Shown here: positions 1-54,850 of the stretch, piece by piece
Layout of the letters: every line of letters starts with the position of its first letter
Numbering within the stretch: position 1 is the stretch's first letter
DNA from: a virus
Taxonomy: Duplodnaviria > Heunggongvirae > Uroviricota > Caudoviricetes
IMG/VR virus record: IMGVR_UViG_3300042901_002340
Length of the DNA: 54,850 bases
Direction: 5' to 3' (one strand)
Program-made: the position numbers and the translations under genes
Notes under the pieces: generated by a model
Database searches by the model: none
What the model saw: the letters and a program-made list of their open reading frames with translations, nothing else
Told to the model about the DNA's origin: nothing

Positions 1-35
1 TGCTTTTCTGTTGTTTATGTTGACTTTATTTACCA

Positions 36-287
36 TTATTCCTCTTCTATCCATGCAGCAGCAGTACGGGTACCGATTTCCACACAAGTTAAACCAAGAT
101 CAGTTTGTACATAGCAATTTGGATGCTCTGCAACAAGCTCCTCAAATTTCTTATCAGAAACACAAAGAACCACTATGGTGGAATCAACCGGTGTGATCCC
201 AAGATTCTTAACAGCATGTGCAACCTGGGATGCCACTTTGCCCTCTGGCATCTTCAAATTTCTTTTATAAATCGCTTTTATTCTCAT
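36..287 (-). CDS. pth2: Peptidyl-tRNA hydrolase, PTH2 family (compact)
   Basis: KMPEGKVASQVAHA and DLGLT motifs match the PTH2 GKxAAQxxHA and DxGxT signatures. Confidence 0.8.
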   Translation of the reverse strand: MRIKAIYKRNLKMPEGKVASQVAHAVKNLGITPVDSTIVVLCVSDKKFEELVAEHPNCYVQTDLGLTCVEIGTRTAAAWIEEE

Positions 288-501
288 TTTTTATTGTTTC
301 AAATTTAACTTCCTTCAGCGTTACTAGATCGTGGAAATTGCTTTCCAGTATTGATGCAAATATGCAAGATACCATATTGGTGCTATACCAATTTGCCGGT
401 GCTAGATCCTTCAAATTGTGACTAATTTCCGGATTCTCCGCAATACTATTTAGGTATTGCTGGTAGTATCTGTCAAGCTTTTTCTCGTCTATTCTTATCA
501 T
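265..501 (-). CDS. Hypothetical protein
   Basis: 78 aa ORF coupled to both neighbours in a minus-strand run. Confidence 0.6.
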   Translation of the reverse strand: MIRIDEKKLDRYYQQYLNSIAENPEISHNLKDLAPANWYSTNMVSCIFASILESNFHDLVTLKEVKFETIKNENKSDL

Positions 502-698
502 TACCCAACCTTTATAAGTTCACTTGCTCTCTGGAAACATCTTCCCTCCGACCATCTCACATCAACTTTAGTTTCATCGAGTTCAAATGGTGGCTCTACA
601 ACTTCACCCACACCCTCTCCTGCTCCCCAAGAATCAAAATCACTACCAATCCACGTGGCTGGATTTTTTATTACCTTGTCTCCAACTTTTAGATTCAC
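501..698 (-). CDS. Hypothetical protein (small, beta-rich)
   Basis: 65 aa ORF; start overlaps upstream stop (ATGA). Confidence 0.65.
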   Translation of the reverse strand: MNLKVGDKVIKNPATWIGSDFDSWGAGEGVGEVVEPPFELDETKVDVRWSEGRCFQRASELIKVG

Positions 699-1495
699 GA
701 TCTCAATTGTTCCATTAGTTCATCTCTCTCCTTGATGTAGTCTCTCGTATCAAACTCCTCGTCCGGGATCAATTTAAAATCCTCCCAGATGTAATTAGCA
801 CAACCAAAATCTTCGATCCTCTGATTCACCTTCAATTGCAAAGCGAAATGTAGAATTCTAAGTGCGTGGAAAATCCCTTTCTTAGCACGGTCCCTGAATC
901 CATCCTTTGCCTGCATATCAGCAGTGTGCCATGATGCAGAAACCTTAGATATGATCTTTTTGACCATCACCTTATTGTCCCACTTCTGAACCTTGAATGG
1001 CCATGTGCTCATAAGAACATCGTCGGGATGTAGGGATAAACATTCTAGCGCACTGATGTCATAGTTGTTGATAGCATCAGTAAATCCACTTCTTGAATAA
1101 AGAATCCCCTGAATGTTACGATTCTCACTGGAGATGGCGTTCTGTTTAAAAGCACCGCTCTTAAGCATAGCACCCTTGGTAACTATGATGTAATCGTGAT
1201 CTGAATTCTGATCAGCAGTTCCGTAGATTCGACTTCCGTATCTGTATATGTTAAGAACAGGTTCATCAACTTTTAGATCTTTAAGAATTTTATGAATAGC
1301 AGCTTCAGAGTAACCATTCTTGGTGTCGTCTATGTAAGCTTGTCGCTCATTGATTTCCTCCTGTGTTAACTCCTCCGGCTCTCCGTCACCCAATGAATCC
1401 AATGGACTCCATGATTCCAGCATCTTTTTGAATGCATCATCGCTTGAACTTTTACCGTATAGCCCGGCTGTTACAATTTTAATTGGTTCGCTCAT
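695..1495 (-). CDS. Pol-beta superfamily nucleotidyltransferase
   Basis: YRYGSRIYGTADQNSDHDY fits the GS...DxD NTase motif; helical C-terminal domain. Confidence 0.8.
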   Translation of the reverse strand: MSEPIKIVTAGLYGKSSSDDAFKKMLESWSPLDSLGDGEPEELTQEEINERQAYIDDTKNGYSEAAIHKILKDLKVDEPVLNIYRYGSRIYGTADQNSDHDYIIVTKGAMLKSGAFKQNAISSENRNIQGILYSRSGFTDAINNYDISALECLSLHPDDVLMSTWPFKVQKWDNKVMVKKIISKVSASWHTADMQAKDGFRDRAKKGIFHALRILHFALQLKVNQRIEDFGCANYIWEDFKLIPDEEFDTRDYIKERDELMEQLRS

Positions 1496-1713
1496 AGTAG
1501 CTTTGCTTTTTTCTCCTTGTTGATTTCAAATTCAATCTCATAAGAGTTGTCATGATTCATTGATTTTATTTTAATGAAGCTGCTTGAATCAACAGGAATT
1601 TCCTGCATGTTATAGCACCGGGTTAAAACCGATGGAGATTCTATATTTTCCATGGATGCTGCGTTATATGACATCATCCAAACACCGTCCACTAATTTAA
1701 GATTTCCCTTCAT
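1492..1713 (-). CDS. Hypothetical protein
   Basis: 73 aa ORF with 4-nt overlaps on both sides. Confidence 0.6.
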   Translation of the reverse strand: MKGNLKLVDGVWMMSYNAASMENIESPSVLTRCYNMQEIPVDSSSFIKIKSMNHDNSYEIEFEINKEKKAKLL

Positions 1714-2447
1714 TGCTCAAATGTTGGTTTTAACCAAAGACCATTTTTAAATAGTAAGTTTAGTAATTTCCCTTCCATGTGGCCGTCGCAATCTGTTATT
1801 AATCTCATTGCTCTAACAGTATCATGTTTCATCATCTTTGAGATTTCTTCTCTGATTCTTTCGCCACTAACTGTAACTTCTAATTTCTCGAGGATTGTCG
1901 GATTCTTCATAGCTTCCCAGATGTCATCGTGCATAACAAGATCCTTTGTTATGGTAAATCTAAGTGCTCTAAGTAATCGTAGGGGATCCTCGTAGAATGT
2001 TATATCCGGATGCTTAGGTGTTCTTAGTATTCCTATTCTCAGATCATCCTGTCCGCCGAATAGATCTATAACATCTCCATTCTCGTCCTCCGCCATCGCA
2101 TTGATCGTAAAATCCCTACGAATAAGATCATCAGCTAAAGTACCAAGTTTTAATACAGGTCTTCTACTATCGTCACTGTATCCCATTTCCTTCCTTGCCA
2201 TCACGAAGTCAGCAACAAGTTTCTCGTTTGGATCTCCTTTGGGAAATCTAGCACGAATGGTGTACATCTCAGGAACTCTTAGAAATATCTCAAATCCATT
2301 CTCTGTCATCCAATCATCCATTTTTTGGAATCCTTCCTCAACTGTTTGGTTTAGATCATCTAGCACGAAAGTGAAGTCTATATCCTTGGAATCAATCCCA
2401 AGGATAGCATCACGAACGCAACCACCGACGCGATATAATTTTGGCAT
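1710..2447 (-). CDS. cca: tRNA nucleotidyltransferase (class II CCA-adding/poly(A) polymerase family)
   Basis: VGGCVRD...DID, RRDFTINAMA and EDPLRLLRALRF motifs; flexible loop RKEMGYSDDSRRP present. Confidence 0.9.
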   Translation of the reverse strand: MPKLYRVGGCVRDAILGIDSKDIDFTFVLDDLNQTVEEGFQKMDDWMTENGFEIFLRVPEMYTIRARFPKGDPNEKLVADFVMARKEMGYSDDSRRPVLKLGTLADDLIRRDFTINAMAEDENGDVIDLFGGQDDLRIGILRTPKHPDITFYEDPLRLLRALRFTITKDLVMHDDIWEAMKNPTILEKLEVTVSGERIREEISKMMKHDTVRAMRLITDCDGHMEGKLLNLLFKNGLWLKPTFEQ

Positions 2448-2450
2448 AAT

Positions 2451-2804
2451 TTAAAGTATTTTAGTTCCAATAGCAAAGTAGTCTAATCCTACTTGCATTT
2501 GACCTTCAAGACCAGTACCGACTACAACCATAGCCTCACTGGTAATACCCATCATTTTTGAGGGTTTAAGGTTTACAATGAATGGCATCGTCAATGCTAA
2601 CAAATCATCAGGTTCTACCTTATTCCCGATGTTAGTTACAACAGTTTTTTCATCCTCCTCGTCAGCTCCAAAGATAACTGTCAGCTTCAAAAGCTTATCA
2701 CTTTTTGGTACACGCTCAGCGGTCACGATTTGACCTATACGTATGTCCAATTTATTTTCTATTTCTAAGAATTCTGAGAATTCAATTTGTCCTTTAGTTT
2801 TCAA
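2451..2804 (-). CDS. tRNA-binding OB-fold protein (Trbp111/CsaA/MetRS C-terminal-like)
   Basis: LDIRIGQIVTAERVPKSDKLLKL...VNLKPSKMMGITSEAM; track start is the TTG at 2804. Confidence 0.85.
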   Translation of the reverse strand: MKTKGQIEFSEFLEIENKLDIRIGQIVTAERVPKSDKLLKLTVIFGADEEDEKTVVTNIGNKVEPDDLLALTMPFIVNLKPSKMMGITSEAMVVVGTGLEGQMQVGLDYFAIGTKIL

Positions 2805-2823
2805 TTTTTATATTTTTAGTTTA

Positions 2824-3042
2824 TTATTCCCAAACAAAGTTTCCTGGTGGTTGTACCGTCCTCCACCCATTGTTTGGATCGTCAGGTACGATGTCGCCTC
2901 TGGAAACTGATTCGTTGAATGTTAATAAATCAGGATCCCCGCAGTCGCATCTCTTTGTGTGCCCGCAGTAACAAAGTTGTTCACCCTCCTCATTGGTTGA
3001 TTTTTTTCTAAGTTCCAGCCATTCTTTATATTTCTGATCCAT
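2824..3042 (-). CDS. Hypothetical protein, Cys/His-rich (possible Zn-binding)
   Basis: CYCGHTKRCDC; first gene downstream of the 3060 promoter. Confidence 0.65.
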   Translation of the reverse strand: MDQKYKEWLELRKKSTNEEGEQLCYCGHTKRCDCGDPDLLTFNESVSRGDIVPDDPNNGWRTVQPPGNFVWE

Positions 3043-3059
3043 CTTTAATTATTATATGG

Positions 3060-3090
3060 CAAATATAATAAAAATTCTCGAACAAAAAAA
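3060..3090 (-). promoter_or_regulatory. Bacteroidota-type promoter (TAnnTTTG) with conserved CG element
   Basis: + strand caaatata 3060-3067, 11-nt spacer, cg 3079-3080, then an A-tract. Confidence 0.75.
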
Positions 3091-3121
3091 AATAACCTTA
3101 ATGAAAATTAAGGTTATTTTT
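3083..3121 (-). terminator. Intrinsic terminator
   Basis: aataaccttaat-gaaa-attaaggttatt perfect 12-bp stem flanked by A and T runs. Confidence 0.8.
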
Positions 3122-3140
3122 AAATATCATCATATAGATG

Positions 3141-3527
3141 CTACATTATCATATTTTTGAATTTGATCATGTTTCTATTTATTGGTTCATTCATATCAAA
3201 TATTATTCTTGATACTCCCCCACCACCTTCAAATCTCCAGGTTACCTCCTTCACACCAAAAAGACCTGAAAGTATTTTTGCTATATCGTCTATGTAATAG
3301 CTTATCCTATTTGGAACCGCTCCATCAAATGTTTTTGGCCAGCATTCCACAATAAACTCGGTGTCGGAAAGAGGTTCAGCCACAATATCAGCTTCCATTT
3401 GCCTATCATCAAAGGCCTTATCAAAGTCACCTCTAAATTTTTTATTCTCTAGGTAATTCCTTAGTAGGTCAAGATTCTCCTCGGATTCATCGTCCCACTC
3501 CTCATAAATTTTTACATTTTTCATCAT
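3141..3527 (-). CDS. Hypothetical protein with capsid-targeting-like N-terminus
   Basis: Starts MMKNVKIYEEW. Confidence 0.7.
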   Translation of the reverse strand: MMKNVKIYEEWDDESEENLDLLRNYLENKKFRGDFDKAFDDRQMEADIVAEPLSDTEFIVECWPKTFDGAVPNRISYYIDDIAKILSGLFGVKEVTWRFEGGGGVSRIIFDMNEPINRNMIKFKNMIM

Positions 3528-4360
3528 ATCATTTTCATTGCATTAACTATTTTCAAGGATTTTAATAATTTTGATAGATTTTTGGTGGCCTTGAATTCCT
3601 TCCCTCCTAATGTTGCAAACCATATATCCTTGGCCTCATCAGGTAGGGAATTTATTTGATCTTCCAGTGAAGGATCATCATCGATGGCTCTACCTAGCAT
3701 TGCTGCAATCGTGTTGGCATCAAATTTATAATTATTCTCAATCGCGTCCAAATCTCCCTTACTTAGATCATCAAGCATATTTTGGTAAGTCTCATTAACC
3801 TGCTCTTTCATGATGATATTAAGTTTTGGTATTTTTCTTATGTCAGCATTAAAGATGTAATGGGAATCCCTGAAATCGTCCATTATAAAATTTATGGATT
3901 CCTCAAATATTTTTCTTACCTCACTTTTAGCGTTGGTATTGAATCTAACTTCAAGTTCCATATCTCTGTTGTCCTTAAAAGTTCTCACAACATCAGAATC
4001 CCTTCCATAATTCTTTAATTTGGTGTCGTCAATCAATGTGATATAGAGTCTATCCGAAACGACATCAGGAGCTATATGACAGTGTGCATACTTTTCCAAT
4101 TCCTTTACCTTGTTTATAAATGTACGTGGAAGATTGAAACTCATTTTTAATCCATTGACGTAACCATGAACCTTGAATCCTCTCAATATATTTATGGTGT
4201 ATCTGCTCCCATGGAATTGTAAAGTTTTTGCCCTGTGTTCCTCCCACTTTTTTATAAGTGGTATTTCGTACAGATCCTTAGCAACCTCATCGGCCTGACT
4301 CAGCGAGATTGACTCATTTATGTCCCAATCTTTAAATTTTCTAGTTGGCATTTTCGACAC
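3524..4360 (-). CDS. Hypothetical protein with capsid-targeting-like N-terminus
   Basis: 278 aa; starts MSKMPTRKFKDWDINES. Confidence 0.75.
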   Translation of the reverse strand: MSKMPTRKFKDWDINESISLSQADEVAKDLYEIPLIKKWEEHRAKTLQFHGSRYTINILRGFKVHGYVNGLKMSFNLPRTFINKVKELEKYAHCHIAPDVVSDRLYITLIDDTKLKNYGRDSDVVRTFKDNRDMELEVRFNTNAKSEVRKIFEESINFIMDDFRDSHYIFNADIRKIPKLNIIMKEQVNETYQNMLDDLSKGDLDAIENNYKFDANTIAAMLGRAIDDDPSLEDQINSLPDEAKDIWFATLGGKEFKATKNLSKLLKSLKIVNAMKMI

Positions 4361-4751
4361 TCGTTTTTTTCTTTCTAATAGGCTTTGGTTTCTTTACCTT
4401 AACCTCAACCTCAATGTTTGCTTGTTCCTCATTTAGCGGCTTTAATTTGTGATATAGTGCAGATATTTCATCAAATGTTAGATTGCTCTTTTTACCGTTT
4501 ATATCAACAGTACACGAAACCACATTGCCCTCTATATACCCCTTCGATGAATTCACTCTATCAAAGCTTCTTGAAAAAACTCCCTCCTCGTCAAATTCTT
4601 TCCCCGTATAGTAGCATGTTTTATATGTTAATAGCTTTCTAACTGTCTCTAAACTTAAATCAAAATCTAGCTTTCTATCTGCAGCACTTTGATGTATTTT
4701 TATCATCTTTCTTGCGACCTCCAGGTCGCTAACTTCTTGTTTCTTATTCAT
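4341..4751 (-). CDS. HNH-like (beta-beta-alpha-Me) protein
   Basis: CYYTG...SFDRVNSSKGYIEGNVVSCTVDINGKK resembles the phage HNH DR...GY...NVV...N..K pattern. Confidence 0.6.
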   Translation of the reverse strand: MNKKQEVSDLEVARKMIKIHQSAADRKLDFDLSLETVRKLLTYKTCYYTGKEFDEEGVFSRSFDRVNSSKGYIEGNVVSCTVDINGKKSNLTFDEISALYHKLKPLNEEQANIEVEVKVKKPKPIRKKKTSVENAN

Positions 4752-4757
4752 TTATTC

Positions 4758-5480
4758 CTATTTTCTTCTGATGTATTTAACATCCTCCGGATCAGCCTCT
4801 CCATCCGGTATATTTACTGTTGCTGTATACCCAAAAGAATCTGAAGCTGAATCACATACGGCGCTACATTCGTTATCTTCATCATAGTCATACACGATTG
4901 AAAAATTCCCATCAATCACTTCCGTTTTATTCCAGAAAACCAGTTTGAAACTTTCATATTCACGAAGACTTGTCCAATAAATGGAATTCATTTTTTTATC
5001 GTCAAATCTATGGATGGATAAACAGATTGGCCACCAATTTGGATCATCTATTGGTGAGAAATAAAAACAGATGTATTTACCATTTCTACATTTTATCCAT
5101 AAAGCTCTTCCCAACTCTCCCCCACTATTTGTAGACCTTGACATATTAATTCTGGTTACAAGATCAGCTACTCTTTTTGCCTCTCCGTTTAAAATTGGTG
5201 AATACATTTTGAAATTATACCCTTTCTTTGCAAAAAATTCCTGTAGTCCTCCGAATGTTTCATCGGATGTTTTATCACCAAATTGTTTTAGGTTTATAGC
5301 ATAGGTTGATTCATAATCAACCTCCTCTCTCGATTTGACGTGGTGTGCGTAGGTGTTATAGCCTGTGGTTTTAAGCAAATCTGGATTTAGCGAAAGGAAA
5401 TACTCATCTGCATCGGAATAAACTTCCTCCTCTGTTGGATTCTCCTTGTCATAATTTTCAAATAGTCTGATATATTTCAT
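4758..5480 (-). CDS. Hypothetical protein with capsid-targeting-like N-terminus
   Basis: 240 aa; starts MKYIRLFENY. Confidence 0.75.
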   Translation of the reverse strand: MKYIRLFENYDKENPTEEEVYSDADEYFLSLNPDLLKTTGYNTYAHHVKSREEVDYESTYAINLKQFGDKTSDETFGGLQEFFAKKGYNFKMYSPILNGEAKRVADLVTRINMSRSTNSGGELGRALWIKCRNGKYICFYFSPIDDPNWWPICLSIHRFDDKKMNSIYWTSLREYESFKLVFWNKTEVIDGNFSIVYDYDEDNECSAVCDSASDSFGYTATVNIPDGEADPEDVKYIRRK

Positions 5481-5499
5481 TTTAAGTAATACTTTACAC

Positions 5500-5507
5500 T
5501 ATATATT
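5500..5507 (-). promoter_or_regulatory. Candidate late promoter (AATATATA variant of GATATATA)
   Basis: tatatatt on + strand, 20 nt upstream of the 5480 start and just past a terminator. Confidence 0.5.
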
Positions 5508-5512
5508 CAAAC

Positions 5513-5543
5513 AAAAAAAAGGACCAGCGCACTGGTCCTTTTT
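5513..5543. terminator. Intrinsic terminator (potentially bidirectional)
   Basis: A8-ggaccag-cgca-ctggtcc-T5. Confidence 0.85.
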
Positions 5544-5561
5544 GTCAGCAATATTTTTTTA

Positions 5562-6091
5562 TTAGAATCTGTAATTCACACCAAAATTGGGTGTTGTGAA
5601 TGGATTTTTAACCCCGTCAAATCCAACTGTAGTTGTGCTGTCTCCGTCCTTAACAGACTTATATGAAGCTAAATCAGCTACAGATAAAGTTAAAGATAAG
5701 TTTTTAGTAACAAAATAGTTAGCACCTAAACCTAAATTAGCACTTAATGTTTTAGTATCACCTGCTTTATCGCTATTCACACCTAATTGCGAATGCACGT
5801 TAAAATGCTCACCAATTCTTAAAAAGTAGCATCTAGCAAATACACCAAAACCAAAAGCATCAGTGGTGGTTACACCTGCAGTTTTTGTGTTTTCTGTGTT
5901 AACAGAAAGTCCAACAGCAATTTTGTTTGTCACGAAGTGACCAACACTTGGATTGAAGTTGAAAGTTTTTGTATCGTCTGAAGATACGAATTTAACGGTG
6001 CCCTCTACAAAGGTGTCACCTTTAGAAAATGTTTGAGCAAAGCTCGTTTGCATTGCGATTAAAGCAATTGCGATAAATAAAATTTTTTCAT
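5562..6091 (-). CDS. Outer-membrane beta-barrel protein (Bacteroidota porin/OmpA-membrane-domain-like); signal-peptide ATG is one base out of frame as sequenced
   Basis: Amphipathic beta-strands and C-terminal GVNYRF. In-frame ILFIAIALIAMQTSFAQ signal lies upstream of track start 6053. ATG at 6091 is followed by A6, where A7 would give MKKILF. Confidence 0.75.
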
Positions 6092-6167
6092 TTTTTCAAA
6101 TTTTGATTTTCCTACTCTATTGACGGTTTTCGGATTTCCCCGTATTCTATATTATACAATGTATCGA

Positions 6168-6371
6168 TTAAAAAGTTTCGGTTCTCTCCTTAAATCTAAT
6201 TGTTTTCCAATCTATATCCTTAACCATAAGGAGAATAGCTTCCAATTCAGCAACTCTTTTCTCCAAATCATCCACGGTTTTTATAGTATCATTTACCGTT
6301 GATCCAACATAGTCGCCATGTTGTTTTAATGCAGCCATTTCTCCTAATATTTTTTTTTGATCAATATCCAT
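6168..6371 (-). CDS. Hypothetical coiled-coil protein
   Basis: 67 aa ORF in minus-strand run. Confidence 0.6.
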   Translation of the reverse strand: MDIDQKKILGEMAALKQHGDYVGSTVNDTIKTVDDLEKRVAELEAILLMVKDIDWKTIRFKERTETF

Positions 6372-6757
6372 AAAAAATCATTCTCGTCAAATATAATTCT
6401 ATCCCTTCCTGGACTATGCGATATCACATTTTCAACTATTGGCGGTCCTTGTATCATTCTCCTTTCCCATCCATAGGTCATTTCTATTGGATTCGAGTGG
6501 TAGATTGTTTCAACTTCAATGATATCGTCACTTATTCGATGATCTGAGCATCTCATAACTATCTTCCCGCTAATCGGAACGTAGGAATTTGAATAGCCAT
6601 ATTCGAAATTATCATTACCTCTAAATCTTATCTGCGAGATCTCAGTCCTTTGGCATTTTTCACAATGCTCACATGAAAAAACAGCCTTTCTCCCGTCCAA
6701 TATCATCAGACGTATATCATCTCTTTCCCTATGTGGTGAAACCGGTGTGATGTACAT
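6344..6757 (-). CDS. Hypothetical protein with CxxC motifs
   Basis: SCEHCEKC; start coupled to the ligase stop. Confidence 0.65.
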   Translation of the reverse strand: MYITPVSPHRERDDIRLMILDGRKAVFSCEHCEKCQRTEISQIRFRGNDNFEYGYSNSYVPISGKIVMRCSDHRISDDIIEVETIYHSNPIEMTYGWERRMIQGPPIVENVISHSPGRDRIIFDENDFLWILIKKKY

Positions 6758-7899
6758 TACTCCTTTTCCTTAAGTAAGAAATTGTTAGATATAACCTTGA
6801 AGCTTGTCGCCATATCATGGCTTCTAATAACATAACCCTCCCTCTCAGCCGCTACATTAAGTACAGATTTACCCTCAGCAAACTTTAGAAGCTCGTCTAT
6901 TGTTTCTGGCAAGGTGAAATCCTCGTCAATAATAGGCACAGTTTCCAAACCAAGAACCTTAACAGTCAACTTGAATTTTTCTAGAGGTAAATATTCCTGT
7001 GTGTCAATATCAAAGGCATTATAAACTCTAAGAGTTTGTCCCTTGATCTTGTAAGGGTTACCCTGAATACCCTCCCCGATGATTTCCCCTTGGATTGCAA
7101 GATTCCCGCTCATATCCAGCATATTCACCTCGATACCGAGTTCTCTTGCAACCTTCCAGAAGGTATTTTCTTTCTTTGGTCTTTCCACGCCATCATCACA
7201 CATAACCACGCCTTCAACGAATGGTTCAGGACGACAAAGATCGAGATTTCTAGAACAAACACCAAACTCACCATCATGAACATAGAAGGTTGAGGATGAA
7301 CCGTCTAGCTTCTCCGTCATGTAGTATTTTTGAGTCTTCATCTTGTCGTAATTCTTTGCAAGATTTTGAATCCTCTCCTCGTCGGTTTTAGGGATAAAAC
7401 TTGGAAAGTTTCCTTTTGCAACGCCAGCCAATTCAGCAGGCATAGGTGGATCCCACTTAATGATTCCAAGAATATTAGTAACATCTATGCCCTCTTCTAT
7501 CATAAGAGCCCAATCATAGGGTCCTAATTGGTAGACCGGTCCATCAGGGGTTTGTAGGTATCCCAACTTTTCATCCTCTTCCTCGCCTTCCAATATGGAA
7601 AGAGGTAGAATAAGACCCTGCGAAACCTGTCCTCTAAGTTTGATAGTTTTAAGTCTAAATCCCTCATTACCATCTGCCATCTTTCTGTATGAGCTCTTTC
7701 TAAGGAATTCAAATTCCTCCCTAATTGGAAGAAATGAATCCACCTCACAATAGATCACAAAGTCACCAACTTTATGGGCAACCTCCTTGGCAACCACTAC
7801 TTTCCATCCATCAACAATGGCTAATTCGATAAGATCCGCACCTTCGATTGGTTGGAGATCACTAATCTTTCTAATACTTGCAAGTTTCCTTTCGCTCAT
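6757..7899 (-). CDS. RNA ligase, DRB0094/Rnl2-like family
   Basis: RKLASIRKISDLQPIEGADLIE N-terminal OB domain; TEKLDGSS adenylation motif, QGEIIG, EGYVIR, FKVISN. Likely start MSERK at 7899. Confidence 0.9.
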   Translation of the reverse strand: MSERKLASIRKISDLQPIEGADLIELAIVDGWKVVVAKEVAHKVGDFVIYCEVDSFLPIREEFEFLRKSSYRKMADGNEGFRLKTIKLRGQVSQGLILPLSILEGEEEDEKLGYLQTPDGPVYQLGPYDWALMIEEGIDVTNILGIIKWDPPMPAELAGVAKGNFPSFIPKTDEERIQNLAKNYDKMKTQKYYMTEKLDGSSSTFYVHDGEFGVCSRNLDLCRPEPFVEGVVMCDDGVERPKKENTFWKVARELGIEVNMLDMSGNLAIQGEIIGEGIQGNPYKIKGQTLRVYNAFDIDTQEYLPLEKFKLTVKVLGLETVPIIDEDFTLPETIDELLKFAEGKSVLNVAAEREGYVIRSHDMATSFKVISNNFLLKEKE

Positions 7900-8140
7900 T
7901 TTATTTTTTTTTATTTTTATATTATAAACCAACACACCCATCAAGATTGGAATAAATCTTTCTACTACCTAATAACAATAATTGAGGATTCCCCACATAT
8001 CTCGTTCTTCGTAGATATTACCATACTCAACAAACATAACACCTCTTGATAATGTTGCAAGAAATAATGTTTTTTTATCAAAGGTTCATCTCCTGTCTTC
8101 TTACCCGTTTGTCTTTCTGTGTGTTGGTTTCTTTTTATTA

Positions 8141-8287
8141 TTATTCACCCAATACTACCCAATCCGCCATTTCAATCAAATACTGTCTACCCGTTACTAT
8201 CCACAACAACAAACAGAGTGGTGCAGTAACTGGGAGTGTCGCTATTAGCAGAATCCCAACAAAACCTCTTAACATTCTTAACCACAT
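8141..8287 (-). CDS. Small membrane protein (48 aa), below track cutoff
   Basis: MWLRMLRGFVGILLIATLPVTAPLCLLLWIVTGRQ...; starts 2 nt after the upstream stop. Confidence 0.55.
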   Translation of the reverse strand: MWLRMLRGFVGILLIATLPVTAPLCLLLWIVTGRQYLIEMADWVVLGE

Positions 8288-8288
8288 A

Positions 8289-8438
8289 TCATTTTTTGGT
8301 TTTATAGATTTCTAATTTTTTCTCAAGTTCTTTAACTTTATCCCTCTCCTCATGAAAGGCCACGCAATACATAATAGCAGACATTGATGCAATTACAAAT
8401 AGGAATATGAATGGGTTTTTTTTCTCGTTAGCTTTCAT
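8289..8438 (-). CDS. Small membrane protein (49 aa), below track cutoff
   Basis: MKANEKKNPFIFLFVIASMSAIMYCVAFHEERDKVKELEKKLE...; one TM segment plus coiled coil. Confidence 0.6.
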   Translation of the reverse strand: MKANEKKNPFIFLFVIASMSAIMYCVAFHEERDKVKELEKKLEIYKTKK

Positions 8439-8440
8439 TC

Positions 8441-8713
8441 TTATTTCTTTAAAAATTCTGAAATCTTTTCGAATTTTGGCGCGTCATCCGGATTTAAAAT
8501 CATCTCCTCAAATGCTCCGTATCGACACTGTCTACCAAAGATGTAATTTATGGCGTATCTAACTCTCTTCCAAAATGGTTTTTTAGACAAGTGGATATGA
8601 ATATAAACCGTTGGGTAAACCCTATCATCCATCTTGTCTTCAGCATAGAAAACCATCATCATGTGTTCTGTGCTGTTACAGTCACAAATTAATAGGTCCT
8701 TGTCTTCTGTCAT
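8441..8713 (-). CDS. Hypothetical phage protein
   Basis: 90 aa; LICDCNSTEH. Confidence 0.7.
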   Translation of the reverse strand: MTEDKDLLICDCNSTEHMMMVFYAEDKMDDRVYPTVYIHIHLSKKPFWKRVRYAINYIFGRQCRYGAFEEMILNPDDAPKFEKISEFLKK

Positions 8714-8722
8714 GGTATAAAT

Positions 8723-8968
8723 TTATTTAATTTTTTCAAATCCGCATTCTCTTAAAAATCCCTGTCCCACCGGACTTCCCAACCATTGTACAGTGGAAAG
8801 AACAATCTGTTTTTCCCTGTCCGATAGATGGTCCAAAGGTCTAAATGAATTTGAACCATGTCCGAAAATAATTAGATCCATGTCCCTATCATTATTGATA
8901 AGGAATTTTTCATAGAATTCCTTCTCCTTTGGATTGCTCCCGTGGCGATGCATTTTGAATGTATCCAT
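8723..8968 (-). CDS. Hypothetical phage protein
   Basis: 81 aa; TVQWLGSPVGQGFL. Confidence 0.7.
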   Translation of the reverse strand: MDTFKMHRHGSNPKEKEFYEKFLINNDRDMDLIIFGHGSNSFRPLDHLSDREKQIVLSTVQWLGSPVGQGFLRECGFEKIK

Positions 8969-8993
8969 ATTAGTGATTTTTATTAGGGTAATC

Positions 8994-9863
8994 CTAGATG
9001 TGACAATCGTAAAGGGAAATTAATGTGTCTTCAGGAAGATCAACTAATAGATCAGCAACCTCGGCATTCCAATTGGACTGTTCCTTCTCACCGGAAACCA
9101 TTCCCCACCATCCCATATCACCTTTCTCGTACCAAGTCCCATCCTTGATTATTGCGAAAGGAGCAAATGCTGTATCACCTTGTCTTTTGCAATATTCCTC
9201 CCTGGTCGTTTTGAAATCCTCAAGACTGATAAAAGAATTTTTAAAATCATTCTTTAAGTTCCATTCCTTTAACCTTGTTTGTGCTATTTGTGAATTATAG
9301 AAATCCCTAGCTAAATCCCGATCCTTCGGAAACATAACTTCTCTAACGTGAGCCCAGTCATGCATTTCATTTAAGGAATCGCCGACTATCGACATGATCT
9401 CGTCATATTTTTCACCAGCTTCCTTTTCTGCAGATGCTCTCATGCCTTCAAAATCAATGTCGCATTTTCTAACTGCATCGGCATGTCCAGGTTCAGCGCC
9501 TCTGCTGAACAATCCAGCTTGACCTTCCATTCCTGTTGCTCCAGGTTTCAATTTAAAGAAACCTGCCCATCTGCCTCCTAGTTGGTACCAATCCCATTTT
9601 CTGTTTGGATTTTCCCAGTAGCCATATTTCCCAGTTTTATCGTCCTTTTTGAAACCGTGGTAATCATTAGCATAAGCATCAATATCATTATTGTACTGGT
9701 CTTTTGTTTCCTGATCCTCACCTTCCCATTCCTTTTGGATGTACTCTGTCTCATCGTTAAATTCCATGTATTCATCAGGGCAATTGCCCATATTGTTCTC
9801 CTGAAAAGGAGCTAATTGTTCCTCGGCATTATCGCCGAAAATCATACAAGTAAAATGACTCAT
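8994..9863 (-). CDS. Hypothetical phage protein
   Basis: 289 aa; Trp-rich motifs KWDWYQLGGRW and WYEKGDMGWWG; ends DCHI. Confidence 0.8.
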   Translation of the reverse strand: MSHFTCMIFGDNAEEQLAPFQENNMGNCPDEYMEFNDETEYIQKEWEGEDQETKDQYNNDIDAYANDYHGFKKDDKTGKYGYWENPNRKWDWYQLGGRWAGFFKLKPGATGMEGQAGLFSRGAEPGHADAVRKCDIDFEGMRASAEKEAGEKYDEIMSIVGDSLNEMHDWAHVREVMFPKDRDLARDFYNSQIAQTRLKEWNLKNDFKNSFISLEDFKTTREEYCKRQGDTAFAPFAIIKDGTWYEKGDMGWWGMVSGEKEQSNWNAEVADLLVDLPEDTLISLYDCHI

Positions 9864-10258
9864 TATTTTCTATATTTAATATCACCTGAACCGGTTCTAA
9901 CTGATCCAGTGATGGTTGTTGCTTTTACGTCCCCTGATCCTGTTTGCACGTCTCCAGTGATTGATTCGCATTCAATATCACCAGAACCTGTTTGTGCTCC
10001 GTTTGTGATGTTAGCACAGTTGATGTCTCCACTGCCGGTTCTTGCCTTGTTGACATTTCCACCAATCTCTATCTTATCACAATAATCCACGTCCAAGGAA
10101 TCCAAATCTCCAGAAACCGAGATTGTGACGTTCTTTGCATCCTTGTGATCTGCTGTCACATCCTTACCGTCGATAATAATCTTATTTCCGCTGATGCTAA
10201 TGCTTCTGCCGGAGTAGTTCATGTTGTTGATGTTTATCATGCCTCTTGTTTTTTCCAC
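9863..10258 (-). CDS. Beta-solenoid repeat protein (DUF4097-like TGSGD repeats)
   Basis: Four TGSGD(I/V) repeats with about 16 aa period. Confidence 0.7.
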   Translation of the reverse strand: MEKTRGMININNMNYSGRSISISGNKIIIDGKDVTADHKDAKNVTISVSGDLDSLDVDYCDKIEIGGNVNKARTGSGDINCANITNGAQTGSGDIECESITGDVQTGSGDVKATTITGSVRTGSGDIKYRK

Positions 10259-10614
10259 TTTATATTTTCGCTTATTCTCTCAGCTAGATTATCTAATTTT
10301 TCTTTGCTAGCAATAATCTCGGATTCCACTTTGCTATACTCCTTCATTTGTTTTTCCAAAATTTCGCTATACTTAAGATCAATCTGATCCTCGTCAAGAT
10401 ATTTGTCATCGGTAAGTGATATTTGGTGTGGCGTAAAATTTCCAGATTTTATTCTCGCCTTGATACGTTCTGTTATCTCATCCTCGGTTGGATCAAAAAG
10501 AATATCAGAGTGGTTCTCTACATAATCACTACTTGAGGTATAATCATCATAAATTTTATATGACCATCTCTTTTCCTCACCAGTTATCATATTTATTTCG
10601 ATGTCCATCTTCAA
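10237..10614 (-). CDS. Hypothetical protein with C-terminal coiled coil
   Basis: 125 aa ORF. Confidence 0.65.
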   Translation of the reverse strand: MKMDIEINMITGEEKRWSYKIYDDYTSSSDYVENHSDILFDPTEDEITERIKARIKSGNFTPHQISLTDDKYLDEDQIDLKYSEILEKQMKEYSKVESEIIASKEKLDNLAERISENIKWKKQEA

Positions 10615-10650
10615 TCCTCTAGCGCCACCATTTCTTCGTGTTGGTATTAT

Positions 10651-11025
10651 TCAATCTTTTGTAAACACCACCATCTCCTTACAGGTCAGAAATTGACTTC
10701 TGTCGATTATCATCCTGTTCAGGTCGTTTCTTTTTTTCTCATTTACAGTTAATTCAGTCTTTATATCGGACAGCTCTTTTCTTTTTTCTGTGATCTCCTT
10801 GTTGATATCAACTAATTTTTGTTTGCTGAATTCAACTTCTTTAGCATAAACTGGTTGAACAGATCCAAAGATTTCATTGACCACTATTTGCTTTCCAGAA
10901 AGATCCTCAAATTCTTCGCCCTCGTATCCAGTGTAGTACATATAAGATTCCACCAGGAATCTGTTATCACTTATTTTTTCAATAAGTCTTACCTTTTCAC
11001 CGCTTTTAAGATAGAAGTCCTGCAT
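10651..11025 (-). CDS. Hypothetical coiled-coil protein
   Basis: 124 aa; first gene after the 11043 promoter. Confidence 0.7.
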   Translation of the reverse strand: MQDFYLKSGEKVRLIEKISDNRFLVESYMYYTGYEGEEFEDLSGKQIVVNEIFGSVQPVYAKEVEFSKQKLVDINKEITEKRKELSDIKTELTVNEKKRNDLNRMIIDRSQFLTCKEMVVFTKD

Positions 11026-11042
11026 GGTTTTATTTTATTATG

Positions 11043-11075
11043 CAAATATAAATGAAAGATTCGAAATAAAAAAAT
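11043..11075 (-). promoter_or_regulatory. Bacteroidota-type promoter (TAnnTTTG) with conserved CG element
   Basis: caaatata 11043-11050, 11-nt spacer, cg 11062-11063, A-tract. Confidence 0.75.
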
Positions 11076-11081
11076 AAAATC

Positions 11082-11567
11082 CTAATTAATTCGATATGCC
11101 ACAGGTGAAACCTCATATCTGTAGCCCCAATCCTTTTTCAATTCGACATTTTCAAACACACCATTGAATTCTATATTCTTAACCGTCCCGTTTGAATAGA
11201 CAACTTTAAGTGGACCGTTTTCCGGGATCATCTTTAAATCAAAGCACCAATTTTCACGGCTGTCTAGGATGGTTGTTAGAATGTAGATTTTAACCTTTGC
11301 TTCCGATGCTCTGTTACCATCTCTGTTAACATAACCATCATTTCCATAGTCGTCATCAATAACTAAATCCTTTACATCCTGACCCCAAATGTGATATTCA
11401 GTTTTACGATCCGGACCATATACAACCATGTGCATACCCTTACCCTTTACATGCTTTTGTCTTCCGAAAAGCCAAACACCCTCACCTATATGAACTTCTT
11501 TAAGTCCTCTGTTTAAAGCTCTATTAATATACCCTCTAAGCTGGGTTAATTTTTCAAATTTTCTCAT
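11082..11567 (-). CDS. Hypothetical protein
   Basis: 161 aa ORF. Confidence 0.7.
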   Translation of the reverse strand: MRKFEKLTQLRGYINRALNRGLKEVHIGEGVWLFGRQKHVKGKGMHMVVYGPDRKTEYHIWGQDVKDLVIDDDYGNDGYVNRDGNRASEAKVKIYILTTILDSRENWCFDLKMIPENGPLKVVYSNGTVKNIEFNGVFENVELKKDWGYRYEVSPVAYRIN

Positions 11568-11943
11568 TGTTTATAAATTTTAATCCCTCTTCCAATCCTT
11601 TTTCTAATGCTTCCTCGTAAGATTTAAAATCTATATGATTAGAATAATTTGGAAACTTCAATTGCGCAATTGGAAAGTCCCTTACCTGGATATCGTTCCA
11701 GTTTGAAATCCTAACTATCCATCTAGTTTCATCCCGATAATGAACCTCACTATCCCTGACCACCTCAACATCTATGTTGTGGATTTCTCTAAGCCATTTC
11801 TGGAGTAGCGATTGTGTTGCGGGTAATTCTTCAAATAAAGTTTTACCCGACATTGGGTTATAATAGGTTTCTTTTTTATTTGGTATGAACCCCTTCTCCT
11901 TAGCTAGATTGCCGGTTTCTAGCTTTATTTTTGTTTCTTCCAT
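11554..11943 (-). CDS. Paralog array member 7 (LAKEKGF subtype)
   Basis: LETGNLAKEKGF...TQSLLQKWLREIHNI...YEEALEKGL. Confidence 0.8.
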   Translation of the reverse strand: MEETKIKLETGNLAKEKGFIPNKKETYYNPMSGKTLFEELPATQSLLQKWLREIHNIDVEVVRDSEVHYRDETRWIVRISNWNDIQVRDFPIAQLKFPNYSNHIDFKSYEEALEKGLEEGLKFINNEKI

Positions 11944-12530
11944 TATTCAATAAATTTTCTAACAATCGGTTTATCCCTATCAGTTTCCCATATAACTTCA
12001 TAAGTACCATGGTCGGTGTGATAAGTTTCTTGATATTTTCCATCCGCAGTGTCACCATTTTGATCTGGTAAAATCGATCTCATCGATAATAGAAAGTCTT
12101 CCCTTTCCATTGGATTTACTAGTACTCTCCAGGATGATGTGTCAAGATCCTTCTTTTCATTGAATATCTGAATTATTCTTTTCAGACAAACCAAATCCTC
12201 CAGACGTTTGTCCCAATTTGGTAATCCCCTATTTGGTGTTGCCAATCCAAGATCATAAACCACTTTGAATTCCTCTTGCCTTATCTCCTTGATGGAGCTC
12301 ATATATCCTATACCGTCACCCCATAATGTTGTTTCAGCAAATAGACCATAATTATCTAGAAACCAATTAAAAGCTTGTTGGTATAGGGGTGCTAACAATA
12401 AACCTTGATGAACCGTCATTTTACCTTCATAGAAAGATCCATCCTTGGAGTACCATCCCAAGCAATCTTTTTCAAAGCCTAATTCTTTTAAACTTAATGC
12501 CTGTTCGTAAGGTATAAATTCTTTATGCAT
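11943..12530 (-). CDS. Paralog array member 6 (LKELGF subtype) with extra C-terminal domain
   Basis: MHKEFIPYEQALSLKELGF...APLYQQAFNWF. Confidence 0.8.
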   Translation of the reverse strand: MHKEFIPYEQALSLKELGFEKDCLGWYSKDGSFYEGKMTVHQGLLLAPLYQQAFNWFLDNYGLFAETTLWGDGIGYMSSIKEIRQEEFKVVYDLGLATPNRGLPNWDKRLEDLVCLKRIIQIFNEKKDLDTSSWRVLVNPMEREDFLLSMRSILPDQNGDTADGKYQETYHTDHGTYEVIWETDRDKPIVRKFIE

Positions 12531-12531
12531 C

Positions 12532-12612
12532 TTATCTAGATTTTAAATATAGCATTATAAAAGCTAATATAAATGTAAAAATAGCAGCTATTACATATTG
12601 TTTTTTATCCAT
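12532..12612 (-). CDS. 26-aa single-TM micropeptide inside the paralog array
   Basis: MDKKQYVIAAIFTFILAFIMLYLKSR; fills the only sizeable gap in the array; start overlaps the upstream gene end and the stop lies 1 nt before the next ATG. Confidence 0.55.
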   Translation of the reverse strand: MDKKQYVIAAIFTFILAFIMLYLKSR

Positions 12613-12997
12613 TATATCCTTCTTTTACAATTTCTATTAGTTTCTTTAAACATTCAAGTTCTGCTTCTTCTGTAGAATTATAGGTTCCGTCATTCCATAA
12701 AATATCTCCATTGCTAGAATTTCTGACAATTCCTTCCCAACCATACCCTTTATGTATTTGATTATAAAAATTATACTTCTCTCTAAACCATCTAAATGCT
12801 TGTTGGTAAGTTGGCGATACACATATATTTCCAACTAATTCTAAATGCTGAAGTCCTAAACTATCCATAATATCTTTAGTAATACCAAAATCTTTGATAA
12901 ACTTACCTTTAATATTAAAGAACCCAAAACAAGGTTCATCAAATCCTAATTCTTTAAGTTCAACCGCCAAGGTATAAGGTATAAATTCTTTATGCAT
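12605..12997 (-). CDS. Paralog array member 5 (LKELGF subtype)
   Basis: MHKEFIPY...LKELGFDEPC...PTYQQAFRWFREKY...EEAELECLKKLIEIVK. Confidence 0.8.
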   Translation of the reverse strand: MHKEFIPYTLAVELKELGFDEPCFGFFNIKGKFIKDFGITKDIMDSLGLQHLELVGNICVSPTYQQAFRWFREKYNFYNQIHKGYGWEGIVRNSSNGDILWNDGTYNSTEEAELECLKKLIEIVKEGYNG

Positions 12998-12998
12998 C

Positions 12999-13409
12999 TT
13001 ATTTGTTTAAAATAATAAAATTTGTTATTACTCTTAAAGTTTCTTCATCAGATTCATAGGTTGTAGATAATTCCTTATCATCCATTACAAAACCTTCATA
13101 TGTAAAATCTAAGAAAAATCTAGTCCTAAATTTTCTATCTAATTTGGAATTATTTTCAATAATACCCAGCACAAACTTAAATGCTTGTTGATATAGTGGT
13201 GCTGAAATCCATTTAGATTCTTCAGTATATTCACTATTGATAGGTATAACATTGCTCGACATTTCAACTTTGGTATGATAATCTAAATCATACTCAAAAG
13301 GTTTTTTACTACCAACAGCATGTGTTCGGTATGTTGCAAAACATTGCTCGTTAAATCCAAGTTCTTTTAAATCTAATGCTAGCTCATATGGTACAAATTC
13401 CTTATGCAT
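12999..13409 (-). CDS. Paralog array member 4 (LKELGF subtype)
   Basis: MHKEFVPYELALDLKELGFNEQC...APLYQQAF. Confidence 0.8.
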   Translation of the reverse strand: MHKEFVPYELALDLKELGFNEQCFATYRTHAVGSKKPFEYDLDYHTKVEMSSNVIPINSEYTEESKWISAPLYQQAFKFVLGIIENNSKLDRKFRTRFFLDFTYEGFVMDDKELSTTYESDEETLRVITNFIILNK

Positions 13410-13801
13410 TATTTCTTTTCTTTTACAATTTCTATTAATTTTTTAAGACATTCAAGTTCTGCTTCTTCGTAAGTTCCATATTCTTTGAAATCCATAATAG
13501 CTTTATGTGGATAGATATAATCAATCATAACCATATATACTCTATCTATATCACCATTACTAATGAGTGTAATAGTAGAATGTAGATTATACTTCTCCCT
13601 AAACCATCTAAATGCTTGTGAGAACGTTGGAGCTTTACAACTTGATGAATCATAAGGAAACAAATCAATCCATTCTGTTATTATTTCTAAATAAACACCT
13701 AATGCTGAGTTCTTACATAAATGATATCCTAAACAAGGTTCATCAAATCCTAATTCTTCTAAATCAAGGCTTGGCTGATGAGGTACAAATTCTTTATCCA
13801 T
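13409..13801 (-). CDS. Paralog array member 3 (LKELGF subtype)
   Basis: MDKEFVP...LEELGFDEPC...APTFSQAFRWFREKY...YEEAELECLKKLIEIVK. Confidence 0.8.
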   Translation of the reverse strand: MDKEFVPHQPSLDLEELGFDEPCLGYHLCKNSALGVYLEIITEWIDLFPYDSSSCKAPTFSQAFRWFREKYNLHSTITLISNGDIDRVYMVMIDYIYPHKAIMDFKEYGTYEEAELECLKKLIEIVKEKK

Positions 13802-14217
13802 TACTTCTCACATTTTACAATTTCTATTAATTTAAGTGCTTCGTGTAGACCTGCTTCTAAAACATCTTCATATTTTGTACTAGTTTTTATTCTGTGTTCG
13901 TGATAATTCATTTTACCACTTTTGTCAATATAATCAATTGTTATATCATAAAAAGGGGTTTCTTCGTTATATTGTTGATAATACGATAGGTTTAAATGAA
14001 TATTATGAACCTCTCTTAACCATTTTTGAAGAAATGCTTGATGTGGTGCATAACATTCAGGTTTGTTAATATCTTTGCAATCATTTGCTCTAATAGACAT
14101 AGGGTGGCATAATGATATACTTCCATCAAATTGATAAAAAGTATCAATACTATGAATAAGAAAACCTTTTTCTTTTGCTAGCTTTGCTGTTTCAAATGTT
14201 ATTAATTGTTCTTGCAT
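13801..14217 (-). CDS. Paralog array member 2 (LAKEKGF subtype)
   Basis: ITFETAKLAKEKGF...APHQAFLQKWLREVHNI...YEDVLEAGL. Confidence 0.8.
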   Translation of the reverse strand: MQEQLITFETAKLAKEKGFLIHSIDTFYQFDGSISLCHPMSIRANDCKDINKPECYAPHQAFLQKWLREVHNIHLNLSYYQQYNEETPFYDITIDYIDKSGKMNYHEHRIKTSTKYEDVLEAGLHEALKLIEIVKCEK

Positions 14218-14543
14218 AATTCTATTAATTTTTTAAGACATTCAAGTTCTGCTTCTTCGTATGAGTCTGCTTCATCTATATAAGATTGACTTTTTTTAGT
14301 ATCTAAAGCAATATAACCATCATTAGTTAAACTAATATTAAATCCATACTTCTCTCTAAACCAAGAAAATGCTTGTTGATAAAGTGGTGCTGTCGGCATT
14401 CCAAATCCTTGTGAATTTTTATATCCTATCTCAGAACAAACACATAACTTTTCCTTAGTATGATACGCCCTAATACAAGGTTCATCAAATCCTAATTCTT
14501 TTAAAACCAATGCTTGTTCGTAAGGTACAAATTCTTTATTCAT
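14202..14543 (-). CDS. Paralog array member 1 (LKELGF subtype)
   Basis: MNKEFVPYEQALVLKELGFDEPC...APLYQQAFSWFREKY...YEEAELECLKKLIE. Confidence 0.8.
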   Translation of the reverse strand: MNKEFVPYEQALVLKELGFDEPCIRAYHTKEKLCVCSEIGYKNSQGFGMPTAPLYQQAFSWFREKYGFNISLTNDGYIALDTKKSQSYIDEADSYEEAELECLKKLIELCKNN

Positions 14544-15021
14544 GATGTTCTATATTTTGAAATTCAACTTTATCCACAAACAGAGGATATTTTTTAAGAT
14601 CGTCAGAGAATGCAACACAAAGCCTATCTATTATCTCTCTGTTCTCATGGAAGTTTCCATCGTGATAATGATATGTTCCAAGAGGTGTGAATATTTTAAA
14701 TACCCTCTCCGCAGGAACTATATTATAAACTTCACCATCTGCTTTTCTAAGAAGATATATTGCAAGATTTAATGAAAGATCATGTCCAATCTGTTTATAG
14801 TTTTTTGCTGCTTTATTCGCTACCATTTGACCCTCTTCGTTTCTTGTTATGAAATAAAGATGACCATACTTTGCGTCCTTGAAACAATCCCTACCCTCGT
14901 AATAAACCTCGCCCTCATAAAGATACATTGGTGTACCATTATTAAGACTAGCCCATATATGTCCACCTGATGCATATAGAATGTTACAAAATCTTTCGAA
15001 ATCTTTACTCATTGTTTTCAT
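14536..15021 (-). CDS. Hypothetical protein
   Basis: 161 aa ORF. Confidence 0.7.
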   Translation of the reverse strand: MKTMSKDFERFCNILYASGGHIWASLNNGTPMYLYEGEVYYEGRDCFKDAKYGHLYFITRNEEGQMVANKAAKNYKQIGHDLSLNLAIYLLRKADGEVYNIVPAERVFKIFTPLGTYHYHDGNFHENREIIDRLCVAFSDDLKKYPLFVDKVEFQNIEHHE

Positions 15022-15391
15022 CTGAATCGTTCATATAGTCACCAAATTTTTCTCTCATCTCCTCATCCACTCTCCGATGGATCTCCTCGATATCCTTCTT
15101 GTACTGTTCCGGCGTTTTATTTGGATCGTGGAATGTTCCATCATTAAACATGAATTTTCCATCAACCAAAGGATGTGAGCCTATCTTTTCCAACTTGTGG
15201 GGGTCATCCTCAAGAATCATATCTTTATTTAATGACTTCATAAAACCATTCGTTACTCGGTCATGTAAGCCATGATGCGCATAACCGCAGCAGGTAATGG
15301 TATTGCACATAACCTTGTCGGATATCTTGGAAACCCAGGCACTACAATAGGTTGGTTTCTCTTCGATTTTTGGTGTTTTTAATTCAATCAT
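15005..15391 (-). CDS. Hypothetical protein
   Basis: Likely start MIELKTPK at 15391; CCGYAHH motif. Confidence 0.65.
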   Translation of the reverse strand: MIELKTPKIEEKPTYCSAWVSKISDKVMCNTITCCGYAHHGLHDRVTNGFMKSLNKDMILEDDPHKLEKIGSHPLVDGKFMFNDGTFHDPNKTPEQYKKDIEEIHRRVDEEMREKFGDYMNDSDENNE

Positions 15392-15392
15392 T

Positions 15393-15557
15393 TTATTCAA
15401 AATATGATAGTTCGGTGTTATAAAGCTCACATATTCTTTCTTTTGTTAGAATATGTAGAAATGATACAGAAAGACAGTGAATACCATTACCTTCTATGAG
15501 CCATTTAAGTATCTTGGCTTTCTCGTCCAGTTGATCTAAGCAATCTTGTACTGTCAT
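15393..15557 (-). CDS. Small hypothetical protein (54 aa), below track cutoff
   Basis: MTVQDCLDQLDEKAKILKWLIEG...; ATGA overlap with upstream stop. Confidence 0.55.
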   Translation of the reverse strand: MTVQDCLDQLDEKAKILKWLIEGNGIHCLSVSFLHILTKERICELYNTELSYFE

Positions 15558-15940
15558 TTCCATATAGATTCCAGATTATCCAATAAATTGGTTTTTATAA
15601 TATTTGAGAGATGTGGATTTCTGCGTATCATTCTCTCCATGTTCTCCCTGGTGTATTTATCGGGTCCATTTTTGATCTGTCTAGCAAACCAGCCATCTAT
15701 ACCGGATATGCCATAAGGTGTATAGAAAGATGTAATGAGTCTATTACCAACCTTCAGATTCTTAACTGAATGATCGCAGTATGCTAATTCCATCTCTTCG
15801 CTATTCTCCTTTGTGATCTTCGGATATTTTTTCTTGAATGTATCGGGATAGCTCCTACCATACATTTCACACTCCAGTGAGTGTTCCATGTCAATGATTT
15901 CCTCTCTGGTCATCTCGGATCCATCCCTAAATTTGCTCAT
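15554..15940 (-). CDS. Hypothetical protein
   Basis: 128 aa ORF. Confidence 0.7.
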   Translation of the reverse strand: MSKFRDGSEMTREEIIDMEHSLECEMYGRSYPDTFKKKYPKITKENSEEMELAYCDHSVKNLKVGNRLITSFYTPYGISGIDGWFARQIKNGPDKYTRENMERMIRRNPHLSNIIKTNLLDNLESIWK

Positions 15941-15945
15941 GATTT

Positions 15946-16932
15946 CTAATTTAAAATTTCAACTTGCAAAGCTGGATCCTCAGCTTCAAGTCCCCATTTG
16001 GATAAAACCTGAATACCTCCTTTTACATAACGGAATACAATTGGATCCTTGATGATCCGAACAGTTTTAGCATGATAGTAGCCCTTCTTTTTATCAAAAG
16101 TTAAACCACTCAGATCAAAGTGTTCTTTTGGAGCAGCAATGAATAGACCTGTTCTGTCATATGTTGTCTCTACTGCATCTGCAATAAAACCCTTACGAAT
16201 TACTGGATTGGATATCTTACCTCTTTCTGCAAGATACCCATAATACCAAAAGGTATCGGATAATCTGTGATGATTAAGTCCTCCGAAATACTCCATGTGA
16301 ATTTGTTTTAGCTGTTCCTCATTAAAAGTATCTCCACCAAACAGCTTAACTAATTCATTAAAATCTTTACTGCTGGATTCATACTTATTTTGAAACTGAT
16401 ATGTAACAATATTTTTTTGTTCATCTGACGGATTCAGTCTTTGCGCATTTTCAATCTCTTGTAGATTCTTTTCTGGGACAGGCATTTTATAATGTTTCAC
16501 TGGCGCATAAACCAATCCGTACTTGTCACATATTCGGTCAAGTTCAGATTCAGGGAGAAACTTCAAGAATGGATATGTGCTTGTGTAGTACTTGACTCTG
16601 TGTGCCATCTCTGCATTCATATCAATAAGACCTTCCGACTTTTTGATCTCCCTTTCGGTGTGGGTAAGATTATGAACAAGTGCATTCTTTTCAAACCCCA
16701 AGGTTTTAAGTCTTAATGCCTTCTCCACTATCTTGCTCTGTAGTTCCACCTTAACGTCGGACTCCTTATTAATAATCTCCAATGCTTGATCCAGAATACG
16801 CTGCGGTGCTGTATCAAATTCATTATGGATTTCATCAATCAATTTTTGATCCTCTGAAATGTCTGGGATCCCATACACGTCTGATTTTGTCGAGTGCTTT
16901 TTATTGAAAGCCGTGAGTAGTTTACTTATCAT
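15946..16932 (-). CDS. Hypothetical phage protein
   Basis: 328 aa; ends DPIVFRYVKGGIQVLSKWGLEA. Confidence 0.8.
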   Translation of the reverse strand: MISKLLTAFNKKHSTKSDVYGIPDISEDQKLIDEIHNEFDTAPQRILDQALEIINKESDVKVELQSKIVEKALRLKTLGFEKNALVHNLTHTEREIKKSEGLIDMNAEMAHRVKYYTSTYPFLKFLPESELDRICDKYGLVYAPVKHYKMPVPEKNLQEIENAQRLNPSDEQKNIVTYQFQNKYESSSKDFNELVKLFGGDTFNEEQLKQIHMEYFGGLNHHRLSDTFWYYGYLAERGKISNPVIRKGFIADAVETTYDRTGLFIAAPKEHFDLSGLTFDKKKGYYHAKTVRIIKDPIVFRYVKGGIQVLSKWGLEAEDPALQVEILN

Positions 16933-16933
16933 A

Positions 16934-17299
16934 TTAATCGTTTATTTTTATTAAATTAACACCCTGAAGATTATCAGCAACCCACCATTCCATACTATTA
17001 ATAGATTCAAACGATTTGTTGATTTTTTCGCCACTGGACATCGTGATTATTAAGTGTGGATTGTAATAAAGGCCTCCTTTAGGAACTGGCTCGTATAGTC
17101 CATCCTTCTCCCATTCCTCTTTTGTTTTGTATGTTGGTAGGAAGAAAGCATAATAACCTGCATCCCACTCATTGACCTTCATTAGTCCAAATAAAAATGT
17201 ATCCTTTCCTGCTTCTGTCCACTCATCATAATAATTACATCTTAATTTATTATGTTGAGTAACACTAGATATTTGATCTTTGTTTATTTTTAGACTCAT
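16934..17299 (-). CDS. Hypothetical protein
   Basis: 121 aa; first gene after the 17320 promoter. Confidence 0.7.
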   Translation of the reverse strand: MSLKINKDQISSVTQHNKLRCNYYDEWTEAGKDTFLFGLMKVNEWDAGYYAFFLPTYKTKEEWEKDGLYEPVPKGGLYYNPHLIITMSSGEKINKSFESINSMEWWVADNLQGVNLIKIND

Positions 17300-17319
17300 G
17301 CTTTTTATATTTTATGATG

Positions 17320-17351
17320 CAAATATAATAAAAATCCTCGAAAATAAAAAA
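17320..17351 (-). promoter_or_regulatory. Bacteroidota-type promoter (TAnnTTTG) with conserved CG element
   Basis: caaatata 17320-17327, 11-nt spacer, cg 17339-17340, A-tract. Confidence 0.75.
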
Positions 17352-17367
17352 TATTTCCGAGGATTTT
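17331..17367. terminator. Inverted repeat overlapping the promoter (possible terminator or operator)
   Basis: aaaatcctcg (17331-17340) ... cgaggatttt (17358-17367). Confidence 0.5.
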
Positions 17368-17390
17368 TCGCAAAATAAAAACAATTAATA

Positions 17391-18176
17391 CTAATGGTAA
17401 ATCACGAAGGTCTCACCTTCGACGAATTTGTCAATAATATTCCTTTTGAAATCCTCACGCATTTCAGTGTCTTCTTTATTGTATTCTACACCACTACCCC
17501 ATCCGCCCTTGCTTTCTGGGGTTTGGTTGGAGAAGTATTTTTCCCAGTGTTCATTAAGTGTCTTTGAATCAACTACACATGGTGAATCCCACGTACCATC
17601 CTCATAGAATTTTTTATTAGCACCTTTTCTTTGGTATCCAACTTCCTCGAACCCTATACAAGTTTCTATTTTGTTTTCTGTTGGTGGATCTATAATAATT
17701 ATCTTCACCAATTTTTCAGAAAAGTCCATTGCTGAATTCAGATTGTAGTAGGTCGTCATGTTACCACTTGCAAAGTATTTGTATCTTGGACGATAGCCGA
17801 ATTTTTTCATCACTGAAGAAAATCTTCTAGTATATTCCTTGAAAATCTCGGAAGCAAATAATTCCTCTTTTTGCTCGAAATAAACGTCTGACCAATTATT
17901 CGAAAGAAATTCATAGGCTTCATACAGCTCGTGTTTACTATCAAGATAACTAAACGCAGCTTCCTTCCCATAGGATGCTCCAACACACAAGAAGTCTTCT
18001 GGTTCCCTTCCCAATAATTTTATTGGTGCTTCCAAATCATAGTAAGAGTTTTCCTTCTCAAAAGCTAAATCCTTGAAAACATCAAGTTCCGGCATTTCGC
18101 TAAGGACATAATAATCTTCTATTTTTTTCGTGTCAGTAACCTTTATTGGTCGATAAACTGTTATATCTAGTCCCAT
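17391..18176 (-). CDS. Hypothetical phage protein
   Basis: 261 aa; MGLD N-terminus, EVGYQRKG. Confidence 0.75.
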   Translation of the reverse strand: MGLDITVYRPIKVTDTKKIEDYYVLSEMPELDVFKDLAFEKENSYYDLEAPIKLLGREPEDFLCVGASYGKEAAFSYLDSKHELYEAYEFLSNNWSDVYFEQKEELFASEIFKEYTRRFSSVMKKFGYRPRYKYFASGNMTTYYNLNSAMDFSEKLVKIIIIDPPTENKIETCIGFEEVGYQRKGANKKFYEDGTWDSPCVVDSKTLNEHWEKYFSNQTPESKGGWGSGVEYNKEDTEMREDFKRNIIDKFVEGETFVIYH

Positions 18177-18178
18177 AA

Positions 18179-18493
18179 TTAATCTATTTTTTCTGCTTCA
18201 GAATTTCTGACCCAGGTTAGCGTTTCTAAAAATTCATCGATTTCAAAATCCATCAGGATCATATTAGCTTCCATGTCACGTGCAAATTGGTGTATAAATT
18301 CTGCTGTGTTAGCTGTGTGTTCTCCATAGTCTCCCCCTGAATAGAATTCTTCAAACTCACCTCTAAGTTCCTCTGGTATTAAATGCTTGCTCATGCACAG
18401 ATTACCCGAAACTAGATAAAATTCCTTGGCGCCTTTCTCGTGAATGATCTTTGATAGATCAGCCATACCATCCCTAAATTCACTTACCGTCAT
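18179..18493 (-). CDS. Hypothetical protein
   Basis: 104 aa ORF. Confidence 0.7.
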   Translation of the reverse strand: MTVSEFRDGMADLSKIIHEKGAKEFYLVSGNLCMSKHLIPEELRGEFEEFYSGGDYGEHTANTAEFIHQFARDMEANMILMDFEIDEFLETLTWVRNSEAEKID

Positions 18494-18654
18494 AATATGG
18501 TTTTATCGTTTATTTTTAATGACCATCCATTATCGAAACACCAATCAGTGATTTGTTTATCATCTGCGTTACTAAAGAAGCAATCGGCGAATTGTTCTCT
18601 TGTTCCATCGAACATTTCCCCTTCTTCAACCAATATTCTATCTGAATCTTCCAT
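18490..18654 (-). CDS. Small hypothetical protein (54 aa), below track cutoff
   Basis: MEDSDRILVEEGEMFDGTREQFADCFF...; directly after the 18673 promoter; stop overlaps the next ATG. Confidence 0.65.
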   Translation of the reverse strand: MEDSDRILVEEGEMFDGTREQFADCFFSNADDKQITDWCFDNGWSLKINDKTIL

Positions 18655-18672
18655 GTCTTATTTTTTACATTG

Positions 18673-18704
18673 CAAATATAAAACAATCTTGCGGATAAAA
18701 AAAA
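18673..18704 (-). promoter_or_regulatory. Bacteroidota-type promoter (TAnnTTTG) with conserved CG element
   Basis: caaatata 18673-18680, 11-nt spacer, cg 18692-18693, A-tract. Confidence 0.75.
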
Positions 18705-18709
18705 TTATA

Positions 18710-18717
18710 GATATATA
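18710..18717 (+). promoter_or_regulatory. Candidate late promoter GATATATA
   Basis: Exact motif 4 nt before ATG 18722, at a strand switch. Confidence 0.6.
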
Positions 18718-18721
18718 ATCC

Positions 18722-19462
18722 ATGGATAAATTGAAAAGACTTTATAACTACATAAAGAAGGACAAAAAGAAGAAGATACTTTTTCTAACAACCTCTAATA
18801 GATGGGAAGGTGATAAGGAATTACCCAAATCGTCAATGATAGCACACGAGCTTATTAAAAAACTTGGTTCTGATAATGTTGAATTGATCAATGTTGCAAA
18901 GCTGAAAATATTTCCATGTGAGGGTAACGTATCCACCAAGAGGGGTAATACATGTGGACTAAAGGAGGCTATGCTAAAAAATAAATCAAAAAATCCAACA
19001 GGTAATATCAGATGTTGGGCTTCTCTAAATAACGATTCCGACGAGATGTACAAGGTAGCAAACGCTATTTTCGAAGCGGATATAATCATATTCTTTGGCT
19101 CAATTCGTTGGGGTAAAATGAATTCCATTTACACTGAAATAATGGAAAGATTGACTTGGATCCAAAATAGACACTCCACATTGGGTGAATCAAATTTACT
19201 AAAAAACAAGGAATGTGGAATTGTAGCAATTGGACATAACTGGAATGGTGAAAATGCTGTTAAATTGGAGAAAGATGTTTTTAGATTTTTTGGATTTAAA
19301 ACACCGGATGTCCTAAGTTTTAATTGGCAATGGACCAATGATGTAAACGACGAAACCAAAAAAGGGTATTTGGAAGACTTTGGTGACTTTCTTGTAGAAT
19401 TTGATTTTGTTGAAACACTCAAAGAGTCAATCATGAGGTTCAGAGAATGGACAAAAATATAA
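18722..19462 (+). CDS. Flavodoxin-fold protein (NAD(P)H-dependent FMN reductase / iron-sulfur flavoprotein-like)
   Basis: ILFLTTSNR, Cys cluster PCEG...TCG...RCWAS, ADIIIFFGSIRWG. Confidence 0.75.
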   Translation: MDKLKRLYNYIKKDKKKKILFLTTSNRWEGDKELPKSSMIAHELIKKLGSDNVELINVAKLKIFPCEGNVSTKRGNTCGLKEAMLKNKSKNPTGNIRCWASLNNDSDEMYKVANAIFEADIIIFFGSIRWGKMNSIYTEIMERLTWIQNRHSTLGESNLLKNKECGIVAIGHNWNGENAVKLEKDVFRFFGFKTPDVLSFNWQWTNDVNDETKKGYLEDFGDFLVEFDFVETLKESIMRFREWTKI

Positions 19463-19472
19463 AAATATAAAT

Positions 19473-20039
19473 ATGAAATACCCAAAAAAATACCTGACAA
19501 CCAATCCCAACATCATGAAAAGGGAGATTAAAAAACACCAGGACAAGGAAGATAGTGACCCTTCAGCATACGGACCTTGGGATGCTGATTATAAAAGTGG
19601 TAAAGCTGGAAAGGGTAAAAAGGTGCCAACAAAGACTAGCAAATACACCAAGAAGTTTAAAGAGCTTTATGGAGAAAGCGAAGAATTTGAAACCCCAGGA
19701 AATATAGTTCCAATAGAAGAATTTAACTCAGAAATCGAAAAAGCTGCATACGATGTTTTTATGGAGTGTGAAAGTGCAATAGACGAAGCAAATGGATCTT
19801 CATCAGAGACAGCATTAAAAAACAAAGCCAAAAAATCTGGATTCCCATTGGGAATATTAAGACAAGTTTATAAGCGCGGCTATGCAAGTTGGAAGCTTGG
19901 CCACCGACCTGGTGTGCCTCCACAGGCCTGGGCAATGGCACGTGTGAATTCCTTTATTGTTGGTGGTAGAACTACCGAAGTTGGCGACGGCGCTCTATAT
20001 AAACAGGCTAAGAAAGCTAAAGCAGCTAAGAAAAAATAA
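19473..20039 (+). CDS. Basic viral protein (DUF5824-like domain)
   Basis: SGFPLGILRQVYKRGYASWKLGHRPGVPPQAWAMARVNSF; family name recalled from memory. Confidence 0.6.
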   Translation: MKYPKKYLTTNPNIMKREIKKHQDKEDSDPSAYGPWDADYKSGKAGKGKKVPTKTSKYTKKFKELYGESEEFETPGNIVPIEEFNSEIEKAAYDVFMECESAIDEANGSSSETALKNKAKKSGFPLGILRQVYKRGYASWKLGHRPGVPPQAWAMARVNSFIVGGRTTEVGDGALYKQAKKAKAAKKK

Positions 20040-20046
20040 TCACTTC

Positions 20047-20652
20047 ATGCTAAAATATAGTGAATTTCTAAATGAAGCATCAATAGCCACAATAGGACTC
20101 GACGACGTGATAAATAAAAAATTTCTAAGCATAGTTCTTTCAAATACTTATAACAGAGAATCTTTGATCTATCAATACATGCACGAGGAGGGAATATCCA
20201 ATGAAGCTGAGGTAGAGGAGGAGGAATTTTCGAATTGGGTTAGATATGAATTAGACTATTTAGCCGATGAATTTGTTTCCAAAATCAAAAGAGAGATTGT
20301 CAAAGATGGTAAGATTAAAATTTGGAGAGCCATGTCTATAAATAAAGATTGGGAATCCAGATTATCTTCTCAAGTAAAACATCTTGGTATATATTGGTCA
20401 TGGGATCCAGAAGGTGCAGAGCCTCACTGGGGACACAATACAGATTTACCTTTCACGACTATAATGGAAGCTGAAGTAGACGAAACCTCGGTTGATTGGT
20501 ACCCAACCATAAGGCTCAATGTTGAACCAGTATCCTTCGAGGAAAAAGAAATAAGATTGGTAAAAGGTGCAAAAATCAATATACTTTCCATAAAAATAGA
20601 CGGGAAAGAGATAGATCTATCAGAAATATCAGGAGAAAGATTTATAGCTTAG
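20047..20652 (+). CDS. Hypothetical protein with capsid-targeting-like N-terminus
   Basis: Likely start MLKYSEFLNEA at 20047; track start 19957 overlaps the upstream gene. Confidence 0.75.
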   Translation: MLKYSEFLNEASIATIGLDDVINKKFLSIVLSNTYNRESLIYQYMHEEGISNEAEVEEEEFSNWVRYELDYLADEFVSKIKREIVKDGKIKIWRAMSINKDWESRLSSQVKHLGIYWSWDPEGAEPHWGHNTDLPFTTIMEAEVDETSVDWYPTIRLNVEPVSFEEKEIRLVKGAKINILSIKIDGKEIDLSEISGERFIA

Positions 20653-21371
20653 TGCTTAATAAGATTCTCAAATCTATTATAAACCAATTTTAAGTAATCA
20701 CATCCAGCTTCTGTGTTCTTGATTGGCGTCAATGGAGCTTTAGCCCCCTTATATTTTAGAGGATAAACCCTCTTAAGCTCAGCCCAAGCGCTATCACCTA
20801 TTTGAAATAATCCTCTGTATGCCTTATTTGTCTTGGGATCTGGATCAAATCTAGATTCCTTATATGCAACAGTCGTTATGAAGTCCTTACTAAATTCTGG
20901 TACCTTAACCTTAGCCTTTTCTATTGCTTGTTTAACCTTTGCATTCTTGGGTTCATTTATCTTGGATAGAGCCTCTTTTTTATATTTTCCCCATGTTGAT
21001 TGCTGATATTCTAAAAATGCTTTAGCTGCCTGTTTGCTTTTTCCTGTTTTTACTTGGGAGTATCTAGGATCCGATTGTGGCATATTATTAAGGAGCTTAT
21101 TTCTTGAATCTGGATTCATTTTAATATCACCTCTAAGTATATCCAGAATGTTGGCAAGTCCAGTTGGTCCCTGCTGATGTGTTAGATAAACCATATGTTC
21201 CCCCGTTATCAGATTTGTGTCGATGGCTTTGGGTTTTGCCTCTGTTGACTTCTTTCTACCAAAGAAGTCACCAACAGCTCTTTTGAACTTATCCCAAAGG
21301 TCGCCAAGTCCTTCATTTAATATTTCGTCGGAGGAATTGTATTCCTCATATTCCTTTATATGTTTAAGCAT
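20649..21371 (-). CDS. Lytic transglycosylase (SLT/lysozyme-like) domain protein with capsid-targeting-like N-terminus
   Basis: TVAYKESRFDP...YRGLFQI...KNTEAGCDYL; starts MLKHIKEYEEY...ILNEG. Confidence 0.75.
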   Translation of the reverse strand: MLKHIKEYEEYNSSDEILNEGLGDLWDKFKRAVGDFFGRKKSTEAKPKAIDTNLITGEHMVYLTHQQGPTGLANILDILRGDIKMNPDSRNKLLNNMPQSDPRYSQVKTGKSKQAAKAFLEYQQSTWGKYKKEALSKINEPKNAKVKQAIEKAKVKVPEFSKDFITTVAYKESRFDPDPKTNKAYRGLFQIGDSAWAELKRVYPLKYKGAKAPLTPIKNTEAGCDYLKLVYNRFENLIKH

Positions 21372-21375
21372 CCAC

Positions 21376-21383
21376 TATATATC
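21376..21383 (-). promoter_or_regulatory. Candidate late promoter GATATATA
   Basis: tatatatc on + strand, 4 nt before ATG 21371. Confidence 0.6.
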
Positions 21384-21386
21384 CAT

Positions 21387-21650
21387 TTATAAATCAAATA
21401 GATTTCTAAACTTTAACTTAAAGGTGTATTCACCTAGGCAATACATATAGTTTCTTAATTCATCCAGAATTACTTCCTCAGTTTGATCCTGAAATAGTAT
21501 CATCGGTCTAAAATCTGTCCATACCTTGCTTTTTATTCTTACCCATCCCTTCTCTTTCCATTGATCATAGTCGACATCTAAACCGAAAGTTTCCACAGAG
21601 TCCAGGACAAACTTGTGTCTTTTTTCTATTGCTTTTTCTTTAGTGCTCAT
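21387..21650 (-). CDS. Hypothetical protein
   Basis: 87 aa ORF. Confidence 0.65.
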   Translation of the reverse strand: MSTKEKAIEKRHKFVLDSVETFGLDVDYDQWKEKGWVRIKSKVWTDFRPMILFQDQTEEVILDELRNYMYCLGEYTFKLKFRNLFDL

Positions 21651-22050
21651 AATATCTGAAATAGTAATTAATCTCTCCCATGCTCATCGGGAATCTTCCC
21701 TCAGTAGCAACATCAACATAAACATAAAATCTTACCTTATAAAGATTCTCGTTAAGTAATTCTTTTATAATGGGTCTAACAACTCTGAAGATCTCATATG
21801 GTCCATTGAGATAGCTTTCACCTCTTAGTGTCACCTTAATTTCTTTCTTATATGGAAGAGAATAGGGATCGGTTTTAACGATCCCTTGGATATCAATTCT
21901 TTTAAAAGTTTCCATGATTGATTTCTCAACCTTTCTTTCAAATTCCTGTATCTTCTCCATATACCTTTCCTCTGTGTGCATTTCATCACCCCACCCGATT
22001 AAAGGATGTAGAATCTGCGCTCCCAAATTACTTGGTATCTTTCTTTCCAT
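21640..22050 (-). CDS. Hypothetical protein
   Basis: 136 aa ORF. Confidence 0.7.
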   Translation of the reverse strand: MERKIPSNLGAQILHPLIGWGDEMHTEERYMEKIQEFERKVEKSIMETFKRIDIQGIVKTDPYSLPYKKEIKVTLRGESYLNGPYEIFRVVRPIIKELLNENLYKVRFYVYVDVATEGRFPMSMGEINYYFRYYEH

Positions 22051-22727
22051 TATCTTAATCTTTTACCCTTTACGATCTCGTCAATGATTCCGTAATCAAC
22101 TGCCTCCTGTGCACTCATCCAGAAATCTCTTTGAGAATCTTTCTTAACTTGTTCTGGATCCTTATCACAGAAATCCCCGAGTAGGTCAAACAAGATGGAA
22201 TTTACCTCTTTCCATTCTTTCCAGTCAATTTCAGCATCCTGAATATTTCCTCTGAATCCCCCACTAGATTGGTGAAGCATAACTTTACTAAATCTTAGTG
22301 ATGATCTTTTTCCTTTTGTCCCAGCACCTAAAAGCACAGATCCCATAGAAGCAGCCATACCGGTGTTGATTGTAGCAATATCGGATTTAATATAATCCAT
22401 AACATCAACCATACTCAATCCGCTCTTAACCGATCCACCCGGTGAATCGATGTGCATGGTAATGTCTTTAACTTCAACGGAATCCAGGAACATAAGTTGT
22501 GCTTGAACTATCGTTGACATTCTATCGTTAACCGGACCAGCTACCCAAAGGATTCTGTCCATCATCAGCCTATCAAAAACAGTCATCTGCGTGACCCTTA
22601 ATTCCCTCTCCTCCAAAATCATTGGCGTCATTGATGCCTCGACCTGTTTTGCGTGATAGTCCATTGTTAATGAACTAACTCCCATGTCGCTTTGTGCGTA
22701 CTTTCTAAATTCTGCTCCGTAATCCAT
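22050..22727 (-). CDS. clpP: ATP-dependent Clp protease proteolytic subunit
   Basis: HIDSPGGSV, GMAASMGS (catalytic Ser), VMLHQ (His), RDFWMSAQEAVDYGIIDEI. Confidence 0.95.
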   Translation of the reverse strand: MDYGAEFRKYAQSDMGVSSLTMDYHAKQVEASMTPMILEERELRVTQMTVFDRLMMDRILWVAGPVNDRMSTIVQAQLMFLDSVEVKDITMHIDSPGGSVKSGLSMVDVMDYIKSDIATINTGMAASMGSVLLGAGTKGKRSSLRFSKVMLHQSSGGFRGNIQDAEIDWKEWKEVNSILFDLLGDFCDKDPEQVKKDSQRDFWMSAQEAVDYGIIDEIVKGKRLR

Positions 22728-22728
22728 A

Positions 22729-23142
22729 TTATTGATTTTTGTGTTGAAATTCTTTAAATTGTGTTAATAGTTGTTTAATGTTCTCAGCTCCCGCTGGATT
22801 CATTGAATGTACGACGAAATCAGGAAGTTCCTTTCTATTATCCATGCAATAGTCGACAAGCCATTTTGCACAGTCCATTCCTGTCTTCTCTTTGAATTCG
22901 GAATAGTGTTTGTTGTAGATCTCCTGTCCGTTGTACATGTCAGGATTATAATGCTCGTCTGCTAGGTCGTGATCAAAGGATATTAGATCAGGCAGACCAT
23001 TTTTCGTTATGAATGCAACAAATTCATCGTGATTGCGGACCGTTTTCCAGTCGTATTTGGAATATATTCCAGGAGATGACATATAGCTTATGCAATCATA
23101 CGGGTGGCGTATGTCATCAAGAAATAGGTTGTATGTGTTCAT
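22729..23142 (-). CDS. Cyclic-phosphate-processing receiver (cREC) domain protein
   Basis: LFLDDIR...ISFDHDL...TGMDCAKWL...VHSMNPAG. Confidence 0.8.
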   Translation of the reverse strand: MNTYNLFLDDIRHPYDCISYMSSPGIYSKYDWKTVRNHDEFVAFITKNGLPDLISFDHDLADEHYNPDMYNGQEIYNKHYSEFKEKTGMDCAKWLVDYCMDNRKELPDFVVHSMNPAGAENIKQLLTQFKEFQHKNQ

Positions 23143-23191
23143 GTTTTTATTTTATTATCTCTATAGAGAAAATTTTTAATCTTGTTTCCTT

Positions 23192-23932
23192 TTAATTTCT
23201 AAACCAGTTTATCATTCCGTCCCAGAAAGCATCGCCGTGGTTGATTGAACCATATCCTCTATGTTCCTCCACGTCAGATTCCTCCATCTCTCTATCCTCT
23301 CTAGAACCAAGCTCCTCTGCAGGAGTTTTTCTCTCCGCGTATATTTTCCACCATTTATTCTCAGGTATCTTTTCATAGTCCGGATAAACTTTAATCTCAC
23401 CCGGCTCATATCCAGCTCTAATTGTTGCAGGTAATCCGTAGTAATAGATCTTTCTATCATTATCATTCTCTGGATTTATAAAATCATAAACATGATGCAA
23501 AAGTTTTTCAGTCATAACATAAGCATGCGAAAGTGCAGAACCTAGATCAGAATTAAGCATGGTATAAACATGCCTACCATTTGCGTAAATTTCGCAAAGC
23601 CCGGTGGCATTAATCCTCCATTCACCCCATTTATGTTTGGTTCTATTGCTTTGCTTGTATCTGATCTCCCAACAAATCCGATGAACACCGCGGTCAAGAT
23701 ATGGAACCAATTCTCTCTCCGGATTTACCTCAGTTGAATAATCAAGCCACCATTCGGCAGGTCCCCCATTATTCTTGCCAAGCTGATGTTCATAACCATC
23801 AACACGATAAACACCGTGGGGCTTATCATTTATACGGATGTCGAATATCTTATGTACACCATAGAATCTGTCATTTTCTATTCTTCCATATTTCTTCTTT
23901 GCTTCCTCAAGCGTTAGATATTTTTCCTCCAT
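23192..23932 (-). CDS. Hypothetical protein
   Basis: 246 aa ORF, Trp-rich. Confidence 0.75.
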   Translation of the reverse strand: MEEKYLTLEEAKKKYGRIENDRFYGVHKIFDIRINDKPHGVYRVDGYEHQLGKNNGGPAEWWLDYSTEVNPERELVPYLDRGVHRICWEIRYKQSNRTKHKWGEWRINATGLCEIYANGRHVYTMLNSDLGSALSHAYVMTEKLLHHVYDFINPENDNDRKIYYYGLPATIRAGYEPGEIKVYPDYEKIPENKWWKIYAERKTPAEELGSREDREMEESDVEEHRGYGSINHGDAFWDGMINWFRN

Positions 23933-24435
23933 TATCCTCCAGTATAAATTAGTACATCATTTTCCCAATCAAATTCTCTATAGATCCTCACCAGCTCAAA
24001 AATAGCATACTCGTACTTCCAGCTAGAAACCATCTCATCACCATCCAATGAATATGGCTTATGGTGACTTGACCATTCCCTTGCCATAGAAAGAGCATGC
24101 TCCTTATGTTTCTCAATGGGTTTTTCCGATAAATCCAGATAGAATTTTTCAACGTATTCCCTATAGTGTTCGATTATTCTTAGTAGCACTTCCTTAGAAG
24201 CAAGTGAGAATTCCACGTCGCACTCAAAGTCCATTTCTTCCTTATAGAATCGGGTAAGCAAATCATGGATGTCAAAATCACAATATTTGCCAAGACAGTG
24301 CAGTTCCACTAGACCGTGATCTCTACCAATATAGAAATCCTCGCCGTATTTTTCTTCAATCTCGATAGCAGTTAGATCCTTATATTCCTCATATACTGAC
24401 CGGGGAAGCTTGTTTAGATAATTTCTATATCCCAT
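23932..24435 (-). CDS. Hypothetical protein
   Basis: 167 aa; MGYR N-terminus, ends YTGG. Confidence 0.75.
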   Translation of the reverse strand: MGYRNYLNKLPRSVYEEYKDLTAIEIEEKYGEDFYIGRDHGLVELHCLGKYCDFDIHDLLTRFYKEEMDFECDVEFSLASKEVLLRIIEHYREYVEKFYLDLSEKPIEKHKEHALSMAREWSSHHKPYSLDGDEMVSSWKYEYAIFELVRIYREFDWENDVLIYTGG

Positions 24436-24836
24436 TATATTAATTTTAAATCAAATCTATTTTTCATTTTCTCCAATGTTTCATCGGGAACACCGTGGGA
24501 ATTGATGCCTCCGTGTCTATTTTCAACTATCAATGAATGAACCCTATATCCATATTTTTCGGCTAATTTATAATAGTCTTCCATCTCCCATTCCTGCGTG
24601 AATGTATTTGAAACCACGACGGGAGAATGATCATACTTCATAGAAAACTCGATATCATCCTTACACCATTGATGTGCCTCTTTTATTTGCGATGGAATAA
24701 AATTATAATTACCCAAGCGATCTATAAAATACATATCCGCTTCTTTATGGCAATAGTCTTTTTCTCCGACCAGCATTTTAGCTAATGTTGATTTCCCACT
24801 TCCAGGTAAACCCCTTAATAAAAACAATTCTTTCAT
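24435..24836 (-). CDS. P-loop kinase, polynucleotide-kinase-like (AAA_33)
   Basis: LLRGLPGSGKST, VVSNTF, HGVPDETLEKMKNRF. Confidence 0.85.
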   Translation of the reverse strand: MKELFLLRGLPGSGKSTLAKMLVGEKDYCHKEADMYFIDRLGNYNFIPSQIKEAHQWCKDDIEFSMKYDHSPVVVSNTFTQEWEMEDYYKLAEKYGYRVHSLIVENRHGGINSHGVPDETLEKMKNRFDLKLI

Positions 24837-25138
24837 ATTAGTTCCCCTCTTTCTAATTCTTCTCTTCTATTAAGAAGTGATAACTCCCTTAGTATTCTTT
24901 TTCTCCATTCCTCCTTAGTTATCCTATCGTCATCACAGGACATTTCTATGGTGAAAATAAGCTTAGGTTTCTCAACTTGTACCCTCGTACCAAATAAATC
25001 GAACCAGCCTGATCTTACCGTTTTGGTTACTATCTCTGTTCCCTCATAAAATTCAGTCCATTCCCATGTCCCATATTCATCGCAGTCACCCATCAGTTGG
25101 TACTTAAGAACTCTTCCGTCTATATTAATTTCCCTCAT
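24833..25138 (-). CDS. Hypothetical protein
   Basis: 101 aa ORF. Confidence 0.7.
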   Translation of the reverse strand: MREINIDGRVLKYQLMGDCDEYGTWEWTEFYEGTEIVTKTVRSGWFDLFGTRVQVEKPKLIFTIEMSCDDDRITKEEWRKRILRELSLLNRREELERGELI

Positions 25139-25144
25139 AATTTT

Positions 25145-25612
25145 TTAATCTAGTAATATATCAAAACTCTTAGGTGCTTTATTTTTTCCACCAAAATAAG
25201 GTTTTAGTATAACCCTTATAAAATTCCATTTTGCGGATCTATCAAGTAACTCCGCATATGTGGTATCCCCTGATGTTACCTTTATTCCATAAAGGTCGCC
25301 AAAAATTTGTATCTGATACTTATATTTCTTATTCGCTTCAATATAGCCCATCGACTTTATTTCTCTTATCCCATTCCTATAGACTATGGTCATCAACTCC
25401 AGTCCATTATTCCATCTCCATCCTATTCTTATCGAATTTTTGTGGTGCGACCATCCATCGGAAAGTCCTACTAACTTATTAGTGTCCTCCTGGGAATCTA
25501 TAACATATTCAAAATCACCGAGGAAGGAAAAAGATCCTGATATAGATTCACTGAAAGTAATGGAAGGTATCCATGAACTACTATGAGATCCCATTTTTAT
25601 TCTATATAGCAT
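25145..25612 (-). CDS. Hypothetical beta-rich protein
   Basis: Likely start MLYRIK at 25612; NKLVGLSDGWSHHKNSIRIGWRW, PYFGG. Confidence 0.7.
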   Translation of the reverse strand: MLYRIKMGSHSSSWIPSITFSESISGSFSFLGDFEYVIDSQEDTNKLVGLSDGWSHHKNSIRIGWRWNNGLELMTIVYRNGIREIKSMGYIEANKKYKYQIQIFGDLYGIKVTSGDTTYAELLDRSAKWNFIRVILKPYFGGKNKAPKSFDILLD

Positions 25613-25616
25613 ATTT

Positions 25617-25781
25617 CTATTTTCTATTTCCTCTGATTGCTGATATTGTACCAATTATAAACGAATATGCTAAATATCCAAGAGGGATTAATTGGGTCCA
25701 GTGTTTTTCACCGTCGTTTATAAAATATATTGCTGGTAACAATACGATGCTTAGAGCTATTAAATACAGATTTGCTTTCAT
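25617..25781 (-). CDS. Small two-TM membrane protein (54 aa), below track cutoff
   Basis: MKANLYLIALSIVLLPAIYF...LIPLGYLAYSFIIGTISAI. Confidence 0.6.
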   Translation of the reverse strand: MKANLYLIALSIVLLPAIYFINDGEKHWTQLIPLGYLAYSFIIGTISAIRGNRK

Positions 25782-25800
25782 TTTGCTTTTATTTTAATTG

Positions 25801-26457
25801 TTAATTTCCTTGGTGGTTTTCGTCTGTGTGGTGATCCTTTGGCAGAGATAAATGCATTTTTGGTCTTCCCTCTAATGCCTTCAATATTTCATTTAATGAA
25901 TATGGCTTGTAGTTGTTTCCATCCACACCAACATCCATTGCTCTTCCCTTGTGTATCTTTAAATGACCAGGAAGATGAACGTGTCCATGCAAATGTGAGT
26001 ATCCCTTACTAAGTCCATCCCAACTAGCTATTGGAAAATGACAGCACTCAAACGTGTACTTCTTAGTTTCCTTCCCCTGTGGTACTCGAAGTTCGATAGT
26101 TTCAAGTTTATTGATACTAGCAAAAAGATCCTGTACGTTATCTCTGTTATTTTTTATATGATGGTCATGATTTCCTAGAAATAGGTGAATGGTTTTACAG
26201 TTTATTCGGTTTCTAAATTCCGAGATAGATTCGATACCACCAAAGCTCCAGTCACCTAGGTGAATCAGTATATCATTTGGTCCTACTGATGCATTAATCT
26301 CGTATACTAGTCTGTCATTCATTTCGTTTAATGAATTGAATTTTCTAGTTCCTCTTCCCTCAGGCCAGTGTGATGTAGCACTACAGATTCCCTGGTGGTT
26401 GTAATGCGAATCAGAGGTCCAGAAGATCTTCTGATGTCCTTGTAATATTATTTTCAT
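25801..26457 (-). CDS. Calcineurin-like metallophosphoesterase
   Basis: TSDSHYNH, HLGD, GNHD, HLHGHVH motifs. Confidence 0.9.
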   Translation of the reverse strand: MKIILQGHQKIFWTSDSHYNHQGICSATSHWPEGRGTRKFNSLNEMNDRLVYEINASVGPNDILIHLGDWSFGGIESISEFRNRINCKTIHLFLGNHDHHIKNNRDNVQDLFASINKLETIELRVPQGKETKKYTFECCHFPIASWDGLSKGYSHLHGHVHLPGHLKIHKGRAMDVGVDGNNYKPYSLNEILKALEGRPKMHLSLPKDHHTDENHQGN

Positions 26458-26464
26458 AGTTTTT

Positions 26465-27382
26465 CTAATAAATCTTCAGATAATCATTTGCGTCATATCT
26501 GAGTCCGTTTTCGTATTGTTTTATTTTTTCCAAGCAAATTGATTGCTCCTTGTATTCCTTATTGTATGTTTTTATTCCTTCGAATAGCTCCTCCATTGTT
26601 ATAGAATCACTACTTATTTTTTTGCTATGATGTTTCCTAGCATTGTCGCCATGTTGTATGAATTCACAGTTAAATGGATGTCTAAGAATCTCCGGGAAAA
26701 CAAGATTTTTAAATCCATTTAACCTGGAGAATCTGTGATCTCTCACCATTCCCTTTGTGTTTGTTTTTATGTGGAAATATCCAAATTCATAAAATAAATC
26801 TGATCCGATAACACCAAAATCAAGAACGTTACAATTCCAATTAGCCAAAGATCTATAGAAATGATAAGGATCCTTATTTTCTCTGGGTATCCATATACCT
26901 CTGTCTACCATTGTCTCATATTGTTTAGCTTTGAATTCCTCTGTAAATTTCTCGCTAGACTTCTTGCCAATTTTTGTCTTCGATTCGACGGTGTGTACCA
27001 AATCTGGTCCAAACTTACCATATTTTTTAAATCTGGTATCGACTCCCTTTTTCTTAGTCTCCTCGCTAACTGTTTTACCAGACATACCTTTGGCACAATT
27101 AAGTCTAAATTCGTCATTGACTCTAGCTTTAACCATTTCTGACTGCCTTTCCTTCCTGTAATCGTCCCATTTCTTACCAAAGTTTGGATTATTCTCACCA
27201 ACCAGAGATTTACCAAAATTCGGATTAGCCTCACCAATCAATTTCCATTTAGAATCAGAATTTTTACATTTCACATTACAGTAATTAAATCTCTTTAACG
27301 GTTTTGATGGAGATATGTACTTTTCAAATTCATTACCACAATTATCACATTTTACATCAACATATTTTGCCTTGCTCTTCAT
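26465..27382 (-). CDS. Putative free-standing homing endonuclease (NUMOD3-like repeats plus HNH-like C-terminal domain)
   Basis: N-terminal CDNC...CNVKC; GEANPNFGK/GENNPNFGK repeats; RDHRFS...HPFNCEFIQHGDNARK. Confidence 0.65.
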   Translation of the reverse strand: MKSKAKYVDVKCDNCGNEFEKYISPSKPLKRFNYCNVKCKNSDSKWKLIGEANPNFGKSLVGENNPNFGKKWDDYRKERQSEMVKARVNDEFRLNCAKGMSGKTVSEETKKKGVDTRFKKYGKFGPDLVHTVESKTKIGKKSSEKFTEEFKAKQYETMVDRGIWIPRENKDPYHFYRSLANWNCNVLDFGVIGSDLFYEFGYFHIKTNTKGMVRDHRFSRLNGFKNLVFPEILRHPFNCEFIQHGDNARKHHSKKISSDSITMEELFEGIKTYNKEYKEQSICLEKIKQYENGLRYDANDYLKIY

Positions 27383-27402
27383 TTCCTATATAGTTTTTAT
27401 TC

Positions 27403-27410
27403 TATATATC
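27403..27410 (-). promoter_or_regulatory. Candidate late promoter GATATATA
   Basis: tatatatc on + strand, 20 nt upstream of ATG 27382. Confidence 0.55.
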
Positions 27411-27459
27411 TAGTGACCAATTTAATGATCAAAATGCGAGTCACCGGTAAATAACAATA

Positions 27460-27490
27460 CAAATATAATCAATAAATTCGAATAATAAAA
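27460..27490 (-). promoter_or_regulatory. Bacteroidota-type promoter (TAnnTTTG) with conserved CG element
   Basis: caaatata 27460-27467, 11-nt spacer, cg 27479-27480, A-rich tract. Confidence 0.7.
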
Positions 27491-27501
27491 ATAATTTATC
27501 A

Positions 27502-27765
27502 CTAATATTTATAGGTATATTTTTCTTTGATTATTTTTGCTTTCTTGCCTTCGTTCGTTAATTTAAGAAGTATTTTTATGGCTAGGCCGTCACAGTTCCC
27601 AAAGTCTCCATATGCATTTATATTGTGACACCCTGGGTGAAAATCCCAAAAGTTACCTTCCATCACACTTTTGCCATCTATCGATACTCTTGCCATCTCG
27701 CATGATCCATCGGTTTGAACCAATATTATAATTTCTTTCTCTTCCGGGTTATTCGATATTTCCAT
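27502..27765 (-). CDS. Hypothetical protein
   Basis: 87 aa ORF. Confidence 0.7.
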   Translation of the reverse strand: MEISNNPEEKEIIILVQTDGSCEMARVSIDGKSVMEGNFWDFHPGCHNINAYGDFGNCDGLAIKILLKLTNEGKKAKIIKEKYTYKY

Positions 27766-27985
27766 CTATATTTTTAGTTTGTGATTTAAAGTAACCTCGT
27801 ACTCTTTTTACCCATTTGGACTTCATCCATCTTTCACTGAAACCTACTGAACCACATTCTTTTCTTCTCGATCCCATTTGTTCTATGGGTCTAGTGATCC
27901 CACAAAGGTGACCTTTACAATTACCATTGGCCCATGGACCGTTCCCCGATTTATGTCTTCTACCCTTGTTTTTCATAATCAGCAA
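27749..27985 (-). CDS. Small basic hypothetical protein
   Basis: 78 aa, Lys/Arg-rich, with CxxHxC. Confidence 0.6.
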   Translation of the reverse strand: MLIMKNKGRRHKSGNGPWANGNCKGHLCGITRPIEQMGSRRKECGSVGFSERWMKSKWVKRVRGYFKSQTKNIDGNIE

Positions 27986-28115
27986 GCTGTGCTTTTAGCT
28001 CCTTAATTTTAGCCATGATGTCATGTCTTCGGTAACCGGGTTTCATTGGATGAACTATATGTTGTTCAAGCTGCTCTATTGCAAACTCTAATTTCACTTT
28101 TTCTATATCTACCAT
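27960..28115 (-). CDS. Small hypothetical protein (51 aa), below track cutoff
   Basis: MVDIEKVKLEFAIEQLEQH...; overlaps both neighbours. Confidence 0.55.
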   Translation of the reverse strand: MVDIEKVKLEFAIEQLEQHIVHPMKPGYRRHDIMAKIKELKAQLADYEKQG

Positions 28116-28330
28116 TCTGTTTCGGGTTCTAAAACTCTTTTAATCTCCGCTACCTTTTCATTTTTACCTCTTACTATACCATCTTCAAAACCAAGGTCGT
28201 AAACCATTTTATAGATGTCACTAATTGAGTAATAATCAGGTATCTTTATTTCCCTTTCTAAGCCAGGAAGCCAAAATTTTCTATCCTTAAGATGGGGTAG
28301 TCCAATTTTTTCAATTTGTGCTGGTGTCAT
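28109..28330 (-). CDS. Hypothetical protein
   Basis: 73 aa ORF. Confidence 0.65.
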   Translation of the reverse strand: MTPAQIEKIGLPHLKDRKFWLPGLEREIKIPDYYSISDIYKMVYDLGFEDGIVRGKNEKVAEIKRVLEPETEW

Positions 28331-28566
28331 TATTGTTTATAGTTTTTATCCATTAATCCATTATAAGTAAGAACACCTATCAGCCAATAGATGTTAAGAT
28401 CTTGGCTAAACATATGTCCCTGATCCATCTCTACGCAATAATGATCCTCCTCCACGACGACCAAACAGTACTCATTGAAAAACCCTCGACCATTATCCTC
28501 AAATCCATTCTTGCATAAGAATTCACTAACCTTAGCTCTTACCTTATGACCTACTACCTCTTCCAT
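28330..28566 (-). CDS. Hypothetical protein
   Basis: 78 aa ORF. Confidence 0.65.
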   Translation of the reverse strand: MEEVVGHKVRAKVSEFLCKNGFEDNGRGFFNEYCLVVVEEDHYCVEMDQGHMFSQDLNIYWLIGVLTYNGLMDKNYKQ

Positions 28567-28861
28567 TTCTGACTTTTTTAATGATTCTTTTAACTCTTGA
28601 CACTAATGTATAATATTCAGGGGTTTCAATCCTTCTAACGAAATCAATCTTTTCATCATGTTTCAAATCGTCAAACCCATACCAATTGTTGATATAACCG
28701 ATAGATTCACTCAATCCGGAAACCTCTGTTCTTTTTGCAACAAGTTTGATAAACTCGTCGGGAGAGAGTTTGCTGTAGTTGCTTAGTGTTTCTATTTTAG
28801 GTTTGCTAACCTTGCTATTTCTCTTTTGGTTTAATAAAAAGAATGGTACTGGTGTTATCAT
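28544..28861 (-). CDS. Hypothetical protein
   Basis: 105 aa ORF. Confidence 0.6.
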   Translation of the reverse strand: MITPVPFFLLNQKRNSKVSKPKIETLSNYSKLSPDEFIKLVAKRTEVSGLSESIGYINNWYGFDDLKHDEKIDFVRRIETPEYYTLVSRVKRIIKKVRNGRGSRS

Positions 28862-28868
28862 TATATTT

Positions 28869-29975
28869 TTATTTTTTTGGGTAATCCTCCCAAAATGGTT
28901 TCTGGTAATCTGGTCTTATTTGGTTCCATATTGATCTAGAATAATCCTTACGACTATTATGATCCAATAGATATCCTGCTAATCTGTGTCCCTCCACCAG
29001 CTCAAAAAACTCCTTGTTATAGGCTTTAAGAACTGGAGAATTTCTATCTAATCTTTCCTCCTCGGTTGGGGTTTGGCTTTTAATCTTCTTTGCTAATAAT
29101 TTATATTCAGCCCTTACTGTTGCTTCTATAAAATTAAAATTTGATTGCAGATCTTGTTCCATGTTTGTAACCCATGCGTCATATTCATCTGGCACATCAA
29201 CCATCAGTGATCTATAATCAGTACCTTCTTTTAGACATCTCCAGATATCTAAGTTCGAGAATCCAGTTAAAACTCCATGGAGTCTAACATATTCCTCGCC
29301 CTTTGCTTTTAATCTAGTACCATCATAGAATCTTATAACAAATCCCTCCTGATTGTCTTTTATCAAGGATTTAATCTTTCTGAGATCTTTTATTCCATCA
29401 TATCTTTTGGCGCATTCAAATCCGGTTCTCTCAGCGATGTCCATAAGTTCAGTATATGGGGTTTCCCTACCTGTGTCGGTATTAAAAGCAGCTAAAAGAA
29501 CTAATTTTTCTTCGTCACCATAGGAGCACACTACCCTGTTTTTTGGGTATATAATTTCAAAAAGAAATGTAAACTTCTCGGAAAAAACCTCCTTATAGGT
29601 TTCATTTCTTTTCAGTATTTCTTGCCCATAAATAGCAACATCGGAATAGAAAGATCCTTGAGTTGTTAGATGCCATTCACCATCATAGTTGAAAAGTATA
29701 CCCAATGACCCATCAAGTTTCTCAAAAACCTCGAATGGCAAATTTGGAATATTAGACTCATCGATATTGAAGAACTTTGGAAAAGTCCGTGCGATAAGAT
29801 TTCCTTCGTTATCCAGAACGGTTCCTCTCATATTCATAGTAACCTCATCCCAGATCCATTCAAACTGACAATCCCGTGAATATTTATAGATTGCTATAGG
29901 AAGTTCTTTATGTTGACATTTATCAACCAATCCCTTAGCTACATACTCGTTAACTTCTTCAATATTATATTTCAT
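28869..29975 (-). CDS. rnlA: T4 Rnl1-like RNA ligase
   Basis: RTFPKFFN, FEKLDGSLGIL, FLFEII, EGFVI, KAKGEEYVRLH. Confidence 0.9.
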   Translation of the reverse strand: MKYNIEEVNEYVAKGLVDKCQHKELPIAIYKYSRDCQFEWIWDEVTMNMRGTVLDNEGNLIARTFPKFFNIDESNIPNLPFEVFEKLDGSLGILFNYDGEWHLTTQGSFYSDVAIYGQEILKRNETYKEVFSEKFTFLFEIIYPKNRVVCSYGDEEKLVLLAAFNTDTGRETPYTELMDIAERTGFECAKRYDGIKDLRKIKSLIKDNQEGFVIRFYDGTRLKAKGEEYVRLHGVLTGFSNLDIWRCLKEGTDYRSLMVDVPDEYDAWVTNMEQDLQSNFNFIEATVRAEYKLLAKKIKSQTPTEEERLDRNSPVLKAYNKEFFELVEGHRLAGYLLDHNSRKDYSRSIWNQIRPDYQKPFWEDYPKK

Positions 29976-30429
29976 TTTCTCCTAACTTTTTTTCTATGTA
30001 AGACGCTATACCTATAACCGAATCGTCATCTATCCAATTATATGATTCCTCGTTGAACACTACTGAAAAATCTCCATCAGTCCAATCATAAATCGCTTTG
30101 TTGAAGCTTTCTATAACTATTGTTTGCTTATCCAATTCCTTTAAAATTCCGGTTAGTTCCTTTGATCTCGAAACCTCTCTATTTCTTTTTGGTCCAAAAT
30201 AAAATCTCTTACCTGTTGCTCCACTCCGTAATATTAGATCCAAATCGGAATAATCATCAATAGATTTGTAATTATCGATGATGTATATTTTAGCAGCTGA
30301 GATTAGGGAATTATGTAAAACCCATATTTTGCTATGGCTGTCCTGAAAATTCATCTCAGAATATTCATTGGTTGATCTTATATAATCTAGAACTCTGTTT
30401 TCAGCTTCTTGTAATTCTTCTGATGCCAT
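29965..30429 (-). CDS. Hypothetical protein
   Basis: 154 aa; first gene after the 30447 promoter. Confidence 0.7.
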   Translation of the reverse strand: MASEELQEAENRVLDYIRSTNEYSEMNFQDSHSKIWVLHNSLISAAKIYIIDNYKSIDDYSDLDLILRSGATGKRFYFGPKRNREVSRSKELTGILKELDKQTIVIESFNKAIYDWTDGDFSVVFNEESYNWIDDDSVIGIASYIEKKLGENEI

Positions 30430-30446
30430 ACTTTATTTTTATATGG

Positions 30447-30480
30447 CAAAAGTAATAAATTCTTTCGAAATATAAAAATA
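30447..30480 (-). promoter_or_regulatory. Bacteroidota-type promoter (TAnnTTTG) with conserved CG element
   Basis: caaaagta 30447-30454 (TACTTTTG), 11-nt spacer, cg 30466-30467, A-tract. Confidence 0.75.
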
Positions 30481-30503
30481 ATTTGTGTGATTTTATCAAA
30501 AAT

Positions 30504-30530
30504 AAAAAACCCAGTCAAAGACTGGGGTTT
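30504..30530 (-). terminator. Intrinsic terminator downstream of the helicase
   Basis: Minus strand ccagtc-ttt-gactgg stem followed by a T run. Confidence 0.7.
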
Positions 30531-30573
30531 GCTAGTTTTATTAGAGATTATTCGCCGCCATCTCCACCTAAAA

Positions 30574-32016
30574 TTAAAATCTTTTCAATACATAGACTTT
30601 TTTACTCGATCTGGTATAAGCAGTATATTTTATTCTGTTTCTCTCCACCACATTATAGTTTTGATCTATATCGTCCTCTAAAACAAAGGATGTGTTATAA
30701 GTACTCCCCTGCGATTTATGCGCGGTGATGCAATACCCAAAATTCACATCAGCAAAGTTTCTTAAAAAATCGTAGTAGTCGAGCCAACTTCGGTCCCTTC
30801 CCTTCTTTTCTATAGCATTCAATTTAAGAAGGTTTGCGATTTTGGAAAATTCAGCTTCACTATCCTCGTGTAGTATTTCTATCGAGGTCTTCTCTATTTC
30901 ATCCTCGTCATTGAGATAAGATACTACGGCATCATAGAATTTAAGCTTAACCTCTATAACGGGCGAGAAGGTTTTTAGCACCATGTTCATCTCCTTTATC
31001 TTGGTAGACTCAACAGAGAACTCGTCATTGGTATTGAATAATATAAGATTTCCTTGTATTATAACTGGGGAATTGGCAATTAGCTTTTCACCAACAAGTA
31101 TTTTGGTTCTACATTCATCCTCACCAAATATAATCCTTCTAACGATGTTATTCATGCTAGAAACAGTCTTGTTTCTCCATGCTATAATCTTGCAGTACTC
31201 CGAATCCTCTTTGAATTCCTCGGATCTGAAATATTTGGCAAGTATATCACCAAATCCCTTCCTTGTCTCTCCATCATTAAGATTCAAAAATTCCACACCC
31301 TCACCAAGTGAATTAAGGGAAGTAACTGGCTTAACCGGATTTCTTTCCGACCAAAGATCTTCACGTATCAGTACAGATGAATCTATAATAGCATTACCCT
31401 CCTTCTGTCTCATTATCTTCTTAAGCTGAAGAGTTTTTATCCCGTAAGGATCTGCTAACTCGTCTCTGAACGGGATACAGTCAGGTTTGCCAACCGGTGG
31501 TATCTGTGCAGGATCTCCCATGCAGATAATCTTTAGTTTATCCCTATATTTTAGGATCTCGTGAAAGAGATCATCATTAAGCATGGAAACCTCATCTATA
31601 ATTAGAAGCTTCACCGAGTTGATCTGTGGTTTAAAGTTCTTTTCCTGATTGACGAATACCTGCTGTCCATCATTGGTTATCTTCTCCGTTAGACCAAGAA
31701 GCTTGTGTATGGTTTGAAAGGTAACTCTTGGATTTCTTAGATTACTGGTTTTCTTTATAACTCTAACCGATTTATTAGTTGGACCAGTTACAGCAATTTT
31801 ATACCAAGCACTCTTGGGATGAACCACCTCCAGAATATATCTAACAAGAATGCTTATACAGAAAGTCTTACCTGTACCTGCCCATCCTTTGAGAACATAA
31901 ACATTCTCGTCATCCCTGTCACATATAAAGTCTCTCAATTCTTCAAAAGCTTCCTTTTGATCAGAATTAAGAACATCTACATCAACTATTGATTTTTTCT
32001 TTTTCTTTGTGGTCAT
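30574..32016 (-). CDS. dda: SF1B DNA helicase (Dda/RecD-like)
   Basis: GWAGTGKT, LIIDEVSM, GDPAQIPPV, ITAHKSQGSTY, YTAYTR. Confidence 0.9.
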   Translation of the reverse strand: MTTKKKKKSIVDVDVLNSDQKEAFEELRDFICDRDDENVYVLKGWAGTGKTFCISILVRYILEVVHPKSAWYKIAVTGPTNKSVRVIKKTSNLRNPRVTFQTIHKLLGLTEKITNDGQQVFVNQEKNFKPQINSVKLLIIDEVSMLNDDLFHEILKYRDKLKIICMGDPAQIPPVGKPDCIPFRDELADPYGIKTLQLKKIMRQKEGNAIIDSSVLIREDLWSERNPVKPVTSLNSLGEGVEFLNLNDGETRKGFGDILAKYFRSEEFKEDSEYCKIIAWRNKTVSSMNNIVRRIIFGEDECRTKILVGEKLIANSPVIIQGNLILFNTNDEFSVESTKIKEMNMVLKTFSPVIEVKLKFYDAVVSYLNDEDEIEKTSIEILHEDSEAEFSKIANLLKLNAIEKKGRDRSWLDYYDFLRNFADVNFGYCITAHKSQGSTYNTSFVLEDDIDQNYNVVERNRIKYTAYTRSSKKVYVLKRF

Positions 32017-32043
32017 ATTATATTGGCAGTTTATAGGATCAAA

Positions 32044-32271
32044 CTATCTTATCCTGTTTATTTTAAAGATCAAAATATACTTAAATACCACCCAAATATA
32101 AAATATCGTTGCAGAGGTAACTAGTAAGTTTATGAGTAATTGTTTTATTGAAAATCCTGCGTGATTCATATACCACCAACAGCATATTGTATTAGCGATT
32201 AGTAATGATAAACATAGAAATATGAATATTATATAAATAACATCACCTATTGATTTTTTCTTTGTGGCCAT
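32044..32271 (-). CDS. Two-TM membrane protein
   Basis: Two hydrophobic segments in 75 aa. Confidence 0.65.
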   Translation of the reverse strand: MATKKKSIGDVIYIIFIFLCLSLLIANTICCWWYMNHAGFSIKQLLINLLVTSATIFYIWVVFKYILIFKINRIR

Positions 32272-32368
32272 TATATGGGTAATTTAACTCTACTGAGTAG
32301 ATTGTTTGTAACGTGTGTGTAAATTTTGTGTTAAAAACTACATATATCTGAGAAACGTTATAAAACAT

Positions 32369-32539
32369 TTAAGAGTTGTACGGTTGGTTACGCCAAATCC
32401 ATTCAATCTCATTACCTGTTAATGCTTTGTAATCTCTACCTTCTACTGAAAATTTTGCTTGTTTTGCAAATTCAGTTCTTTCCTGAATGGATTTTCTATT
32501 CCACCATCTTAATGCTAATTCTCTGTCTGTAAGTTCCAT
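32369..32539 (-). CDS. Small hypothetical protein (56 aa), below track cutoff
   Basis: MELTDRELALRWWN...LTGNEIEWIW. Confidence 0.6.
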   Translation of the reverse strand: MELTDRELALRWWNRKSIQERTEFAKQAKFSVEGRDYKALTGNEIEWIWRNQPYNS

Positions 32540-32576
32540 AATAAAAAAAGTTTTATAACAAAGTGTATAAGTAATA

Positions 32577-32771
32577 TCATTTTTGTTTTGATAATCTGTA
32601 ATTGTTTATAGCATCGCAAAGCATATTCAATTTACAAGTACTTAATCCGTATGTTAATCCATCAAACATATCAGAAATTACTTTTCTATAAGCTTTTTGT
32701 GTAATGGTAAAATCATCAATCTTACATAATTCATCATACTCATTTCTAAGATAAACCATATAATTATTCAT
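32577..32771 (-). CDS. Hypothetical protein
   Basis: 64 aa ORF in an AT-rich stretch. Confidence 0.55.
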   Translation of the reverse strand: MNNYMVYLRNEYDELCKIDDFTITQKAYRKVISDMFDGLTYGLSTCKLNMLCDAINNYRLSKQK

Positions 32772-32845
32772 ACCTTCTGTTTTTAATTAAGTTTCTACTA
32801 ATTTTGATGAACAAATTCCACATACTTGCAACCGTTATATGGAAT

Positions 32846-33469
32846 TTAAGAATCAATCTCACTCATAATGCTTTCACTATTTTGCTTTTCCTTCTCAAAA
32901 CGCAAAATTGCAATGGCTAGGTCTTTCAAATGTTCATACCCATACATTCCTAAACCATTGTTTCCACATAGTTCTTGCGGGTGCATAATCTTGCTTTCGT
33001 CAGTACAGTTGATGTAAATTCTATCTCCCTTACCTTTACTTATTTTCCAAATCCCTTTATCTGTTTGCATTGTAATTAAAATAGCCGAAGCGCTAACCGC
33101 TCGAGCTTCATTCGTGAAATCATCATTAGACCTATAACGACCAAGGCCTATGGTGTCAAATTCATCATTACCGACACTTTTTTCTACCCCTAATAATTTT
33201 AGAGCTTCATTTATTGGATTTCCCGGTCCCAACTCGGTGTCACCACTATAAATTTCTTTACCGTTTTCAGATACATTAGCGCTCTGATCCCCGAAGCCTC
33301 CAAAATAATCTGTTCTTATATAAGCTATAGTTTTACCTATTTTAATATCATGGTCATCTTCATAATCTAATATAGCTACTATATCAGATCCAAGATCCAA
33401 TTTTTTTGTGATTTTTGAATCAGCATCTACTTCTGATTTTTTGCCTAAAAATACTCCGATTGAGTGCAT
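32846..33469 (-). CDS. Hypothetical protein (possible two-domain fusion)
   Basis: TDYFGGFGDQSA...DEFDTIGLGRYRSNDDF module followed by an unrelated-looking tail. Confidence 0.7.
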   Translation of the reverse strand: MHSIGVFLGKKSEVDADSKITKKLDLGSDIVAILDYEDDHDIKIGKTIAYIRTDYFGGFGDQSANVSENGKEIYSGDTELGPGNPINEALKLLGVEKSVGNDEFDTIGLGRYRSNDDFTNEARAVSASAILITMQTDKGIWKISKGKGDRIYINCTDESKIMHPQELCGNNGLGMYGYEHLKDLAIAILRFEKEKQNSESIMSEIDS

Positions 33470-33481
33470 ATTCTATTTAAT

Positions 33482-33832
33482 TTAAAATTCCGGATTAAGT
33501 GAAACGTCATTAGTAAGTTTAAAAACCATATCAAGCAAATCAAACATAGTGCTTGTCATTGTGTCTTGGTTTCTGTTGGTAATAGGTTTCGCTAGTTCCT
33601 CTATTGCCACTGCTGTGTCTCTACACTCCTTTTTGTATTTATGATCTCTGATTCTAGAAACCCCCTTTATTGGCATCCATTGTTTCTGTACCACTCCATG
33701 GGTTCCACCTGAGTAATCGCCTTCTAGTTCCAATTCAGTTTCTCTGATTCCGACAACCTTTAGAGCCTCCCTGTGATCATAAATGTCCCTATGGTAAACA
33801 GTCTGACCAATTTTGAATTCTTGTTTTCTCAT
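33482..33832 (-). CDS. Hypothetical protein
   Basis: 116 aa ORF. Confidence 0.7.
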   Translation of the reverse strand: MRKQEFKIGQTVYHRDIYDHREALKVVGIRETELELEGDYSGGTHGVVQKQWMPIKGVSRIRDHKYKKECRDTAVAIEELAKPITNRNQDTMTSTMFDLLDMVFKLTNDVSLNPEF

Positions 33833-33841
33833 TATTTTTAT

Positions 33842-34465
33842 TTATGGTTGGTATAAAATCGATGGGTTATCTTTGTGGACATCTATTTCCGGAAAATGTT
33901 TCTCAAACTCATCAAGTCTAAATGGACTCACTATAAGATGCATTCCATTCATGGTCTGTATCTTAACTATATTCTGGGGTGCATCAGGTTTATATGATTT
34001 TGTTATGGATTCAATGGAAAAAATAACAGAATCTATATAAATGTCCTTGGTAAATCCATGTGGTATATCCTTCCAGTCCAGATCGACTATCCAGGTCTTA
34101 TTTTTCTCCGAATGATACTTGCCTGCACAAGATGCATAGACGCTTCTAGCAGGCTTATAATTTTCAGACACAACATATTCTACCATAAGCTTTAAAGCCT
34201 CGCTAGCAACACGTTTTTCGTCCCTACGATTAAGTCTGAAGTATGCTCTAGCATTCTCAGCATCACATTGTCTAATAATCATGGGTTTCAGATCATCATA
34301 CTTAGCCAGGCTGTCTATATAGTAGTCTGCTATATGAATCATATCTTTCCCTAGTTCAGGATTATCCTTACGTCTTTTTAGTATTTGTAGAAAATAAAAG
34401 GTGCCACGAATCGAAAAATCCAGCATCCCTCTTATTTGATCAAAATTATCTATTGGCATTCTCAT
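33842..34465 (-). CDS. Phage protein, possible archaeo-eukaryotic primase (AEP)-superfamily fold
   Basis: WIVDLD (DxD) and TMNGMHLI (T/SxxGxH) in AEP motif I-II order. Confidence 0.5.
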   Translation of the reverse strand: MRMPIDNFDQIRGMLDFSIRGTFYFLQILKRRKDNPELGKDMIHIADYYIDSLAKYDDLKPMIIRQCDAENARAYFRLNRRDEKRVASEALKLMVEYVVSENYKPARSVYASCAGKYHSEKNKTWIVDLDWKDIPHGFTKDIYIDSVIFSIESITKSYKPDAPQNIVKIQTMNGMHLIVSPFRLDEFEKHFPEIDVHKDNPSILYQP

Positions 34466-34862
34466 CTTTTCTTTTCTTTTTAGTAAATATACAATCTCTA
34501 CCTATTCTGTGATGTCCATACCAGGTGCTGCACCATATATGGATTTCCCCCTCGTGATCCTTTATGTACTTAAAGACCTCATGCACTGATCCATCCTCAA
34601 CGTTCTTAACCCATAGATCAGGAAAATCGTTAGAATACGGAAGATCATAAGGTGACCTTGGTACGAGTTTTGCAATGCTAGTCCCATCCTCAGATTCAAC
34701 CACATAGACCTCAACCTTTTCTCCCTCCTTTACGGTGTGGATATATTCGGGGGAAAGTGGTATTTCCTTCATGTGAACAGCATCACCATCTTCTATTAAG
34801 TATACCCATCTGAATATCCAATTAGTATCCTTTTTGTATACATGTCCTTTTTTATTTTCCAT
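34446..34862 (-). CDS. Hypothetical protein
   Basis: 138 aa ORF. Confidence 0.65.
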   Translation of the reverse strand: MENKKGHVYKKDTNWIFRWVYLIEDGDAVHMKEIPLSPEYIHTVKEGEKVEVYVVESEDGTSIAKLVPRSPYDLPYSNDFPDLWVKNVEDGSVHEVFKYIKDHEGEIHIWCSTWYGHHRIGRDCIFTKKKRKDENANR

Positions 34863-35248
34863 TATCTAGATTTTTTATAATCTGACAGTGACTTAAAAAC
34901 CTTAAGATTCCATTCACCATAAGTTCCTGAGACAAGATCGGTAAATTCACCCCATTTAACCACATGTGGTTCATCCGTTCCGATTTCACCCTCCCATTCG
35001 GTTGCTAAATAAGTGTAACCCATTGCTCCTCTTCTGTGCTCTGCATATATAAGAACCGCTTTCCTGACAATGATCCCAGTTTCCTCTAAAGTTTCTCTAA
35101 TAGCAGCAGATTTGTTGCTCTTGTCTTTCTTTTCTATTTTACCTCCAGGTAAACCAAAGTCGTTATGATCTTCTTTTCTGCTAACACAAAGGACTTGTCC
35201 ATTTTGGTTCAATACGACAACGTGTGCGTTCGATTTTTTTCTTGCCAT
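34862..35248 (-). CDS. NUDIX hydrolase
   Basis: GLPGGKIE...AAIRETLEETG Nudix box. Confidence 0.9.
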   Translation of the reverse strand: MARKKSNAHVVVLNQNGQVLCVSRKEDHNDFGLPGGKIEKKDKSNKSAAIRETLEETGIIVRKAVLIYAEHRRGAMGYTYLATEWEGEIGTDEPHVVKWGEFTDLVSGTYGEWNLKVFKSLSDYKKSR

Positions 35249-35250
35249 CT

Positions 35251-35535
35251 CTATATCTTACAAATTGTTTTTGTTGCTTCTTTTACATCTATAGGATCCT
35301 TAATTTGGACTTTGTTGTGTGTCTCTATCCAAACCTTCGCTCCACATGATAATGGTTTATCCGGCGAGTATATTATTCTTGCCGCCTCTTTACCATCCTG
35401 ACCGAGAATCACAACCTCATTGGAGTACTTGTTACCCTTATAGGTCTTACATGTCAATACAGGTTTACTTTCACCCTTAGCGTTTGCTTTTATATTGTGT
35501 TGATTAACATGTATGATCGTTCTTGTTTTTCTCAT
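35251..35535 (-). CDS. Hypothetical phage protein
   Basis: IHVNQHNIKAN...PLSCGAKVWIET; first gene after the 35540 promoter. Confidence 0.75.
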   Translation of the reverse strand: MRKTRTIIHVNQHNIKANAKGESKPVLTCKTYKGNKYSNEVVILGQDGKEAARIIYSPDKPLSCGAKVWIETHNKVQIKDPIDVKEATKTICKI

Positions 35536-35539
35536 ATTA

Positions 35540-35572
35540 CAAAGATAATAAAATGTTACGGGATAAAAAAAT
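35540..35572 (-). promoter_or_regulatory. Bacteroidota-type promoter (TAnnTTTG) with conserved CG element
   Basis: caaagata 35540-35547 (TATCTTTG), 11-nt spacer, cg 35559-35560, A-tract. Confidence 0.75.
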
Positions 35573-35581
35573 AAATTTGAA

Positions 35582-36355
35582 TTAATTTATGAATGATAAT
35601 ATACCGTGTTGAATATCAAATATTTCATCTTTTCTATCGAGTATATTTTTCTTATATTCGGAAACGTCCAATGATGTATTTCTGGTTTCCCCTATTCCCC
35701 CCTTGCAGCTGACCGCGAATTCATAATTAATTGAAAGAATAACATGAGTTGGTGGATTATAATGAAAATAATGATTAACATAACTTTCGTCATTTACACC
35801 AGGCTCATATGGGATTTTTCTATCCTCCGACTGATCAGCAAGCATTTTTTTGCACATTTTCAATATCAACCCCTTCCTTCCACCAAATAAGCAAGATCCA
35901 TAGTACATTTGTGGAAGATGAGTATCAAATGGAATATAGCATTTCGATATTGAATTCCTCTCAAATCCCTTTACGTCTTTCATCCAATCATTATTACCGA
36001 AATGCTCATAACCAACTAAATCCCCAATGAACCAATTTTCAGTAAAATCATGTTGGATATTGGTGTCAGCATCAAAATAAAATAGATAGTCTAAATCGAG
36101 GGATTCTAGAGATATCATATTCTGAAATTTTGAACCTACTCCCTCAACCCATGATTCGTGTGATGTTTTGTGATATTCAACCAATGAAGAATCGGAATCA
36201 CTCAAATATGGGTGCGGATCACAATCGGAGAAAAAATGGAATTTTATATTGGAATCCCCTTTATAATGATGTGTAAATTTTTTTATAAATCTTAAACCGA
36301 GAACAAAATATGCATTAGTTGCAAGTATAACTATTCCTATCTTTTTATTATACAT
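35582..36355 (-). CDS. Glycosyltransferase family 6 (ABO/alpha-Gal/GalNAc transferase-like)
   Basis: IGIVILATNAY, YFDADT, FER...CYIP, YYG...FGG, NDESYVNHYF. Likely start MYNKKIG at 36355. Confidence 0.8.
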   Translation of the reverse strand: MYNKKIGIVILATNAYFVLGLRFIKKFTHHYKGDSNIKFHFFSDCDPHPYLSDSDSSLVEYHKTSHESWVEGVGSKFQNMISLESLDLDYLFYFDADTNIQHDFTENWFIGDLVGYEHFGNNDWMKDVKGFERNSISKCYIPFDTHLPQMYYGSCLFGGRKGLILKMCKKMLADQSEDRKIPYEPGVNDESYVNHYFHYNPPTHVILSINYEFAVSCKGGIGETRNTSLDVSEYKKNILDRKDEIFDIQHGILSFIN

Positions 36356-36383
36356 TTTACTTTTATTAATATAGATCAGATAC

Positions 36384-36415
36384 AAAAAAAAATTCCGGAC
36401 AAAGCCGGAATTTTT
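36384..36415 (-). terminator. Intrinsic terminator
   Basis: aattccgg-acaaag-ccggaatt flanked by A and T runs. Confidence 0.75.
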
Positions 36416-36416
36416 A

Positions 36417-36662
36417 TTAAAAATCATCAAATGATCTTATATTTTTTAGATGTGGTGAACTTTCAGTCAGTTTCTGATTTGGTTGCATGACTGGTGAACT
36501 CTGAACCCACTTCGAAATGTTAAGTGTTTTAGATGCTGCTCTTTCGTGATATGCCTTATGTGGAAACGTACCACACGTTGGACACTCCTTTTCGGGATCA
36601 AGTATCTGTTTATTGCATCCGCTGCACAGATCCTGTTTCTTTCTCTCGTCTATAGATTCCAT
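36417..36662 (-). CDS. Small Zn-ribbon protein
   Basis: CSGC...CPTC; ends KNIRSFDDF. Confidence 0.65.
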   Translation of the reverse strand: MESIDERKKQDLCSGCNKQILDPEKECPTCGTFPHKAYHERAASKTLNISKWVQSSPVMQPNQKLTESSPHLKNIRSFDDF

Positions 36663-37930
36663 TATGTAAATCTAAGAACTCTAGCAGCTCTAATTAATTT
36701 TCTTGTTAAATCGTCAATATCCTCATGTCTAGTTGTTATGTTAACAAGATCATCAAGTTCACGATTTTTAATTATTCTATTTTTCAACTGGAAAGATCCA
36801 TTCTTCATGAGATATTTAATTAGAAGTGCGTTAGCATTGACAAAAATACCCTGGTTATTATCATATTCTGGATTGATGAATATAGTTGGCTCCAGTCTAG
36901 CCGCTGCTTCTGTGAAGTAATCAGAAATGAGTCCATTTAATTCCGTCGCAATCTGAATAGTTTCATCACCTTCCCTGCTTATAATGTTAGCATTTGGATT
37001 GATTAATTTTTCATTTTCATATCTACCTTTAGCTCTCTTGAAAGTTCTAACGAATATGGAAACGAAAACAGATCCAAATATTTCCTCGTCTTGAATGTTA
37101 CACTTAACCGAATTATCACCGGTTCTATAATTTATGCTATTAAGTGGAAGACGATTGGAATTATTAACTCTCCAAATTTCCTGTCCATCATCAAATAGCA
37201 GACCCTTACCCTTGCTGGATCTTCTTAGATCGTCATAATTTAATTTCAATATACCAGCAATTGTTTTACCGTATATTTCTCCAACCCTAAATGCTGCTCT
37301 TGAATAAAATTTGTATTTTGGGGAGATGATGTCAACCTTTTTAATTATAGTTTCCTTGTTATCAACTCTTCTACCAACCATACCCATATCCTCAAGGTTT
37401 CTTATAATTGGAAGATTTTGTACCGCATTAGCATCAAGGTTTGTTAATTCTTCTCCACCTATTACTCTTTTCATTCTAGCAAGAATTTCAGTGAAATCTA
37501 AACGTGCACCTATGGGAACAAGTTCATTAAAATCAAGACTTGGTATATCCTTCTTTGGTATAATTGCAGCTGGTATATTATTTCTTATAATTCTCAAAAA
37601 GAATCCTCTCAGGCAAGCCTGTGGTGTATCGAATTTGGAAAGATTATATCTCTCGACGCCAGTTTTTGTTGATGTGTATTCGTAGCAATATTTTCCTTCC
37701 ATATCCTTAAAAAGTTCAACCGTTGCCATTGGTCCACCTCTTCTTTTACAGACAAGAACATTTGGAGTTCTTTCTTCGATATAAACCCCGATGGATGCTA
37801 GATCTTTACCTTCCTCGGTTTCCTCGAAAGCTCTATAAATCTCGCTAGTTTGATCATTCAGTGAATCCCATCTTTTTCTAGCTTCTAAAAGGTAATCTTC
37901 AAACCTCGCTATTTTTTTAATTTTTTCCAT
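36662..37930 (-). CDS. Hypothetical protein with capsid-targeting-like N-terminus
   Basis: 422 aa; starts MEKIKKIARFEDYLLEA. Confidence 0.8.
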   Translation of the reverse strand: MEKIKKIARFEDYLLEARKRWDSLNDQTSEIYRAFEETEEGKDLASIGVYIEERTPNVLVCKRRGGPMATVELFKDMEGKYCYEYTSTKTGVERYNLSKFDTPQACLRGFFLRIIRNNIPAAIIPKKDIPSLDFNELVPIGARLDFTEILARMKRVIGGEELTNLDANAVQNLPIIRNLEDMGMVGRRVDNKETIIKKVDIISPKYKFYSRAAFRVGEIYGKTIAGILKLNYDDLRRSSKGKGLLFDDGQEIWRVNNSNRLPLNSINYRTGDNSVKCNIQDEEIFGSVFVSIFVRTFKRAKGRYENEKLINPNANIISREGDETIQIATELNGLISDYFTEAAARLEPTIFINPEYDNNQGIFVNANALLIKYLMKNGSFQLKNRIIKNRELDDLVNITTRHEDIDDLTRKLIRAARVLRFT

Positions 37931-37952
37931 TTTTAATATAGGGTTTTGTTAT

Positions 37953-39608
37953 TTAGTTGTCTTTCATTAGTTTTTTAAATTTAGCAATGGATTTATCCTT
38001 ATATGAATATGCAGTTTTCATTGCCTCGACATCGTCTTTGCTTACTCCTGGTAAAGCATTATCATCATATAATTCAATTAGAGTTTCAAGAGCCTCATAT
38101 CCATCTAGTGTATCTTCATACATTTTTTTCAATTGAGCATCAGTTACATTATCAGCTCCCACTAATTTATCGAATATATTCCAAGCTGCTTCAACGAATA
38201 TACCTCCGCTTTTATTAGCCCCATCCCCGAGGAATGCGGACAAGAAATCTTTAGGTTTTAAGCCCTCAACATCAGATATAATTTCGGAGATTAGAGCTGA
38301 TATCTCCTCCCACTCGTCTCCTGGTAGAGTTCCTTTAAGGAATCCTTTATTAAAGCTAACCAGCGATTCAACGATGAAATCAGGTTTTAAACCGCCGGAA
38401 TTTCTAAAGAAATTTTCAAGAACTATTTTAACATTTGCTTCCTTTGGAAATTGTCTCTCGAAAGCCTCTATACCAGCTTGTGGCACACCAATTCTTCTAA
38501 GTAGCTCGGTAGCAGGTTTACCTGTGTAATTTCCTCCACCTGGTGCCTGTATTCTTCCATTAGGTCTATCTGCATCAGTGTGAACAGTTTCATTTTTATT
38601 GATCGTTATACCAACTAAACTATTTCTTTCCGATGTTGGAATATTATTATTGATAACATTTATTTGAACTCTTCCTGAGCTATAGCTCCAGAACGTAGAA
38701 TCTGTTCTAATACACCACCCAGTTTCAGAACAAACTAATCTCTGAGCATCAGGGGTTCTTGCAGACATGATTAAGAATCCATCTCTAGCATAAATAATAC
38801 CTGCTTGTGGACCAAGAGCTTTTATCTTAGCAATAACAGCGTCCTCGTCTTCTCCCCATTTGCTTATGAAATTTTCAGCATCAGATATGATTCCATCCAT
38901 CGCCTTTGCAGGATCCTTATATTCGGTATATGTTACTGTGTCATCATAAGATCCCATTCTACCTTTAACCTTACCAAAATCATTAAGAACACCAAGATCT
39001 GGGTAGAAGAAAGCATCCCAAGCTTCTCTACCTTCATCATTCTTGGGAAGAAGCTTTAATTGGTTGGATATCTCCTCTAATTTTTCCAACTGCTTTGTTG
39101 TTGCTTTTTTAGAAACATACTCTTTCATTCTAGGTGTCATCCTATCAGTGAAATTTTTAAGTTTTCTCTTTCTCTCTATATTTGATAGATCATCACGAAG
39201 CATTTCCCATCCTGGTCTGTGATCATTATCTTCCTCTCCATCATCCTTCTTTTTGTTATGATCAACCTTAGCGTATTCCGTGATTGACATAGGTAAAGAA
39301 TTGAGATTATTTTTATTATCCTTCAATAATTCAACAATTTCCTCCAATTGCTCCATTGATGCTCTTTGATCCATAGCAAATTTAACAAAAGGGAAAGTGT
39401 TTCCTGGCATTTTATTTTTATCCATTAAATCCTTTACCTCAAGGAATTTTGGATTATTCCATATTCTCTTCTTTGTTTCTTCATCTATATCGGAGGGTTT
39501 GATGCTGTTTTTATCCGCATAAAGCTTAACAAGATAGGATTTTGCATCCTGCACGTTCTCCATCAGGGGTTCAATATCGAAAAAGGTACGAAAACTTTGA
39601 TTCTTCAT
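37953..39608 (-). CDS. Large hypothetical protein with capsid-targeting-like N-terminus
   Basis: Likely start MKNQSFRTFFDIEPLMEN at 39608; internal SETGWCIR...FWSY motif. Confidence 0.8.
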   Translation of the reverse strand: MKNQSFRTFFDIEPLMENVQDAKSYLVKLYADKNSIKPSDIDEETKKRIWNNPKFLEVKDLMDKNKMPGNTFPFVKFAMDQRASMEQLEEIVELLKDNKNNLNSLPMSITEYAKVDHNKKKDDGEEDNDHRPGWEMLRDDLSNIERKRKLKNFTDRMTPRMKEYVSKKATTKQLEKLEEISNQLKLLPKNDEGREAWDAFFYPDLGVLNDFGKVKGRMGSYDDTVTYTEYKDPAKAMDGIISDAENFISKWGEDEDAVIAKIKALGPQAGIIYARDGFLIMSARTPDAQRLVCSETGWCIRTDSTFWSYSSGRVQINVINNNIPTSERNSLVGITINKNETVHTDADRPNGRIQAPGGGNYTGKPATELLRRIGVPQAGIEAFERQFPKEANVKIVLENFFRNSGGLKPDFIVESLVSFNKGFLKGTLPGDEWEEISALISEIISDVEGLKPKDFLSAFLGDGANKSGGIFVEAAWNIFDKLVGADNVTDAQLKKMYEDTLDGYEALETLIELYDDNALPGVSKDDVEAMKTAYSYKDKSIAKFKKLMKDN

Positions 39609-39630
39609 AATAAATGTAATATTAGATTTG

Positions 39631-39642
39631 GATATATATATC
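39631..39642. promoter_or_regulatory. Palindromic bidirectional candidate late promoter (GATATATATATC)
   Basis: GATATATA reads on both strands, centred between divergent starts at 39608 and 39666. Confidence 0.65.
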
Positions 39643-39665
39643 CACACATAAAAATAATAATAGTT

Positions 39666-40052
39666 ATGATTTATACAAAAATCGACGAGTTTTTATCGGG
39701 CAGTCCAGAGAAAGCGCCAAGCAAACCTGCACCGGTGACTAAACCTGGCACAGCTCCAGGGAAAACCCCACAGAGACCTAGTCCAATTAGAAGAGATAAA
39801 CCAGCTGCTGATCCACAACCAAAAGCAGCTCAAGAAGCTCCATCTAAACCTGCACCTACAATCAAACCAGGTACGACACCAGGGAAAACCCCACAGAGAC
39901 CTAGTCCTATAAGAAGAGATAAACCAGCTGCTGATCCACAGCCAAAAGCAATTGCTAAAGACGTTGTTTCTAGATTCATGGTGGAATTGAGAAAAAATAG
40001 AATTCCATTGGAATTTAATTTACCAAAATTAAAAGCTAAATATAATGATTAA
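39666..40052 (+). CDS. Pro/Lys-rich protein with internal tandem duplication
   Basis: Likely start MIYTKIDEFL at 39666. Confidence 0.75.
   Translation: MIYTKIDEFLSGSPEKAPSKPAPVTKPGTAPGKTPQRPSPIRRDKPAADPQPKAAQEAPSKPAPTIKPGTTPGKTPQRPSPIRRDKPAADPQPKAIAKDVVSRFMVELRKNRIPLEFNLPKLKAKYND
39714..39950 (+). repeat. In-frame tandem duplication: two 114-nt (38 aa) copies, 123-nt period
   Basis: APSKPAP(V/T)(T/I)KPGT(A/T)PGKTPQRPSPIRRDKPAADPQPKA at 39714-39827 and 39837-39950. Confidence 0.9.
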
Positions 40053-41508
40053 GAAGTTTAATGAATATGCAATAGACGAAGCATCATTGCAAGGAAATCC
40101 AGGAATTCCTGGTCAGGGTGGAACTGGTGGAGTACCAGGAAATTATTTACAGGATGTTGAAACAAGAGCACAAAATATAAATGCAGAGTTTCAGAGAAGA
40201 TTCGGTAGAGAAATTCCAATGTTCATGCAACACGTTAGTAGAGCAAGACAAATCCAAAGAGGGCATGAGGATGCACTAGAAAGACTTGCAGTTGATGTTA
40301 TAATGGAACATTATGGTGATATCCTTGATGGTGTAAATCTTAAGATAAAATTACAAAGGGACAGCGAGATTCAGAAAATGATGAAAGACGTACCTGGTGA
40401 ACCCCCAGAGAATCAGATGCTTAAGGCTTTGGAAGACGAGGATATTATATCGGAGGTTCATAGAAGAAAAATTGCTAATAATATAGCACAAGGCATGGCT
40501 AAGAATACCAAATTAATACTTAATCTTGAAGATTGCTCCGATGGGCTTAAAAGAATATTAGGTAATGAACTTGGTGAGGAGTATATTTTATTACTTAATA
40601 AGATATCAGAAATAGCATCATTCTTTGATTGGGCTATACCATTGGAGGTTCAAAAAGAAATGTGGACAAGAGACAAATCCAGATTTTCTGGATCAGTTAA
40701 AGTTGAATGGGATACACCAGAAGATCCAGAAGAATCTGAAAAATTAGCACAAAAGATTATTGATGATCTCATGAATACTGACGAGCCTGATGCTGAAGAT
40801 ATGGAAGATCTAATGGATGCAATAGGGCCAACTATTAATGCCATTGGGACAGAGTTTGTTATGTTGCTACATGAGACAGTAAAAGGTATCTATGAATTGA
40901 TCTCCGCTGCAGCACTACCGAGTGACGATGCGGAAAAAGCTGAAACAATTATAGCAAATACCGATTCATTGGCTGATGAATTAGAGGATCTTAGATTTGG
41001 TCCTGAAATGGCAGCGGATTTAAGGGATTACATTAATGGATTTAAGGAGGTCAATAAAATTAAAAATCTTCAGGAGTATGTTTTTGGGGAGATGATGCGT
41101 ATGCCAGCTAGAGATTTCTTAGAATTATTCAGTGGTATATTATCGGGTACAACGGAAGCAAAAGTACAAGTACAGGAAATAATAGACGGGATAACAGAAA
41201 TGCTTAGCGATTATGAAATGCAAAAAGCGGGTCTTAAAGATGATTCAGATTACGAGGATGATGACGAAGATTATCCTACTCCCGACGAGGAAGAGGCGCC
41301 AGCCCCAGTACCGCAATCCGAAGATGACTATGAAAATATGTCTCAGAGGGAGCTTCAGGAACTAATAGATAAATATCTGGATGCTGGAGATTATACAAAT
41401 CCAGAGCTTACTAAGATAACAAAATACATAAAAGAATCCAAACAAGAACACGTTGCTAATAAGATCAACGAGTGCAGAAATAATAACATGGGTAACGGTT
41501 ATTACTAG
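40045..41508 (+). CDS. Large acidic hypothetical protein with capsid-targeting-like N-terminus
   Basis: 487 aa; starts MIKKFNEYAIDEA; Gly-rich N-terminal segment and Asp/Glu-rich C-terminal segment. Confidence 0.8.
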   Translation: MIKKFNEYAIDEASLQGNPGIPGQGGTGGVPGNYLQDVETRAQNINAEFQRRFGREIPMFMQHVSRARQIQRGHEDALERLAVDVIMEHYGDILDGVNLKIKLQRDSEIQKMMKDVPGEPPENQMLKALEDEDIISEVHRRKIANNIAQGMAKNTKLILNLEDCSDGLKRILGNELGEEYILLLNKISEIASFFDWAIPLEVQKEMWTRDKSRFSGSVKVEWDTPEDPEESEKLAQKIIDDLMNTDEPDAEDMEDLMDAIGPTINAIGTEFVMLLHETVKGIYELISAAALPSDDAEKAETIIANTDSLADELEDLRFGPEMAADLRDYINGFKEVNKIKNLQEYVFGEMMRMPARDFLELFSGILSGTTEAKVQVQEIIDGITEMLSDYEMQKAGLKDDSDYEDDDEDYPTPDEEEAPAPVPQSEDDYENMSQRELQELIDKYLDAGDYTNPELTKITKYIKESKQEHVANKINECRNNNMGNGYY

Positions 41509-41524
41509 CCAAGACACATAAATT

Positions 41525-41552
41525 AAAAAAGGACTCACTTGAGTCCTTTTTT
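41525..41552. terminator. Bidirectional intrinsic terminator between convergent genes
   Basis: aaaaaaggactc-actt-gagtcctttttt. Confidence 0.85.
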
Positions 41553-41741
41553 ATTGTTTATTCTTTCTAAAAGATCACCTAATCTTATTCTTGCTCTTTT
41601 CAACTCAAGTTTTTCCTCTTCGAAGAGGAATTCTTTAGATTCCAATTCTATTATTCGATCATCCAGATCATTTATAACATTCCAGACATTCATTTCGAAG
41701 ATTGCCATATCTAAATCTTCATCAGATAGATCCTTCAGCAT
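41535..41741 (-). CDS. Hypothetical coiled-coil protein
   Basis: 68 aa ORF. Confidence 0.6.
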   Translation of the reverse strand: MLKDLSDEDLDMAIFEMNVWNVINDLDDRIIELESKEFLFEEEKLELKRARIRLGDLLERINNKKGLK

Positions 41742-42454
41742 TACTTATTATCTTGTTCTTTCCTCTGATCCTCACTGAAATCCAAATTCATCTTGAGATT
41801 CTGAAGATCATTCAATGTTATATCCTTATCCATATTCATAGCTGCATAATTAATTTTGGATGATCTATAGCTAGAGATATTACTTGAAAATGAAGCAAAC
41901 GCGCTGGCTGTTCCGTCATCGGTAGCATTAAAAGTAAAGGATTTGTTTCCACTGATACCCATTCCACCACCTGCAGCAATAGCATCCTGATTTGCACCTA
42001 AGAATAAGAAATACCATCCCTTTTCGTCCTCAAGAGTTTTTATCATATTCATGACAGCATCTTTCTTGTACTCTCTACTTGAATTCTCACCACCATCAGT
42101 AATAATCACAAAAACAACATCCCGATCAGTTTCCAATTCATTTACAGTTTTACCGATAGCATCCAATAGAGCAGTCATCCCCCTTGGTTTAAATGTTTCG
42201 CCATCAATTAAAGGATTAACATCCTTTACAGGAACGCTCTTATAGTCAATCTCATATCTATCATCAAATTGAACAAGCGTCATAAAAGCTTCACCCTCGG
42301 CATTTTGTTGTTCATTAAGGAAAGTATTAAATCCATCAACAGTGGATTTTGAAATGCTTCCCATCGATCCTGATCTGTCCAGAACAACCACAATTTCCGT
42401 TTGTTTTGCTACGTCAACGTTTTCTTCCTTAATTTGTTTGTTTGTTTCTTCCAT
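41741..42454 (-). CDS. von Willebrand factor A domain protein
   Basis: VVVLDRSGSM MIDAS, TALLDAIG, VIITDGGENSS, FLGANQDA. Confidence 0.9.
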   Translation of the reverse strand: MEETNKQIKEENVDVAKQTEIVVVLDRSGSMGSISKSTVDGFNTFLNEQQNAEGEAFMTLVQFDDRYEIDYKSVPVKDVNPLIDGETFKPRGMTALLDAIGKTVNELETDRDVVFVIITDGGENSSREYKKDAVMNMIKTLEDEKGWYFLFLGANQDAIAAGGGMGISGNKSFTFNATDDGTASAFASFSSNISSYRSSKINYAAMNMDKDITLNDLQNLKMNLDFSEDQRKEQDNK

Positions 42455-42465
42455 TTTTATATAAT

Positions 42466-42735
42466 TTAATTTTCTTCAACTATTTTAATAAAATCACCTT
42501 CCTTTAGATTTGGATCCTGTATATCATCAATGTGTATCATTCTATCCTTATAGAAAACTACAACCCGATCACTACCAGGATTTATCGGATTTTTTGCGTC
42601 ACCTTTAATGGAAACAACAACACCCTCATCCTCGTTCAGGAGAAGGGATAGGGCTCTACTAAATATAAGGGATGAGTTTAACCAGTCTTCGGGTGAATCC
42701 TTGTAACCTTCATCATTCGGTCTTGTATAATTCAT
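42466..42735 (-). CDS. Hypothetical protein
   Basis: 89 aa ORF. Confidence 0.7.
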   Translation of the reverse strand: MNYTRPNDEGYKDSPEDWLNSSLIFSRALSLLLNEDEGVVVSIKGDAKNPINPGSDRVVVFYKDRMIHIDDIQDPNLKEGDFIKIVEEN

Positions 42736-42736
42736 A

Positions 42737-43420
42737 TTAATATTTTTTTCTTAATAGCTCAATAACGTCCCACGCATCTTCCAACGCGTTATGCGTCACA
42801 ATTCCATCAATTCCCGCTCTCTCCTTACATTCTCCCAATGACGGGAGGCTTGAATCATTCTTCCAATCTACATATAATATAGCGGGATCCAAGATTCTTT
42901 GTTTGATTCTAATAACTTGTTTCCATCTAGGAAGCTTCTCTAGGAAATGCTTATCAAAAGTTGCAAAGTTCTTACCAGCTACCGTTATGTGTGTTGGCTT
43001 TATTCTAGATGTTAGTACGGGAACAGATTTACCATCCCTATTTGTCTTCATCACTCTTTCTGACATGTTCTCATTGGGATCAAATTTAACCATACCATTA
43101 AGGTACAGAAAGTGGTAGAAAGCCTCAACTATGTCATCCTTGTGATAAAATCTCATACCAGATGAAGCTTCGACATCATTTCTTTCGTCCTCGTTATTGC
43201 AGGTTTTATAAGAAACTATAGTTTCTATCAGTTCTCTATTCAAATTTATTGCGAATAAAGATCCTGTTATTTCTTCATGCTCGATGGCAGCATGAAATTT
43301 TGGACATTTTTCTAAGGGTAAAGGATTTTCAGAATCCTCTATTATAGCTCCAATAGATAAAACTTGATTTAATTCTGGATCTAACCCGCTGGTTTCCACA
43401 TCAATGCTGATAAATTTCAT
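42737..43420 (-). CDS. DEDDh 3'-5' exonuclease (DnaQ-like)
   Basis: ISIDVETSG, GKNFATFD, HNALEDAWD. Confidence 0.85.
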   Translation of the reverse strand: MKFISIDVETSGLDPELNQVLSIGAIIEDSENPLPLEKCPKFHAAIEHEEITGSLFAINLNRELIETIVSYKTCNNEDERNDVEASSGMRFYHKDDIVEAFYHFLYLNGMVKFDPNENMSERVMKTNRDGKSVPVLTSRIKPTHITVAGKNFATFDKHFLEKLPRWKQVIRIKQRILDPAILYVDWKNDSSLPSLGECKERAGIDGIVTHNALEDAWDVIELLRKKY

Positions 43421-43510
43421 AACTTATTGTTTATCAATATTCAACAGGAAAAACATAAAAAGTTTCGGTGGAGACCTAAGAAATTTCATAAAAATAAGGG
43501 GGGACGGGGG

Positions 43511-43518
43511 GATATATA
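43511..43518 (+). promoter_or_regulatory. Candidate late promoter GATATATA of the lysis/two-component operon
   Basis: Exact motif 16 nt before ATG 43535, at a strand switch. Confidence 0.6.
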
Positions 43519-43534
43519 GAAGAAAAAACATACT

Positions 43535-44353
43535 ATGATTTTAAAAATTGGATCAACTGGGGATGATGTAAAAAAACTCCAAGTAAAACTAGGCTTGGGT
43601 GCCGATGGTATATTCGGACCAGGTACAGAAAAATCGGTAAAAGCATGGCAAGCTGCTAATGGATTGGTAGCTGATGGTATAGTTGGTGACGGAACATGGG
43701 GAAAAATGTTTAGTGCTGATAATACCACATCGACTTCTACAATTCCAACTAGCTCATTTAAGCTTGAAGCTCTAAAGGGACACATTCCTGAATCTGTGAT
43801 TGCACAAATTCCGGATACAGCAAAAGCTTTCAACATCACAACATCTTTAAGATTGGCTCACTTCCTAGCTCAATGTGGCCACGAAAGTGGAGGATTTAAA
43901 GCTGTTAATGAGAATCTTAACTATTCTGCTGATGGACTTAAGAAAATATTTCCTAAGTACTTTCCAGGAGCATTAAATGAATCTTATGCAAGACAACCAG
44001 AAAAAATTGCTGCAAGAGTTTATGCATCAAGGATGGGTAATGGCGACGAAGCTTCAAAAGAAGGTTTCAAATTCAGGGGTAGAGGCTATATCCAATTAAC
44101 TGGTAAATCAAATTACACGGCCTTCGATAAAATGGTACCGGAAGACATTGTTGCTAATCCAGATTTAGTTGCAACTAAATACCCTTTAGCTTCCGCAGCT
44201 TTCTTCTTTAATTCAAATGGACTTTGGTCTATATGTGACAAAGGAGCAGATGATGCAACAGTTACTGCGGTAACAAAAAGAGTAAATGGTGGAACTATCG
44301 GATTGCCTGACAGATTAAAGCACTTTAAGGAGTATTATGCTCTTCTAAAATAA
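43535..44353 (+). CDS. Endolysin: N-terminal peptidoglycan-binding domain plus GH19 catalytic domain
   Basis: LGADGIFGPGTEKSVKAWQ...GLVADGIVG; HFLAQCGHESGGF, FRGRGYIQLTGKSNY, VTKRVNGG. Confidence 0.92.
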   Translation: MILKIGSTGDDVKKLQVKLGLGADGIFGPGTEKSVKAWQAANGLVADGIVGDGTWGKMFSADNTTSTSTIPTSSFKLEALKGHIPESVIAQIPDTAKAFNITTSLRLAHFLAQCGHESGGFKAVNENLNYSADGLKKIFPKYFPGALNESYARQPEKIAARVYASRMGNGDEASKEGFKFRGRGYIQLTGKSNYTAFDKMVPEDIVANPDLVATKYPLASAAFFFNSNGLWSICDKGADDATVTAVTKRVNGGTIGLPDRLKHFKEYYALLK

Positions 44354-44364
44354 ATTAAATAAAC

Positions 44365-44835
44365 ATGGAAATGATTTCAGAACATCTGTCAATCAAGGAG
44401 GTAACAAAATCTAACACAGCCAAAAGACTAGGTATAGACAATAACCCAACTCCTGAACATTTAGAAAACTTAAAACTTTTAGGTGAAAAAGTTTTTGAAC
44501 CAATAAGAAACCATTTTAAAAAACCAATAGGTGTTTCTTCTGGGTACAGGTCTCAGGCAGTAAACGAAGCAACCCCAGGGTCATCTGCAACATCACAGCA
44601 TTGCAGTGGTGAAGCTCTAGATTTAGATCAGGATGGTCTAAATACCGGGATAACAAATAAAATGGTATTTGATTATATCAAAGAAAACCTTGATTTTGAT
44701 CAACTGATATGGGAATATGGAGATAGTAAAAATCCAGATTGGGTACACGTTTCATATGAATCATCAGGGAGACAAAGAAAACAGGTTCTTAGATGTACAA
44801 GAGTAAACGGGAAACCAAAATACTCACAATATTAA
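44365..44835 (+). CDS. Peptidase M15 family (Zn D-Ala-D-Ala peptidase / endolysin-like)
   Basis: VSSGYRS, SQHCSGEALD, WVHVS. Confidence 0.9.
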   Translation: MEMISEHLSIKEVTKSNTAKRLGIDNNPTPEHLENLKLLGEKVFEPIRNHFKKPIGVSSGYRSQAVNEATPGSSATSQHCSGEALDLDQDGLNTGITNKMVFDYIKENLDFDQLIWEYGDSKNPDWVHVSYESSGRQRKQVLRCTRVNGKPKYSQY

Positions 44836-44859
44836 AAAATAACTAGTTGAAATTCAAAT

Positions 44860-46284
44860 ATGAAGGATTTATTAAAAAATGAATTAATTAATAACCTAGA
44901 AGCGATTAATCGTTCCAATGGGGTTATTGAATTCGACCTTAACGGATATATCATTAAAGTAAATGACCTATTTCTTTCTATTATTGGATTTTTACCAAAC
45001 GAAAGAATAAAATTAATAGGCAAACATCACAGTATTTTTGTTGACCCTGAATATGCAAAGTCCACAGAATATAAAAGGTTCTGGGAATCTTTACGTAATG
45101 GTGAGTATATCGGAGGGGAGTTTCCAAGGGTAAATCGAGAAGGTTCTTTAATTTATTTACAGGCAACCTACAATCCGATTCTTGACGAAAATGGAAAACC
45201 TTATAAAGTTATAAAATACGCTCTGGATGTTACACATATTAAAAAACAGGAACAAGAATTAAAAAATAGACTCAACGCAATTAATTCTTCTAACGCAGTA
45301 ATAGAATTCGATCTTAATGGAATTATATTGGATGCTAATGAAAAATTTCAATCTGTAATGGGGTTTCCTCTAGAAAAAATAGTTGGTAAACATCATAGAG
45401 TTTTTGTAACTGAAAAATTTGAAAATTCTGATGAATATCTTGGACTCTGGAATTCTCTAAGGAATGGAGAATTCATTTCAGGACAATTTGAAAGAATCAA
45501 AAGTGATGGAACTGCGGTATGGCTACAGGCTACTTATAGCCCTATCTTTGATATAGAGGGTAAACCATATAAGATTATGAAAATAGCTACGGATGTAACG
45601 AAAGTCGTAGAACAAAAGAAGGAACTAGAAAAGAAAAATACCTACTTGGAACACGCTTCTAAAATTCTTCGTCATGATATGCATAGTGGTATTAACACGT
45701 ATATTCCAAGAGGAATATCTTCATTAGAAAGAAGATTAACAGAAGATAATATTAAGGACCTAAAGATTGAGGCACCTCTTAAAATGATTAAGGAAGGTCT
45801 TTCACACACACAGAAAGTTTACAAAGGAGTATTTGAATTCACTAATCTAGTTAGACCTAATGCTACTCTAAATAAAGTTGAATGCGATTTATCAGAAATA
45901 CTAGATTCCTATCTAAGATCTACTGCTTATCGTCATCAAGTGATTATAGAAAAATTGGGCAAGGAGATGGTAAACGAAGCACTCTTCTGTACTGCAATCG
46001 ATAATCTTATTCGTAATGGTTTAAAATACAATGATAGCCCATCAAAATTTGTTAAAATATACAGGAAAAATAATGCCATATACGTAGAGGATAACGGTAG
46101 AGGTTTAAGTTCGGATGATTTTAAAGAACTTGCAGAACCGTACACTCGTAAAGAAGACCAAACGGAAGATGGCACGGGATTAGGTCTAAATATTTGCATA
46201 GCAATATTAGAGGAACATGGATACTCAATAGGATGTGATAAATTACCTGAAATTGGAACTCAAATGAAAATCAAATTAAAATAA
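44860..46284 (+). CDS. Soluble sensor histidine kinase with two PAS/PAC domains
   Basis: Two repeats AIN.SN.VIEFDLNG...LQATY.PI.D..GKPYK. H-box LRHDM, N-box IDNLIRNGLKYN, G1 VEDNGRG, G2 GTGLGL. No TM segment. Confidence 0.92.
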   Translation: MKDLLKNELINNLEAINRSNGVIEFDLNGYIIKVNDLFLSIIGFLPNERIKLIGKHHSIFVDPEYAKSTEYKRFWESLRNGEYIGGEFPRVNREGSLIYLQATYNPILDENGKPYKVIKYALDVTHIKKQEQELKNRLNAINSSNAVIEFDLNGIILDANEKFQSVMGFPLEKIVGKHHRVFVTEKFENSDEYLGLWNSLRNGEFISGQFERIKSDGTAVWLQATYSPIFDIEGKPYKIMKIATDVTKVVEQKKELEKKNTYLEHASKILRHDMHSGINTYIPRGISSLERRLTEDNIKDLKIEAPLKMIKEGLSHTQKVYKGVFEFTNLVRPNATLNKVECDLSEILDSYLRSTAYRHQVIIEKLGKEMVNEALFCTAIDNLIRNGLKYNDSPSKFVKIYRKNNAIYVEDNGRGLSSDDFKELAEPYTRKEDQTEDGTGLGLNICIAILEEHGYSIGCDKLPEIGTQMKIKLK

Positions 46285-46301
46285 ACATAACATAAACAAA
46301 A

Positions 46302-46733
46302 ATGATTGATTCAATTTTATTGGTAGATGACGAAAGTCTCTTCCACCTAGTTTTCGAAGACGCTTGCAGTCTTTTAGATATTTCGCTTACACTTGAAGGT
46401 GTAGATAGCTCAGATCGAGCTGCAAGCCTTTTTCAAGATTGGCAAACAAATCCAGAAGGAAAACCTGAATGTGTATTTGTGGATTTAAACATCATAGGAT
46501 CCTCTTATGATGGGATAGAGCTTATTCGTAAGATTAATTTCGAATATGGTAACAACGTAGTTATAGGAATTATATCATCATCTAATGAACCAACCGAGCA
46601 AGCAAAAGCGGTTAAAGCAGGAGCTCAGTTCTGGATAATCAAGTCAGATGAAATAGAACCTAGACTGGAGGAATTCAAAAAAGATTTCGAGGGTTACAAA
46701 AATAGAACCGCTCCATTTAAAATCTACAAGTAA
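46302..46733 (+). CDS. Stand-alone (CheY-like) response regulator receiver
   Basis: ILLVDD, phospho-acceptor VFVDLN, IISSS, conserved Lys in WIIK; no output domain. Confidence 0.9.
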   Translation: MIDSILLVDDESLFHLVFEDACSLLDISLTLEGVDSSDRAASLFQDWQTNPEGKPECVFVDLNIIGSSYDGIELIRKINFEYGNNVVIGIISSSNEPTEQAKAVKAGAQFWIIKSDEIEPRLEEFKKDFEGYKNRTAPFKIYK

Positions 46734-46736
46734 ACA

Positions 46737-47330
46737 ATGAAGGTAGATAAAAAAATAAGAGATTGGTTATTAGACGTTCAATCTAAAAATAAAATATTTT
46801 TGGAAGGGAACCTTCTGAAAGTTATAGAATCCGATCCAGAAGATGCAGATTTTATTAAGTATATTGAAGATGCAAATACTAAAGATAAAGATGCTCGTAG
46901 GAGAAGATTAGATGTTACTAAACAGATACAAGAGCATAATAAGAAATTATTAGCTGCACAGGAGGAGAATCTTAATATAAACGAGGAACTTAAAATAGCC
47001 TTAGGATCTGCTGAGGAAGAGAGAAAAAATGCTGAATTGTCAAAAATCGAAGCAGAAAAAGCTAAAGATGCTGCATTAATAGATTTAGACATTATACAAA
47101 AGCGTTCACAAACGGAACTAATTAGTACGATAGTTAAAGTAGCACTGATCGTAATTATGAGTGTTGGTCTAATAACAACCGTTATGTACAGTATTGCGAT
47201 GTTTACCGGGAAAGACACACAAATAATTGGATCTACCTGGTCAAACATGTTTGGTATCCTACTTACCAATGCCTTCTCGATAGTTGGAACCATTATGGGT
47301 GTTAAATATGCTTCAGAAAAAAAGGACTAG
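46737..47330 (+). CDS. Coiled-coil protein with two C-terminal TM helices
   Basis: Long heptad region, then IVKVALIVIMSVGLITTVMYSIAMF and MFGILLTNAFSIVGTIMGV. Confidence 0.75.
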   Translation: MKVDKKIRDWLLDVQSKNKIFLEGNLLKVIESDPEDADFIKYIEDANTKDKDARRRRLDVTKQIQEHNKKLLAAQEENLNINEELKIALGSAEEERKNAELSKIEAEKAKDAALIDLDIIQKRSQTELISTIVKVALIVIMSVGLITTVMYSIAMFTGKDTQIIGSTWSNMFGILLTNAFSIVGTIMGVKYASEKKD

Positions 47331-47351
47331 ATTTTAAAATCTAGTCCTTTT
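47320..47351. terminator. Bidirectional terminator; perfect 32-nt palindrome including the TAG stop
   Basis: aaaaggactagatttt|aaaatctagtcctttt between convergent genes. Confidence 0.8.
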
Positions 47352-47368
47352 ATTAATCAATCAATTTA

Positions 47369-47698
47369 TTATTTACCTGTACCTATATTGTCGGCTTTAA
47401 ATAAATAGGGCATCAATGAGGCTATTGACCCAACCCAGAATTGCCATTCATCAGCTGTTATATTGAGGAAATTTATTAAAAATCCACCAGCAAAAGATAG
47501 TGTTTGTCTAATGGCTCCAGCTATCATATCACTGGTTGCTGTTTTCTCTCTAATACTCCAGTATAGGGAAACTAATCCCATTAATATACCACTTCCGGTT
47601 TCAATTGATACCGAATCAGTAAGCCCCTTCATGGCTAAATATCCACCAATTATTGACAATAAATGACGGATTAAACTTGTAATTTGTTCTTTACTCAT
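47369..47698 (-). CDS. Putative holin (Pam3 gp28-like), internally duplicated
   Basis: MSKEQITSLIRHLLSIIGG...YWSIREK followed by a second copy AGAIRQTLSFAGG; about four TM segments; next to the endolysin operon. Confidence 0.6.
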   Translation of the reverse strand: MSKEQITSLIRHLLSIIGGYLAMKGLTDSVSIETGSGILMGLVSLYWSIREKTATSDMIAGAIRQTLSFAGGFLINFLNITADEWQFWVGSIASLMPYLFKADNIGTGK

Positions 47699-47738
47699 AT
47701 TTTTATATTTTTTTAGTTACCACACGTGTTGGTAACCA

Positions 47739-47746
47739 TATATATC
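47739..47746 (-). promoter_or_regulatory. Candidate late promoter GATATATA (holin-like gene)
   Basis: tatatatc on + strand. Confidence 0.55.
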
Positions 47747-47770
47747 CCATTAATAAAGGTACATTGGATT

Positions 47771-47778
47771 GATATATA
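47771..47778 (+). promoter_or_regulatory. Candidate late promoter GATATATA
   Basis: Exact motif 9 nt before ATG 47788. Confidence 0.6.
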
Positions 47779-47787
47779 AAAGCAAAA

Positions 47788-47928
47788 ATGGCTAAAGCAA
47801 AATCATCATCAGAAAACAAATTTGTATCTAAATCAGCTAAATCCTGTGATCGTCACTCGAAAAGCAACGAATCTAAAAATAAGAATTCTAAGAATTATAA
47901 GAAAGCTTATAGAGGACAAGGAAAATAA
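47788..47928 (+). CDS. Small basic protein (46 aa), below track cutoff
   Basis: MAKAKSSSENKFVSKSAKSCDRHSKSNESKNKNSKNYKKAYRGQGK; own promoter motif and terminator. Confidence 0.75.
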   Translation: MAKAKSSSENKFVSKSAKSCDRHSKSNESKNKNSKNYKKAYRGQGK

Positions 47929-47956
47929 AAAAGCCGAGCAATTGCTCGGCTTTTTT
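47927..47956. terminator. Bidirectional intrinsic terminator
   Basis: aaaaagccgagc-aatt-gctcggcttttt. Confidence 0.85.
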
Positions 47957-47965
47957 ATGAATAAT

Positions 47966-48250
47966 TTACTTGGTGTAGCTATCAATCTTAGCAACCAGTA
48001 CCGCTTTGGATTGCAATCCAGTAACTCTCTCAAGTACCTCGCCATCCTTTTCGAAAATAATAGTTGGGATGCTTCTAATTGAATATTTTTCAGCTAGTTC
48101 CCTATTTTCATCAACATCGATTTTTTCAACAATAACACCAGATTTTTCACCGTCCCCGTACTCATCCATAAGATCCTTAATGATCGGAGCTAGTGTTCTG
48201 CAGGGCCCACACCACGTGGCATTAAAGTCCATTACTTTTAATTTTGACAT
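47966..48250 (-). CDS. trxA: Thioredoxin
   Basis: DFNATWCGPC, IDVDENRELAEKYSIRSIPT. Confidence 0.95.
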   Translation of the reverse strand: MSKLKVMDFNATWCGPCRTLAPIIKDLMDEYGDGEKSGVIVEKIDVDENRELAEKYSIRSIPTIIFEKDGEVLERVTGLQSKAVLVAKIDSYTK

Positions 48251-48270
48251 AATTTATTTATTTTTATTCT

Positions 48271-48843
48271 CTATATATTATCAGTTAAAAAACTGATTAT
48301 TTTATCTTTTATCCCGGATTGTTTTATACCCTCACTCATTTTAGGAGTAAGAACGAAATTTGCAACTCCCCAATCCTTCCGCATTGACATATCAAGATCA
48401 TCAACAGCTACCCAATGTGTTATTTCGGGAAAGTCCTTAACATATTGATTTATCTCAAAAGATCTTTCCTGCTCATACATTAAACTTCTATTCCATCCAA
48501 AGCTTTCTGGCTTCTCGCAGCCGATGAAACTTCTAGTGACAGCAATAGGTCTTCTAATAATACCTTGTGAATTATAATAATCACCAAGTTCCTCTAGTGT
48601 TGCATGTTTTTTCCAATCCGAGCTTACAACAATTTCAGCACCAGTTTCAATAAGTATTTGATTCAGTATTTTAACAGCTTTTTTATCAAAATCATCAAAG
48701 CGATGAAACACATCTACTGTACTCCATGATAATGCATCGGCTTCAGGATGAAGCTTTCTATATTTATTAAATTTGCGTGTTCTACCTCCCCAATTATTAG
48801 AGAGACAAATTACGCCATCGTTGTCCAAAAAAATTATTTTCAT
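48271..48843 (-). CDS. HAD-superfamily phosphatase, RNA-repair 'Swiss army knife' type
   Basis: IIFLDNDGVI, IVVSSDW, WVAVDD. Confidence 0.8.
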   Translation of the reverse strand: MKIIFLDNDGVICLSNNWGGRTRKFNKYRKLHPEADALSWSTVDVFHRFDDFDKKAVKILNQILIETGAEIVVSSDWKKHATLEELGDYYNSQGIIRRPIAVTRSFIGCEKPESFGWNRSLMYEQERSFEINQYVKDFPEITHWVAVDDLDMSMRKDWGVANFVLTPKMSEGIKQSGIKDKIISFLTDNI

Positions 48844-48845
48844 TT

Positions 48846-49184
48846 TTACTCCTTTCTAGCTATACGACCAACAAGTTCCTTGTTGTCCTTTCTAAGCCTA
48901 CTTATTTCTTTTTCTAGTTTATTTCTGCTAATCATTTCTGATTTCATACTCATATACTGATCATATTCTCTTCTCTGGTCTTCAGTAAGTGGAACTTGTT
49001 TTTCCTTCTTGCCAAGTTCTTTTTCTAGCTTTTTAACTTTGTCTTCAAGCTCGTGTATATAAGCATTATTTTGACCTCTCTCAACAAACATCTCCTTCAA
49101 TTTATTCAAAGCCCACATAACAGCCTCATTCTCCGAATAGGTTCTTCTTAGTTTAATAAGAACCGAGTTGTCATACTTTTTCAT
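48846..49184 (-). CDS. Hypothetical coiled-coil protein
   Basis: 112 aa ORF with heptad pattern. Confidence 0.7.
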   Translation of the reverse strand: MKKYDNSVLIKLRRTYSENEAVMWALNKLKEMFVERGQNNAYIHELEDKVKKLEKELGKKEKQVPLTEDQRREYDQYMSMKSEMISRNKLEKEISRLRKDNKELVGRIARKE

Positions 49185-49186
49185 AA

Positions 49187-50128
49187 TTAATCGTTGTCTC
49201 TAGATGATCCGAAACCCACTCCTTTTTGTCCCTTTCCTCTTGGTGTTTTCTTAAGCTCCTTTAGATGTTTAAGTGCATCATCATATTTGTTATCTAATAG
49301 AAAAACAGAAATGAATAATTCCTTAAGATGTGATATTGACATTCCGTCGGTATCTTTAACCCACACATCGAAGTCAATTTCGGCTTCGTTACCGAGTTTA
49401 TTTTTTAAATAAGACATTCTTACTTCCGCGGATGGAGGAGCTATATAATACCTTCTATCGAAGCGAGACGGACGGTTAGTAATTCTCTCCGCTAACTTCT
49501 CCGGATAATTGGTGGTTGCTATATAAACAACGTTCTCAATTTGCTTAATTCCGTCAAGCATATTAAGAAGTTGTGAAGTAACATAACTACCTTCAGCAGC
49601 TATACCATCAATATCTTCTATGATAACGATTATGGGTCTATCAGGTTCGATTTGTCTTAGTTTACCGATAATCTCCAAATACCCTCTAACAGTATCTTCG
49701 TCTTTGACGTTTATTACTATGCCGCCAAGATCCTTGATAATATGTTTCATACAGAGTTGCAGAATACCAGATTTACCACAACCTGGATCCCCATAAAGAA
49801 GAACACCTCTTTTGTGCATAAGCTTATACTTTGCATATTCGTCCTTCTTGTTCCAGAAGCTTTTAAGATCAGTTAAGATAACTTCTATTTCCTTTGTTGG
49901 TAATTCATAAAGCTCGTCAGTGTTAACATCTTGCTTCATCAAACCCCATTCGCTAGCTCTATTGTTATAATGTGGTTCATAAAGTCCTGGAGATAGGATC
50001 TTTTGTGTTTTAGGAGCAGCTATATAGCTACCATCACCAACTATATTCCATTGTGTGAAATCATTTTTTCTTTTAGCCTCCTCTTCATCTTCAAGTAGAT
50101 CTGATATTGACGGGTGGTATTCATTCAT
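49187..50128 (-). CDS. AAA+ ATPase (classical AAA clade)
   Basis: GVLLYGDPGCGKS, IIEDID, IATTNYPEKL, RPSRFD. Probable start MNEYHP at 50128; track start is 50233. Confidence 0.9.
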   Translation of the reverse strand: MNEYHPSISDLLEDEEEAKRKNDFTQWNIVGDGSYIAAPKTQKILSPGLYEPHYNNRASEWGLMKQDVNTDELYELPTKEIEVILTDLKSFWNKKDEYAKYKLMHKRGVLLYGDPGCGKSGILQLCMKHIIKDLGGIVINVKDEDTVRGYLEIIGKLRQIEPDRPIIVIIEDIDGIAAEGSYVTSQLLNMLDGIKQIENVVYIATTNYPEKLAERITNRPSRFDRRYYIAPPSAEVRMSYLKNKLGNEAEIDFDVWVKDTDGMSISHLKELFISVFLLDNKYDDALKHLKELKKTPRGKGQKGVGFGSSRDND

Positions 50129-50168
50129 ATTACTATAGGTTTTAATTTTCTTAAGGCTTTTTATTATT

Positions 50169-50390
50169 TTATCCGATTTTGCTCTCTCTAACATTTTCGA
50201 TTTTTTTGATTTCCCACATATACCAATGACCAATCCATCTTTGATACCTAGGTTTTATATAGATATCTTTACCATCAATTTCCCTAATTGTTCCATAAAA
50301 AGGTGCAATTTTTCCATCTTTTATAAACCCAATGGTGTTGCCAATGATTTCTATCTTCTCCCCTACTTTATACTTTGGATATGACATCAT
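50169..50390 (-). CDS. Hypothetical small protein
   Basis: 73 aa; KYKVGEKI. Confidence 0.65.
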   Translation of the reverse strand: MMSYPKYKVGEKIEIIGNTIGFIKDGKIAPFYGTIREIDGKDIYIKPRYQRWIGHWYMWEIKKIENVRESKIG

Positions 50391-50938
50391 GTGTGCATTT
50401 TTTTACCAACAAGACCACATAAAAATTCAGAAACTAGATCCATTTCAGGATTTCTCCAAGCATGATTTAGATAATCAACCGGAGCTCTGTAATGGTACCC
50501 GTTACTTTTTATATGCTCCTTACATGCTTTAGCAGTAAAGAAGCAATTTGAATATTCAGGTTCCTCTGAAACTGAGCACTCCTTAAGATCTGGACAGAAA
50601 GCTTCTATAAATTCATCGAGGGCATAATTGTTATCATTCCATTCTATAGTTGCATAAGGATCATTCCATAATTTAGTAAGATCCTCATCTGATGGGCTAT
50701 CAATTCCCATATCACCCAAGTAGGATATAAGATCATTAGCTGATTCAATCTCAATAGAATTTCCACAATCAATCCATATCCGGTCGTGTCCATTCAATCC
50801 CCAATCATAAACTTTTTTATCTGATCTAACCTGGAACATATGAGGCATTCTTGTTCCTCTTGGATCCTGTGTTGTCATTTCAGTAGCAAGCTCGATGAGC
50901 TTGTCATACATTTCATCGGATATCTCTACGGTTTTCAT
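50387..50938 (-). CDS. Hypothetical phage protein
   Basis: 183 aa; TQDPRGT...FTAKACKEHIKSNGYHY. Confidence 0.75.
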   Translation of the reverse strand: MKTVEISDEMYDKLIELATEMTTQDPRGTRMPHMFQVRSDKKVYDWGLNGHDRIWIDCGNSIEIESANDLISYLGDMGIDSPSDEDLTKLWNDPYATIEWNDNNYALDEFIEAFCPDLKECSVSEEPEYSNCFFTAKACKEHIKSNGYHYRAPVDYLNHAWRNPEMDLVSEFLCGLVGKKMHT

Positions 50939-51759
50939 TATTTTTGTATTTGTGGAACCCAGTGGGTCGTTCTTTTATCCTTTGTTGTTTCCCTAACTAC
51001 TGGAAATCCATTCTCACAGGTGGATCTACCATACACTCTAAAATAGAATTTAAAATCCCCTTCGTCTCCATCAATGTCCTTATATGTGCTAATTGTCGCA
51101 CCCCTCCTGGCATAAGAGCTTCTAACAACATTCAGTGTTGCTTTATTCAATGCAGAGAACTCATTATCGCTTAGTGTGCCAACCAAACGGTGTGGGGAAA
51201 TTCCAGCTATATAAAGAACTTCAGCCTTTATATAATTACCGATGCCTCCAATTAGAGATTGGTTCATTAAAACCTCAGGCATAGTTCGATTTGGATATTT
51301 CATTAGGCGTTCCTTAAATAAGGAATCTGAAATCTCGTCGTTCAGATGGTTTGGTCCAATAGTTCTTTTCTTCTTATCAGTCTCCTTTACATCATCAGTA
51401 AATTTAAGGGTTCCGAAATTACGAACATCAGTGAAAAAAACAGATCCTGATTTGGTTGCAAATTCAACATGGCTATGCTTAACCCTGTCATTTCTCCATC
51501 CCCCGCCCATTCCTAGTGTGTTCCAAGCCCACCATTTTTTTCCGCTACAGTAGCTAGTAAATTCAAAAATTATGAGTTTACCCTGGAATGTAATGTTTTC
51601 TATCTTTGCTGGTAGATCCTTTCTGAATCCACCTAAACCCACGGGGTCTCCGTGCTTAGCGTATCGTCCCGAGTGGACAATAACTTCCTCTAAAATATTC
51701 CCCTTTATGGCTTCATTTAAGGAATAAACGGTTCGTGCAACTTCTGGTAATTCTGGCAT
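50938..51759 (-). CDS. mutM: Fpg/Nei family DNA glycosylase
   Basis: N-terminal MPELPEV, LGMGG, DVRNFG, H2TH motif LMNQSLIGGIGNYIKAEVLY. Confidence 0.9.
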   Translation of the reverse strand: MPELPEVARTVYSLNEAIKGNILEEVIVHSGRYAKHGDPVGLGGFRKDLPAKIENITFQGKLIIFEFTSYCSGKKWWAWNTLGMGGGWRNDRVKHSHVEFATKSGSVFFTDVRNFGTLKFTDDVKETDKKKRTIGPNHLNDEISDSLFKERLMKYPNRTMPEVLMNQSLIGGIGNYIKAEVLYIAGISPHRLVGTLSDNEFSALNKATLNVVRSSYARRGATISTYKDIDGDEGDFKFYFRVYGRSTCENGFPVVRETTKDKRTTHWVPQIQK

Positions 51760-51762
51760 ATG

Positions 51763-51993
51763 TTATTTTTTATCGTATTTAGAGTTTATGTCACTTTTTA
51801 CCTTTTCGAGATTATTATAGTTTTTCCAATACCATTTCTCATAATCCTTCCCCTTAATATGCATAACTAATCCAGTTATTAATAACCAACCGGCTAATAC
51901 CAAGATTTTATTATCCATAAATATAAGTGAAAATATTAAAACCATTAACCAAGAAAATATTATGGCCATCCACTTTTTAATATCTTTCCACAT
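51763..51993 (-). CDS. Two-TM membrane protein
   Basis: Two hydrophobic segments in 76 aa. Confidence 0.65.
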   Translation of the reverse strand: MWKDIKKWMAIIFSWLMVLIFSLIFMDNKILVLAGWLLITGLVMHIKGKDYEKWYWKNYNNLEKVKSDINSKYDKK

Positions 51994-52004
51994 TTTCTTT
52001 ATTT

Positions 52005-52433
52005 TTAATCATTTTTACAATATTCACTTAATTCTTTCCATGTTGGGGTTTCACCCTGATTTACGAACATCTCCCATCCGTTCTCATACACGTGTCTCTG
52101 ATTTGATAGCCAGTTTTCGTCGGAGTAATCAATATACCTAAGTTCAGGATTTCCCTCAGCATCAGTGTGTAGATATGCACTGTCAAATTTTGCTCCATCC
52201 GTTATGAAATGATCACAACTGGATGAACCTGAAAGCCATGGCTCCTCGTCCATCACCTCCACATACTTTTTCTTAGCATTAAACCAATCCTTCACAAAAT
52301 CTTCAGAGTCGTATATAAATTCACCCTTACCTGTATGAAGATAAACATTTTGGTATCCTATCTCATGCTCGACTAATTGATCATCGTCATCGTGGTAATT
52401 ACCACCATCATAATGTATTCCTATTACTGCCAT
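52005..52433 (-). CDS. Hypothetical acidic protein
   Basis: 142 aa ORF. Confidence 0.7.
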   Translation of the reverse strand: MAVIGIHYDGGNYHDDDDQLVEHEIGYQNVYLHTGKGEFIYDSEDFVKDWFNAKKKYVEVMDEEPWLSGSSSCDHFITDGAKFDSAYLHTDAEGNPELRYIDYSDENWLSNQRHVYENGWEMFVNQGETPTWKELSEYCKND

Positions 52434-52436
52434 AGT

Positions 52437-52649
52437 TTAATGTGATTCATGTTGTATTACCCCTCTTTTTTCCGTTACGTCATCAATGTGGCAATCCACA
52501 ATAGTACCACCAAAATCATACACAATCTGCATATGATCACCTAAACCAAAGTTATCGTCATATTCTTCCAGTGTTTCAAAAAGACTAGCATCATCATTTA
52601 AAACGACAGTCAACATACAACTATCAAAGCAAACCTGATATATTTTCAT
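52437..52649 (-). CDS. Hypothetical acidic protein
   Basis: 70 aa ORF. Confidence 0.6.
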   Translation of the reverse strand: MKIYQVCFDSCMLTVVLNDDASLFETLEEYDDNFGLGDHMQIVYDFGGTIVDCHIDDVTEKRGVIQHESH

Positions 52650-52650
52650 A

Positions 52651-53529
52651 CTATTTTCTTTCGTTATTAAAGTATTCTAGAAGCGTATACTGATCAAAGG
52701 ATCTTCGGTCACTACTTCTACTAGTTGGAGCATAATTTTGCTTAACAGCGTCAATATACATGGTAAAACAGAAGTCATCACCCATGTAAAATTTATCCCA
52801 TCCTTTGTTAGTGAATAGACGCTTAACATCAAGCTGTTCGATTGCTAGATTGTCAAAAGAAACCACGCATTTGCCAAGATACTTTGGTAAATGAATGTAC
52901 CATCTTCTAATTTCTTTCTCAACTGCATCACTATGGAAATTAACACCAAACCCAAAATGCTTATAACCCAGGATAAGTACTTTGCATTTACCAAGGGAGA
53001 TTAGCTTCTCCATATCATCAACCTTATTGACACCAGCTATAATATGATAAACTATATTATCACTTATTCCTAGCAAAGGTTTAACATAGGTGAAATTATT
53101 GTTGGTTATGGAAATACCCACACCCTTAACTAGCTCATCTTTTATAAGATAAACTAGCATCTTCTGGAAAGTCTTAAGGTGACCCTGATTTACAGTTAGA
53201 TTTGCAACTATACCTCTCTCCTTAAGTGCCTGTAGAAATGGTATAAGCCCAGGATGGGCTAGAGGATTACCTCCGCCTATTGCTAACTCCACGCCGGCAG
53301 GCAGATCTTTCAGGATTTCAAGAAGAACGTCAAGATCGCCATGAACACCAGCTTTAGTGGAACTCTCGTGGCAATATGCACATCCCATATCGCAATAGTC
53401 CGTGATTTTTACATCTATGCTTTCCGGATGAAAAACAATAGGAGTACCTTCATACTCCCTTATCTTTGTGCCATCACTCATAAGGGTAACTGTAGTGTTA
53501 CCGTTTTGGTATGTATTAATGGTTGTCAT
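52651..53529 (-). CDS. Radical SAM enzyme
   Basis: CDMGCAYC (CxxxCxxC), LAIGGGNPL, NLTVN. Confidence 0.9.
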   Translation of the reverse strand: MTTINTYQNGNTTVTLMSDGTKIREYEGTPIVFHPESIDVKITDYCDMGCAYCHESSTKAGVHGDLDVLLEILKDLPAGVELAIGGGNPLAHPGLIPFLQALKERGIVANLTVNQGHLKTFQKMLVYLIKDELVKGVGISITNNNFTYVKPLLGISDNIVYHIIAGVNKVDDMEKLISLGKCKVLILGYKHFGFGVNFHSDAVEKEIRRWYIHLPKYLGKCVVSFDNLAIEQLDVKRLFTNKGWDKFYMGDDFCFTMYIDAVKQNYAPTSRSSDRRSFDQYTLLEYFNNERK

Positions 53530-53971
53530 TGTCAGTCTCTAGTATTGATTCTCTATTGAAAATAAACTGTCTAAGGGTTTCTTGATTTTCAAAAACCCAA
53601 TGGAGTTGGTTATCCTCTGATGATTGATGATCAATATAACCATACCTATAGTATTTGTCGTCAGTTTCATTAAAGATGACATCGCTACAGCCAGTTTGTT
53701 TCTTAATTACCTCCTTAAGCATTCCTTCAAATTCTGCTTCCCTGTCACCACAGTAATTCTTAACGTAGGTAAGCATATAACTTGCCTTTGTTACTGAGTC
53801 AGTATAAACTTCCTCCTCCCATCCAAATTCTCCTGGCTCAACCACAACATTGTCATTCTCATCCATTAGCATGACATTGTCCATTAGTTCATCCGAATTT
53901 ACCTCCGAAACCGAGATACTGTGTGAACTTGAGCTGTTAGTTTCAAAAACAGCATTTCTGATTTTTTTCAT
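53516..53971 (-). CDS. Phage protein with FETNSSSSHS N-terminal motif
   Basis: IRNAVFETNSSSSHSI, YGYIDHQS, ends DNDNH. Likely start MKKIRN at 53971. Confidence 0.75.
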   Translation of the reverse strand: MKKIRNAVFETNSSSSHSISVSEVNSDELMDNVMLMDENDNVVVEPGEFGWEEEVYTDSVTKASYMLTYVKNYCGDREAEFEGMLKEVIKKQTGCSDVIFNETDDKYYRYGYIDHQSSEDNQLHWVFENQETLRQFIFNRESILETDNDNH

Positions 53972-53972
53972 T

Positions 53973-54443
53973 TTAGTGTGCATAAATTGTTAGACCATAG
54001 CAGATTTCAATTTCTCCATACTGCTTTTTATAATAATTAATATATTTTTCGTATTCTTTGGTGAATTCATCAACTATCGATTCATAATTGTTATTTTTAC
54101 CGATGAAGTTTATACAATCCAAATCATCAATATCAACATCTATAACATACTTTGGATTTCTGTTACTTAATAAAAATACCTCAAATCCCTTACCGGCACC
54201 ATGATATTCAGGTTGCCAGAATTCATCCTCGTTATATCCTTCTTCCTGGATATAAGCCGATGGATAATTTTTCTCCTTCCTCGTAAATTTTTCGCTTTTG
54301 AATTCTCTCCCTGTTTCTGGACAAAATTTAGTTTTCTTTGTTTTACCGGTTTCAGGATCCACAAATTTAGTTTCAGTGATTTCTATTTCCTTTATTGGTG
54401 CCTTTATGAAGACACCTAGATAAATTGAAGTATATGTTCCCAT
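53973..54443 (-). CDS. Hypothetical protein
   Basis: 156 aa; FCPETG; first gene after the 54460 promoter. Confidence 0.7.
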   Translation of the reverse strand: MGTYTSIYLGVFIKAPIKEIEITETKFVDPETGKTKKTKFCPETGREFKSEKFTRKEKNYPSAYIQEEGYNEDEFWQPEYHGAGKGFEVFLLSNRNPKYVIDVDIDDLDCINFIGKNNNYESIVDEFTKEYEKYINYYKKQYGEIEICYGLTIYAH

Positions 54444-54459
54444 GTTTTATTATTTTATG

Positions 54460-54492
54460 CAAATATAATAAAAAGGATCGGAATAAAAAAAT
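54460..54492 (-). promoter_or_regulatory. Bacteroidota-type promoter (TAnnTTTG) with conserved CG element
   Basis: caaatata 54460-54467, 11-nt spacer, cg 54479-54480, A-tract. Confidence 0.75.
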
Positions 54493-54514
54493 AAATATAT
54501 AAATAAAAAAGATA

Positions 54515-54730
54515 ATGAAACCAAGTCAAGAATATTTAGACATGATCGCAAAAAGACTGGAGGGTATGAATCCAGGTCTTGTGGGTGGTGTTAATGTAGG
54601 TGGCGAATGCATGGAGCCATTCAAAATGCCAAGTTTTATAGACCAGGTCGGAATGTCCGCCATGGAGTATCTGAAGAATAAAAAGGATCCAGATATACAG
54701 CCAGATCCTCTATTTCCAGATAGAAATTAA
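54515..54730 (+). CDS. Hypothetical protein
   Basis: 71 aa; preceded by AATATATA (54494-54501) at a strand switch. Confidence 0.6.
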   Translation: MKPSQEYLDMIAKRLEGMNPGLVGGVNVGGECMEPFKMPSFIDQVGMSAMEYLKNKKDPDIQPDPLFPDRN

Positions 54731-54850
54731 AATATAAGATTATACAGCCAGGAAAATATGTTATATGCTACAATAAACATGACAGCCCACGTTATAATAG
54801 CAGTCCAATTTAAGCATCTCATATTCTTTCTCTGACATTGAAATTTCTTT

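What the first reader, a model, noticed from the sequence alone, without database searches (positions are those of the whole stretch)
11554..14543. Tandem array of seven paralogous cassette genes with conserved ends and variable middles
Seen: seven consecutive, translationally coupled ORFs of two subtypes, MxKEF(I/V)PYxxALxLKELGFxExC (five copies) and (F/L)ETxxLAKEKGF (two copies). They share a central P-x-(Y/F/Q)-x-x-(AF/LQ)-x-W-(F/L)RE block and usually a C-terminal YEEAELECLKKLIEIVK-like block, with unrelated sequence in between. Conservation extends to DNA: ggtataaattctttatgcatctta precedes two starts (about 12511 and 12978), acaaggttcatcaaatcctaattctt occurs three times (about 12929, 13733, 14475), and acattcaagttctgcttcttc occurs three times (about 12649, 13448, 14239). 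Inference: a recombination-driven cassette library in which a fixed scaffold displays variable loops, such as an expanding family of anti-defence or host-protein binders with different specificities. I cannot assign a known function to this family.
Basis: partly seen in the sequence, partly recalled or inferred. Interest (0 to 1): 0.8.

Follow-up and report, generated by a model that had tools for sequence, protein, structure and literature searches.

The report
Mix-and-match small phage protein family
A giant uncultured phage carries seven versions of a small, unnamed protein whose two variable halves are swapped between genes and between phages at three short conserved DNA blocks, giving a very large mix-and-match repertoire whose targets are still unknown.

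Summary
Observation confirmed: seven minus-strand paralogs (five type A, two type B) in a 430-kb phage, members of an unnamed viral family of about 14,600 clusters at 50% identity, with no Pfam match. Each gene is anchor-V1-anchor-V2-anchor. The orthologous locus holds 2 to 7 copies in relatives. V1 and V2 reassort: among 105 distinct genes, 16 pairs share only V1, 28 only V2, 2 both; near-identical modules sit in loci that share no flanking gene, and all seven copies have a module found with another partner elsewhere. Anchors keep rare synonymous codons and breakpoints are staggered, which fits homologous recombination; no reverse transcriptase or linked recombinase was found. Models: the variable parts are beta-strands, not loops; the C-half is dsRBD/T7 gp1.2-shaped (Z 6-7, not diagnostic); a homodimer is supported. 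Shuffling is shown (about 0.9); a host-protein-binding or anti-defence role is only inferred (about 0.35). The scan noted this family in other phages and reported the same three-block shuffling in an unrelated family. Closest published analogue: T-even gp38 adhesin.

The parts
14202..14543 (-). g1, type A, 113 aa; V1 14391-14474, V2 14262-14345
   Evidence: its V2 occurs with other V1 segments in L086/L087, P0024, P0031
13801..14217 (-). g2, type B, 138 aa; V1 14050-14148, V2 13873-14004
   Evidence: V1 allele (60-66%) occurs with other V2 segments in P0122, P0124, P0126, P0127
13409..13801 (-). g3, type A, 130 aa; V1 13634-13732, V2 13472-13588
   Evidence: 13 proteins share only V1, 5 share only V2
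12999..13409 (-). g4, type A, 136 aa, degenerate central and C-terminal anchors; V1 13203-13340, V2 13059-13157
   Evidence: the copy in L088/L089 is 96-100% identical over the first 210 nt, then unrelated
12605..12997 (-). g5, type A, 130 aa; V1 12818-12928, V2 12674-12772
   Evidence: 5 proteins share only V1, 11 only V2; intact ortholog in L088/L089
12532..12612 (-). 26-aa hydrophobic mini-ORF filling the g5-g6 gap (passenger, not a family member)
   Evidence: expression not shown
11943..12530 (-). g6, type A, 195 aa with C-terminal extension; V1 12393-12461, V2 12216-12347; one of two core genes of the locus
   Evidence: orthologs keep V2 and the extension but carry different V1 segments
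11554..11943 (-). g7, type B, 129 aa; V1 11824-11874, V2 11620-11778; second core gene
   Evidence: V2 kept in orthologs, V1 replaced in L090, L091, L097, L100
14475..14543 (-). example N-terminal DNA anchor (also 13733-13801, 13341-13409, 12929-12997, 12462-12530)
14346..14390 (-). example central DNA anchor, the V1/V2 crossover block (also 13589-13633, 12773-12817, 12348-12392)
14214..14261 (-). example C-terminal DNA anchor (also 13424-13471, 12626-12673)

Best explanation
The array is a local sample of a combinatorial gene pool shared by many phages. Each gene has three 45-70-nt anchors that encode the helices of a small dimeric alpha/beta protein and two exchangeable modules (V1, a beta-hairpin with a variable excursion; V2, the three-stranded sheet). 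SHOWN: modules reassort between genes and between loci; the array grows and shrinks by gain and loss of whole genes; anchors are conserved as DNA. INFERRED (about 0.85): ordinary homologous recombination during co-infection or between copies, using the anchors as homology, does the swapping, and repeated exchange keeps the anchors alike. INFERRED (model only): the proteins are homodimers held largely by anchor-encoded residues, with the V2 sheets joined edge to edge. INFERRED (about 0.35-0.4): the variable sheet surfaces bind different host proteins inside the infected cell, most plausibly defence or take-over targets, so that each V1 x V2 combination has its own specificity.
For: Copy number between the same two flanking genes: 7 (window), 4 (L083), 2 (L090/L095, L091, L094/L097, L100), at least 3 with different 5' copies in L088, which is about 94% identical in DNA to the window's upstream flank. 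181 proteins give 120 V1 alleles, 122 V2 alleles and 173 combinations; 26 of 28 recurrent V1 alleles and 28 of 30 recurrent V2 alleles have two or more partners. In unclustered loci, 105 distinct genes: 16 pairs share only V1, 28 only V2, 2 both. 37 of 38 module-sharing pairs share no flanking ORF at 70% identity or more, although many modules are 95-100% identical in DNA. Type B behaves alike (32, 43, 7) and three A-B pairs share a V2. Same codon at the same residue in anchors 0.73-0.86 against 0.50-0.53 expected; for example GAG 87% against 27%, AAG 92% against 27%, CTT 86% against 20%. Identity tracts end at different places within the anchors. Within alleles dN/dS is 0.19 (V1) and 0.14 (V2). 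Homodimer model: score 0.83, best of 3 controls 0.01, runs agree in 100% of contacts, pLDDT at least 92; this mark was reached by 20 of 30 solved homodimers and 1 of 23 proteins solved as single chains. Interface includes E4, C23, Q57, R60 and R63, each 94-100% conserved. A close 434-kb relative encodes a RecA-like protein.
Against: The fold match to T7 gp1.2 is tied with dsRBDs and within the background range, with no profile similarity. dN/dS is biased low because pairs were picked at 60% or more protein identity. The protein set was clustered at 90%, which removes pairs sharing both modules; 9 such pairs remained against 1.1 expected, so linkage is not zero. Most sampled loci hold one copy (55 of 80). 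Neighbouring unrelated families show the same block-and-variable design, so shuffling may be a general property of these regions rather than an adaptation of this family. The dimer was modelled for one copy only.
Confidence: 0.6

Rival explanations
1. One conserved job, variable disguise. The function lies in the conserved scaffold (one target or ligand); V1 and V2 only have to fold, and vary because exchange is easy or to avoid being sensed by host defences. Arrays are a by-product of anchor-mediated gene capture.
For: Scaffold surface residues are nearly invariant. Most loci have a single copy. Unrelated passenger genes lie between copies. Neighbouring families are shuffled too. V2 can move between type A and type B scaffolds.
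Against: Alleles are under purifying selection even at synonymous divergence of 0.3-0.5; scaffold conservation is partly explained by the predicted dimer interface and by DNA-level homogenisation; single genomes keep 3-13 different versions.
Confidence: 0.3
2. A small-molecule sponge: the dimer binds an immune nucleotide signal, as Acb4 or Tad proteins do, and the modules tune ligand choice.
For: Small, acidic phage oligomer; Acb4 appears among structural neighbours at Z 4.8, rmsd 2.8, 60 aligned; conserved polar residues meet at the two-fold axis.
Against: Z 4.8 is background level; hundreds of alleles far exceed the number of known signals; no pocket could be inspected.
Confidence: 0.07
3. 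A nucleic-acid- or ribosome-binding regulator, as the dsRBD/HPF-like shape of the C-half might suggest.
For: Best structural neighbours include dsRBDs (Z 6.4-6.8, rmsd 2.3-2.7) and HPF/RaiA.
Against: Family is acidic (median pI 4.9, 10th-90th percentile 4.5-6.2); no Pfam dsrm match; the sheet is the most variable part.
Confidence: 0.05
4. Virion-packaged internal proteins, like the polymorphic T4 ip genes (recalled from memory), delivered with the DNA.
For: Small polymorphic proteins with a conserved N-terminus in a T4-like large phage; not exclusive of the binder reading.
Against: The N-terminus is modelled as part of the fold and of the dimer interface, not as a cleavable leader; no proteomics.
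Confidence: 0.07
5. The mosaics are assembly chimeras made at the shared anchors.
For: All type A data come from short-read metagenome assemblies; reads could not be checked.
Against: The central anchor is about 45 nt and a median 84% identical. The same combinations recur in independent assemblies (nine contigs for g1; L088 and L089; 25 identical pairs). Many mosaic partners differ by 5-25% inside the shared module.
Confidence: 0.03

Closest known systems
gp38 adhesin of T2/T6-type phages (Trojet et al. 2011, PMC3157838)
   Same: Hypervariable segments between conserved motifs; exchanges at or near the conserved motifs make chimeras; a library spread over many phage genomes.
   Different: gp38 is a single-copy tail-tip receptor-binding protein with glycine-rich motifs; this family is multi-copy, lies among small non-structural genes, has a different fold, and is probably intracellular.
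PeSL cassettes in hyperplastic regions of T4-type phages (Arbiol et al. 2010, PMC2839356)
   Same: Short repeats drive gain, loss and replacement of small genes by recombination.
   Different: PeSLs are intergenic promoter/terminator elements moving whole genes; here the repeats are coding and move half-genes.
T7 gp1.2, dGTPase inhibitor (PMC9478638; PDB 7u65)
   Same: Small phage protein with two helices on a three-stranded sheet; Z 6.6, rmsd 2.5, 61 aligned and Z 6.3, rmsd 3.2, 83 aligned.
   Different: Tied with dsRBDs; 5-15% identity; no profile match; lacks the N-terminal V1 subdomain; gp1.2 docks with helix 1.
PHROG 12005 (type B) and PHROG 25117 (type A), unknown function
   Same: Direct matches, best E 1.2e-28 and 2e-7.
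   Different: Unannotated clusters; no paper on them or on their modular design was found.
Phage_ABA_S (PF18066, PDB 1r7l) and P22 NinX (PF10765)
   Same: Similar order of helices and strands; nearest named clusters by language-model features at 0.75-0.77; weak full-length Foldseek row, E 0.28, TM 0.37.
   Different: No HMM or profile-profile match; a lead only.
HFGVEE-ending mini-protein family reported earlier in this scan (unpublished AI notes)
   Same: Three DNA-conserved blocks and two swappable halves in freshwater phages.
   Different: Unrelated sequence, about 75 aa and helical by those notes; not tested here.

Membership tests
gp38-type modular adhesin | variable segments exchanged at conserved motifs | tested here: met
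gp38-type modular adhesin | glycine-rich motifs, gene in tail-fibre locus | tested here: not met
   no glycine-rich motif; flanks are small hypothetical genes
PeSL cassettes | repeat-mediated gain and loss of small genes | tested here: met
PeSL cassettes | repeat is intergenic | tested here: not met
   all three repeats are coding
PeSL cassettes | repeat carries promoter and terminator | tested here: inconclusive
   sigma-70 and terminator counts at chance level; Bacteroidota promoters are not covered by the scan
Diversity-generating retroelement | reverse transcriptase in the genome | tested here: not met
   0 of 5 complete carrier genomes, controls rang; the window's own genome is not held
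Diversity-generating retroelement | point variation at adenines against a template repeat | tested here: not met
   segments are replaced whole and differ in length; within alleles dN/dS is 0.14-0.19
Site-specific cassette system (integron, shufflon) | fixed crossover position | tested here: inconclusive
   tract ends are staggered in 13 informative pairs, but later point changes blur breakpoints
Site-specific cassette system (integron, shufflon) | linked recombinase | tested here: not met
   apart from other modular mini-gene families, no neighbour cluster occurs in more than 10 of 111 loci
Phage_ABA_S (PF18066) | HMM match | tested here: not met
   none of 220 members at E 0.1; no family gene hit in five carrier genomes
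Phage_ABA_S (PF18066) | same fold as 1r7l | tested here: inconclusive
   Foldseek E 0.28, TM 0.37
P22 NinX (PF10765) | profile similarity | tested here: not met
   hhalign probability 0.1, like shuffled controls; 25-sequence profile
dsRBD | alpha-beta-beta-beta-alpha core | tested here: met
   C-half, Z 6.4-6.8
dsRBD | sequence signature and basic character | tested here: not met
   no Pfam hit; median pI 4.9
T7 gp1.2 | homology | tested here: inconclusive
   shape only; profile of two sequences gave no match
Anti-defence proteins in general | inhibits a host defence system | not testable with these tools
   needs the bench

The most novel reading that the evidence does not exclude
A community-wide, antibody-like binder library in Bacteroidota phages: a dimeric scaffold on which hundreds of V1 and hundreds of V2 alleles are recombined, and perhaps paired further as heterodimers of paralogs, each combination inhibiting a different host defence protein.
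Probability: 0.15. Interest if true: 0.9.

Novelty: new variant of a known kind. Interest (0 to 1): 0.62.

Why it matters
About 14,600 distinct clusters of an unannotated phage family turn out to follow one simple rule: two module pools joined at three anchors. This explains the family's size, gives a clean natural case of half-gene exchange between phages that otherwise share little, and makes function testable by domain swaps in cultured Cellulophaga phages that encode type B members. If the modules set target specificity, the family would be a large source of counter-defence proteins and a natural binder scaffold. If they do not, it still shows how hyperplastic regions of lake phages generate protein diversity.

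Tried and rejected
No own genome and no read tools. Pfam, PADLOC and PDB sequence searches gave nothing meaningful. ABA sandwich/NinX membership was pursued from an Atlas lead and not supported; 1r7l was not among the top 50 VIA rows, which does not exclude it. The polyvalent-protein paper does not use that domain name. BFVD and Atlas structure hits were all uncharacterised viral proteins. Longer forms gave no informative fusion: 21 hits, mostly fusions to neighbouring unnamed modular families, two to MORN-type repeats. Local duplication followed by divergence was rejected because no two window copies share a module while each shares one with outside genes. A DGR was rejected. An imperfect palindrome in the central anchor (I3 and I13) was not pursued. 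Five literature searches for such a family returned nothing relevant; the library lacks most subscription papers. A-B and paralog heterodimers were not modelled (one job only).
Full report
Observation. The seven ORFs, the two subtypes and the three exact DNA repeats are present as described. The genes are on the minus strand and overlap or abut; the one 74-nt gap holds a 26-aa hydrophobic ORF. The window belongs to a 430-kb metagenomic contig; g1 is recorded on nine contigs. Type B has relatives in cultured Flavobacterium, Cellulophaga and crAss-like phages, so a Bacteroidota host is likely but inferred; type A hits are uncultured huge phages and one Leptolyngbya phage record.

Family. Types A and B are homologous (probability 99.3%). 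The family is very large: at least 7,962 clusters at 90% identity and 14,589 at 50%. It matches only PHROGs of unknown function. Of 80 viral loci, 55 have one copy, 16 two, 7 three and 2 four; complete genomes carry 3 to 13 copies, often in several places. Seven in a row is the largest array seen here.

The locus in relatives. Between the same two 161-aa flanking genes there are 2 copies in four relatives, 4 in L083 and 7 in the window. The last two genes (g6, g7) are the stable core; extra copies are added on the 5' side. L088, about 94% identical in DNA upstream, has different first copies, and its g4 counterpart is 96-100% identical for 210 nt and then unrelated, switching at the central anchor. 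Orthologs of g6 and g7 keep V2 but change V1.

Two module pools. Splitting members at the anchors gives V1 (about 25-43 aa) and V2 (28-49 aa). Identities are bimodal, about 18% or above 60%. 181 proteins contain 120 V1 alleles, 122 V2 alleles and 173 combinations; rough richness estimates are 470 and 340. That set is clustered at 90%, which hides pairs sharing both modules, so I repeated the count on unclustered loci: apart from identical copies of the same phage (25 pairs), 16 pairs share only V1, 28 only V2 and 2 both among 105 genes. Modules 95-100% identical in DNA occur in loci with no shared flanking gene. Type B shows the same pattern and three A-B pairs share a V2. No two window copies share a module, but every copy shares one with outside genes, so the array was assembled from the pool.

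Mechanism of exchange. The anchors are conserved as DNA beyond protein need: same codon at the same residue 0.73-0.86 against about 0.51 expected, including codons that are rare in these genomes. Identity tracts end at varied positions in the anchors. There is no recurring recombinase neighbour and no reverse transcriptase in five carrier genomes; the closest complete relative has a RecA-like gene. Homologous recombination at 45-70-nt blocks is the simplest reading. It is inferred, not observed in reads.

Protein. Models of g1 (pLDDT 73) and g2 (pLDDT 85.5) agree: a short strand and helix, a V1 hairpin, then helix, three-stranded V2 sheet, helix. The anchors encode the helices and the central crossover lies at the subdomain boundary. 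The C-half resembles dsRBDs, HPF and T7 gp1.2 at Z 6-7, which the tool rates as a common arrangement. A g1 homodimer scored 0.83 against a best control of 0.01, with 100% contact agreement and pLDDT of at least 92; 20 of 30 solved homodimers and 1 of 23 single chains reach this mark. The interface uses conserved anchor residues plus strand pairing of V1 and of the first V2 strand. This supports but does not show dimerisation. Within alleles dN/dS is 0.14-0.19, with a selection bias towards low values. The proteins are acidic, which argues against nucleic-acid binding.

Function. I commit to intracellular binders of host proteins with specificity set by the modules (about 0.35-0.4), on the grounds of architecture, purifying selection on many unrelated alleles, and retention of several versions per genome. 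The main rival, one conserved job with variable disguise (0.3), is not excluded. Neighbouring unrelated families have the same block design and sometimes fuse with this one, and earlier notes of this scan describe it in another family, one of them later downgraded in part. The shuffling may therefore reflect how these phages recombine rather than a dedicated system.

Comparison and verdict. It works like the gp38 adhesin library and uses repeats as PeSLs do, but is a member of neither. It is not a DGR, and membership of Phage_ABA_S, NinX or gp1.2 was not supported. No paper on the family was found. Novelty: new variant of a known kind. Interest 0.62; most novel case probability 0.15, interest 0.9.

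Noticed in passing
window 12532-12612 (-): 26-aa hydrophobic ORF filling the gap between g5 and g6; its stop-start junction is the same 24-mer as the g4-g5 junction.
   Followed up: partly
window 10237-11025 (-): Two ORFs of about 124 aa where six relatives have one ORF of 262-264 aa; the gene looks split in this genome.
   Followed up: no
L090 5004-5393; L097 3167-3556; L100 3693-4082: A third subtype of the family (A-like N-terminus, B-like centre) about 2 kb upstream of the array in relatives, absent from the window.
   Followed up: partly
L097 5948-6322: The g6 ortholog stops after 124 aa, at the end of V2.
   Followed up: no
L083 1672-1980; L085 5564-5992: Unrelated membrane-anchored or lipoprotein-like genes inserted within or just before the array.
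   Followed up: no
many loci, e.g. L007 3466-4702, L056 2657-4728, L168 1686-5259: Two other unnamed families with conserved blocks and variable inserts (starting MKNIHxLPTDKP and MKQETLEEAA) are the commonest neighbours (34 of 111 loci) and occur as fusions with this family in either order.
   Followed up: partly
P0001, P0005, P0262-P0264: Two family units fused head to tail in one protein.
   Followed up: no
window 12783-12798 and equivalents: The central anchor contains an imperfect 16-nt palindrome (I3 and I13); may be chance.
   Followed up: no
G001 59551-60669: A second three-copy array in the closest complete relative, about 21 kb from the first; the window's genome probably has it too.
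   Followed up: no

Follow-up and report, generated by a model that had tools for sequence, protein, structure and literature searches.

A sensor-to-membrane signalling module with a transmembrane-hairpin output that may tune lysis in uncultured tailed phages

A histidine kinase, a stand-alone receiver, and a small membrane protein encoded beside the lysis genes of a tailed phage can be read as a non-transcriptional signalling device with a membrane-hairpin output, which most likely tunes lysis; we give this reading a probability of roughly one half. Lysis timing determines burst size and phage fitness, and few ways of adjusting lysis to circumstances are known, namely, T4 lysis inhibition and the quorum or arbitrium control of induction. 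A complete sensor-to-membrane pathway with swappable sensors and one fixed output, carried in the genomes of hundreds of uncultured aquatic phages, would add a new way of doing so, and apparently a common one, as well as a rare instance of a virus-encoded His-Asp phosphorelay. A literature search found no cultured phage or paper on such a module.

The module was analyzed in a 54,850-nt stretch of viral DNA (IMG/VR record IMGVR_UViG_3300042901_002340; hereafter, the window) and in related viral loci. The source phage is giant, uncultured, and T4-like. The original prediction, a complete two-component system embedded in a lysis operon, was reproduced with respect to the gene layout: 5 open reading frames (ORFs) form a plus-strand unit (43535–47330) with gaps of 11, 24, 17, and 3 nt, and Pfam and PHROGs bear out their order. 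The unit starts with a PG_binding_1 + GH19 endolysin (43535–44353; 272 aa; PF01471, E 7e-12, and PF00182, E 3e-8; phrog_181 endolysin, E 9e-68) and a Peptidase_M15_3 protein, probably a second lysin (44365–44835; 156 aa; PF08291, E 2e-15; phrog_894 endolysin, E 3e-31). These are followed by a PAS-PAS histidine kinase (44860–46284; 474 aa; Pfam PAS_3/PAS_9/HATPase_c), a receiver with no further domain (46302–46733; 143 aa; PF00072 Response_reg, E 2e-8), and a coiled-coil/2-transmembrane (TM) protein with no Pfam family (46737–47330; 197 aa). The convergent gene, which had been described as holin-like, matches the Pam3 gp28 holin family (47369–47698, minus strand; 109 aa; PF23987 Phage_holin_10, E 2e-19). 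The GH19 endolysin, the M15 peptidase, and this holin span 4.2 kb and make up a phage lysis cassette of the Gram-negative type; the window yielded no spanin candidate.

The endolysin unit and the holin have a terminator and a promoter-like motif in common. A palindrome with a 14-bp perfect stem, probably a bidirectional terminator, lies between the convergent units (47320–47351), overlaps the stop of the TM protein ORF, and is the strongest fold of positions 43500–47400 (−17.7 kcal/mol, z −5.1; none of 200 shuffles was equally stable). No internal hairpin had been noticed in the unit; an imperfect stem within the receiver ORF (approximately 46390–46440; −15.6 kcal/mol) is its sole other notable fold. 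The motif GGGATATATA has exactly 2 exact copies in the window, one 16 nt upstream of the endolysin start codon (43509–43518, plus strand) and the other approximately 40 nt upstream of the holin start (47739–47748, minus strand). In related loci, 7 of the 9 copies are located 14 to 22 nt upstream of an ATG, belonging to a kinase (3 copies), an endolysin (3), or another gene (1). We infer a promoter function for GGGATATATA. The previously noted GATATATA at position 43511 is real; its bare count is not enriched (8 observed versus 4.8 expected), but its placement is non-random. It is also found ahead of non-lysis genes, suggesting that it marks a temporal class rather than lysis specifically. The holin 5′-leader contains, after its GGGATATATA copy, a weak 9-bp hairpin (−9.7 kcal/mol, z −1.9).

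The kinase consists of PAS-A (residues ~31–120), PAS-B (~143–249), a DHp domain with H272, and a CA domain (376–473; HATPase_c, E 7e-14), with residues 250–460 aligning to the DHp-CA core of HK853-type kinases (2c2a/3dge). The DHp domain is regarded as divergent because the Pfam HisKA model gave no match. Nevertheless, H272 lies in an H-box (RHDMHSG) and the CA domain carries the N, G1, and G2 boxes, features of a class I (HisKA-type) kinase. This set of catalytic boxes, predicted to be complete, is near-invariant among 88 homologues (H272, N386, D411-x-G-x-G415, and G438-x-G-x-G442). No TM segment was predicted in the kinase, which is therefore probably soluble, in agreement with the initial proposal; the receiver-adjacent kinase is membrane-bound in 77 of 88 relatives, so that the soluble sensor of the window represents a minority input. 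Sensing of redox state or oxygen by the PAS domains had also been put forward. Family-level resemblance is what stands of this idea, with PAS-B aligning to MmoS (3ewk, E 8e-13), YtvA/LOV, phototropins, and Aer. Both PAS domains contain GKHH(S/R)(I/V)FV and both lack the LOV cysteine (GxNCRFLQ); the Aer RHPD motif appears to be absent as well.

The receiver scores 34.6 bits against the Pfam PF00072 model (cut-off, 30.2), and its nearest solved structure is from Cytophaga (3ilh, E 5e-7). Its phosphorylation residues are intact, as anticipated: an alignment of 31 diverse homologues has 59 invariant columns, which include D9, D10, D61, S92, and K114. With a conserved tail of approximately 25 aa and no output domain, it belongs with the stand-alone, CheY-like receivers. 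These sequence features support the view that the kinase and the receiver are a complete, conserved two-component pair.

In the TM protein, an N-terminal domain is followed by a coiled coil of variable length, TM1, a short loop, and a near-invariant TM2. The coiled-coil/2-TM assignment withstood scrutiny: both TM segments are predicted (~128–146 and 171–189), and in the AF2 model (pLDDT 88) a long helix (37–157) continues into TM1 and is followed by a helix at 162–192. The predicted topology is N-in/C-in, the C-terminal tail is short and charged, and one face of TM2 is small/polar (N170, G173, T177, S181, G184/T185, and G188). Searches against the PDB yielded no fold match, and those against the Pfam and PHROG lysis families (holin, antiholin, and spanin) yielded no match even at permissive thresholds; neither family nor fold similarity to antiholins of the T4 RI–RIII type was detected, and the sole PHROG match was to phrog_1544 (unknown function; E 0.001–0.005). 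The family comprises 6187 database clusters, none of them informatively named, and all look-alike clusters in the atlas (100%) are labelled viral. In cellular bins, it occurs in only 8 metagenome-assembled genome (MAG) contigs, which are scattered over 8 different phyla and hence look like mis-binned phage DNA. By these comparisons, the TM protein is a new phage-only family.

Order and strand of the kinase, receiver, and TM genes are unchanged in 116 non-redundant uncultured viral loci, with the catalytic residues of the trio (H-box, N, G1, and G2 of the kinase; D9/D10, D61, S92, and K114 of the receiver) being ~98–100% conserved, and the trio also occurs in divergent MAG-binned contigs, where TM protein identity is 43–47%. 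In 90 of 107 loci, the receiver and TM genes overlap by 4 or 1 nt (gap of −4 or −1 nt). An alternative architecture, found in 281 viral stretches, is a single ORF combining PAS-PAS, a coiled coil, and the TM hairpin; in the 80 fusion loci inspected, neither a kinase core nor a receiver was detected. Residues ~98–197 of the TM protein are homologous to the C-terminus of this fusion (hhalign probability 100%, E 6e-46), and the AF2 model of the latter has an unbroken helix leading from PAS-B into TM1 (246–327; pLDDT ~60). These 2 architectures are the only ones among 104 representatives of the hairpin family. A PAS-PAS sensor fused to the hairpin without kinase core or receiver suggests that the hairpin is the pathway output. 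Contact between the receiver and the TM protein was examined by structure prediction, which weakly supports it: TM protein residues 1–125 with the receiver gave a median score of 0.43 (best control, 0.01), with at least 85% of contacts agreeing between runs and a partner pLDDT of at least 87. Of 80 solved complexes, 58 reached the score mark, as did 2 of 110 mismatched pairs; those that passed at 0.60 or lower were only 7 of the 80 complexes plus both mismatches. These counts apply only roughly to the custom alignments used here. Invariant gene order, stop–start overlap, the PAS-PAS::hairpin fusion, and this complex prediction together support the TM protein as the output of the kinase–receiver pair.

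Association with lysis genes was assessed across loci drawn from related phages, which are not independent of one another. Adjoining lysis genes on the same strand (GH19, M15, holin_4_1, holin_10, spanin-like, or an 82-aa 2-TM gene) were found in 71 of 80 fused loci. Among the 51 well-flanked three-gene loci, 25 have a lysin within 2.5 kb, the lysins being concentrated within 2 kb with none at 2–4 kb, whereas about half have no recognizable lysis gene within 2.5–4 kb. Lysin placement varies (upstream on the plus strand, upstream on the minus strand, or downstream), and the receiver–TM tree shows at least 21 changes of arrangement. For instance, one Pfam-annotated relative has the order GH19, 197-aa protein, kinase, receiver, TM protein, 83-aa protein, holin_4_1, and another the order kinase, 212-aa protein, kinase, receiver, TM protein, 82-aa protein, GH19, M15. 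Elsewhere, the trio is surrounded by genes for a dNMP kinase, ribonucleotide reductase (RNR), NusG, a 5′-3′ exonuclease, and a tRNA-synthetase-like protein, and in one 192-kb contig the sole lysin candidate found (Amidase_2) is ~51 kb away. Thus, the proposed synteny with lysis genes is above chance and survives rearrangements, but about half of the three-gene loci lack it; on gene-neighbourhood grounds, an association far above chance and robust to rearrangement is supported. Direct contact with the holin fared worse: at least 3 unrelated holin families occur beside a near-invariant TM hairpin, which makes such contact doubtful and favours the membrane or a conserved host component over one particular holin as the target.

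In the mechanism that we envisage, the PAS domains would read a cytoplasmic ligand or state, the kinase would autophosphorylate at H272 and pass the phosphoryl group to receiver D61, and the receiver would dock on the N-terminal part of the TM protein (residues 1 to ~97). The change would pass along the coiled coil to TM1 and alter the packing or oligomerization of the hairpin; the resulting shift in membrane integrity or energization would bring holin triggering and endolysin release forward or delay them. Control of lysis timing by the module is plausible, and its retention as trio or fusion in hundreds of phages suggests that burst timing is adjusted to a sensed signal; that the module gates lysis itself is an inference. 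More tentatively, at somewhat less than even odds, the coiled-coil/TM-hairpin protein may found a new class of lysis effectors, confined to phages and gated by signals, whose inputs are interchangeable (a fused PAS sensor, or soluble and membrane kinases acting via a dedicated receiver).

A genuine sensor-to-membrane device could also serve a purpose other than lysis timing. It might exclude superinfecting phages, remodel the energetics or transport of the host membrane during takeover, or control an envelope machine, the proximity of lysis genes then reflecting a common expression class or a “membrane gene” neighbourhood. Although we consider this rather unlikely, it would accommodate the half of the three-gene loci that sit amid DNA-metabolism genes without lysis neighbours, the candidate amidase 51 kb off, and the presence of GATATATA ahead of unrelated genes; an invariant hairpin beside variable holins fits a conserved host target, and most receiver-adjacent kinases, being membrane sensors, could read periplasmic events. 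Such a purpose is harder to reconcile with lysis genes flanking the fused form in 71 of 80 loci and with the clustering of lysins, variously arranged, no more than 2 kb from the trio; superinfection exclusion proteins, in particular, are typically early, whereas the motif here is common to the unit, the endolysin, and the holin. It is unlikely that the hairpin protein is itself the holin, a signal-gated 2-TM pore triggered directly by the receiver or PAS sensor, with the other small membrane proteins being accessory: it is accompanied by recognized holins (holin_10 in the window and holin_4_1 in relatives), the 197-aa protein resembles no holin family, and it is also present away from endolysins. 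Nonetheless, the N-in/C-in 2-TM topology, short charged tail, small/polar TM2 face, and holin-typical position beside endolysins would suit such a role, and the T4 holin T also has a large regulatory domain.

Far less probable is that the true target of the receiver is a host component (a kinase, phosphatase, motor, or polymerase), the TM protein being a mere anchor or an unrelated neighbour. The receiver is unusually conserved (79–97% identity in 80 viral contigs versus 52–87% for the TM protein across such contigs), which suggests an additional, slowly evolving partner. However, the PAS::hairpin fusion indicates that a sensor can drive the hairpin without a receiver, and translational coupling of receiver and TM genes is almost universal, with the complex prediction adding weak support. 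Capture of a host operon as a moron with no phage role, or a decaying one, is the least credible explanation: two-component genes are typically cellular, and the nearest solved receiver is that of Cytophaga, yet viral copies number in the hundreds to thousands and keep invariant catalytic residues, and the hairpin family, with its 104 representatives in 2 architectures, was not found in genuine cellular contexts.

If the hairpin protein does found such an effector class, large aquatic T4-like Bacteroidota phages would run a programmable lysis clock, which would be the first instance of a viral His-Asp phosphorelay controlling lysis at the post-translational level. The module makes testable, with few genes, the question of whether a virulent phage reads its host or environment late in infection and shifts the moment of lysis. 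In addition, the work delineates an extensive family of unannotated viral proteins (>6,000 clusters), and the compact PAS-to-membrane switch could find use in synthetic biology.

Known systems offer partial parallels. In T4 lysis inhibition (holin T and antiholins RI and RIII), a sensed signal shifts lysis time post-translationally at the membrane, through holin triggering in a T4-type phage, as is proposed here. Many module relatives have kinases that are membrane-bound or face the periplasm, together with an exported protein, and might thus detect events in the periplasm in the manner of RI. However, T, RI, and RIII have no sequence or fold similarity to the module, which would signal through a His-Asp phosphorelay or PAS fusion to a putative 2-TM hairpin effector bearing a cytoplasmic coiled coil. 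LytSR/CidAB-LrgAB of Staphylococcus and Bacillus also ties a two-component system to membrane proteins resembling holins and antiholins, which govern cell lysis and the activity of murein hydrolases, but it is cellular, and LytR is a LytTR DNA-binding transcription regulator, whereas the phage receiver has no output domain and is coupled directly to a membrane protein. A LytSR-type system was ruled out, given the receiver without LytTR output and the soluble PAS-PAS kinase, which is not a 5TM-Lyt sensor. Like CheY acting on FliM, the receiver-only protein with intact DD/D/S/K must work via phosphorylation-dependent protein–protein contact, although its partner would be a phage membrane hairpin of a new family rather than the motor switch, and its kinase is of class I HisKA-type rather than CheA. 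VqmA-Phi of vibriophage VP882 is a phage-borne PAS sensor through which a small-molecule or state cue affects the time of host killing; unlike the module, which has a membrane output and no DNA-binding domain, it is a one-component transcription factor in a lysogeny-to-lysis switch, and the window phage is T4-like. PBSX XhlA, encoded beside the holin XhlB and the lysin XlyA, combines an N-terminal cytoplasmic coiled coil with a C-terminal TM anchor, a purely architectural resemblance; XhlA has a single TM segment and is not known to receive a signalling input. The XhlA Pfam model did not match the TM-hairpin protein; it matched a neighbouring spanin-like ORF with an E-value of 0.01.

The plus-strand unit was present exactly as claimed in the original prediction. 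It opens with an endolysin (43535-44353; PG_binding_1/GH19) and a second lysin (44365-44835; Peptidase_M15_3), both assigned by Pfam and PHROGs, and continues with a 474-aa histidine kinase carrying two PAS domains and HATPase_c (44860-46284) and a 143-aa receiver-only protein (46302-46733), both recognized by Pfam. The last ORF encodes a 197-aa coiled-coil protein with 2 transmembrane (TM) segments (46737-47330; hereafter, the TM protein), for which neither Pfam nor PHROGs returned a family, and the convergent minus-strand ORF (47369-47698) encodes a Pam3 gp28-type holin (Pfam). No Pfam match to HisKA was found in the kinase; over residues 250-460, however, it can be aligned to the DHp-CA core of kinases of the HK853 type, and no TM segment was predicted in it, in agreement with its description as a soluble enzyme. 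The anticipated palindromic terminator is a perfect 14-bp hairpin that closes the unit, overlapping the final stop codon, and tops all folds across the entire unit (-17.7 kcal/mol, z -5.1). Counts from a sigma-70 promoter and terminator scan of the window were those expected by chance, the scan model being ill-suited to Bacteroidota-type promoters.

The order of the kinase, receiver and TM protein genes on one strand (the trio) is essentially invariant across 116 non-redundant loci, and in 90 of 107 loci the receiver gene runs 1 or 4 nt into the TM gene. In pattern scans of IMG/VR, the receiver was represented by at least 573 stretches (identity 79-97% among the best 80), the TM protein by 251 and the window kinase by 3 very close copies. 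Four three-gene loci on MAG-binned contigs keep the same order, with TM proteins just 43-47% identical. By tblastn, the kinase, receiver, TM protein and its two-TM end (the hairpin) retrieved nothing relevant from 50,697 phage records, and none of the 3 genes is present in the cultured phages of that collection. Across 88 kinases, there is almost no variation in the H-box of DHp or in the N, G1 and G2 boxes, and D9, D10, D61, S92 and K114 are among the 59 invariant columns of the receiver; the catalytic motifs reported intact in the window are conserved. The sensor end is highly variable among these kinases (297-720 aa), with 1-3 TM segments in 77 of the 88. As to the suggestion that the PAS domains sense cytoplasmic redox, oxygen or small ligands, PAS-B is like flavin PAS domains, but at the family level only, and the kinases of most relatives are membrane-bound. 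A second kinase is frequent in relatives, with an exported 205-aa protein (range 200-212 aa) between both kinases; this arrangement 5' of the receiver, with a signal peptide on the intervening protein, was seen in L099, L109, L136, L162 and approximately 19 other related loci and points to dual input with a co-sensor in the periplasm.

The decisive observation was a natural fusion, a single ORF of approximately 368 aa in which PAS-PAS is joined to the distal coiled coil and the hairpin. It was found in 4 related loci (L170-L173; e.g., L172:1998-3104 (+), L171:7230-8348 and L173:7215-8330) and then in 281 IMG/VR stretches (L175-L254 being further examples). Its PAS-PAS part shares 48% identity with residues 1-268 of the window kinase and its hairpin part 62% with residues 95-194 of the TM protein. 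Neither a DHp/CA core nor a receiver was detected at the 80 fusion loci that were examined. Profile-profile comparison delimited the shared module to residues ~98-197 of the TM protein and 252-368 of the fusion (probability 100%, E 6e-46), and the fusion model contains 2 confident PAS domains and, at lower confidence, a continuous helix from PAS-B to TM1. Because the fusion links PAS-PAS directly to the hairpin, we infer that the signalling pathway has the hairpin as its output. Since the shared module starts at residue ~98, the preceding part of the TM protein would occupy the sensor's place, making its N-terminal ~97 residues the obvious predicted docking site of the receiver. Complex prediction with TM protein residues 1-125 and the receiver gave weak support to the expected contact, with a median score of 0.43 versus 0.01 for the best control; this mark was also attained by 58 of 80 solved complexes, as well as by 2 of 110 mismatched pairs, and those passing it at 0.60 or under comprised just 7 of the same 80 complexes and both mismatches. 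Contacts agreed by at least 85% between runs, and partner pLDDT was at least 87.

In the TM protein, the N-terminal domain is conserved, the coiled coil that follows differs in length by up to ~30 residues among homologues, and the third part, a loop and TM2 (DTQIIGSTWSNMF...GTIMGVKY), is almost invariant. In its AF2 model (pLDDT 88), a single helix (residues 37-157) runs straight into the membrane and is followed by a return helix; a fold search of this model against the PDB gave no match. The family forms more than 6,000 clusters at 90% identity, none with an informative name, its NCBI members are without names or accessions, and the look-alike Atlas clusters are labelled 100% viral under an uninformative automatic name. 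The 104 representatives (50% identity) from an exhaustive hairpin search fall into just 2 groups by length, of 130-260 and 360-371 aa. TM2 presents a small/polar face (N170, G173, T177, S181, G184/T185 and G188), which would suit tight helix packing or pore lining.

Lysis-type genes immediately adjoin the fused form on the same strand in 71 of 80 loci, recurrently in the order 82-aa 2-TM protein, fusion, GH19, holin_4_1, N-anchored coiled-coil ORF and signal-peptide ORF. A full lysis cassette usually surrounds the fusion among the 281 viral stretches. For the three-gene form, the predicted linkage was borne out in part: a GH19 or M15 lysin is found within 2.5 kb in 25 of 51 loci having sufficient flanks, and among 26 sufficiently flanked loci, 13-14 have such a lysin within 4 kb. 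Lysins, which may lie upstream, on either strand, or downstream, concentrate within 2 kb of the trio, with none at 2-4 kb although 50-86 loci reach there; the raw counts are inflated by genes matched by 2 seeds, whereas the shape of the distribution stands. The module's recurrent neighbours are holin_4_1 and an 82-83-aa 2-TM protein, the latter in 34 three-gene loci and most fused loci. This small protein (e.g., L121:9359-9610 (-) and L172:1748-1996 (+)), with a charged C-terminus and no family, is absent from the window but, among small neighbours, accompanies the hairpin protein most faithfully; it is a candidate holin or antiholin and may be a partner of the hairpin.

Taken together, the reading with the best support for the trio and the fusion is that of a sensor-to-membrane device whose inputs are interchangeable and whose single membrane output is fixed; its most likely point of action is the lysis step. 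On a tree of the receiver and TM proteins, lysin adjacency changes at least 14 times (19-23 in the 5 shuffles listed) and lysin arrangement at least 21 times, so that lysis linkage is not one inherited accident. The linkage of the three-gene form is nevertheless not universal, because DNA-metabolism genes take the place of lysis genes as neighbours in 12 of the 26 well-flanked loci, and on one 192-kb contig the sole lysin candidate found, an Amidase_2, lies ~51 kb from the trio. A membrane function other than lysis is accordingly the rival to be taken most seriously, even if we consider it rather unlikely. Searches of 4 contigs with no recognized lysin with Pfam GH19 gave zero matches, but the controls were equally silent, making the result uninformative; the window GH19 and M15 proteins, Phage_lysozyme and SLT retrieved nothing from such contigs, and Amidase_2 gave one solid distant match and one weak one.

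The hairpin is invariant while the adjoining holins (holin_10, holin_4_1 and the 82-aa protein) come from families with no relation to one another, which makes direct gating of a particular holin less likely. That the hairpin protein is the holin itself seems doubtful, and a host component as the receiver's target appears improbable. That the module is a passive moron is scarcely credible. In the sensor-to-membrane device, we think that the membrane itself or a conserved host membrane component is a likelier target than one particular holin: the hairpin would cause a leak, depolarisation or an oligomeric pore, or alternatively would act on the host component, and either effect could advance or delay the triggering of any holin. 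As parts, two-component signalling and lysis cassettes are known kinds; what appears to be new is their combination, the putative post-translational membrane output and the seemingly phage-only hairpin family. In the literature searched, no account was found of a phage with two-component genes inside its lysis cassette, in line with the original prediction, which knew of no characterised system of this design. Jumbo phages have a 'cREC' receiver, but this is explicitly stated to have no relation to histidine kinases (PMC7824862) and differs from the receiver of the trio.

Two exact copies of GGGATATATA occur in the window, 16 nt 5' of the endolysin start and, on the opposite strand, ~40 nt 5' of the holin start. 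Of the 9 copies in relatives, 7 fall between genes, 14-22 nt ahead of kinase, endolysin or (one copy) other starts, with L027 and L127 each carrying one ahead of the kinase and one ahead of the endolysin. The shorter GATATATA has 8 copies in the window, a count that is not significant; 7 of these precede a listed ORF by 4-40 nt in the correct orientation, including at the heads of other plus-strand islands, and no in-frame start could be confirmed a short way 3' of the eighth, which is the plus-strand half of a palindrome at 39631. This palindrome, GGATATATATATCC (39629-39644), places the motif on both strands where a minus-strand gene (564 aa) diverges from the plus-strand island at 40045-41508; no family matches were obtained for the 2 large flanking proteins. 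The shared placement of the motifs assigns the endolysin-to-TM unit and the holin to one putative promoter-like class, converging on one terminator. Alignment of the 2 window promoter regions was uninformative, and the relatives with a T4 portal gene, through which a link to a late class was sought, are without GATATATA. In other lineages, TATTTAT or GATAAATAATAAAAA lies 5' of the cassette, often directly past a terminator, and another cassette-preceding motif, ATATTTAT, is neither enriched nor informative in the window. GATAAATAATAAAAA, conserved 5' of the kinase in L050, L078, L080, L089 and L112 and present 5' of several L164 genes, resembles the T4 late promoter TATAAATA. A third GATATATA near the cassette, at 47771 (+), is divergent from the holin promoter and precedes a 46-aa lysine-rich ORF (47788-47928) ended by a strong 15-bp terminator hairpin (47925-47958); the region 47771-47958 could encode a short basic peptide or give rise to a non-coding RNA. 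The predicted holin 5' leader contains a 9-bp hairpin between GGGATATATA and the start codon (47713-47736 (-); -9.7 kcal/mol, z -1.9), a weak signal that could affect holin translation.

The window as a whole is phage DNA, with small, mostly minus-strand genes, among them a Dda-like helicase, 2 RNA ligases and a clamp-loader-like ATPase, and the contigs of close cassette relatives carry Portal_T4, DNA_pol_B, PhoH and RNR genes. In a DNA search, GH19 was the sole region with similarity to cultured phages, namely those of Flavobacterium and Cellulophaga. This similarity and the Cytophaga origin of the nearest solved receiver structure are consistent with a T4-like phage of Bacteroidota. Host inference from MAG labels was rejected, as 8 contigs carry 8 different phyla: L167-L174 were binned with Verrucomicrobia, Bdellovibrionota, Gemmatimonadota, Saccharibacteria, Ignavibacteria, Flavobacteriales, Saprospira and Alphaproteobacteria, most likely phage contigs mis-binned into MAGs. 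Thioredoxin, a protein with a HAD_SAK_2 domain, which is from 'Swiss Army Knife' RNA-repair proteins, and the 2 RNA ligases (47966-48843 (-), 6757-7944 (-) and 28869-29975 (-)) suggest an RNA-repair toolkit of the window phage. A full-length Hsp70/DnaK gene (L134:3366-5216, E 3e-258) lies a few genes from the trio in 10 relatives, L134 and 9 others.
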